This document shows positions 1 to 64,000 of a stretch of 64,000 bases of DNA, piece by piece. Each line of letters starts with the position of its first letter. Position 1 is the first letter of the stretch. The notes beneath the pieces were generated by a model. The model ran no database searches. It saw only the letters and a program-made list of their open reading frames with translations, and was not told the origin of the DNA. A program made the translations under genes and the position numbers. The stretch comes from Bacteroidota bacterium. Lineage in GTDB: Bacteria > Bacteroidota > Bacteroidia > Chitinophagales > BACL12. The stretch spans positions 1,247,199 to 1,311,198 of the forward strand of contig JADJJZ010000003.1 in the NCBI GenBank assembly GCA_016706255.1, in the 5' to 3' direction.

Positions 1-9298: not shown

Positions 9299-10222
9299 AT
9301 GGCAAAAACTAATAAACACATATTATTTGGAAATAGGTTATTGCAATATTCTGCATTATCAGGTGCATTTATTTTAGGTAAGCCGGATCTTATATTTTCT
9401 GAAGTTGTTTACACAAATGTTGAACCTGATGTTGTGTTGGATGAAGATGATGAAGACTTTTTTTTGGACTTTAATGGTGACTTGGATAGTGATGTACATT
9501 TTTTAAATGTATCTAATTATTTTGAAGGTTATTGGACTTCCGGAAGCATTAATTACGTTTTTCCTACGGCGGAACAACGAATTAAAATTATGGCAATAGG
9601 AAATAGTATTGCAGGCAGCTTGGTAACTTATAGCACCTATTCTTCAGGAACAATACATAGAATATTTCCTTATGCTCTTGAAGAAGACCTAATTGATAAC
9701 GAATTGCAATTCCAAAATGCTTATAACCAATCCCTAAATTTCAGAAATGTTTATTATATTTTTGGAACGTATAGCAGTTACGGTGGAAACTGGTTTCCAG
9801 AATCAATAGACCATTATTTAGGCATTCGATTTAAAGATGCTGATGAAATTAAATATTACGGCTGGATTCGCTGCGATGTCAAGGATGACGGGCGTACCTT
9901 AGTAATTAAAGACTATGCATATGAAACTGAGCCCGATTATCCAATAATAGTGGGTGATACTACGCATTATGTTAACATCAATACCGGTGAAAATCAAATC
10001 GACGCCACTGCGTATAGTTTTGGTAAGGATATTTATGTCATTTCAAAAACATTTCAAAGTATTGAAATCAAAGTTTATGATTTAACTGGTAAGGAAATTA
10101 ATAATAGCCTGATGCAAAATAAAATGGAAATAATCGACATGTCTAAATGCGCTCCAGGAGTTTATTTAGTAAAATTAATTCAAGATAGTAGAACGTTTGA
10201 AAAAAAGGTGATTATTGGGTAA
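9299..10222 (+). CDS. T9SS C-terminal sorting domain protein (paralog of 3576..4472)
   Basis: Shares the block HYLGIRFKDADEIKYYGWIRCDVKDDGRTLVIKDYAYETEPDYPI. CTD-like end GVYLVKLIQDSRTFEKKVIIG. Confidence 0.7.
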   Translation: MAKTNKHILFGNRLLQYSALSGAFILGKPDLIFSEVVYTNVEPDVVLDEDDEDFFLDFNGDLDSDVHFLNVSNYFEGYWTSGSINYVFPTAEQRIKIMAIGNSIAGSLVTYSTYSSGTIHRIFPYALEEDLIDNELQFQNAYNQSLNFRNVYYIFGTYSSYGGNWFPESIDHYLGIRFKDADEIKYYGWIRCDVKDDGRTLVIKDYAYETEPDYPIIVGDTTHYVNINTGENQIDATAYSFGKDIYVISKTFQSIEIKVYDLTGKEINNSLMQNKMEIIDMSKCAPGVYLVKLIQDSRTFEKKVIIG

Positions 10223-10520
10223 ATCATTTGGGCAATTGGTTAAACTTAATTCCGGAAATCGAATTATATTTCAATGAGTTAGGTTAAAGACATTATTGTA
10301 ATTTACCTATTGATCCGTGAGCAGAAAAAATTTACTGTTAAAGGGGATTATTTATTACTACATTGACTTGATATCGGTCCGTGCAGCCTTAAAAAAAGTA
10401 AAAATATCCACACGGAATAAGTAAAATACACGCTGGAGGATAAGTAATTTTACTGGTTGAAGGAGCGGAAGTGTATTCGATTTTACAATTGATTTAAATT
10501 TGCTGCTAAGTAATGTTCTA

Positions 10521-10618
10521 TTGTGACATGGTAAAATGCATAAAATTGTCGTTTTGTAGGCTGTAAGCATCAATTATGTTATGTAATTTGTCCTGAAATG
10601 TGACATTTTTGGGATTAA
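10521..10618. repeat. conserved ~100-nt noncoding element, copy B
   Basis: Aligns with 5413..5510. It is covered only by a dubious 71-aa minus-strand ORF. Confidence 0.5.
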
Positions 10619-10801
10619 ATATGCCAGTGAGTATTGAATTTAAGATAAAACTAATTTTTGCTCATACCAAAACCGGCGAATTGCTGTAATACATGTAGTT
10701 AATTAATCATTATCAATAATTGAATTAAAAAAAAATCACCATCAGATCAATTTAAATTTATTCCCCAAAATCAGCATACAACAACCAACAAACAAAAAAA
10801 C

Positions 10802-11221
10802 ATGTATCAAAGAATTGCACATATTGCCTTAGTGGTGGAAGATTATGATGACGCTATTGAGTTCTATACTCAAAAACTCGACTTTCAATTATTAGAGGAT
10901 ACCAGGTTAAGTGATGAAAAGAGGTGGGTAATGCTTGCTCCCAAGGGTGCGAAGGAATGTTGTTTGTTACTTGCCAAAGCGGCTAATGAAAGGCAATCAT
11001 TAAGTATTGGAAATCAAACCGGCGGACGAGTTGGGTTCTTTCTCTTTACGGATGATTTTTGGAGAGATTATAATAAAATGAAAGACAGGCAAATTAATTT
11101 TGTCAGACCTCCTGAAACCTTTGAATACGGTACAGTGGCGGTTTTTGAGGACTTATACGGCAATTTATGGGATTTTATTGAACCAAGTGAAAAGAACAAA
11201 GGATTCAATAATGAAGGTTAA
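10802..11221 (+). CDS. VOC (glyoxalase/bleomycin-resistance/dioxygenase) family protein
   Basis: IAHIALVVEDYDDAIEFYTQKLDF N-terminal VOC signature; about 139 aa. Confidence 0.8.
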   Translation: MYQRIAHIALVVEDYDDAIEFYTQKLDFQLLEDTRLSDEKRWVMLAPKGAKECCLLLAKAANERQSLSIGNQTGGRVGFFLFTDDFWRDYNKMKDRQINFVRPPETFEYGTVAVFEDLYGNLWDFIEPSEKNKGFNNEG

Positions 11222-11407
11222 TTGAGGTGTTAAATTGGTAAAAAAATAACTATTAACAAGGTATTTACAAAAATAGGGTTGATAGAAATTATGGACATTT
11301 TTCCTACCCTTGGAAGTTGATTTAATTTAATCAAATGTTTTTCAACAACTTGTCTTCGCAAATACTCTAACCGTCAGAACCAACTGTAAAACAAAACTTA
11401 AAAAAAA

Positions 11408-12478
11408 ATGACATCAAACCCAGCAAAAATAATCTTCCTAATTTTTATAATATGTAACCTCATCGCTTGCAAGGGACAAGAGCAATCTGAACACAAACTG
11501 ACGAGAGCTGGAAATTTGGAAATCGGCAGAGCAGCATCCGAATTTGATAATCAGATTTGGAAAATATTTCAAGACTCGAAAGGAAAGTATTGGTTTGGCA
11601 GTAACGGAAAAGGCATCTATTACTTGGATGGAAACGATTTGAAACTGTTCACAACAATAGACGGATTAGTGAACGATACAATACGTGGTATTCAAGAAGA
11701 TATAAACGGAAATATATACATTGAAACACCCAACGGCATTAGCAAATTTAATGGAAAACAATTCACTACTTTAAAGCCAATAAAATCGACTAATAACCAA
11801 TGGAAGCTTGATAGTAATGACTTGTGGTTTGGATACAATGCATATGATTTATATCGTTATGATGGGGATTCACTTTTTGAATTAAAATTGCCAAGACAAG
11901 ACTTAAAAAAAGCCTTTGGAATAGAACCGGAAGGTGTTCCTTTTAAAGGGTTCAACAATACCCCTTATGCCGTTTTTGGAGTTAACAAAGATAATGTAGG
12001 TAATATTTGGTTTGGGACCGCTAATGCCGGTGCTTTTCGATACGACGGCAATTCATTTTTATGGTTTGGAGAAAAGGAACTTTCAACACTTCCTGACGGA
12101 CGAGTTCCCGGTGTTCGTTCAATGATTCAAGACAAAAACGGATATTTTTGGTTGAGCAATTTTATAAGCAAATATAAAATTGATGCTAACAATTTACAAT
12201 ATGTAAAAATAGAAGGTGTTAAAAAGGAAAGTCCCAATTATTTCAACTCAGGTATAGTAGATAATGATGGTAATTTATGGATGACTACTTATGGTGGTAT
12301 AGTTTGGGAATATGACGGAAAAACACTCACTAGCCTAGAAGTTAAAAAAGGTACAGAAAATGTCTTACTAGTTTCAGTTTACCAGGATAATAATGGAACA
12401 ATTTGGCTGGGAACTGACAACGACGGAGTATACAAACAAAATGGAAATAATTTTGAAAAGTTTTTTATAAATAGATGA
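11408..12478 (+). CDS. stand-alone two-component-regulator propeller (Reg_prop) sensor-domain lipoprotein
   Basis: Lipobox LIACKG. Repeated YWFGSNGKGIYYLDG / IWFGTANAGAFRYDG / IWLGTDNDGVYK blades. Paralog of 25136..26224. Confidence 0.75.
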   Translation: MTSNPAKIIFLIFIICNLIACKGQEQSEHKLTRAGNLEIGRAASEFDNQIWKIFQDSKGKYWFGSNGKGIYYLDGNDLKLFTTIDGLVNDTIRGIQEDINGNIYIETPNGISKFNGKQFTTLKPIKSTNNQWKLDSNDLWFGYNAYDLYRYDGDSLFELKLPRQDLKKAFGIEPEGVPFKGFNNTPYAVFGVNKDNVGNIWFGTANAGAFRYDGNSFLWFGEKELSTLPDGRVPGVRSMIQDKNGYFWLSNFISKYKIDANNLQYVKIEGVKKESPNYFNSGIVDNDGNLWMTTYGGIVWEYDGKTLTSLEVKKGTENVLLVSVYQDNNGTIWLGTDNDGVYKQNGNNFEKFFINR

Positions 12479-12564
12479 TAAGCAGCCGCGCCTGATGCCT
12501 ATAAATTTGCTGCTTAGAATGCTACCAGAAGTTTTCTGACAACTATATCGATACACAACAACAA

Positions 12565-13101
12565 TTGACACAACATACTATGATTGATAAAACAATTTAT
12601 AAGGACGCACCGCAATATTGTTATTACTTCTTTGACTTGGTTCAAACGGATGATTTATTAGCTGAACTTGAGAGAAGCTACCAGTTGACACAAGCGTTAT
12701 TTAGTTTAATATCACCTGAAAAAGAAAATTATGCATACAAACCAAATAAATGGACAACCAAAGAAGTAATTAGACATATAATTGACTGTGAAAGAGTTTA
12801 CACATACAGAGCATTACGTTTTTCACGGTTTGATAATACTACATTATCAGGATTTGATGAGAACCTCTATATTGATAGAATTAAAGAAGTTGAACAAAAC
12901 TTGACCGATTTAAAAGAGGAGTATGAAAATGTAAGAAAATCTACGATATCCCTTTTCAAATCAATGACGAATGAAATGTTGGACTTTAGAGGAACTGCTA
13001 ATAAAGTAGTTTTTACAGCAAGGGCACTTGGTTTTATGACTATAGGACATAATTTGCATCATTGCAATTTTATAAAGACAAATTATTTAAATGGAAAATG
13101 A
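12565..13101 (+). CDS. DinB family protein
   Basis: DinB_2-like helical bundle with conserved His residues (IRHIIDCERVY, GHNLHHCNF). TTG start; an alternative ATG lies at 12580. Confidence 0.7.
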   Translation: MTQHTMIDKTIYKDAPQYCYYFFDLVQTDDLLAELERSYQLTQALFSLISPEKENYAYKPNKWTTKEVIRHIIDCERVYTYRALRFSRFDNTTLSGFDENLYIDRIKEVEQNLTDLKEEYENVRKSTISLFKSMTNEMLDFRGTANKVVFTARALGFMTIGHNLHHCNFIKTNYLNGK

Positions 13102-13314
13102 AAAGGCAGTCATCAACTTCAGGTTGGCTTTTTAATTGGGCAAGTGAAACTTTAAAACATTTGTATCAGAATCAAGTGGACTTCCCGACATGTTGTGCAT
13201 TCCAGGCTACGTTTGTTATTGGTAAACAACATATTACAGTGCCTTATAGTAACAAAGTAGCCGGCCAAAACAAACAGTAATCGCCTGGGTTTCAGAAAAA
13301 AATTACTAAAAAAT

Positions 13315-13364
13315 TTGCGAAACCGAATAGTTGCGCATATATTTGCAACCGAATGGTTTCGCAA
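13315..13364. promoter_or_regulatory. large palindrome upstream of the arsR-like gene (candidate operator)
   Basis: TTGCGAAACC...GTTGC-N10-GCAAC...GGTTTCGCAA: a 10-bp outer and a 5-bp inner inverted repeat, ending 16 nt before the ATG at 13380. Confidence 0.45.
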
Positions 13365-13379
13365 TAATCATAACTCAGG

Positions 13380-13691
13380 ATGAGAAGAGACATTTTTCAA
13401 GCAATAGCTGATCCGACAAGAAGAGCAATTATGGTATTAATTGCTTTACATGCAATGACCCCAAATGCTATAGCACAGCACTTCGACACCTCAAGGCAAT
13501 CCATTTTCAAACATTTACGAATATTGACCGAATGTGAAATAGTAAAACAAGAATATCAAGGAAGAGAAATTTACTACTCACTTGATATTGAAAAAATAAA
13601 AGAAATTGACAAGTGGGTGGATCAGTTCAAGAAGATTTGGGAAACAAAATTCAAGCAATTGGATATTGTTTTGAACAAATTAAAAAAATAA
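13380..13691 (+). CDS. ArsR/SmtB family transcriptional regulator
   Basis: IFQAIADPTRRAIMVLIA winged-HTH signature; 103 aa. Confidence 0.85.
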   Translation: MRRDIFQAIADPTRRAIMVLIALHAMTPNAIAQHFDTSRQSIFKHLRILTECEIVKQEYQGREIYYSLDIEKIKEIDKWVDQFKKIWETKFKQLDIVLNKLKK

Positions 13692-13772
13692 TTGAAGCGG
13701 ACTTAGTACAAATAATCAAAGCTTGTTTGGAACATTTACTTAAATTATTAATCAAAATAAAAACTTAGTAAT

Positions 13773-14465
13773 ATGAATAGTTTATCAATTTTTGCAAATA
13801 GCACAATTGTTTTTGGCGTTATATCCATTCTATGTCTGCTCACATTGCATTTTACCAGTCCAGAATTTAAACCTAATTTCAGAATGGTAAGTGAATATGC
13901 TTTAGGTAAACACAAATGGTTACTTACCATGTTTTTTCTTTGTTGGGGACTTTGTTCTATCTCGTCGGGATTTATGCTCTGGAATGTGGTTACAACAGGT
14001 TGGGCAAAATTTGGTGTAGTGTTATTATTTGTGACCGGAATTGGCGCTATAATGGGTGGATTATTCGATGTGCGACACAAACTACATGGCCTTGCATTCG
14101 GCATAGGATTACCATTTTTACCAATTGGTGCCTTATTAATTTCTTACCACCTCATACAAAAAACAGAATGGCAAAATCATAGCACATTACTATTACTCTC
14201 AGGGCACGCTATTTGGATTAGTTTAATATTGATGGCTGTTTCAATGTTTTTATTATTTTCATCACTAAAAGCAAACGGCATTGCCTTTGGACCGGATGCA
14301 GCACCAATGTCAGAGCTGCCAAAAGGAGTAATTGGTATTAATGGGTGGGCAAACAGATTATTAGTTTTATGCTATATTGCATATCCAATATTAATAGCAA
14401 AACTTTTACTAACTATAATTAATCTTAAAAAAAATTTATCATTGACGGAAAACTCAATCCAATAA
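13773..14465 (+). CDS. multi-pass membrane protein (DUF998-like)
   Basis: About six hydrophobic helices. The VSEYALGKHKWL motif is reminiscent of DUF998. Confidence 0.55.
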   Translation: MNSLSIFANSTIVFGVISILCLLTLHFTSPEFKPNFRMVSEYALGKHKWLLTMFFLCWGLCSISSGFMLWNVVTTGWAKFGVVLLFVTGIGAIMGGLFDVRHKLHGLAFGIGLPFLPIGALLISYHLIQKTEWQNHSTLLLLSGHAIWISLILMAVSMFLLFSSLKANGIAFGPDAAPMSELPKGVIGINGWANRLLVLCYIAYPILIAKLLLTIINLKKNLSLTENSIQ

Positions 14466-14566
14466 TTAAGGCTACTGAAATCACAAATTGGCTCAAAGAA
14501 GAATTTGAATTAGGGCACGGTCACGCAATGGCTATTTACGCAACATTCAAAGGAAAAACTGAATGA
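14465..14566 (+). pseudogene. C-terminal remnant of a DUF4287 protein
   Basis: A start-less frame reads IKATEITNWLKEEFELGHGHAMAIYATFKGKTE*, matching the conserved C-terminus of DUF4287 proteins. The N-terminal part is missing. Confidence 0.5.
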
Positions 14567-14759
14567 AAAATAAACCATTGAACAGCTATCACTCCTGAAA
14601 AAAAATGATCGGTTCATTGCATAAAAAATCAAGACAATTATCTGCTTTATGCTTTTAATAAGAAAAGAGATGGCAAAAAAATTACTTCTCTAAGTTGCCA
14701 ACTTATTATCGCAGCAAAACCTTAATAATAAGCAAAAAAATAAATGAATCATCTACAAC

Positions 14760-15335
14760 ATGACCAAACCAACACTCCCCACCATACCATTCAAATCCCA
14801 CAAATCATTCGAAACCTGGCTTGAAAAACATCATGATAAGTCAACCGGAATTTGGATGAAAATATATAAAAAAGATTCCGGCATCAAAACAATTACTTAT
14901 GCGGAGGCATTGGATGTTGCATTATGTTTTGGTTGGATTGATGGTCAAAAACAGGCATTTGATGAACAGTGTTGGCTACAAAAATTTTGTCCGAGAACGG
15001 CAAAAAGTATTTGGTCTAAAGTGAATATTGGTCATGTGGAGCGTTTAATCAAAAATGACAAAATGCGACCAGCCGGATTAAAAGCCATTGAAAGTGCCAA
15101 AGCAGATGGCAGATGGGAAAAGGCGTACGATTCTCCAAGTAAAATGACGATACCTGAAGATTTTTTAAAAGAACTCAGGAAAAACAAAAAGGCGGAAGCG
15201 TTTTTTAAAAGTCTCAACAAAACCAACCTATTCACGATTGGATTTCAATTGCAAACAGCGAAAAAACAAGAAACCCGTGAAAAACGCATGAAGGTAATTA
15301 TTGAAAAATTGGCAAAGGGGGAGAAGTTTCATTGA
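14760..15335 (+). CDS. YdeI/OmpD-associated family protein
   Basis: FETWLEKHH...GIWMKIYKK...ALCFGWIDGQK...RPAGLKAIESAKADGRWEKAY, the typical family pattern. Confidence 0.75.
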   Translation: MTKPTLPTIPFKSHKSFETWLEKHHDKSTGIWMKIYKKDSGIKTITYAEALDVALCFGWIDGQKQAFDEQCWLQKFCPRTAKSIWSKVNIGHVERLIKNDKMRPAGLKAIESAKADGRWEKAYDSPSKMTIPEDFLKELRKNKKAEAFFKSLNKTNLFTIGFQLQTAKKQETREKRMKVIIEKLAKGEKFH

Positions 15336-15384
15336 AATATTGAAAGGTGCTTTTCTGAAAAATAGCACCATTTTTATAAAAAAA

Positions 15385-15445
15385 TGAAAGCGGTAGGACT
15401 CGAATTTAATTTTCTGACCGAAGCATCGTCCATCATTTCTAAACA
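15385..15445 (-). pseudogene. decayed tRNA-Phe remnant (3' acceptor/T-arm half retained)
   Basis: TGAAAGCGGTAGGACTCGAA matches 19 of 20 nt with the 3' end of the tRNA at 15766..15838. The following sequence keeps ATTTTC and CCATC-TTT-CT traces. Confidence 0.45.
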
Positions 15446-15765
15446 ACAAGACCAAAATACTAAGAAAATGCATAAGCCAAACTCCCCTAGAATTGGCCAT
15501 TTCTTTACAAAATCATTAAAACCTTTCGTTACTTCTAAACCAAATTGTTTGCAAAAAAATGACTGAATTTGGAATTGTGGCATTAGGTAAAATAAACCAC
15601 TAATTCAAAAACGCAATTGCTATAGATGATTTTACCCAAGATCGTGATGGTGTCCATCATTTAAATGTTTTTAGCTGGCTGCTTAATGAATTTGAAAATA
15701 AAGAATAATCCTGCAAATTATTTATTGGGTTGTTTTACTAAAAATAATTCCTCATTCTCCAAAAG

Positions 15766-15838
15766 TGGAAGCGGTAGGACTCGAACCTACATGGGCGGAT
15801 TTTCAGTCCACTGCATTGACCATCTTTGCTACACTTCC
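15766..15838 (-). tRNA. tRNA-Phe (GAA), no encoded CCA
   Basis: Reverse complement GGAAGTGTAGCAAAGATGGTCAATGCAGTGGACTGAAAATCCGCCCATGTAGGTTCGAGTCCTACCGCTTCCA folds as a cloverleaf with anticodon loop CTGAAAA. Confidence 0.85.
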
Positions 15839-15842
15839 AAAA

Positions 15843-15918
15843 TGGTGGAGACGACAGGAGTCGAACCTGTTTCTTTGGATTTTCAGTCCAACGCATAGAC
15901 CGGCTGTGCTACATCTCC
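15843..15918 (-). tRNA. tRNA-Phe (GAA), CCA encoded
   Basis: Reverse complement GGAGATGTAGCACAGCCGGTCTATGCGTTGGACTGAAAATCCAAAGAAACAGGTTCGACTCCTGTCGTCTCCACCA has anticodon loop CTGAAAA. Confidence 0.85.
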
Positions 15919-16165
15919 CTGATTAGCATAAAACAAAAAACCGTTTGCTACTTTCGTAACAAACGGTTTCAGAATTTCTTTATATATTTATCTATACGAC
16001 AAACAGAACCCGCTCGCTACGTGACTTGCAGCTAAAAAACGAGTTACTAAAATATTTGCCTGTTGACATTTTCATGGAGCAAATATACTGCAAAATTTTT
16101 TCACAACAAATTATTTTTTTAATTTAGCTACAAATCATAAATTCGTTTTATCTAAAACTTTTACC

Positions 16166-17131
16166 ATGAAAACAACATTTAAATATTTTTGCACTTTAAT
16201 AGTTATTACATTTATTTCCGGTAGCCTGTTTGGCCAAGTAGCTATCTCCAATGTCTCCGAAATTTCGAAAATTAAGAAGGGAACTACTTATGTAGTTATG
16301 AAAAATCCTAACTCGCCGATAGCTAAAGCGTATATTGATGTTTTTAACGAATACTGGACTTTTAATGAAGTTAAATTTATTAAAAATGACGAAGTTGAAA
16401 AATATCTGGCACCCAATACCTCTTTTTTTTCGATTGGAAATACACAAAAAGATATACAAGTGACAAAAACAGATGTACACAATCAAACAAATACAACGGT
16501 TTATTCCAAAAACCATATCTATTTTGAGTTGTGGACCTGCGATGAAAAATATTTTGAAAAAGAGGGAAATGAATTTAATTCAACTTATGCTATACAGGTT
16601 GCCCGCATTGAACTGTATCCGACACTGGATGCATCACTCACGCCGGAATTTCTAAATATGACTGATTATGATTGTGGTGGTTTTATTCGTAACTGGAGTC
16701 CAGGCATTTTAAAAAATGACATCCAAACTTTAATGACATTATTAAGTAAAGCTGTTGTACGTACATTAGATGAAAGTGTTGCAAATACAACTGCATTAAA
16801 AAAATTAAATACCGCGACCTTATATGTCCCTGACTATGTGTTGATAAAAAACAATAAATTCACCGGCAGCGAATCTGAAAGGTATAAAGAAAAGGATTTA
16901 TTTAAAAACTACAAATTGAAGTATGAAGTTGTTTCAATGGATGTTTTGAGCAAAAAAATCCTGGAAGCTAAGGATGACTTCTATTATTTGATTTTTGTTA
17001 AAAGTGCAACCGACAAATATGTTAATGTTATAAATGGTAATACCGGCGAAATAATTTATTCGGATTATTCTTTTAACTCGTACAATATGGATGCGGGTGA
17101 TTTAGGTAAGCTCATGAAAAAGATACAGTAA
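16166..17131 (+). CDS. secreted hypothetical protein
   Basis: Signal peptide MKTTFKYFCTLIVITFISGSLFGQ; 321 aa. Confidence 0.6.
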   Translation: MKTTFKYFCTLIVITFISGSLFGQVAISNVSEISKIKKGTTYVVMKNPNSPIAKAYIDVFNEYWTFNEVKFIKNDEVEKYLAPNTSFFSIGNTQKDIQVTKTDVHNQTNTTVYSKNHIYFELWTCDEKYFEKEGNEFNSTYAIQVARIELYPTLDASLTPEFLNMTDYDCGGFIRNWSPGILKNDIQTLMTLLSKAVVRTLDESVANTTALKKLNTATLYVPDYVLIKNNKFTGSESERYKEKDLFKNYKLKYEVVSMDVLSKKILEAKDDFYYLIFVKSATDKYVNVINGNTGEIIYSDYSFNSYNMDAGDLGKLMKKIQ

Positions 17132-17179
17132 AAACAATTTTATATTAATCATACAACCTGCAGCGGTAATTATTTATAA

Positions 17180-17207
17180 AAGTTTCTAAAAATGGAAACT
17201 TATTTTT
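17180..17207 (+). terminator. rho-independent terminator
   Basis: AAGTTTC-TAAAAATG-GAAACTT hairpin followed by ATTTTTA, 50 nt after the stop at 17131. Confidence 0.5.
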
Positions 17208-17315
17208 ATCTTTGGCCTTATACTTTTGACATTCTAGGTTGCGATTTTTGAGACGAGGTTTATGGAGGAGTCTAATGCGTTTATGATTGCATTTCACTCT
17301 AAAATTGACATTACT

Positions 17316-17642
17316 ATGGCGACAAAAAAAGATAAAACGTATTCGCTTCAGGAAATGAAGGATAAATCCATTGGTAAAGTTGGCGCACCAAAACGTGACG
17401 AATATGAATATGAACTTCGAATGGAAGTTTTGGGCAAAATGATTAAAACAGCGCGATTAGAACGCAGTTTAACACAACAGCAACTTGGCAAATTAGTAGG
17501 TGTGCAAAAAGCGCAAATTTCGAAGTTGGAAAATAGCGCCAACAGTGCAACAATTGATACAATCTATAAAATTTTTAAGGCGCTGGATGCTGAAATTAAC
17601 TTTATGGTTAAACTCGGGGATAATTTTGTGAAAATAGAATGA
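17316..17642 (+). CDS. XRE-family HTH protein (antitoxin-like, apparently orphan)
   Basis: LTQQQLGKLVGVQKAQISKLENSANSATIDTIYKIFKAL HTH. The ORF is open from 17262, but MATKKDK at 17316 is the likelier start. Confidence 0.7.
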   Translation: MATKKDKTYSLQEMKDKSIGKVGAPKRDEYEYELRMEVLGKMIKTARLERSLTQQQLGKLVGVQKAQISKLENSANSATIDTIYKIFKALDAEINFMVKLGDNFVKIE

Positions 17643-17958
17643 ACTTAAATGTTGCTCGAATGTTTAAAATAAACTTATACTCAACATTTTCAAATATTGT
17701 AATGTGGAATGTTCAATGGAGAGGCAATAAATGGTTTGAACAACACCCAAACATATCAAATTATTTGGACAGCTAAATCGTAGTTATTTTCACAAGAAGG
17801 ACTCTGTAAATCAATCCACTGCTGAAATTTAGCCTTATCTGCAATCCTTCCGTTCAATCGTAAATGTGGTAGTTATATAACTTATTTCTACAAAACTGTA
17901 ATCTTTTCAAATGTAAACCTTTGAGTTTTGTATCCCACCATTTTTGAAGAGATAGGGT

Positions 17959-18360
17959 ATGATGAACACTGCAAATTTTGAAAAGATTTATGTAAAATAT
18001 AGTCCGATGTTATTTGGGTTAGCATTGGAAATTTGTCCTTCAAAAAAACATGCAGAAGAACTATTATTGATTACGTTTAAAAAAATACATCAGGACGACA
18101 TTAACCGGGAAAAACATCCTGCCTATTGTATAACCCTCATTCGGTTAATTATAAAAACCGCTCACGGAATTTATCCGGAAAAATTTCAAACCTGTCTCAG
18201 TTTAAAACAATTTGAAACTACACCACTTTTAAACCAACTCATCTGCGACCAAAAAAGTTTGGAAGATTATTGCAAAGAAAAGCCCCTCTCGCAACAAGAA
18301 GGTTTGCAAATTATGCGCGATGAGTTTAGTAAAATAAGAAATTCAGGGAATACAGCTTAA
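17959..18360 (+). CDS. hypothetical protein (weak sigma-70 region-2-like N-terminus)
   Basis: FEKIYVKYSPMLFGLALEICPSKKHAEELLLITFKKIH resembles ECF sigma region 2. No clear region 4. Confidence 0.4.
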   Translation: MMNTANFEKIYVKYSPMLFGLALEICPSKKHAEELLLITFKKIHQDDINREKHPAYCITLIRLIIKTAHGIYPEKFQTCLSLKQFETTPLLNQLICDQKSLEDYCKEKPLSQQEGLQIMRDEFSKIRNSGNTA

Positions 18361-18596
18361 ATTTTGTAATGAAACCTTAATTTGATTGTAGGTGGCAATT
18401 GGCAAAAAACACAACTTACAATTTAGCAGCAATTTATGGGGGAATCTATTGGAATAAATAAAAGACTACATAACCATTAATTATGGTCTGGTTTGCATGA
18501 TATTATTTTATGATCCTCCAATGACATACGCTCATTGAACTTTCCCTAAATATTTATAATTTTGAACACAGAACACAAAACGTATTCCATAACCCT

Positions 18597-19451
18597 ATGA
18601 CGCGTAACATATTTTTTCTTCCACCGTTAATTTTTATCATTAGCTTGTTTCAAGTCACACCCTGCACAGGTCAGAAGATGTTATACGATTACGCCAATAT
18701 TGGAACTTTTCCACAGGCGCCATTGGATATTGTTGTGGATATCAATACTCAATATGCGGCTTCGTGGTATTATTATTTATCGTGGAGTGTTACTGATGAA
18801 AATGCGGACTTAAATGGTTATAATAATTCGGATAAGGTATTACAATGTTTTGTCTACGATTCAAAAGGGTTGATCGGTTCGTATACCGGGACAGGCCCTA
18901 ATTTTAATTTATGTGACTTTCAAACAACTGATAAAAAAATAGATGTGTTTTTCAGGGTGCGCCCGCTAGATAAAAACCAAGACCCTAACCTCCGTTATTT
19001 TGAACTGAATACCAATTGCGATTTTAGTGAATTCAGGAAGGTGACACTTATTGTAAAAAATACAATAAGTAAAAAAATAACATTGGAAAATAATACCGGC
19101 ATCAAAACATTGACCCACATTAATAAAGGGGCATTATTCCCTGACAATATGCCTTGTTCACAATGTTGTGATTATGATGTGGTTTTGAATTTATCCAAAC
19201 CTTACCTGAGTGTCACCACCGGAAAAATATTGAAGGGGTATAAATGGTTAAACCGCAAAAGTGTCAAAACGATTGTAAATAACTTACAATTGATCCAAAT
19301 TGACCCGGAGGCCACTTATCAAGATTTAACAGGAAATAAGTATACCGGACTTGAACTTATTGTTATGAAACAAATTGATCTTAAAAAATTTGATATTGAT
19401 CAATTTGAGGCAGACAAGGACATTCCTCCTTATCCAAGTATTAAGTGGTAA
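18597..19451 (+). CDS. secreted hypothetical protein (paralog of 43227..44134)
   Basis: Signal peptide. Shares KGALFPDNMPCSQCCDYDVVLNLSKPYLS and other blocks with the frameshifted copy. Confidence 0.6.
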   Translation: MTRNIFFLPPLIFIISLFQVTPCTGQKMLYDYANIGTFPQAPLDIVVDINTQYAASWYYYLSWSVTDENADLNGYNNSDKVLQCFVYDSKGLIGSYTGTGPNFNLCDFQTTDKKIDVFFRVRPLDKNQDPNLRYFELNTNCDFSEFRKVTLIVKNTISKKITLENNTGIKTLTHINKGALFPDNMPCSQCCDYDVVLNLSKPYLSVTTGKILKGYKWLNRKSVKTIVNNLQLIQIDPEATYQDLTGNKYTGLELIVMKQIDLKKFDIDQFEADKDIPPYPSIKW

Positions 19452-19627
19452 AACGGTTAAAAAATTCACGCGGAAAATGGGAAAGAAGCCGACGAAGGAT
19501 GGGGTGAATTGTGTATATGCAATTACCTAAATTAATTTGTGGTTATGAATTGATTTCACATCATATCACGTTCAAGATTTGAATTTCCCGACAATTTTCT
19601 TGAAATTTAAAGTTTAATAACATACTT

Positions 19628-21513
19628 ATGAAAAATTGCACCTACCTGTTTTGCCTCCTACCAACGTTTTCAGTGCTCCAAGCGCAATCACCTGCAATTG
19701 AATGGCAAAATACCATTGGTGGCACTTCAACAGAAGACATGCGTAGTATCGCTCAAACAAGTGATGGGGGTTACATTCTAGGTGGCTCATCGTATTCGAA
19801 AAATACTGCTGATAAAACCGAAAATAGAATTGGTGATGATGATTACTGGATTGTGAAAGTAAATAGTGCAGGTGAAATTCAATGGGATGAAACCATTGGC
19901 GGAACCGGAAGAGATAATTTATATGTTATACAGCAAACACCTGATGGCGGATATATTATTGGTGGGGAATCAGAATCTAATGCTTCTGCTGATAAATCGG
20001 AAAATAAAATCGGCAAAACAGATTACTGGATTATTAAATTGAACAGCACCGGTGAAATTGAATGGGAAAATACGTACGGAGGTGCAAATGAAGACTATTT
20101 TAGAAGTTTAGACCAAACTTCAGATGGCGGATATATTATTGGCGGTTATTCTTTTTCCAATGCGTCAATAGATAAATCTGAAAATCGATTTGGCCATTAT
20201 GATTATTGGGTTATTAAATTAAATGCGGCAGGAAATATTGAATGGGATCAAACTATTGGCAGTTTAGAAGATGACCTTTTAACAGTTGTGGTGCATACTG
20301 CAGATGGTGGATATATTTTAGGTGGAGCCTCCTATTCTAACATTGGATTTGATAAAACTGAAGATATGATAGGACCTGATATTGAACCTGATTTTTGGTT
20401 GGTTAAATTAAATGCATCAGGAATTACAGAATGGGATAACACCATTGGTGGAAACGACGGAGATAATTTACTTGATATTGAACAAACACCCGATGGTGGT
20501 TATATTTTAGGCGGATCATCAGCTTCAAATGAATCAGATGATAAGTCGGAGCACCGCTTAGGATTATCTGATTATTGGGTAGTGAAGTTAAATGCTGAAG
20601 GTTTAATTGAATGGGATAATACCATTGGTGGTGATTCATTTGATGAATTAACTGCAATAACACAAACTAATTTTGGCGGATATATCATGTGTGGCAGATC
20701 AGTATCGGATATTTCTGATGATAAAACGCAAAATGTAATTGGTTTACCCGGCGATGATAATCATTATGATTATTGGGTTGTTCAAATTAATTCATTAGGA
20801 ATTGTTGAATGGAAAAAACACTGGGTGGATATGAATCTGATTATGCCACTGATATTATTGCAAGTAGCGACAATGGGTATGTTGTTGCAGGTTATTCCAA
20901 TTCGGGAAGCACGGGCGACAAAATTGGTCACGATGGTGATTATGATTATTGGATTGTAAAATTAGCTGCTGATTTTACCTGCGATGCACCCGGCGGAATT
21001 TATAGTGATAATATTACCGCTACTTCAGCAAACATATTTTGGGAGGCAGGTTTAGATTCTTCAAAATATCAAATAAATTATCGCCCGATTACAGGTGGCG
21101 TATGGCAAAAGAAAAATTCAGTCATGTTTTTTAAAAATTTAACAGGATTGTCGCCAAACACCACTTATGAATATAAAATAAAAACCATTTGTGGCGATAT
21201 TTCCAGCCCGTTTTCAGCTTTATATAATTTTACCACTTTACCGTTAAAAGAAGGCGTGACCGATATTCCGGATTTTTCTATTTATCCCAATCCAACCAAT
21301 AATAATTTTGTTTTATCTGCAGAAATAGCTGCCACAGTAGCAACAATTGAAATTTATTCCCTGCATGGTACAACCATGTATATTAAAGAAATACAAAGTA
21401 TTGGCGGAAAAATAAATGAAGTCATTTCAATTGAGGGATTACATGCCGGAGTTTATTTAGTGCAATTGGTTTGGGATGGAAACATGATAGTGAAACAATT
21501 AGTGATAAATTAA
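19628..21513 (+). pseudogene. T9SS-sorted surface protein with about 7 propeller-like repeats, Fn3 and CTD, split by one frameshift
   Basis: Repeats of about 60 aa (IEWxxTIGG...QTxDGGYIxGGxSxSN...DKSEN...DYWxxKLN). The frame changes at an A6 run near 20810, after which the repeat continues in the next frame. Fn3 follows (NTTYEYKIK), then a CTD (IYPNPTNNNF...GVYLVQL). This may be a sequencing error rather than a real frameshift. Confidence 0.65.
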
Positions 21514-21616
21514 TATTGTCTGATGTTTTACAAGGATAAAATCAAAACCGTTTTTATATTTTGATATTGAAAGTCACTTCTATAAGTTTTCATTTTGAAA
21601 AAAGTTAATAAATAAC

Positions 21617-22468
21617 ATGCGCCTCTCACCAATTATTGAAACCGACGAATTACTGAAAATATACAATAATCCGGATGTGATGATTTTTGATGTCAGCACC
21701 GGCAAAAATGCATATACTAACTACCAACAGCAACATTTAACCGGCGCTTATTTTGTTGATTTAAATACACAATTGGCGGATATTAAAAGCGGTTTTGCCG
21801 ATGGAGGAAGACATCCATTGCCAACTGTAGCAGCATTCGCTAAAACGTTAACCGACCTAGGTATTTCAAAAAACAACCATCTAGTTATTTATGATGACAA
21901 TAATGGTTCAAACGCTGCTGCCAGGTTTTGGTGGATGTTAAAATCGGCAGGGCATGAAAAGGTGCAGGTTTTGAATGGTGGATTCATACAGGCCAAAAAA
22001 AATAATTTTCCGATGCGTGCTAAAACGGAAATTATTAAACCGGCCGCGGAACCTTATTTAATCACCGAATGGACCTTGACAACAATCGAAATGAACGCTG
22101 TACAAAATGTTTCACAAAACCCTGATTATTTGGTTATAGATGTACGCTCAAAAGAACGTTATGATGGTAAATTTGAACCTATCGATTTAATAGCGGGACA
22201 TATTCCCGGAGCAGTAAATATGCCATTTACAGAAAATATAAACGAGCAGGGATTATTTCTCGACCCGCAAGTTTTAAGAAATAAATATGAACTGTTATTC
22301 AACCAAATTAAATCGGAAAATATTATCGTGCATTGCGGCTCAGGTGTAACGGCTTGTCATACGTTACTTGCTTTGGCTTATGCTGAAATGGAAATTCCGA
22401 ATTTGTATGTCGGTTCGTGGAGTGAGTGGAGTAGGAATGATAAAACGATTGTAACTGAAAATGATTGA
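21617..22468 (+). CDS. sulfurtransferase (tandem rhodanese, thiosulfate/3-mercaptopyruvate type)
   Basis: Two rhodanese halves; active-site loop HCGSGVTACH. Confidence 0.85.
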   Translation: MRLSPIIETDELLKIYNNPDVMIFDVSTGKNAYTNYQQQHLTGAYFVDLNTQLADIKSGFADGGRHPLPTVAAFAKTLTDLGISKNNHLVIYDDNNGSNAAARFWWMLKSAGHEKVQVLNGGFIQAKKNNFPMRAKTEIIKPAAEPYLITEWTLTTIEMNAVQNVSQNPDYLVIDVRSKERYDGKFEPIDLIAGHIPGAVNMPFTENINEQGLFLDPQVLRNKYELLFNQIKSENIIVHCGSGVTACHTLLALAYAEMEIPNLYVGSWSEWSRNDKTIVTEND

Positions 22469-22599
22469 GGTTATTGATATACTAGTATTATCATTATAAG
22501 TGGTGTTTAAAACCTTAATTGAGACAACACTTTTAAAAAATATGGTTTTTTAATTAGGATTAAATAATTTTGTATTAGTAAATTTCAATTCTATAAAAA

Positions 22600-23037
22600 A
22601 TGGACTCAAATTTATCTGCCAAAGCCAAAGAAATAGCTGAAGAATTGGATATGGGCTTCAGAACTTTTATTCATAAAACAACCGGTGCATTAATATTTGT
22701 TCCTAGCGAGGACGACTTGGAAAACATGGAAGCAGATGCTTGGGAAGAGGAGCTCAAATTATTAAAAAAGCAACGTAAGTCATACGAAGAAATTGAAAAA
22801 TGGTCTTCCTCAGAAGCCTTTAATATGATGCGTGATTTTACTGAGCAGTTAAACACAGTTCCGCAACTGAAAAACAACCTCACCTACGCCTTAAACAATA
22901 GAAAACCATTTGGTCACTTCATGGCGATTATTCACGATAGTGGAGAATACAGGGATCAATGGTTCGATTATAAATTGAAATGGCAAATGGAATTTGTTGC
23001 AAAACAGTTGGAGGTTTTGGGAATATATAAGCACTAA
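22600..23037 (+). CDS. UPF0158 family protein
   Basis: Acidic middle region and a C-terminal NNRKPFGHFMAIIHDSGEYRDQWFDYK pattern typical of UPF0158. Confidence 0.55.
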   Translation: MDSNLSAKAKEIAEELDMGFRTFIHKTTGALIFVPSEDDLENMEADAWEEELKLLKKQRKSYEEIEKWSSSEAFNMMRDFTEQLNTVPQLKNNLTYALNNRKPFGHFMAIIHDSGEYRDQWFDYKLKWQMEFVAKQLEVLGIYKH

Positions 23038-23295
23038 TTTGTATGATTGATTTTATTAATTTTTTCTAAACCGTAGTTTAGTCTTTGAACCCTTACGACG
23101 CTTTCAGTATTTGAATGTCGGCGAATCTTTTTTACACTTTGACATTGATGGTTATTATAATCTGAAATTCTATAAAGCTTGGCACTCCTTTAAGCACCCT
23201 AATTTTTTAATTTCAGCCTCCATTTCACTTCCTTTGGCACGCAAGCATGGAGAATGTATCATAACCATTTGGTAATCAATAATTTATGCAATCAA

Positions 23296-23440
23296 AACTA
23301 ACTTATAAAATATTAATAGTTATATCAGTTTTGGTTTAATTACTATAAGTATACTAATAGTTAAATATATTCTATATCTTTGTTATAACTTATGTAATAC
23401 TTATAGTTAGTAACTGAAAAGCTAACTAACTAATACTATT
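23296..23440. promoter_or_regulatory. AT-rich repeat cluster upstream of hipB (candidate operators)
   Basis: Recurrent TAATAGTTA / TTATAGTTA and AACTTATA / TATAAGT motifs, including ACTAT-N10-ATAGT and TAACT-N14-AGTTA inverted pairs. Confidence 0.35.
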
Positions 23441-23461
23441 ATAATATTAAAGCCAATAATA

Positions 23462-23779
23462 ATGGAAAACTGGTTGTTTTTAACAGAAAAGGAGATATTA
23501 ACCGAAATCGGTAAACGACTTAAAAAAATTAGAGTTCAGCATAATCTGACACAGCAAGAATTGTGTGAAGAAGTTGGACTTAGTGTAACAACAATTAGTC
23601 AAATTGAACAAGGCAAGTCAACAACCGTTGAAAGTTTGATTCGAATATTGATTCGTCTTAATCGAATAAAAGATTTTGAATCTGTATTTAGGGTTGGCGA
23701 AAATCTGGAATTAAAATTGAAATTTGAAAAGGCCAAATTAAAATCGGAGCGAACCAGAGCATCTAAAAAAATAAAATAG
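23462..23779 (+). CDS. hipB: HipB-like XRE-family antitoxin
   Basis: LTQQELCEEVGLSVTTISQIEQG HTH. The stop lies 2 nt before hipA. Confidence 0.75.
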   Translation: MENWLFLTEKEILTEIGKRLKKIRVQHNLTQQELCEEVGLSVTTISQIEQGKSTTVESLIRILIRLNRIKDFESVFRVGENLELKLKFEKAKLKSERTRASKKIK

Positions 23780-23781
23780 GC

Positions 23782-25062
23782 ATGATAGTAGAAGTATTTC
23801 TTTACGGTCAATCCATAGGAACTGTTGATTGGAATGATGACAAAGGATGTTCCATTTTTCAATATAATTCGCAAATAATTGGAAAGTTGGAACCTTCACC
23901 GATTGTAATGCCAACAGAAGCAGGTGTATTTGAAACAAATAGAGACCATATCAATTTTCATAATTTACCTTATTTACTTTCTGACTCACTACCTGACGAT
24001 TTTGGTAATGTAATGATGAAGGCTTGGTTAACACAGCATGATTTATCGATAGAAGACATAAATCCGGTTGACCGATTAACATATATTGGTATAAGAGGTA
24101 TGGGCGCCCTGGAGTTTGCACCTATTAATCATAAGTCAAACCATAATTATAAAGTTGATGTAGGTGAGTTGTTAGCTGTGGCTAAAAAAGTATTGGAAAA
24201 TAAACAGGCAACTATTTATAGTGATTTAGATAAAGAAAACCTTTCTAATATTTTAAGAATAGGTACATCGGTGGGTGGTGCAAGGGCAAAAGCTTTAGTG
24301 GCTATAAAATTTAACCAAAATAATAAAATAAAAGAAATAAGACCCGGTGACATTATTCAACCGGTGGGTTATACTTATTGGCTATTAAAAATTGATGGTG
24401 CAAATGAACATAGTCTTGGTGAGAGCGAAGGTATGGGTAAAATTGAATTTGCTTACTTCAAATTGGCAAAGGAAGCCGGAATAGAAATGTCTGAAAGTAT
24501 GTTGTATGAAGAAAACAACAGGTTTCACTTTCTTACAAAACGATTTGACAGAGCAAATAATGGTGAAAAATTACATATGCAGACATTTGGCTCATTAACC
24601 GGAATTGACTACAAAATCCCTAAGGCCGGAACATACGAGACTTTATTCCGAACAATGAAAAGGTTGCAATTACCTTATAATCAATTCGAACAGCAATATC
24701 GTAGAATGTTATTTAATGTAATTGCGAGAAATCATGATGATCATGTAAAGAATTTTTCTTTTCTGATGTCGCCCGATGGAATTTGGCAAATAGCTCCAGC
24801 CTATGATATATGTTTTTCATACAGTCCCGGTGGAACATGGACAAGTGTGCATCAATCTTCCATAAATGGCAAGTATGATAATTTTTCAAAAAATGACCTG
24901 CTTGAGTTTGCCAAAACATTTGGCATTAAAAAAGCAAATATTATTTTACAAGAGGTGATTGAGGCTGTTAGTAAATGGAATAAATTAGCAACTGAATTGG
25001 AAATTCCTTCTGAACGAATAAAATACATTCAGGAGCATTTGAGAATAAATAATTTCAATTAA
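23782..25062 (+). CDS. hipA: HipA-family type II toxin kinase
   Basis: N-terminal coupling domains, GTSVGGARAKAL P-loop-like motif, RNHDDHVKNFSF catalytic motif; 426 aa. Confidence 0.9.
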   Translation: MIVEVFLYGQSIGTVDWNDDKGCSIFQYNSQIIGKLEPSPIVMPTEAGVFETNRDHINFHNLPYLLSDSLPDDFGNVMMKAWLTQHDLSIEDINPVDRLTYIGIRGMGALEFAPINHKSNHNYKVDVGELLAVAKKVLENKQATIYSDLDKENLSNILRIGTSVGGARAKALVAIKFNQNNKIKEIRPGDIIQPVGYTYWLLKIDGANEHSLGESEGMGKIEFAYFKLAKEAGIEMSESMLYEENNRFHFLTKRFDRANNGEKLHMQTFGSLTGIDYKIPKAGTYETLFRTMKRLQLPYNQFEQQYRRMLFNVIARNHDDHVKNFSFLMSPDGIWQIAPAYDICFSYSPGGTWTSVHQSSINGKYDNFSKNDLLEFAKTFGIKKANIILQEVIEAVSKWNKLATELEIPSERIKYIQEHLRINNFN

Positions 25063-25135
25063 TGATAAATACTGAATTTGGCAGGTCCATTTATTACCAA
25101 CCATTATCCATCAACTTAATATTTAAACATTCACT

Positions 25136-26224
25136 ATGAAAATAAACGATATTTTATTGCTAAACATGCTAATTTTATTTGTATCCTGCAGCAGTCAATC
25201 TGAAAACAGTGCAGGCAACAGTGATATTTTAACGGAACCAACTTCGATTGGTAAACCTGTCACTCAAATCGATGAACAGTTATGGTATGTTTTCCAGGAT
25301 TCAAAAAATAACTATTGGTTTAGCAGCAATGGGAAAGGCGTATTCCGGTATGACGGAAAAAAATTGGTAAATTATAATACAGCAGATGGACTTGCTAATG
25401 ATACGACCAGACAAATTCAGGAAGATAAACTTGGCAATATTTACATTATAACATTTGGAGGTGTCAACAAGTTTGACGGGCAACAAATTACCACGCTCCA
25501 GGCAATTAAAAGCAACGACTGGAAATTGGAAGAAAACGATATGTGGTTTAATATCTTGGGGAAAAAGAATGAAAATGGACCTTATAGATTCGATGGAAAA
25601 AATTTATATGATTTAGATTTCCCAAAACATTTTCTACATGATGAATTTATGACCGGTGGCATAAACCCGTTTTTTAGTCCCTACGAAATTTATACCATTT
25701 ATAAAGACCGACAAGGGGCAATGTGGTTTGGGACTTCAGTTTTTGGGGCATGTCGTTTTGATGGAAAAACAATTAAATGGATGTATGAAAAAGATTTAAC
25801 GATTGTTCCTGCAGGTGGCAGTTTTGGTATAAGGTCTATCTATGAAGACAAAGCCGGAGATTTTTGGTTTTGTAATACCTGGCATAAATATCGATTTGAT
25901 TTTGAGCAAACTCAAAAAAGTGACAGATTGCAGTATCAGAAAAAAACCGGTATCGGAAATGCACAAATTTTTGATGGGGAAGCCTATATTTATTACTCCC
26001 ATATTGTGGAAGACAATAATGGTAACATTTGGCTCACTACTTGGGATAAAGGAATTTATAAATATGATGGAGAAAATATTATTAATTATCCAGTAAATGA
26101 CGACGCAGTTTCAGTGAATGTAGTTTCTATGTATAAGGACCGACAAGGTAATTTATGGCTGGGTACACTTGAACATGGTGTATATAAATTTAATGGAACT
26201 GCTTTTGAAAAGTTTGAAATTTAG
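25136..26224 (+). CDS. stand-alone Reg_prop sensor-domain lipoprotein (paralog of 11408..12478)
   Basis: Lipobox LFVSCSS. Blades YWFSSNGKGVFRYDG / MWFGTSVFGACRFDG / LWLGTLEHGVYKF. Confidence 0.75.
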   Translation: MKINDILLLNMLILFVSCSSQSENSAGNSDILTEPTSIGKPVTQIDEQLWYVFQDSKNNYWFSSNGKGVFRYDGKKLVNYNTADGLANDTTRQIQEDKLGNIYIITFGGVNKFDGQQITTLQAIKSNDWKLEENDMWFNILGKKNENGPYRFDGKNLYDLDFPKHFLHDEFMTGGINPFFSPYEIYTIYKDRQGAMWFGTSVFGACRFDGKTIKWMYEKDLTIVPAGGSFGIRSIYEDKAGDFWFCNTWHKYRFDFEQTQKSDRLQYQKKTGIGNAQIFDGEAYIYYSHIVEDNNGNIWLTTWDKGIYKYDGENIINYPVNDDAVSVNVVSMYKDRQGNLWLGTLEHGVYKFNGTAFEKFEI

Positions 26225-26247
26225 TCCGATTAACACTTTAAAACAAT

Positions 26248-26988
26248 TTATTCCCCTTTAAAAAACCAATTTTCAGATTCAGATTTTTTGCGTCGGGAAA
26301 TTGGAATTTTTATTCCGCTTGTTAAAACGAAACTTCCATCTTGTAAAGTTTTAATATGAAATTTATTGACAAGAAACGAGCGGTGACTTCTGAAAAAGTT
26401 TTTATCTGTAAGAATATCTTCAAAGTAGGCTAAATTTTTTGAAGATAACTCTTTACTGTTATTGTTTAAATAGATGCTGCTATAGTTACGGTCGCCTTCA
26501 ATATGGGTAATTTGTTTTAAGGGTAATCGTAAGGTTCCATTCTGAAGTGGTAAAACAAGTTTCTGATTTTCGACATCTTTTGATTCAAGATTGCTGAGTG
26601 CTGTTTTAACATCGATTGTATTATTAGCTGATTTAAGTAATCGTTTGATACTTTCGTCGAGCTCATTTTCTTTTATCGGCTTTATGAGATAGTCCAGTGC
26701 ATTAAAACGAAATGCTTTTATGGCATAGTGACTGTGCGCCGTTGTAAATACCGTTTGAAAATTAATATTTGTTAGTCGTTGCAGCAATTCAAAACCGGTC
26801 ATATCCGGTAATTCAACATCCAAAAAAACCACATTGGGCCGCAGTGTTTCAATCAGGTTGATTGCCTCTTTGCCTGTTTTTGCTAAACCGATAACTTCAA
26901 TCTCTTTTTCATATTCCTCAAGTAAATCAACCAACAGGGTTGCCATTAATTTATTATCTTCAACAATGAGCGATTTCAGTGGTTGCAA
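26248..26988 (-). CDS. LytTR-family response regulator
   Basis: REC domain (LIVEDN...VFLDVELPDMTGFE) plus a LytTR DNA-binding domain (FFRSHRSFLVN). Confidence 0.9.
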   Translation of the reverse strand: MQPLKSLIVEDNKLMATLLVDLLEEYEKEIEVIGLAKTGKEAINLIETLRPNVVFLDVELPDMTGFELLQRLTNINFQTVFTTAHSHYAIKAFRFNALDYLIKPIKENELDESIKRLLKSANNTIDVKTALSNLESKDVENQKLVLPLQNGTLRLPLKQITHIEGDRNYSSIYLNNNSKELSSKNLAYFEDILTDKNFFRSHRSFLVNKFHIKTLQDGSFVLTSGIKIPISRRKKSESENWFFKGE

Positions 26989-27424
26989 TGGCGACTAATT
27001 TGCTGCCGAAGATAAGTAGATTTTTCTAAGTTTTTGTTTAATCACCGCTGCTCAAACGCCTGATCGTATGCACCAACTCAAATGCACCAGGAGTTGAATA
27101 CCATCATTTTTGCGGCTTCAGACTTAACTTGGGCTACCGTTTGATAATCGTAATAACCATTAGATAACCCAACTAAGGGCATTCGTACTTTATCCCATAA
27201 ATTTGTTATATCAACTGTTCAGGCAAGCTGCGCAATGGTGTTTAGCTTTAAACTGAGTGCATGCCGGTGGATTTGAGATAGAAAAACATTTAAATTATAT
27301 AATCATTTTCAGGCACTCAAAAATTTCATAAGTTGGGCAGTTAATAATAAATGCAATCTTAATCATTACGAATAATGTTGGAAAAAAAAGTAGCAATTAA
27401 TATGTATTTTAATTCAAGTATTTT

Positions 27425-30400
27425 ATGAAGCACATCTTACATATAGTCTTCATTTTACTTGTTAGCAGTAATTGTTTTACGCAGCAGCAATACACGTTTA
27501 CAAAATACACCGAACCGCATGGACTTACAACGAGTAGCATGTGGCAAATGTTTAAGGACACAACAGGTTACCTGTGGATTTATGGTGAACCGGGTATTGC
27601 AAGGTTTGATGGGTATAGTTCTAAATTATTTCGGCATAATCCCGACGATTCTAATAGAATCCTTGACTATCCTATGTCAAATGCGTTTTTACTGCCTGAT
27701 GGAAATATTTATATCGAAACCTGGGAAGAAGTTCGCCTTTATGATCCCCAAAAATTAGCATTCAATAAGCCCTTTCCGTATAAGATTCATAGAGGTCTTA
27801 AAAACTATTGTTATAGTTTGAAGAATGATAACAACGCACTCTACTTTTTTACAGATGAAAATCTAACACGGCTAAGTAATGCTGAGTTTAATTCCTTTCC
27901 ACTACCTGAGCGTTGGGAATATGGTACATCAAGTGCCGCAAGTGACTCTTCAAGCAATATTATGCTGAATATTTCCGGTAATGTGTATATTTTTAAATCC
28001 AATGACAAAAGGTTCACCAAAATAAATTTGTATGATCGCTTTGCCAAATCTGACACCACCGTTTTTTCTGTTGTATATAGTGCGCTAGAGAAAAATTTTA
28101 TTGCCATCAGTACAAAACATCTTTACCGCTACGATAAAAACACTGACAGGTTCATTCCTGGTTTGGACCTCCACCAAAATGGCTCTGTGAAGCAAATGAG
28201 TGAATTTAACATCCCTTTACTGTACCAAAAATACTATTTTGCTTTTACAACAGATGGAAAACTATATAAATTAAATATTGAAACGGGAGAGGAAATAATT
28301 ATTCAACTCAACAAAAAAATTCCTGAACATGAAATAAAATTTTTAAATATTGATGGTGTCGTAGATAAACATGGTGTGCTTTGGATATATTCTAACTGTA
28401 TGGGGTTATTTCGTTACGAAATCCTGAGCGACCAGTTTGAGCAGTTTATTTATGAGCCCGGAAATGAGGGAAGTATTCCTACTAACAATATTATAACAAT
28501 AATACCTGATGATGAAGGAATGGCTTGGATTGGATGCGGTGTTGAAGGTTTAGTTAAAATGGAACCTGTGGTGCGCGTTATGGAACGCTTAAGTCCTGAT
28601 GAGAATAAAAAGAAGATAGTTTTCCATAACGATGCTATCAACGTTCGTTCATTCCTCGAAACAGAATCAGGATATCTGGTAGGTGCGCTGCATGGTTTTT
28701 ATAATTATGATGCAACAAAAAAAGAATTCAGTGAAGTTACAGGACTGCTCAGACAAGAACCAACAAATGTCTCCGCTTTGGCAAGGGATGAATCCGGAAA
28801 TACCTGGTCAGGAACCTGGGGTGGATGGATAAGTATAGAGCATCCAAAAAACAATAAGCGTATATCTTTCGATAAAAAAGCTGGAGAGAAAGAGGTTCGT
28901 GATATGTTTTGCGATAGTAAAAACACCATGTGGATTGCCACCGGGGTAGGAAAAATATTTACTGTTAATGTAAATGAAATTGATTTTGACAATCCGGCTT
29001 TACTGAAATTCAAACCCGTTGAATATAATCTGAATAATGATTCCGGCATTTCAAATATTGTTTTTACTATCACTGAAGATGCCGAAGGCAATATGTGGGC
29101 AGGAGGTAATAAAGGATTGTATTGTTTGAAATCCGGAGAAGAAAAATGGATTCACTATTCCAATATTCCCGGTGATGAGCACAGTATTCATGGAAATGAT
29201 GTGCGCGCTTTGGAGTTCGACAAAAATGGTAACTTATGGATTGGCACCAATGGTGGTGGCTTGAACCGTTACAATAAAGCCACCAATAATTTTACACATT
29301 TCACAACGGAGAATGGATTACCCAACGATGCAATTTACACCGTACTTTGCGACAACAATGGGATGTTGTGGCTGGGTACCAATTTCGGTTTATGCCGATT
29401 TAATCCGGATGATTATTCATGCAAAAATTTTACTTTAAAAGATGGCTTGCAGAATTATGAGTTTAATACCAATGCTGCGTTAAAGCTGAAGGATGGAAGA
29501 TTACTTTTCGGAGGAGTGGACGGCTACAATGTTATTGATCCTTCCAAGATTGATAATGCAGCATCACCACCTCCAACTGTTGTCATATCATCTATCAAAA
29601 TTTTTGATCGTGAATTACCACCGGGTGATGGTCATTTAAAATTAACATACAACGAGAATACGCTAACATTTGAATTTGCAGCCCTGAGCTTTTACCTCAA
29701 CCAGGATAACCGGTATGCTTACAAGATGCAAGGCATTGATCCGGACTGGATATATAGTAATGACAGGAGATTTGTAACATACTCCAACCTCGAACCAGGA
29801 ACATATATTTTCAAAGTAAAAGCGTGTAACAGCAATGGTGTGTGGAATGAGGAAGGAACACAAATTACCATTACAATTACTCCTCCATGGTGGAAAACAT
29901 GGTGGTTCAGTTCCGGTGTTGTCCTTTTTATTATTTTATTGGTTTTATGGCTTTTTAGGCGGAATACTGCGGCACTTCGAAAAAATAAATTAATTCTTGA
30001 AAAAACGGTAAACCAGCGCACTGCCGATCTGCGAACACAAAAAGAAATTGCTGAACAACAAAAAACGCGTGCAGAACTTTCTGAAAAAGCAAAACATCAG
30101 TTCCTGGCAAATATGAGCCACGAAATTCGTACACCAATGAATGCAATAAAAGGGATGACGGATATTTTAATAAGACGTAATCCTAATGATGATCAAAAAG
30201 AATATTTAACCGGTATTAAACAATCCTCTGATTCATTGCTGGTTATCATTAACGACATTTTGGATATTTCAAAAATTGATGCTGGTAAAGTAGAGTTGGA
30301 ACATGAACCATTCTCTATAAATGAGTTGGTGAATAATGTATATACTATTATGCAGTTCAAGGCTGAAGAAAAAGGTCTGTTTTTGCAAAAAAATATTCCG

Positions 30401-31210
30401 AATGAAAATTTAGTTGTTCAGGGTGATGCTACAAGATTGCGACAGATTCTTTTAAATTTAATTGGTAATGCCATTAAGTTTACTGAGAAAGGATTAATTA
30501 CTACTACAGTAAAATCAGAACAAGTTGGCGAAAATTTGAGTTTGCAGTTTATTATTTCTGACACCGGAATTGGAATAGAGAAAGACAGGATGGAAAAAAT
30601 ATTTGAATCGTTCGAACAAGCTTATAACGATACAACGCGGAAGTATGGTGGTACCGGCTTAGGTTTGAGTATTTCTAAAAAACTGGTTGAATTACATAAT
30701 GGTAGAATATGGGTTGAAAGTGAAAAAGGTAAAGGCAGTCAGTTCCATTTTATTATTCCTTATACAAAAGTAAAAACAACAGTTGAAGCAACTCAGGATG
30801 TTATTGATTTTACTGATGTTCCAAAGCAACTTAAAGGCTTGCACATACTCTTAGTAGAAGATAATCATTACAATGCAATTGTAGCTCAGGAAGAATTGGA
30901 AGATGCTATTGAGGATGTACGGATAGACATCGCAGCGAACGGGATAATTGCCGTGGAAAAATTAAAATCCAACACATTTGATGTGATTCTCATGGATATC
31001 CAGATGCCCGTAATGAATGGATTTGATGCCACCAAAGCAATCAGAAAAATGGAAGGTGAAAAATCAAACACACCAATAATTGCCATGACAGCCAATGTGC
31101 TGAAAGAAGAAGTTGATTTATGTTATGAGGCAGGTATGAACGATTTTATTGGAAAACCATTTGATATAGATGAATTGCTGACTAAAATTCAAAACCTAAT
31201 AAAAAAATGA
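27425..31210 (+). CDS. hybrid sensor histidine kinase/response regulator with beta-propeller (Reg_prop) and Y_Y_Y sensor
   Basis: Signal peptide, Reg_prop repeats, Y_Y_Y (YAYKMQGIDPDW...), a TM segment, HisKA (FLANMSHEIRTPMNAI), HATPase_c (GGTGLGLSISKKLVELHNG), and REC (VILMDIQMPVMNG). Confidence 0.9.
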   Translation: MKHILHIVFILLVSSNCFTQQQYTFTKYTEPHGLTTSSMWQMFKDTTGYLWIYGEPGIARFDGYSSKLFRHNPDDSNRILDYPMSNAFLLPDGNIYIETWEEVRLYDPQKLAFNKPFPYKIHRGLKNYCYSLKNDNNALYFFTDENLTRLSNAEFNSFPLPERWEYGTSSAASDSSSNIMLNISGNVYIFKSNDKRFTKINLYDRFAKSDTTVFSVVYSALEKNFIAISTKHLYRYDKNTDRFIPGLDLHQNGSVKQMSEFNIPLLYQKYYFAFTTDGKLYKLNIETGEEIIIQLNKKIPEHEIKFLNIDGVVDKHGVLWIYSNCMGLFRYEILSDQFEQFIYEPGNEGSIPTNNIITIIPDDEGMAWIGCGVEGLVKMEPVVRVMERLSPDENKKKIVFHNDAINVRSFLETESGYLVGALHGFYNYDATKKEFSEVTGLLRQEPTNVSALARDESGNTWSGTWGGWISIEHPKNNKRISFDKKAGEKEVRDMFCDSKNTMWIATGVGKIFTVNVNEIDFDNPALLKFKPVEYNLNNDSGISNIVFTITEDAEGNMWAGGNKGLYCLKSGEEKWIHYSNIPGDEHSIHGNDVRALEFDKNGNLWIGTNGGGLNRYNKATNNFTHFTTENGLPNDAIYTVLCDNNGMLWLGTNFGLCRFNPDDYSCKNFTLKDGLQNYEFNTNAALKLKDGRLLFGGVDGYNVIDPSKIDNAASPPPTVVISSIKIFDRELPPGDGHLKLTYNENTLTFEFAALSFYLNQDNRYAYKMQGIDPDWIYSNDRRFVTYSNLEPGTYIFKVKACNSNGVWNEEGTQITITITPPWWKTWWFSSGVVLFIILLVLWLFRRNTAALRKNKLILEKTVNQRTADLRTQKEIAEQQKTRAELSEKAKHQFLANMSHEIRTPMNAIKGMTDILIRRNPNDDQKEYLTGIKQSSDSLLVIINDILDISKIDAGKVELEHEPFSINELVNNVYTIMQFKAEEKGLFLQKNIPNENLVVQGDATRLRQILLNLIGNAIKFTEKGLITTTVKSEQVGENLSLQFIISDTGIGIEKDRMEKIFESFEQAYNDTTRKYGGTGLGLSISKKLVELHNGRIWVESEKGKGSQFHFIIPYTKVKTTVEATQDVIDFTDVPKQLKGLHILLVEDNHYNAIVAQEELEDAIEDVRIDIAANGIIAVEKLKSNTFDVILMDIQMPVMNGFDATKAIRKMEGEKSNTPIIAMTANVLKEEVDLCYEAGMNDFIGKPFDIDELLTKIQNLIKK
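30080..31207. repeat. about 1.1-kb transmitter/receiver module, copy 1
   Basis: Aligns base-for-base with 32723..33849. By eye, identity runs from the mid-80s to low-90s percent. Confidence 0.8.
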
Positions 31211-33852
31211 TGTTTAAATTCAAGCATATTAAATTATTTATTTGTTACATTATTTTGTTTCAAACTATTAATTGTTTTGGACAAAACAAAAAATTGCTTG
31301 ATAGTTTATATCATCAACTCGAAATTACCAATGACAGCGCAAATAAGGTAAATCTTTATTATGAGATTGCATCACATGAAAGTGATTACAACAACTTTAT
31401 TGATAATATTGACAGCGCATACCAACTATCGTTAATTTTACGTCAAGAAGATGCACTCCAAAGAAGTTATGACATTTTAAACGCCCGATTATTAAATTGC
31501 AAGGTTGATACACAAAAGGTACTACTTTATTACCGTCTTGTTAATGCTACGTTTGACTCTTTGGTTTCGTTTCAAGCAATTAATGAAGGGTTAAAGCTTG
31601 CGACAAAAATTAAATATGAGCATGGAATTACAAAGGGCTATAATACCCTTGGCCAATCCTACAGAGTATATGGATTAAATTATTGGCCAAAAGCAATTGT
31701 TATGTATGACTCCGCATTAACCATTGCCATAAAAGTGAATAACAAGGCTGACATTGCAACAAGTTACCATAATCTTGGACAGATATACCGTTTTAAAGGC
31801 GATTACGTTCGCGCTCTTGACTATTATAATAAAGCAAATAAATATGCTTTTGAAGCACAAGATACCGTAGAGATGATGTGGAATTACCATGACTTGGGAT
31901 GGATGCGGATTTCGATGAAAGAATATGCATCTGCCATAACATATTTAAATCAAGGTATTTCGCTTGCCGTTGCTACCAATACTACTTATTCAGTTGCTGA
32001 TATAACAATGCATAAAGGTGAAGCGTATTGGTTTATGGGACAGTATGATAGCTCTTTTTACTTTACGAGTAAAGCTTATGAATTATTTAAAACAATCAGT
32101 GCTACTGAGAACATGACCCATTGTCTTAATCAAATGGGATGGGTTTATGAATCACGAGGTCAATGGAAGGAAGCAGAGTATGTATACAGGCAAGCTATTA
32201 ACCTTGCTAATGATTTATCAACAGACTGGATACCTAAATCAAATGCCGGATTAGGGGATGCATTGTTTGGACAAGGTAAATACAAAGAAGCGCTACAATA
32301 TTATGTGGTGGCGGAAAAGGCATTAAGCAACGTAACATTCGACCGGTTAACAAAAGAATGTTATGAAGGGCTCGCAAAAACATATGTGCAATTAGGTGAT
32401 TATAAAAATGCCTACGAAACGCAATTAAAATTAAAGGTTGTCAGTGATTCCCTATTGGCTAATGAAAATGTTGAGAAACTATTAGCGACACAAGCGCAAT
32501 ATGATTTTGATAAGCAAAAAACGGAAGCCAAAATTGCACTTGAAAATCAGGAAACCAAATTAACTAAAGAGCGGTCACAGAAATTAATTTTTTTAAGTGG
32601 CGCTGCTATACTTTTATTGATTGTTATTGGGTTGTATTTCAGGCTTCGCTACACCCGAAAAACACAACAATTATTACAACAAAAAAATGCAATTATAGAA
32701 GCTGAAAAAGAAAAAGCCGAATCCAGCGAAAAAGCTAAACACCAATTCCTGGCTAATATGAGTCATGAAATTCGCACACCTATGAATGCTATAAAAGGGA
32801 TGACGGATATATTAATAAGACGAAACCCTAATGAAGACCAAAAAGAGTATTTAACCGGAATTAAACAATCATCAGATTCATTATTGGTAATTATTAATGA
32901 CATTTTAGATATCTCAAAAATTGAAGCCGGCAAAGTAGAGCTGGAACATGAACCATTTTCTGTAAATGAATTGGTGTATAATGTGCACACCATCATGCAG
33001 TTCAAAGCTGAAGAAAAAGGTTTGTTTTTACAAAAAGATATGCCTCAAGAAAATGTTTTGGTTCAGGGTGATGCAACACGACTGCGACAGATTCTTTTAA
33101 ATTTAATTGGCAATGCCATTAAGTTTACAGAGAAGGGATTAATTACCACTACGGTAAAATCAGAACGGGCATGGGATAAGATGAATTTACATTTTATTGT
33201 TTCTGATACCGGCATTGGTATCGATAAAGACAGAATGGGAAAAATATTTGAATCGTTCGAACAGGCTTATAGCGACACAACGCGGAAGTTTGGTGGCACA
33301 GGTTTAGGTTTGAGTATTTCTAAAAAACTGGTTGAATTACACAATGGTAAAATTTGGGTTGAAAGTGAAAAGGATAAAGGCAGTCAGTTTCACTTTATTA
33401 TTCCTTATACAGTAGTAAAAACGACAGTTGAAGCAGCTCAGGAATCAGCAATCAGTTATGATGCTGTTAAACAATTAAAAGGCTTGCATATATTGTTAGT
33501 AGAAGACAATCATTACAATGCTATTGTTGCGCAAGAAGAACTGGAAGATGCTATTGAAGATGTACAGGTAGAGGTTGCCGCGAATGGATTAATTGCAGTG
33601 GAAAAGTTAAAAGCCGGCACCTTTGATGTGATCCTGATGGATATTCAAATGCCGGTAATGAATGGATTTGATGCCACCGAAGCAATCAGAAATCTGGATA
33701 GTGAAAAAGCGAACACACCAATAATTGCCATGACAGCCAATGTGCTGAAAGAAGAAGTTGACTTATGTTATGCGTCGGGTATGAACGACTTTATTGGAAA
33801 ACCATTTGACACAGATGAATTATTAATTAAAATTATTAACTTAAAAAAATAA
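31207..33852 (+). CDS. hybrid sensor histidine kinase/response regulator with TPR sensor
   Basis: ATGA overlap with the upstream kinase gene. TPR repeats, one TM segment, then a HisKA/HATPase/REC module nearly identical to that of 27425..31210. Confidence 0.9.
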   Translation: MMFKFKHIKLFICYIILFQTINCFGQNKKLLDSLYHQLEITNDSANKVNLYYEIASHESDYNNFIDNIDSAYQLSLILRQEDALQRSYDILNARLLNCKVDTQKVLLYYRLVNATFDSLVSFQAINEGLKLATKIKYEHGITKGYNTLGQSYRVYGLNYWPKAIVMYDSALTIAIKVNNKADIATSYHNLGQIYRFKGDYVRALDYYNKANKYAFEAQDTVEMMWNYHDLGWMRISMKEYASAITYLNQGISLAVATNTTYSVADITMHKGEAYWFMGQYDSSFYFTSKAYELFKTISATENMTHCLNQMGWVYESRGQWKEAEYVYRQAINLANDLSTDWIPKSNAGLGDALFGQGKYKEALQYYVVAEKALSNVTFDRLTKECYEGLAKTYVQLGDYKNAYETQLKLKVVSDSLLANENVEKLLATQAQYDFDKQKTEAKIALENQETKLTKERSQKLIFLSGAAILLLIVIGLYFRLRYTRKTQQLLQQKNAIIEAEKEKAESSEKAKHQFLANMSHEIRTPMNAIKGMTDILIRRNPNEDQKEYLTGIKQSSDSLLVIINDILDISKIEAGKVELEHEPFSVNELVYNVHTIMQFKAEEKGLFLQKDMPQENVLVQGDATRLRQILLNLIGNAIKFTEKGLITTTVKSERAWDKMNLHFIVSDTGIGIDKDRMGKIFESFEQAYSDTTRKFGGTGLGLSISKKLVELHNGKIWVESEKDKGSQFHFIIPYTVVKTTVEAAQESAISYDAVKQLKGLHILLVEDNHYNAIVAQEELEDAIEDVQVEVAANGLIAVEKLKAGTFDVILMDIQMPVMNGFDATEAIRNLDSEKANTPIIAMTANVLKEEVDLCYASGMNDFIGKPFDTDELLIKIINLKK
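32723..33849. repeat. about 1.1-kb transmitter/receiver module, copy 2
   Basis: See 30080..31207. Confidence 0.8.
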
Positions 33853-33858
33853 ACGATC

Positions 33859-34248
33859 ATGTTTAAAAAAAATGCCACCATATTCATTGTAGATGATGAA
33901 CAATTATTATCTGAAATGTTAACCGATTATTTAATGGAACAAAATGAACATTTCAATATTAAATCATTTCCTACAGGAGAAGCCTGTTTGTTGCACTTGG
34001 CTACAGAACAACCTGATGCTGTAATTTTAGATTATTATCTCAATTCAAAAGAAGCAGATGCAGCAAATGGCATTGACATATTGAAGGAAATTAAAAAACT
34101 TAATAAACGTTTACCGGTTATTATGTTATCCAGTCAAAAAAGTTATGGCACTGCTGCAAAAACTATCATGTATGGAGCAATTCATTATGTAATAAAAGGA
34201 CAGGATGCTTTTGAAGAAATTTATCAACTCATAAATGCAAATGTATAA
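33859..34248 (+). CDS. single-domain response regulator (CheY-like receiver)
   Basis: IFIVDDE...AVILDYYL...VIMLSSQ...VIKG receiver signature; 129 aa. Confidence 0.85.
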   Translation: MFKKNATIFIVDDEQLLSEMLTDYLMEQNEHFNIKSFPTGEACLLHLATEQPDAVILDYYLNSKEADAANGIDILKEIKKLNKRLPVIMLSSQKSYGTAAKTIMYGAIHYVIKGQDAFEEIYQLINANV

Positions 34249-34590
34249 ATGGTAGATCTGACATATTTAACAAAGTTTGCGAAAAACAATCCGGTAAAAA
34301 TGCGGCGTTACATTTCGTTGTACCTTGAAGCAGCACCAAGCGCCTTTTCAGCAATGCAACGTGACCTGAAAGCCGAAGATTGGGAGCAACTGCGCATTAA
34401 CGCTCATTCATTAAAACCACAAGCCGATTTAATGGGAATTAATTCGCTAAAAGATGGTCTTATACAGATAGAAGATGCTGTAAAAAAACAGCAGTTTGAC
34501 AAAATCGAAAATCTGTTGAAATCATCACATGTCATTTCCCTGGCAGCAGAAGAAATATTAAAGGAAACGTTAAATCAATATCCGCAATAA
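34249..34590 (+). CDS. Hpt (histidine phosphotransfer) domain protein
   Basis: The start abuts the upstream stop. NAHSLKPQADLMG phospho-His motif; 113 aa. Confidence 0.8.
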   Translation: MVDLTYLTKFAKNNPVKMRRYISLYLEAAPSAFSAMQRDLKAEDWEQLRINAHSLKPQADLMGINSLKDGLIQIEDAVKKQQFDKIENLLKSSHVISLAAEEILKETLNQYPQ

Positions 34591-34950
34591 GAAAGTGACA
34601 TTTTAACGTTACACAAACAAGTACAACAAATTGCCCACAACAATAATTATTCGATTACCATAAGCCCAAATCCCAAAAAGCCGCTTGTAATCGAATAATT
34701 AAAACGATATACACATTATAAATACAAAATCATTTTTTTGGGAATAATATTTTAGTTCTGTTTCGAATTCAAATTTTTCGTGGTTAACCAATTACAGTAT
34801 AATCAAATATAAATTTGAATTCGAACCCATTAATTGTTTATCAAAAACCCAAAAAATCAATGGCCAACCCCAATTATCCCGACCGCAAATCGATTCGTTT
34901 AAATGGTTATGATTATTCAAAAAACGGGTTATATTTTATTACGTTATGTT
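34515..34950. repeat. direct repeat copy 1 (Hpt 3' end + spacer + RAYT 5' end)
   Basis: Near-identical to 35709..36085 except for an extra insert of about 60 nt. The offset between copies is about 1194 bp. Confidence 0.8.
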
Positions 34951-35099
34951 GATATGATCGCATTTGTATGTTTGGTGATATACAATTGGAAAAAAGTGTT
35001 TCGTTAAATGCGGATGGAAATAACAAACAGCAAATAATGATATTGAACAATCCGGGAAAAATTGACAACGAAAATATGGGGTCCTTGGCTTTAGGCTAA
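34860..35099 (+). pseudogene. REP-associated tyrosine transposase (RAYT) pseudogene
   Basis: MANPNYPDRKSIRLNGYDYSKNGLYFITLC, then an in-frame TGA, then YDRICMFGDIQL...ILNNPGKI. It is truncated before the HxH and catalytic Tyr regions. Confidence 0.6.
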
Positions 35100-35148
35100 G
35101 TTATGATAATTTACAGCATTAATTTTTTTATGAGATATGTATCGGCAT

Positions 35149-35556
35149 CTACTCAATCTTAGTAGCATACAGATCTATGTAAAATGGCCCGAGGCCGGGT
35201 TGAAGATGGAAGTGTAGATCGGGGTTGGTAAATTCCAAACTTGGCTTCCATTCGGGGTCGTAGCCGGGATACTGGAATACTTCGCCGGTAAAGTAGAATG
35301 AATATGTTAAAGAAGTATATATGCTGTCATCTACTAGCACCTGATAAACTAAATCAACGATAGAATCCTCCTCGGATTTTTCCAGCGATAATGCATATAA
35401 GACTATGGTATCCGCTTCACTATAACTATATAGAGAACTCTCAACTTTGATTCCCGTGTATTCGCCACACACAACATCACGGTAGTCGTCATGGATATAA
35501 TCATAAGTGCAAGACGATAATCCGATAAGTAAAAACCACAAGATTAAATTTTTCAT
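35149..35556 (-). CDS. hypothetical lipoprotein
   Basis: The ORF is open to 35685, but the lipoprotein signal MKNLILWFLLIGLSSC starts at 35556. Confidence 0.55.
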   Translation of the reverse strand: MKNLILWFLLIGLSSCTYDYIHDDYRDVVCGEYTGIKVESSLYSYSEADTIVLYALSLEKSEEDSIVDLVYQVLVDDSIYTSLTYSFYFTGEVFQYPGYDPEWKPSLEFTNPDLHFHLQPGLGPFYIDLYATKIE

Positions 35557-35708
35557 AGTAGGAGAGATTGTATTGATAATATTTATCAAAGTTAATAAAT
35601 GCCCGTTAATCACGCAATATCTTATGTCACGCCGAAGTAATATTAGATGCTGAGAAGGAGGACCTTTTCGTATTACGTTTTTCACTGATATGCATGATTT
35701 TATTACTG

Positions 35709-36085
35709 ATTGACATCATCACATGTCATTTCCCTGGCAGCAGAAGAAATATTAAAGGAAACGTTAAATCAATATCCACAATAAGAAAGTGACATTTTAA
35801 CGTTACACAAACAAGTACAACAAATTGCCCACAACAATAATTATTCGATTGCCATAAGCCCAAACCTACCAAAGCCGCTTACAATCGAATAATTAAAACG
35901 ATATGCACATAATAATTACAATATCATTTTTTTGGAAATAATATTTTAGTTCGGTTTGAATTAAATATTTTTCACCAAAATCCCAAAAAAATGATGTCCA
36001 GCCAAAATCCGAATGCCCGCAAATCGGTCAGATTAAAAGATTACGATTATGCACAAAATGGGTTGTATTTTATTACCATTTGTTG
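35709..36085. repeat. direct repeat copy 2 (duplicated Hpt 3' end + spacer + RAYT 5' end)
   Basis: Contains a second copy of the last 23 or so codons of the Hpt gene without the rest of that gene. Confidence 0.8.
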
Positions 36086-36128
36086 TTACAAAGGAATTTG
36101 TTATTTCGAAAAATCCCATCCCAACTCC

Positions 36129-36154
36129 GTAGGGGCCGACCCATGTGTCGGCCC
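36129..36154 (-). repeat. REP hairpin inside the RAYT ORF
   Basis: GGGCCGAC-CCATGT-GTCGGCCC. Its reverse complement, GGGCCGACACATGGGTCGGCCCCTAC, equals the intergenic REP at 44381 except for one compensated base pair. A half copy lies at 36188..36201. Confidence 0.75.
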
Positions 36155-36351
36155 TGACGAAAATGCCCATGCGAACGACCACAACAACCCATGTGTCGGC
36201 CAAAACCTAACCATTCAATTAAACGATGCCGGAAAAATGATTGAAAAATGGTATTATAAATTGCCTGAAAAATTTCCGCATGTTAAATGCCATGAAATGG
36301 TGGTAATGCCAAACCATTTTCATTGTATTATTCAAATTGCCGGTTCCGTTC

Positions 36352-36373
36352 GGGCCGACACGCGGGTCGGCCC
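36352..36373. repeat. second GC-rich hairpin inside the RAYT ORF
   Basis: GGGCCGAC-ACGCGG-GTCGGCCC, encoding RADTRVGP. Confidence 0.7.
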
Positions 36374-36629
36374 CGACAGGGCATCATTACCTACGATTAT
36401 GCAATGGTTTAAAACAATGTCAACCAATGAATATATTCGCGGCGTTAAATTATATAACTGGAAACCATTTTATAAAAAAATTTGGCAACGCAATTATTAC
36501 GAACACATCATCCGTGATAAACAATCCTATCTAAATATCACCAATTATATATACAACAATCCCGCGAAATGGAAATTTGATCGATTTAATGATAATAGAT
36601 TGAGGCGATGAAAATTATACGAAACATTT

Positions 36630-36712
36630 GGGCTAGGGATTGAAGCGTAAACCCCGCAGACCGCTTTTTCAGCGGGCGAGGAGTTGCAGCGTAAAGCCCG
36701 ACCCGGCGCGGG
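36630..36712. repeat. GC-rich interspersed element, copy 1
   Basis: GGGATTGAAGCGTAAACCCCGCAGACCGCTTTTTCAGCGGGCGAGGAGTTGCAGCGTAAAGCCCG aligns with 44660..44740. Confidence 0.6.
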
Positions 36713-36844
36713 AATGTGTTGTTGTGGGAAAATGATACCAGCCGGGTAGCCCCCAAATCATCCTTATTTTAAATTTTTGACTGCGATATAAAATATTATT
36801 AGTTTTGGGTTGTTATTGGTAATTCTATTTTTAAAAATATTTCA

Positions 36845-38701
36845 ATGAAACCCATCAATAAAATATTATCTGCATTTTTTATTTTATTTCTGATAACAAA
36901 TTCAGTTATTGGTCAAACTGCCTCAAATGCTGTGCCGGAATTAATTTTTCGCAATGGTGAAGCGCAGCCGGTTGCTGAATTTAGTGACCCGTCAGCATGG
37001 ATAAAAGAAGAGCTTTGGGTGGAAACAAATTTTGATTCGGATTACGATGGCAAACCGGACAGAATGCATGTATTTGTTACACGACAAGCGCAAACACAAT
37101 CGGGGAAATTACAATTGCCGGTAATTTATTCGAGCAGTCCGTATTACGGATTAAAATTATGGACGTTGTTGCGTATGGGTTCCAATAAATATAACTGGAA
37201 TGTGAAAACGGAATTAGGTGAGGAGCCAAAATCAAGAAAACATCCGAATTTTAAAACGCGCACTAAACGGCCATTAATGGAATTTTATTCCAACAATATG
37301 TGGGTGCCGAGAGGATATATCATGGTATATTCATCATCACCAGGAACAGGATTATCGGACGGTGCTCCAACAGTTGGCGGAGAAAATGAATCGCTTGCAC
37401 CAAAAGCTGTTATCGACTGGCTTTGCGGAAGGGCTAAGGGTTATACTACGCGAACCGGAAATGAAGAAGTATTGGCTTTTTGGTGTTCAAAAAAAATAGG
37501 TATGATGGGTGCATCTTACGATGGCACTTTATGTATTGCTGCAGCAACAACAGGTGTTGAAGGACTGGAGGCAATTATTCCGAATGCTCCCGTTACATCA
37601 TTTTATCAATATTATCGTTCCAACGGATTAGTACGTTCACCGGGAGGTTATCCGGGAGAAGATATTGATGTTTTATATGATGTAATTAGTACGGGCGATA
37701 AAAGTAAACGCAAAAATAATAACCGATTAATTCGTGATAGTATTTTAGTAAAAAACCTGGATCGCGCAACAGGTGATTATAATGATTTTTGGGCAACGCG
37801 TGATTATGTAAATAAAATAAATAATATGCATGCTGCCATGTTAATGGCTCATGGTTTTAACGACTGGAATGTGATGACTGAACAAAGTTATCGTTTCTAC
37901 AAAGCTGCTAAGGACAAGGGTTTGCCGGTGCAATTATATTATAATCAGGAGGAGCATGGTGTTGAGCCATCGTTATCTATAATGAATAAATGGTTTACAA
38001 GATATTTATTTGGAATAGAAAATGGTGTGGAGAATGATCCGCCTGTTTATATTGTTCGGGAACATACAGAAGATGCAACAGGTTATGATAGTTATCCGGA
38101 TAAAAATGCAGCACCCGTTACTTTATATTTAGCACCGGATGGTGAAAACGCAGGTAATTTAATTTTTGAAAAAATTGCAGCTATGGTAACAGATACCATT
38201 ACCGATAATTATAAAATTGCAGGTAAAGATTTAATTGAAAATAAAAACAGCGAAAATCGTTTATTATTTGTAACACCGGTTTTGGAAAATGATGTGCGTA
38301 TTTCAGGAATTCCAAAAATTAATTTACGATTGGCAAGTAATCAACCTGCAGTAAATATTTCGGTGTGGCTGGTTGCGTTACCATGGGAAGAAGGTAAGGA
38401 AATTGAAATTTATGATAATATTATCACCAGAGGCTGGGCTGATCCGCAAAATTATCGTTCTATTTCTGATGGCGAATTATTACAAGCCGGCACTTTTTAC
38501 AATTTAAGTTTTGAACTCATGCCTGATGATCAGGTAATTCCAAAAGGTCAGCAAATTGGATTATTGATTTTTTCGAGCGATAAAGAATTTACCCTATGGC
38601 CAAAACCGGGAGCGCAAATTTATTTTGATTTGAACGGAACCTCAATCGTGTTGCCGGTTGTGGGTGGGGTTGAGGCTTTGAAAGGTGCAATTACTAATTA
38701 A
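36845..38701 (+). CDS. pepX: Xaa-Pro dipeptidyl-peptidase (S15 / CocE-NonD family)
   Basis: Signal peptide, GMMGASYDGT nucleophile elbow, AHGFNDWNV, and a C-terminal beta-sandwich domain; 618 aa. Confidence 0.8.
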   Translation: MKPINKILSAFFILFLITNSVIGQTASNAVPELIFRNGEAQPVAEFSDPSAWIKEELWVETNFDSDYDGKPDRMHVFVTRQAQTQSGKLQLPVIYSSSPYYGLKLWTLLRMGSNKYNWNVKTELGEEPKSRKHPNFKTRTKRPLMEFYSNNMWVPRGYIMVYSSSPGTGLSDGAPTVGGENESLAPKAVIDWLCGRAKGYTTRTGNEEVLAFWCSKKIGMMGASYDGTLCIAAATTGVEGLEAIIPNAPVTSFYQYYRSNGLVRSPGGYPGEDIDVLYDVISTGDKSKRKNNNRLIRDSILVKNLDRATGDYNDFWATRDYVNKINNMHAAMLMAHGFNDWNVMTEQSYRFYKAAKDKGLPVQLYYNQEEHGVEPSLSIMNKWFTRYLFGIENGVENDPPVYIVREHTEDATGYDSYPDKNAAPVTLYLAPDGENAGNLIFEKIAAMVTDTITDNYKIAGKDLIENKNSENRLLFVTPVLENDVRISGIPKINLRLASNQPAVNISVWLVALPWEEGKEIEIYDNIITRGWADPQNYRSISDGELLQAGTFYNLSFELMPDDQVIPKGQQIGLLIFSSDKEFTLWPKPGAQIYFDLNGTSIVLPVVGGVEALKGAITN

Positions 38702-38750
38702 AAATATCGCTGTAATTAAATTAATTGTAATATTAATATTTATTTTAATT

Positions 38751-39236
38751 ATGGGAACGTTATACGAAGATATTAAAGTACATTCGGCATGGTTAGTTAA
38801 TGCTTTTAAAGCTGATGGGCTCTTACTTGATAATTCAATTGATAGTATAATTGAAATTGATAAATTTTTTTATAAAAATATGTCAGGTAATGTTCCAAAA
38901 CGTGGTGGTCGTTTATATGGTTCAGGATATGGAGGAATTCTATTTTCGATTGGTGCTTATGTGGGCGAAACGATAATTAAAAATGTTCCCGAAAGCAAAT
39001 GGATTACTGACGATTCACTCGAAGAAGGGACATTATATGTGTCTGTTATTTTGCCGGATGGTGCGGAAATCTTTCCAGTAGAAAAAGTAATTAAGCGCTT
39101 TAAAAATGGGCCTGAAGATGCAATTTATCCTTATGCGCATCAACTTACGCAAAAATTTACAAATAACAAGTTTAATGACGCCTTTTGGGCTTTGAAAGAG
39201 GATATTACCACAAAAAAATGGTGGCAGTTTTGGTGA
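38751..39236 (+). CDS. hypothetical protein
   Basis: ORF open from 38685. ATG at 38751 chosen as the start. No family recognised. Confidence 0.45.
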   Translation: MGTLYEDIKVHSAWLVNAFKADGLLLDNSIDSIIEIDKFFYKNMSGNVPKRGGRLYGSGYGGILFSIGAYVGETIIKNVPESKWITDDSLEEGTLYVSVILPDGAEIFPVEKVIKRFKNGPEDAIYPYAHQLTQKFTNNKFNDAFWALKEDITTKKWWQFW

Positions 39237-39362
39237 AATAATTAATTAACCTTTAAAAGATCTCTACTTTCAAAAATATGGTAACAAAAATGTGAATCAT
39301 ATAAATCTCCGCAATAATTATGTAAGGTGACACGCATGGTTACAAGTTAAATTTGTAACAGT

Positions 39363-49278: not shown

Positions 49279-50571
49279 ATGCGCATCAGTAAAACATTTG
49301 CTATTGCTGATACTGATGAATTCCGCAAAAAATTATCGGTGTATGCTGATACATTTGATGTATTTGCTTTGCCTGATAGTTGTGGCAACACTGTGTATGG
49401 CTCAACCACTTTTGACTATGCTTTGGCTGCGGGTGCAAGACATATTTTAGTTGCACAATCCGGAAATGCATTTGAACAATTAAAACAGTTTAGAGCAACT
49501 TATCCTGATTTTTGTTTCGGTTATTTTGGTTATGATTTAAAAAACGAAACCGAAGTATTATTTTCAAAAAATTTCGATGGCATGGATTGGCCGGATATGG
49601 TATTTTTTATTCCGGAAATATATCTTGAAGTAAAAGAGAATAATTGCACAATTTATTTATTTGAAGATAATAATTTACAACACGAAAGTATATTTACTGC
49701 AATACAATCAACTGCATATATTGAAAAACCATCTGTTGTAACGCCATTGCAGCAGCGCATTCCGGCAGAACGGTATTTACAAAAAGTGCGCGATATTAAA
49801 CACCATATTGCAGAAGGTGATATATATGAACTCAATTTTTGTCAGGAGTTTTACAGCTCCGGAACGTTAGATGCTGTTTCTGTTTACAATAACCTTTGCG
49901 AAAAAAGTAAAGCACCTTTTTCTGTATTATTTAAATGGGAAAATCGCTACCTAATTTCTGCCAGTCCCGAACGCTTTTTGAAAAAACAAGGGAGCAAGGT
50001 GATGAGTCAGCCCATTAAAGGAACCCACCAACGTAGTGCTGATGCAGCGCTAGATGAGCAGTATAAAAATAATTTATTTCACAGCATAAAAGATCGCGCA
50101 GAAAATGTCATGATTGTCGACCTTGTCCGCAACGATTTAGCAAAATATGCAAAAACTGGCACGATAAAAGTGGATGAATTATTTGGGATTTATTCGTTTC
50201 AACAGGTGCATCAAATGGTGAGCACAATTAGTGCGGATTTGAAGGATGGTGTTGATGGGGTAGATGTTATTCGTTCTGCGTTTCCGATGGGTAGTATGAC
50301 GGGGGCGCCGAAGGTAATGGCGATGCAATTAATTGAGCAGTATGAAGCTACAAAGCGCGGATTGTTTAGCGGGGCCTTTGGTTATTTCACGCCGGGTGGG
50401 GATTTCGATTTTAATGTGATTATACGGAGTATACAGTATCACGCAACAACAAAATATATCAGTATACAAACGGGTGGTGCAATTGTTTATGATTCGGTTG
50501 CGGAGGATGAATTGGAAGAATGTTATTTAAAACTGCGTGCACTGCGGAGCGTGATTTTCTCGCGGATTTAA
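49279..50571 (+). CDS. pabB: aminodeoxychorismate/anthranilate synthase component I family (PabB-like)
   Basis: Chorismate-binding domain (SPERFL, FPMGSMTGAPK, RGLFSGAFGYF). The last codons run into the downstream repeat. Confidence 0.8.
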   Translation: MRISKTFAIADTDEFRKKLSVYADTFDVFALPDSCGNTVYGSTTFDYALAAGARHILVAQSGNAFEQLKQFRATYPDFCFGYFGYDLKNETEVLFSKNFDGMDWPDMVFFIPEIYLEVKENNCTIYLFEDNNLQHESIFTAIQSTAYIEKPSVVTPLQQRIPAERYLQKVRDIKHHIAEGDIYELNFCQEFYSSGTLDAVSVYNNLCEKSKAPFSVLFKWENRYLISASPERFLKKQGSKVMSQPIKGTHQRSADAALDEQYKNNLFHSIKDRAENVMIVDLVRNDLAKYAKTGTIKVDELFGIYSFQQVHQMVSTISADLKDGVDGVDVIRSAFPMGSMTGAPKVMAMQLIEQYEATKRGLFSGAFGYFTPGGDFDFNVIIRSIQYHATTKYISIQTGGAIVYDSVAEDELEECYLKLRALRSVIFSRI

Positions 50572-50938
50572 TTTCTTGCGGATGTGTTTTTCTCGCGGAT
50601 GTTTTTTTTCTCGCTAAGCGCGCAAAGGGCAAAGGGCGCAAGGGTAGGGTGTGGATGGTGTGGAGGTAGGTTACGCAGAACCCGACGGGGCGGGTCGCTG
50701 ATTTGTTTGGATGTAAACTGATTTTTTATTGGTTGGGTTTGATGGATGCCGCAAGCGGTCGCTGATTTTTTGGATGGTGTGTTTTTTTTGCAGGTGTGTT
50801 TTTCTTGCAGGTGTGTTTTTCTTGCAGAGGAAAGTTTTTTAGATAAAATTGTTTGTATTAATTATTCTTCAAAATTCTTGGCGTCCCTTTGAGGCCTTAG
50901 CGTCTTAGTGTTTAATGCCACAAATGCAAATAAAAAGA
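50553..50938. repeat. composite interspersed repeat, copy 1
   Basis: The core 50618-50779 closely matches 51521-51679. The terminal GTTTAATGCCACAAATGCAAATAAAAA is shared with 51891-51918. Confidence 0.75.
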
Positions 50939-50939
50939 C

Positions 50940-51419
50940 CTAAATATATTTTTTGTAGTCACCATTTTCTGCTACTAATTTAATTATACGGTTTCTTTCT
51001 ATTAAAAAGGTTCGCATGTAATTTGTTAGTATTACATAATTAAAAAGGTGACCTAAAATACCCAAGGGAGATTCAAAATAAAAATGATCGCGCATAATTG
51101 TGTCATTTTGAAATGTTTCAAATGTGTGCTGATGTTTCATTATTTTGAATGCACCTTTTATCATTTCATCTGTAAAGGAAAATGGTTTGTCCATTTGAGT
51201 TATGCGGACACTTAAATGCTGATAAATACCAAAATGTTTTGCACGCCAGGTAACCGTTTCATTTAAAGAAATTAATCCACTCAAACGCCCGCCGACTGCT
51301 TTTTCATGGGTTTTGCTTGTAGATAACATATGTAAATCCAATGATCTGGATAAATCAAAGCAGATTGCTATTGGTGCGTGAATTGTTGTTTCAAGGAGTA
51401 TGGTTGGCATGAGTTGCAA
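50940..51419 (-). CDS. SRPBCC (START/cyclase-dehydrase-like) family protein
   Basis: 159 aa with the pattern IHAPIAICFDLSRSLDLH...WRAKHFGIYQHLSVRITQMDKPFSFTDEM, typical of polyketide_cyc2-like proteins. Confidence 0.7.
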   Translation of the reverse strand: MQLMPTILLETTIHAPIAICFDLSRSLDLHMLSTSKTHEKAVGGRLSGLISLNETVTWRAKHFGIYQHLSVRITQMDKPFSFTDEMIKGAFKIMKHQHTFETFQNDTIMRDHFYFESPLGILGHLFNYVILTNYMRTFLIERNRIIKLVAENGDYKKYI

Positions 51420-51452
51420 AAGTAGTAAGTATTTGCAGTGAATTAGGTTTTA

Positions 51453-51918
51453 GATTTTCTCTCAGGTGTATTTTTCTTGCTGGTGTATTTTTTTCTCGCA
51501 GGTGTGTTTTTCTCGAAAACGCGCGAAGGGCAAAGGGCGCAAGGGTAGGGTGTGGATGGTGTGTAGGAAAGGAACGCAGAACCCGGCAAGCGGGTCGCGG
51601 ATTTGTTTGGATGTAAGCTGATTTTTTATAGGTTGGGTTTGATGGATGCCGCAAGCGGGCGCTGATTTTTTGGATGGTGCGGGTTTCGTGCGAAGAACGC
51701 AAAGTACAAAGTGCGCGAAGATTTTTAAATGTTTGTATTGATTTAATTATACTACAAAATTCTTAGCGTACCTTGGCGGCCTTAGCGACTTTGCGGTAAA
51801 AAAAACGGAACCACGAAGAAACGAAAGCTGTGAAGTAGCACGAAAATTTTATATTACCATAATTATTCTTAGAGGCCTTAGCGCCTTCGTGTTTAATGCC
51901 ACAAATGCGAATAAAAAA
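51453..51918. repeat. composite interspersed repeat, copy 2
   Basis: See 50553..50938. Each copy abuts the 3' end of a minus-strand gene. Confidence 0.75.
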
Positions 51919-51919
51919 A

Positions 51920-53245
51920 TCAGAACGTCACATGGTCAGCATCCACCCACTCGTCCCATTGGAAATTTTTGTCGGTGTAGGTAACGTAATAGCTTGTAGG
52001 TGTTTGGTCGAGTATTTGTCCGGGCACCCAAGTTCCGGTTGCATCTAAAATCATTGCGGGAATTTCATCATCAGCAATTATTTTTTCATACAGGCGCCAT
52101 AATATTTGTCCGCCCCCCGGATTTTCAATTTCATAAAAATCGCCCTCGGCACCAATTAATATTCCGGGCTTATCGGTAAAGTTATCGAGCTCAACATTTT
52201 CGCCAACTGTATATTGCACGAAGTAAGGTGTTTTAAAATCTGCAGCAGTAAAATTAAACGTTGCATAATCCGCATAATTATAATATCTGGCCTGGTAAGT
52301 TGAGCCTGTTTTGCCGGTAATTTCAACTGTAATAATTGTTTTTTTAAAATCAGCAAACACATATTGACCGAGTTGATAATTTGGATCTGTAAATTCAGGA
52401 TATGTTGTAGTAACATCTGCAACCACTGCATCCGGACCACAATTATAATAACCTACAAATGATTTCTGACGGTCGATATATTTTAGCCCACGTGCTACAC
52501 CATCTGCCATTTCACCTAAAGTAACTGTTCCGGAATTATCAATATCAATTAAACCATCACCTTTTAATGCATCAATAATTTTTTGTGTGAATGTCCAGTT
52601 GCCTGTGCTCCATTCAGTATAATAACATGAAGTTAAACCAACGGCTTTTTTTCCTTCGCTGCCAAATGATTCTGCGATACCAATTAAACCACCACTTTTG
52701 CAGCAATCACCTAATAATACAACACTATTTCCCGGAAATTCTGCGCGGAATTCATTTTCAAGAAAATTGATATTAAATCCGGTTTTATCAGGATGTAAAT
52801 ATTTAATATCATGGTTCGCAAAATAAATTGAACTTTTATCAGCATCCCAACCATTAAATCCGTGACCCGCAAAATAAAACACAAAATTTGTTTCACTGTC
52901 GGATGCTAAAGCAATATCGTGTAACGATTTATAAATATGCGCTCTTGTTGCGTTTTCATCAAATAATCCGATAATATTTTCTTCAGGCACACCGTAATCG
53001 ATAAACGTTTGCATGAGCTCCTGGTCCTTGCGGTGGTAAGTATCAAAATTGCCTAACGATGCTTCATCTTCATAAGTGAGCACACCCACAATCAAAACCC
53101 TTGTATTTGCCGGATCAAGAAATGGAGCCCCCATATCCGCCATAAAACTTGTATTGGCATTGCCGGTTTCATCTAAAAAATTATCCTTAGAACAACTGCT
53201 AAATATTGCAATTGTAACTACAAATAAAAGGAGGGTTTTGCGCAT
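51920..53245 (-). CDS. caspase-family (peptidase C14) lipoprotein with C-terminal extension
   Basis: Lipobox IFSSCSK. Catalytic dyad contexts FYFAGHG and LLGDCCKSGG. A DIDNSGTVTLGEM calcium-loop-like motif and a C-terminal region of about 170 aa of unknown fold. Confidence 0.8.
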   Translation of the reverse strand: MRKTLLLFVVTIAIFSSCSKDNFLDETGNANTSFMADMGAPFLDPANTRVLIVGVLTYEDEASLGNFDTYHRKDQELMQTFIDYGVPEENIIGLFDENATRAHIYKSLHDIALASDSETNFVFYFAGHGFNGWDADKSSIYFANHDIKYLHPDKTGFNINFLENEFRAEFPGNSVVLLGDCCKSGGLIGIAESFGSEGKKAVGLTSCYYTEWSTGNWTFTQKIIDALKGDGLIDIDNSGTVTLGEMADGVARGLKYIDRQKSFVGYYNCGPDAVVADVTTTYPEFTDPNYQLGQYVFADFKKTIITVEITGKTGSTYQARYYNYADYATFNFTAADFKTPYFVQYTVGENVELDNFTDKPGILIGAEGDFYEIENPGGGQILWRLYEKIIADDEIPAMILDATGTWVPGQILDQTPTSYYVTYTDKNFQWDEWVDADHVTF

Positions 53246-53385
53246 ATGCCTGAGATTTTGTTATGTAAAAATAAGCGGTGGTGCGACATTTTGCAAATCA
53301 ATACTATTATCTGCCGGGGTATATTTCTGCTGTTGTACAGGCATTTATAAAATAATTTGCCTGATTCTGCGTTTTACTTCGACAT

Positions 53386-53979
53386 ATGAAAATGCTGCTT
53401 TCTTTATGCTTTATGGTTTTGATTGGAAGTCAGGTTTCCGCTCAATCGCCCTTTAAAAATCTGGTGGTATCACAATTTGGAGATAGTATCTTGGTGAATT
53501 GGACCCTGAGTGGCGGTTCAACCTGCTTCGACATGCATTTGATGCGGTCATCCCAGGGTTCTGACTTTGGTGAGGTGTTTTCCGTGCCGGGGGTTTGTGG
53601 TGGTGCTGATGACCAGTATTACGATTTTATTGATACTGAAGACCTTGTTTCAGGCACCACTTATGAATACATGGTTACGGCATCCAACGGCGTTTATGAG
53701 AGTGAAACGGTAAGTATATTATTTATTAATGCAGGTGATGTGCAGCTGTTTGTATATCCCAACCCTTCACAAACGGAAATACAGGTTACCATTGATAATA
53801 AATTTACGCCTGCTTTTTTTGTTGAACTTTATACCGTTGATGGTAAACTCATGCAAAAATCGCGGGAGGTAAGTAATTTATTTTCTATTAATACCACAGC
53901 ATTGCCGCCGAATGGTTATTTATTAAAAATAGTTACGCAGGATGGTGATATTTTAGCACAACAATTTATTGTGCAATAA
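53386..53979 (+). CDS. T9SS C-terminal sorting domain protein with Fn3-like domain
   Basis: Signal peptide, GTTYEYMVTA, and a CTD VYPNPSQTEIQVTI...GYLLKIVTQDG. Confidence 0.7.
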   Translation: MKMLLSLCFMVLIGSQVSAQSPFKNLVVSQFGDSILVNWTLSGGSTCFDMHLMRSSQGSDFGEVFSVPGVCGGADDQYYDFIDTEDLVSGTTYEYMVTASNGVYESETVSILFINAGDVQLFVYPNPSQTEIQVTIDNKFTPAFFVELYTVDGKLMQKSREVSNLFSINTTALPPNGYLLKIVTQDGDILAQQFIVQ

Positions 53980-55246
53980 TGAGGAAATAATTCTTTTTGC
54001 CGCGTTGAATTAAAATAAATTTTCCGTTAATCAGATATTCACCGTTTATCATTTTTTCGGCATCACTTACTTTTTCTTTATTCATGCTCAACGAATTTTC
54101 CTGCATGGCACGTTTATATTCGCCTTTTGATGCAAGAATGGTTGTTTTATCTGCAAGTAAATCGCCGAACAAAATCCCGTTTTCAATTACCGATTTTTCA
54201 ATCTGAAATTGTGGAACACCATCCAATACATCAAGCAATAATTCGTCGCTCAATTTTTCGAAATCTGCTTTGGTTGCTTTACCAAATAAAATATCGCTTG
54301 CGGCTACGGCATTATGATAATCTTCTTCGCTGTGAACACGAATGGTAATGTCTTTTGCTAATTCCTTCTGAAGCAGACGGAGATGCGGTTCTGCGCGATG
54401 ACGGGTAATGATATCTTCAATAACAGCTCTTTCAAAAAGGGTAAAAATTTTGATATAAGTTTCAGCATCCGCATCACTTGAATTTAACCAGAATTGATAG
54501 AAGCGATAAGGAGAAGTACGTTTAGCATCTAACCAGATATTTCCACCCTCAGTTTTTCCGAATTTTGTGCCATCTGCCTTTTTAATTAATGGTGTACAAA
54601 TTGCATAAGCTTCACCACCACCTTTTCTTCGAATTAATTCGTTACCGGTTGTAATATTTCCCCATTGATCGCTACCACCCATTTGCAGCATTACTTGATT
54701 ATTTTTCCATAAATAATAAAAATCATAACCCTGTAATAACTGATATGCAAATTCAGTAAATGAGATACCTTTTTCCAATCTTGTCTGCACTGAATCTTTA
54801 GCCATCATATAACTGATGGTAAGATGTTTTCCCACCTCGCGCAAAAATTCAAGGAATGAAAAGTTTTTCATCCAGTCGTAATTATTTACGAGTAGTGCAG
54901 CATTTTCACCTTTATCGAAGTTTAAAAATTTAGCTAACTGTTTTTGTTGAGATGAGATATTATGTTGTAAAGCCGCTTCATCCAATAAATTGCGTTCAGC
55001 ACTTTTTCCTGAAGGGTCGCCAACCATACCGGTAGCGCCGCCCAATAAAGCAATCGGCTGATGACCACAATTTTGAAAATGTAATAAGGTCATAATCTGC
55101 ACCATATTGCCCACGCCAAGCGAATCTGCTGTCGGGTCAAACCCAATATAACCCTTAGCCATACCTTTATTCAGGAAGTCCTCAGTTCCGGGCATCATAT
55201 CAAACAACATCCCGCGCCAGCGTAACTCTTCAACAAAATTTTTCAT
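53966..55246 (-). CDS. tyrS: tyrosine--tRNA ligase
   Basis: GFDPTADSL..., GGATGMVGDPSGKS, KFGKTEGG (KMSKS equivalent), and a C-terminal S4 domain; 426 aa. Confidence 0.95.
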   Translation of the reverse strand: MKNFVEELRWRGMLFDMMPGTEDFLNKGMAKGYIGFDPTADSLGVGNMVQIMTLLHFQNCGHQPIALLGGATGMVGDPSGKSAERNLLDEAALQHNISSQQKQLAKFLNFDKGENAALLVNNYDWMKNFSFLEFLREVGKHLTISYMMAKDSVQTRLEKGISFTEFAYQLLQGYDFYYLWKNNQVMLQMGGSDQWGNITTGNELIRRKGGGEAYAICTPLIKKADGTKFGKTEGGNIWLDAKRTSPYRFYQFWLNSSDADAETYIKIFTLFERAVIEDIITRHRAEPHLRLLQKELAKDITIRVHSEEDYHNAVAASDILFGKATKADFEKLSDELLLDVLDGVPQFQIEKSVIENGILFGDLLADKTTILASKGEYKRAMQENSLSMNKEKVSDAEKMINGEYLINGKFILIQRGKKNYFLIIAQ

Positions 55247-55346
55247 GGTGCAAAAATAATGACATTAAAATTATACGGAAATCCAAACCGTGAAGCGCAA
55301 AAACACGTTATAAATATTTGTATATTGTACGCAAAAATTCAGGCTT

Positions 55347-56021
55347 TTGAACTTTTTATCACATTTCTACCACGATTTTCCGATCAGCGACCCCTATTTT
55401 GCTGCGGGCGTCATTTTGCCCGATATTTTATCGAATTACACATACCGGACAGGTGAGGTGGTTAAACTGCACCCGCAAAAGCTTGTGTACACAGACATTC
55501 CTGAATTGATGGCGCTTACAAATGGTGTAAAACAGCATTATTTTGTGGACGGCCACTTTCATGAGTCGGCGTTTTTTGAGGAAAATACGGCCTTGATTAC
55601 GGAAAGAATTAAACAAGGTGAATTTGACTGTTTTAATAAACGATTGTATGCAATCAGTCATGTTATGCTTGAAATCGTGTTGGACAGGGTGCTGCTGAGC
55701 CAATATCCTGACATTTGTGAGAACTTATACGATATGATTAATCGGGTTGAAACACAGTATGTAAGCCGCCTGGTGGAAATAAACACCGCCGCTTCTGACC
55801 CTAATAGTATCGGCACGCATTTCCGGGTGTTTCGCGAGCGTCGGTTTTTGTTTGATTATGCTTATGATGAGCGGTTTACCGGCATCATAAACGGGATAAA
55901 TATTCGTTTAGGTAATCCACCTATGACCGAAAATGAACAAAATCGGTTTAAAAATGTAATCCATGACATCGAAAAGACCATTCACAGCCAAAAATTTCCT
56001 AAATTTCGGACTGATTCGTGA
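55347..56021 (+). CDS. acyl carrier protein phosphodiesterase (AcpH)-like protein
   Basis: TTG start. The N-terminus MNFLSHFYHD matches the MNFLAHL start of the AcpH family, and the GVKQHYFVDGHFHES motif is present. Confidence 0.5.
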   Translation: MNFLSHFYHDFPISDPYFAAGVILPDILSNYTYRTGEVVKLHPQKLVYTDIPELMALTNGVKQHYFVDGHFHESAFFEENTALITERIKQGEFDCFNKRLYAISHVMLEIVLDRVLLSQYPDICENLYDMINRVETQYVSRLVEINTAASDPNSIGTHFRVFRERRFLFDYAYDERFTGIINGINIRLGNPPMTENEQNRFKNVIHDIEKTIHSQKFPKFRTDS

Positions 56022-56028
56022 ACCATAC

Positions 56029-57138
56029 ATGAGAAAGTTTAGTATTTTGATTTTAAGCGGCTTGTTCGCCTTGTCTGCCTTTGGACAGGACAATACGCCA
56101 AAATATAGCAATGAATTTTTATCCATTGGTATTTCAGCCCGTGCATTGGGTATGAGCAGCAGTGTGGTTGCCTCAGTTAATGATGTTACATCAGGATATT
56201 GGAATCCCGCCGGTTTAACACAAATTTCCTCCGATATGCAAATAGGGGTTATGCATGCCGAATACTTTGCAGGAATTGCGAAGTATGATTACGGCTCATT
56301 TGCTATGCCACTAAAAGATAAAAGTGCAACCATCGGATTATCGCTGATCCGATTTGGTGTTGATGATATTCCGAACACCCTGTTTTTAGTTGAGCCTGAT
56401 GGTAGTATTAATTACGATAATATCACTGCGTTTTCTGTTGCAGATTATGCTTTTTTAGGTAGTTATGCCACTAAATTAAAATGGAATAATTTACGTGTTG
56501 GCGGCAATATCAAAGTTGTACATCGTGAAGCAGGTGATTTTGCAACAGCTTGGGGTTTTGGTTTAGATGCCGGTGCACAAATGGATTATAAAAATTGGAA
56601 ATTCGGAGCAACATTTAAAGACATTACTTCCACATTTAATGCTTGGAGCTTTTCATTTACTGAAGAAGAAAAGGATGTATTACTCGCAACCGGAAATGTG
56701 CTGCCTGAAAATAGTATTGAAATTACCACACCCAAAATTATTTTAGGTGCTGCTTATGATTTTACTATAAATGAAAATTTTGGCTTGTTAGCTGAAATTG
56801 ATGCAGATATTACCACCGACGGCAGAAGAAATGTTTTAATCAGTGCTGAACCAATCAGTGTTGACCCACATCTTGGTATTGAAGCTGATTATAAAAATTT
56901 TATTTTTTTACGTGGCGGAATAGGTAATGTGCAGCGGTATATTCCGGATGATTTATATGAAGAAGCTTGGACGCTGCAACCAAATATTGGATTAGGAATT
57001 GAAATCGGACCTGTGCAATTGGATTATGCCTATACCAATATTGGTAAACAGAGTGAAGTGTTGTATTCCCATGTTTTCAGTTTGTTATTTAATATCAATA
57101 AAAGTGTTCCGCTATCCACAGGAACACCCAAATTTTAA
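56029..57138 (+). CDS. PorV-family outer-membrane beta-barrel (T9SS shuttle-like)
   Basis: Signal peptide MRKFSILILSGLFALSAFGQ. EFLSIGISARALGMSSSVVASVNDVTSGYWNPAGL is typical of PorV/LptO-like proteins. Ends in an aromatic residue. Confidence 0.65.
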   Translation: MRKFSILILSGLFALSAFGQDNTPKYSNEFLSIGISARALGMSSSVVASVNDVTSGYWNPAGLTQISSDMQIGVMHAEYFAGIAKYDYGSFAMPLKDKSATIGLSLIRFGVDDIPNTLFLVEPDGSINYDNITAFSVADYAFLGSYATKLKWNNLRVGGNIKVVHREAGDFATAWGFGLDAGAQMDYKNWKFGATFKDITSTFNAWSFSFTEEEKDVLLATGNVLPENSIEITTPKIILGAAYDFTINENFGLLAEIDADITTDGRRNVLISAEPISVDPHLGIEADYKNFIFLRGGIGNVQRYIPDDLYEEAWTLQPNIGLGIEIGPVQLDYAYTNIGKQSEVLYSHVFSLLFNINKSVPLSTGTPKF

Positions 57139-57164
57139 TAATAACGCACACACAAAAGTTATAT

Positions 57165-60100
57165 ATGAAAAGACATTTACTCGTAATTATTTTCATATTA
57201 TCCGGTTTTAATTTGTTTTGTCAAACCTATGGCAACGAATGGATTAATTACGACCAGCAATATTTAAAATTCCCGATTGCTAAGGACGGCATTTATCGAA
57301 TTAACTATACTACATTAAATGCAGCGCTCACAGAATTAGGTGTTCCAATTGCTTCAATCGACCCACGTAACTTTCAGTTGTTTAATAAGGGAGAAGAAGC
57401 TAATATCTATATAGCAGGGGAAAACGACGGTGTATTTAATGCATCAGATTACATTGAATTTTACGGTAAAAAAAATGACGGCACTTTTGATTCATTATTA
57501 TTTGATAATGGCAAATGGCAATTGCAACAATACGAGAGTTTAATTACTGATACGGCCATGTATTTTTTAACATGGAACGATTTAATTACGAATCACCGCT
57601 TAGATGTAATTACCAATAACCTGGCCGGCGCGCCTGCTCCCGTTGAATATAATGAGTATACCAGCTTAATCGTTTTTGGTTCAGTATACGGTTCGGGTAA
57701 TTTTAATCCGGGTACTGATAATTATGATATTTATGCTTCCGATTATACCGATGGTGAAGGGTTTACCACTCCAAGATATAATTTAAGTAATTACGATATC
57801 AGTCTGGCCTCACCCAATATTTATACCGGCTCTTCATTTATTCCGACTTTGAAGTTGGCTATGGTTGGAACCGGTGCATCTGAACATCACGCCCTGATAA
57901 AATTTAATGGTTCTGTAATAAAGGATACCACATTTTATGACTACAAAGTATTGCGCTATAATTTTTTGTTAGATAATATTTTGAGTAATAATACCGTAAC
58001 ATTTTCCAGTGGCCCGGTTACAACCGATTATCAGCGATATTCATTTCTCGAATTAAAATACCCGAGGTTATTTGATTTTGATAATGCTTCCAAAGTAAAA
58101 ACGGAATTGCCACAAATTGTAGGAACTTCTACGTATATTGAAATAACCGATTTTAATGAAAAGGCTACATCAACATTGTTGTATGATTTATCATTGAATA
58201 AACGCATTGAAGCAATTGTAGAATCCGATATTTCAAAATTTCATCTGGACTATAATGCTTCTTCAAGTGAAATTTATTTTACCAGTCAGGACATCACAGA
58301 TATTCCTAATATTCCGTCAATGGAACCGGTACATTTTGTGAATTATGGTGCGGTTGCCAATCAGGGGAATTATATTATTGTTTCTAATAAAGTATTATAC
58401 GACGATGGTACCGGTACAAACTGGGTTGATGAATATAAAAATTATCGCTCATCAGTTGCCGGTGGCAGTCATGATGTAATTGTTGCCGATATTGATGTAT
58501 TGTATGATATGTTTTCATACGGATTACAAAAACACCCGCTGGCATTACGCAATTTTTTCCTTTATAGTCTGGATAGTTTTGATATTGCTCCGGAATTTAT
58601 TTTTATTATCGGGAAGTCTTATTCGTATGATGTAACTCGTGCAAATGCAACTCCTGAATATGCTGCAGATTTAATTCCAACCTTTGGGCATACCGGGTCT
58701 GATAATATGATGGTTGCACGAAGAGGTGATGTAGCACCTTTAATTCCAATAGGTCGTATTTCAGCGCAGTCGGGAAACGATGTGCGCATTTATTACGACA
58801 AGATGGTTGATTTCGAAGCTGCTCAGGCAGATAATACACAAACCATTGCTAATAAAGCGTGGATGAAAAATGTATTACATTTTGCAGGTGGTTTAAATGA
58901 ATTTGAACAATCGTTGTTTAATTCATTTCTGATGCAATATAAAGCGATCATTGAGGATACATTATATGGTGGGAATGTAATACCATTTAATAAATTAAAT
59001 GCCGACCCGATTTTTTATAGCGAGTCAGAATATATTGATTCATTAATCAACAACGGCGTTTCATTGGTAACATTTTTTGGGCATAGTTCAACAGGAAGTT
59101 TTGACTTTAATATCGGCGAACCTGAAGAATTTGAAAATGAAGGAAAATATTTCGCGGTTTTTGGCAACGGTTGTAATACAGCTGCCATTCATGGTGAATC
59201 ATATACCTTAGGTGAACGTTATATTTTTGCTGAAGATAAAGGAGCGATTGCATTTATTGCTGCGTCTAATTATTCGATTGCTGCAAATCTGCATACTTAT
59301 GCTACATTATTTTATCGCGAATTAGCTAATTATTCATATGATTTACCAATTGGAGTTGCTCTGCAGGCTGTAGCCGATACTTTATGGCCGACATTGAATG
59401 TATTCGACCGAATGACCATCGAACATAATACATTACAGGGTGATCCTGCATTGCGATTAAATACCCATCAGCAACCGGATTATGTAATTGAGGCACCGTA
59501 TGTTTCTTTTGAACCGAATGTCGTTTCTGCAGGAACAGATACAATGTATATGCAGTTAATTGTTACCAATATTGGTAAAGCAATTGATTCATCCTATTTT
59601 GTTGAAGTTGTAAGAACTAAACCTGATGGCGAAACTTCTACCTTTTTTGAACGTTTCCACTCAACTTATTTTAGAGATACATTAGTAATTCCATTTCCTA
59701 CCGACGGATTAGAAGGCGCAGGGTTAAATAATTTTTCTATTCACATCGATAAAGAAAATGAAATTGCAGAACCTGACGAATTAAATAATATTTTAAATAC
59801 CAGTGTATTTATTATTTCTGATGATGCTATCCCGATTTATCCTGTGGAGTTTAGTATCATGAATCATACACCGGAATATTTTGCAGCCTCTACTACAAAC
59901 GTATTTGCGGAAAATAAACAATATATTATTGAAGCCGATACCACTATGTTGTTTAACTCTCCATTTTTGAGAACAACAATGGTTACCGAATCCGGTGGTG
60001 TGGTGAAATGGGAAAACCCGCCGTTGTCATATATTCCGAATATGGTTTATTACTGGCGCATTACACCTGATACCAGCGCCGGAACAGAATCGATGTGGCG

Positions 60101-64000: not shown

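Follow-up and report, generated by a model that had tools for sequence, protein, structure and literature searches.

The locus described here raises the question of why a gene for a REP-associated tyrosine transposase (RAYT, or TnpA-REP) carries GC-rich, REP-like hairpins in its own reading frame. In this study, which was based on a 64,000-nucleotide stretch of Bacteroidota DNA (the window, i.e., the whole stretch that was analysed) and on the comparison of its RAYT gene with homologs, we attempted to answer this question. The reading that we prefer, with a probability of roughly 80%, is that cognate REPs reside in two permissive loops of the transposase, that one of these sites (S2) is a collapsed hot spot and the other (S1) a lineage-specific one, and that the pairing of the stems has been kept by selection or by exchange. 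The features on which the argument rests are the following.

34860..35099, + strand: truncated RAYT pseudogene, N-terminal ~75 codons, with an in-frame TGA at 34950-34952 and without the hairpin.
35991..36611, + strand: RAYT / TnpA-REP gene, 206 aa, TnpA-Y1 subclass 2.4 (RAYT Group 4).
36129..36154, + strand: S1 REP, GTAG-GGGCCGAC-ccatgt-GTCGGCCC, 8-bp stem and 6-nt loop in forward orientation, encoding VGADPCVGP; the GTAG foot is 36129-36132 and the stem-loop proper 36133-36154.
36140..36203, + strand: 48-nt coding tandem unit consisting of the loop, the 3' arm CCCATGTGTCGGCCC and a spacer; 1.3 copies in the window.
36188-36201, + strand: half copy, CCCATGTGTCGGCC, in frame within the RAYT ORF.
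36348..36377, + strand: S2 hairpin, GGGCCGAC-acgcgg-GTCGGCCC at 36352-36373, encoding VRADTRVGPD; its feet are decayed, GTTC on the 5' side and CGAC on the 3' side.
44381..44406, + strand: intergenic REP 1, reverse orientation, GGGCTGAC-acatgg-GTCAGCCC with a CTAC foot (44403-44406).
44463..44488, + strand: intergenic REP 2, GGGCTGAC-acattg-GTCAGCCC with TTAC, direct to REP 1.

The ORF at 35991-36611 is an HUH/Y1 REP-associated tyrosine transposase of subclass 2.4, based on its motifs, on the sequence and fold matches to 4ER8 and on the names of its homologs. The HUH motif is MPNHFHCI (residues 106-113), which contains the NH[IFV]H of the subclass, the WQ motif is W165-Q166, and the Y motif with the catalytic tyrosine, Y186-IYNNP, follows the pattern YIxNNP. 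Residues H109, H111, W165, Q166 and Y186 were invariant in alignment A1 and the catalytic residues are intact. The sole sequence match in the PDB was 4ER8, the E. coli TnpA-REP, to which VVMPNHFHCI aligned with VVLPEHMHCI and WQRNYYEHIIR...YIxNNP with WQPRFWEHAIR...YIYINP, placing W165/Q166 and Y186 on W94/Q95 and Y115. An AlphaFold2 model (pTM 0.70) had 4ER8_A as its top Foldseek match (E 6.6e-5, probability 1.00), followed by the TnpA proteins of IS608, ISDra2 and IS200, which have the HUH/Y1 transposase fold. More than 7900 homologs were found, several of which are named 'REP element-mobilizing transposase RayT' at their source, and an exact-protein look-up returned no identical record. The REP inserts push curated family models below their cut-offs: the Pfam model Y1_Tnp scored 21.6 bits (E 2.4e-4), just under its cut-off of 23, and the NCBIfam model REP_Tyr_transpos (REP-associated tyrosine transposase) scored 61 bits (E 9e-17) with a cut-off of 80.

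Two perfect 8-bp-stem hairpins with N6 loops and a half copy, which the earlier note had reported in frame inside the RAYT ORF, can be read directly from the sequence. They are as GC-rich amid AT-rich DNA as was claimed, with 82% GC compared to 0.32-0.40 in the window (about 35% overall), and the GC3 of the hairpin codons is 0.81 vs 0.37 in the remainder of the gene. The pattern GGGCYGAC-N6-GTCRGCCC, with up to two mismatches, matched four times in the window, twice in the RAYT gene and twice in intergenic DNA, where 0.01 matches were expected, and a search for GC-rich perfect hairpins (stem of at least 7 bp, loop of 3-9 nt) returned exactly these four in 64 kb. Allowing one stem mismatch added no REP-like site across the 64-kb window and revealed none outside the RAYT ORF within 7.7 kb, the nearest being 7.8 kb downstream. 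A scan against Rfam at the gathering thresholds gave no match in the hairpins themselves. That the hairpins are chance GC-rich palindromes or an artefact of assembly has a negligible probability and was refuted by the excess of matches over expectation and by the presence of identical hairpins in independent ENA, NCBI, JGI and Logan assemblies.

The reverse complement of S1 together with its foot, GGGCCGACACATGGGTCGGCCCCTAC, is identical to 44381-44406 except for a paired C>T / G>A change, exactly as had been described. The similarity that was said to extend for about 15 nt into both flanks could not be sustained: in a local-alignment test that recorded the fraction of random window 40-mers scoring at least as high, the flanks beyond CTACGGA were no better than random (fraction 0.04-0.8). 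The flanks of the two intergenic REPs, both of which belong to one 82-nt direct tandem unit, were significantly alike (score 16-17, reached by 0.0005 of random 40-mers); because this pair is in direct orientation, it does not qualify as a REPIN. A GTAG-class foot is present in S1 and in the REP at 44381 and is partial in S2 (GTTC/CGAC) and in the REP at 44463 (TTAC). As ssDNA, S1 folded at -12.1 kcal/mol (z -4.4) and the two intergenic REPs at -8.7 (z -3.3) and -8.9 (z -4.7) kcal/mol; for S2, the value of -10.6 kcal/mol corresponded to a weak z of -1.5 because the local context is already GC-rich. The S2 loop, ACGCGG, is of the type found in reverse REPs (acatag, acgcag, acgcgg), and S1, with its forward loop, and S2 are inverted to each other at a distance of 219 nt, the intervening coding sequence including the HUH motif. 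Both are mutually complementary over ~30 nt and paired together in a 301-nt fold (z -4.95).

The truncated RAYT sequence at 34860-35099 lies within a segmental duplication, 1.1 kb upstream of the intact gene, in which direct repeats connect 34516-34779 with 35710-35973 (92%) and 34833-34967 with 35967-36101 (72%). The pseudogene had been used as the uninterrupted counterpart of the S1 region. It is a real truncated RAYT with 72% nucleotide identity, but its S1 segment is ~12 aa above the basal length and is not simply the short loop that was assumed. A further reference is provided by distant homologs, 114 of which were parsed between conserved anchors: S1 from YFITIC.. to LNDAG and S2 from the HUH motif to QWFK. 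In 62 of 107 homologs, S1 was at its basal length of 14 aa; the other 45 have a longer S1, and at least 17 of these carry recognisable REP peptides. The S1 segment of the window has 42 aa, and the insertion therefore amounts to ~28 aa, close to the 30 residues that had been estimated.

The S2 segment is far more commonly occupied in the family. Its median length was 49 aa (range 25-124) in the parsed distant homologs, all of which exceed the 21 aa of the window. A forward-REP peptide, A[DNH]xxV[CRGS]P, was present in 89 of 105 S2 segments, a reverse-REP peptide of the GEHxGSPL type in 84 and both in 70, and the spacers between the S2 REP peptides were hypervariable and often consisted of tandem repeats. 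Some other homologs had only a forward or only a reverse REP, and REP-free S2 loops of 11-17 aa were found in L054, L055, L074, L013 and L030. In L055, S2 is without a REP, yet GGGCCGAC REPs flank the gene on both sides. The existence of REP-free members means that the insert is not essential, and the heterogeneity of S2 (none, forward, reverse or both) fits a hot spot with turnover. At the DNA level, one genome per GTDB species was scanned, which gave 80 loci with 63 intact genes, none with more than 49% identity to the window RAYT; they span Bacteroidota, Chloroflexota, Proteobacteria (including Francisella), Verrucomicrobiota, Omnitrophota and others. The typical S2 of these homologs begins with a forward REP, GTAG-GGGCAGAC-ctgcgt-GTCTGCCC, which in its usual frame encodes VGADLRVCP, and after the spacer has a reverse REP, GGGCGAAC-acatag-GTTCGCCC-CTAC, which is usually read as GEHIGSPLH; other frames (RRGRPMCLP, GRTHRFAPT) are used occasionally. 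In the alignment, the S2 of the window coincides in column and frame with the VGADLRVCP block that 50 of 64 genes have. The second hairpin, S2, did not enter anew in this gene but resides at the site that is ancestral, or a hot spot, in the family.

Since the S2 alignment was anchored on protein and codons, its sequences were not selected for hairpins. Of the 50 genes that have the VGADxxVCP block in the same columns and frame, 48 had at least 7 of 8 Watson-Crick pairs, with 14 different stems. Among 45 distinct S2 rows, 98.1% of the cells were paired, compared to 83.6% in shuffles, none of which (0/500) reached the observed value, and to 31-58% in controls in which the block was slid. Both sides had changed in five of the eight stem pairs (50 cells), and the covariation score was 0.423 vs 0.142 for the shuffles. 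The amino acids track the opposite arm: Ala GCA goes with Cys TGC, GCG with Arg CGC and GCC with Gly GGC, and Asp/Val, His/Val and Asn/Val swaps also restore the pairing. At synonymous sites, the third base of the Gly codon was G in 44 of 45 rows and that at the Asp position was C in 45 of 45, AT-rich genomes included; both are fixed for pairing. The fifth stem pair, which differs between the internal and the intergenic REPs of the window, was the most variable pair family-wide. These observations indicate that pairing is maintained at the level of the nucleic acid, whether through selection or through repeated exchange with the genome's REPs, and that the protein sequence simply goes along with it. 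The paired C>T / G>A change had earlier been put forward as an argument for selection on structure; a single pair among 2+2 copies proves little, and it is the cross-genome alignment that lends weight to this part of the claim. Selection at the RNA level was also considered; G:U (10) and unpaired (7) cells were about equally frequent, and hence there is no RNA-specific signal either way.

The recurrence of the peptides VGADxxVCP and GEHxGSPLH at one position in most homologs could alternatively mean that it is the protein that is conserved here, e.g., as a loop for metal binding or interaction, with the hairpin being a by-product of the codons. Under this explanation, which the earlier note had named as one that would refute its reading, unrelated genomes should carry the same peptide without hairpin potential, but genes from unrelated phyla were found to carry the peptide with the hairpin (98% of stem cells paired). 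The residues change with the opposite stem arm in a way that restores pairing, and the third bases of the Gly and Asp codons are held, which contradicts a conserved protein motif. Moreover, the same hairpins occur outside genes in non-coding DNA, other REP frames are also used, REP-free members exist, and the loops are predicted to be disordered. In the AlphaFold2 model, residues 46-60 (S1) and 121-126 (S2) had a pLDDT <50 and no secondary structure; S1 occupies the turn that connects strand beta1 to helix A, and S2 is modelled in the loop that leads from the HUH strand (beta3, 109-116) to helix C (133-155). We therefore consider a protein-level explanation to be very improbable.

A shorter evolutionary distance was covered by five close relatives (L081, L082, L085, L086 and L087), which are short metagenomic or MAG contigs from ENA, NCBI, JGI and Logan. 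Their RAYT has 91-99% protein identity to that of the window and 94-98.5% nucleotide identity over the gene, and the same Peptidase_S15 gene lies downstream of it in four of the five, the Logan contig L087 ending just past the RAYT. As regards single-copy, vertical inheritance (domestication), a feature of subclass 2.4, this shared neighbour stands against the truncated paralogous pseudogene 1.1 kb upstream. The S1 and S2 stems were identical in all five (0 of 32 stem columns vary vs 53 of 597 ungapped gene columns). Compared to the whole-gene variation of 8.9%, this corresponds to P ~0.05, which is too weak as a proof of in-situ selection. S1 differed among these relatives solely in the copy number of the 48-nt unit: the loop and 3' arm, repeated at a 48-nt period, were present once in L085, twice in the window, L081 and L086 (the second copy cut short), three times in L087 (the last cut short) and five times in L082. 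This variation identifies the half copy at 36188-36201 as a remnant of tandem duplication, which would most simply have arisen by slippage. In L081, a GGGCTGAC REP is found at 9243, ~7.6 kb downstream of the RAYT gene and syntenic with 44381, which indicates that the internal C:G and the external T:A variants have coexisted for some time.

The distribution of REP-like hairpins around the 63 intact homolog genes showed 2.29 per kb in the genes, 0.41 within 1 kb and 0.033 beyond, i.e., a density in the genes that is ~70-fold that of DNA more than 1 kb off; many loci had no external REP within 10 kb. At 18 of the 26 loci with both internal and external REPs, at least one internal 8-mer stem was identical to an external one, compared to 12.3 +/- 1.8 when loci were permuted (18 was reached by 4 of 2000 permutations). 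When only rare stems were counted, six internal/external matches were found vs 2.1 in the permutations, which 1 of 2000 reached. A metagenome scan for GGGCYGACACATNGGTCRGCCC shows that REPs of this type are very widespread; the matches listed were mostly on unrelated contigs with a high GC content, and none was clearly of the window lineage.

Alternatively, the in-gene REPs could be functional cis elements and not tolerated passengers: a master copy that holds enzyme and substrate together, an autoregulatory site at which the RAYT would bind or cut its own gene as ssDNA, or an mRNA structure that limits translation. In accordance with this, the S2 element has one codon position, one frame and one orientation in 50 of 64 genes from different phyla, is 98% paired with synonymous sites fixed, is found in many loci that are devoid of an external REP within 10 kb, and belongs to a hairpin class that is ~70-fold denser in the gene. 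Furthermore, the internal stems do not vary between the window and its relatives and are distinct from the intergenic variant, and S1 and S2 can pair with each other over ~30 nt (z -4.95 in the 301-nt fold). On the other hand, the REP-free members, including L055, the gene of which is still flanked by GGGCCGAC REPs on either side, imply that a cis action of the hairpins cannot be essential; the S2 contents are heterogeneous (forward, reverse, doublets, arrays, varied frames), which speaks for turnover and not for a fixed element; and G:T and mismatched cells are about equally common, giving no RNA-specific signal. Overall, a cis function is unlikely. The related proposal that subclass 2.4 RAYTs maintain the in-gene REP pair as a 'master copy' or cis element fits the ~70x enrichment, the pairing across phyla and the invariant internal C:G as opposed to the external T:A pair, and we rate it as slightly less likely still. 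If it were true, the enzyme and its hairpin would be co-inherited, a transferred gene could seed a new REP population, REPs could be re-seeded after external loss, or the gene itself could be sensed or cut by its enzyme. That S2 is nearly universal in position, frame and orientation, and that its stems are perfect even at loci where no external REP was seen within 10 kb, is also less well explained by a purely passive passenger, which may leave room for a function. The near-universal S2 occupancy, covariation, the ~70-fold enrichment and the REP-free members could help to separate a passenger from a functional insert.

In the explanation that we prefer, cognate REPs in two permissive loops, the hairpins in the RAYT gene are GTAG-class REPs, the kind of ssDNA hairpin that is bound and cut by this enzyme family, and they would have entered by RAYT-mediated insertion. 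S2 is the standard site of the family, which in most homologs contains a forward REP, a hypervariable spacer and a reverse REP. In the lineage of the window, this doublet probably collapsed to a single hairpin, presumably when its palindromic stems recombined, and S1 and S2 are inverted to each other as a result of this putative collapse. The loop type, the minimal length of S2 and the analogy to 'double foot' REPs suggest that S2 may be such a collapsed inverted doublet; L005 has the same loop type as the window S2 with both feet intact (GTAG ... CTAC). S1 is a lineage-specific additional REP, the GTAG foot of which is still perfect, and replication slippage on its 3' arm could have produced the 48-nt coding minisatellite, including the half copy. 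The inserts may be tolerated because the disordered loops that contain them are, in the model, remote from the surface for catalysis and DNA binding, and because two of three forward and three of three reverse REP frames are open. What speaks against this explanation is that there is no REP within 1 kb outside the gene and that the nearest external REPs, 7.8 kb off, have a T:A and not a C:G stem pair, so that this subclass 2.4 RAYT is the putative cognate enzyme of its in-gene REPs in this genome.

These results align well with the description of TnpA-Y1 subclass 2.4, which is the same as RAYT Group 4 (Quentin et al. 2018, BMC Genomics 19:475, PMC6006769; Bertels et al. 2017, PMC5581495). This subclass has the motifs NH[IFV]H, WQ and YIxNNP and a median length of 194 aa, and occurs abundantly in Cyanobacteria and in Bacteroidetes and is scattered elsewhere (PMC6006769). 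Its unique feature is variable in-frame insertions of REPs or short repeats, 'generally' between HuH and Y, in a beta3/alphaC loop that was modelled as peripheral (PMC6006769; Figures S6, S7B, S10). In-frame REPs in subclass 2.4 RAYT genes are therefore already published, and the window gene, from an uncultured AT-rich Bacteroidota lineage, is a further example of a gene of this subclass that was invaded in frame by its own REPs. The earlier proposal of a REP of the transposase's own class that is in frame, tolerated in a loop and compensated in structure is essentially right and in line with this subclass. The window gene resembles it in its motifs, in a length near the 194-aa median, in the in-frame beta3/alphaC REP insertion, in the low number of REP copies, in GTAG-type REPs with three G-C pairs at the foot, in the 'double foot' variant, for which Quentin et al. 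proposed recombination between palindromic stems as the route (PMC6006769), and in its origin from Bacteroidetes. It differs in the extra REP upstream of HUH (S1, in the beta1/alphaA turn) with its 48-nt coding minisatellite, in the decayed feet of S2 and in having no flanking REP within 1 kb; flanking GT[AG]G REPs within +/-1000 nt (REPtron) were reported for 'the large majority' of subclass 2.4 members (PMC6006769). Bertels et al. reported only low-abundance flanking 16-mers for Group 4 RAYTs (PMC5581495), with which the sparse REPs of the window agree.

Other systems can be compared as well. The E. coli TnpA-REP (subclass 2.2; 4ER8; Messing et al. 2012, PMC3479197) shares the HUH/Y1 fold and a GTAG-footed, GC-rich hairpin substrate, and the window RAYT has kept the WQ...EH..R residues with which the GTAG guide is read, but the identity is only ~17% over the Foldseek structural alignment. 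In E. coli, the stems of the REPs/BIMEs are longer and bulged, and the elements are found strictly outside genes and flank the RAYT gene (REPtron), with none inside it. REPINs, i.e., inverted REP doublets (Bertels and Rainey 2011, PMC3116915), are similar to the family S2 with its forward REP, spacer and reverse REP, and to the inverted, pairable S1 and S2 of the window. The differences are that the two halves of the S2 doublet mostly do not share a stem (GGGCAGAC vs GGGCGAAC), that the intergenic pair of the window is direct and that the mobility of the unit is putative. Di Nocera et al. (2013, PMC3733652) treated intragenic REPs and did not cover REPs within RAYT genes; in-frame intragenic repeats are known from the RPEs of Rickettsia and from GTAG and CGTC REPs in uvrA, dnaE and other genes (PMC3733652). 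As at the present locus, these are short palindromes that are read in frame and add 20-30 aa, or more in the case of clusters, to tolerated regions of conserved proteins. The host gene in the window differs in that it encodes the putatively cognate transposase and in that the site is conserved across a protein subclass and not sporadic. When the literature was searched for the peptides that the REPs encode (ADLRVCP, GEHVGSPL and others), no paper was retrieved. The S1 insertion upstream of the HUH motif with its minisatellite, the quantitative covariation and the density inside and outside the gene go further than the main texts cited and were not found in the literature that was searched. Two aspects are worth mentioning. 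The selection or homogenisation of DNA hairpins can dictate a protein sequence, as Cys, Arg, Gly or Ser mirrors the third base of Ala across the stem. The window lineage, moreover, illustrates how a coding minisatellite is born from the arm of a REP.

The two in-frame REP hairpins of the RAYT gene, S1 before helix A and S2 after the HUH strand, are complementary to each other over approximately 30 nt (36129-36160 against 36346-36377), with both stems and five of the six loop positions matching. When a single-stranded stretch of 301 nt was folded in silico, S1 paired with S2 instead of each forming its local hairpin (z -4.95). Based on this predicted fold, the two elements can be regarded as a REPIN-like inverted pair, the "spacer" of which would be the coding sequence from helix A through the HUH strand.

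A homologous gene from a gammaproteobacterium was informative about the S2 stem:
9980-10600 of locus L080, RAYT homolog gene of Francisella philomiragia ATCC 25015
Its S2 doublet, a forward and a reverse REP separated by a spacer, is kept. The forward stem has a lower GC content with perfect pairing, GTAG-GGGTCAAC-ctatgt-GTTGACCC, and is translated as VGVNLCVDP, while the reverse element is translated as GEHAGTPLH. This S2 hairpin, which had been left out by the GC-filtered hairpin census, shows covariation of the stem in an AT-rich genome. In the homologs from two Imperialibacter species (L056 and L060), the S2 forward stem has an identical G:T wobble (GGGCCGAC / GTCGGTCC), and therefore different species can inherit an imperfect internal hairpin without change. 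Judging from these sequences, such inheritance would argue against rapid homogenisation in that lineage.

Among the listed matches in the metagenome contigs (L088-L207), the exact REP GGGCCGAC-ACATNG-GTCGGCCC-CTAC was found in contigs with a GC content of 35% to 72%, and hence near-identical REPs are common to very different genomes; in the high-GC contigs among these matches, a forward GGGCGGAC REP very often lies ahead of it. REP repeats are generally described as species-specific, against which this distribution is unusual.

Three matches to the Flavo-1 RNA (RF01705, gathering score 42) were located near the RAYT gene and the intergenic REP pair:
36626-36707, + strand, 38.8 bits, starting 15 nt past the RAYT stop codon
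44191-44321, - strand, 42.9 bits, on one side of the REP pair
44641-44732, + strand, 36.7 bits, on the other side of the REP pair
In the copy at 44191-44321, the apical loop is interrupted by 67 nt of inserted sequence; this holds short repeats of the TGGTACAT / CACATT type, which were found again at 44521-44570. In the window, Flavo-1 thus has the behaviour of a dispersed repeat, with copies found where the RAYT gene and the REPs are.

A segmental duplication takes in the start of the RAYT gene and the region upstream of it:
34516-35099 and 35710-36101, duplication copies
35149-35685, - strand, lipoprotein-like ORF between the copies
Identity between the two copies is 92% over a 264-nt stretch, which comprises the 3' end of an HPt-domain gene and the RAYT upstream region, but only 72% in the part coding for the RAYT N-terminus; the two adjoining segments have diverged unequally. 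The upstream copy is a truncated RAYT pseudogene with an in-frame TGA.

Two adjacent tRNAs were also recorded:
8682-8755, "tRNA-???" by ARAGORN, four-base anticodon cttt
8760-8833, "tRNA-???" by ARAGORN, four-base anticodon cttg
Both are normal according to Rfam (56 and 62 bits, respectively), and the four-base anticodons are probably a loop-parsing issue.
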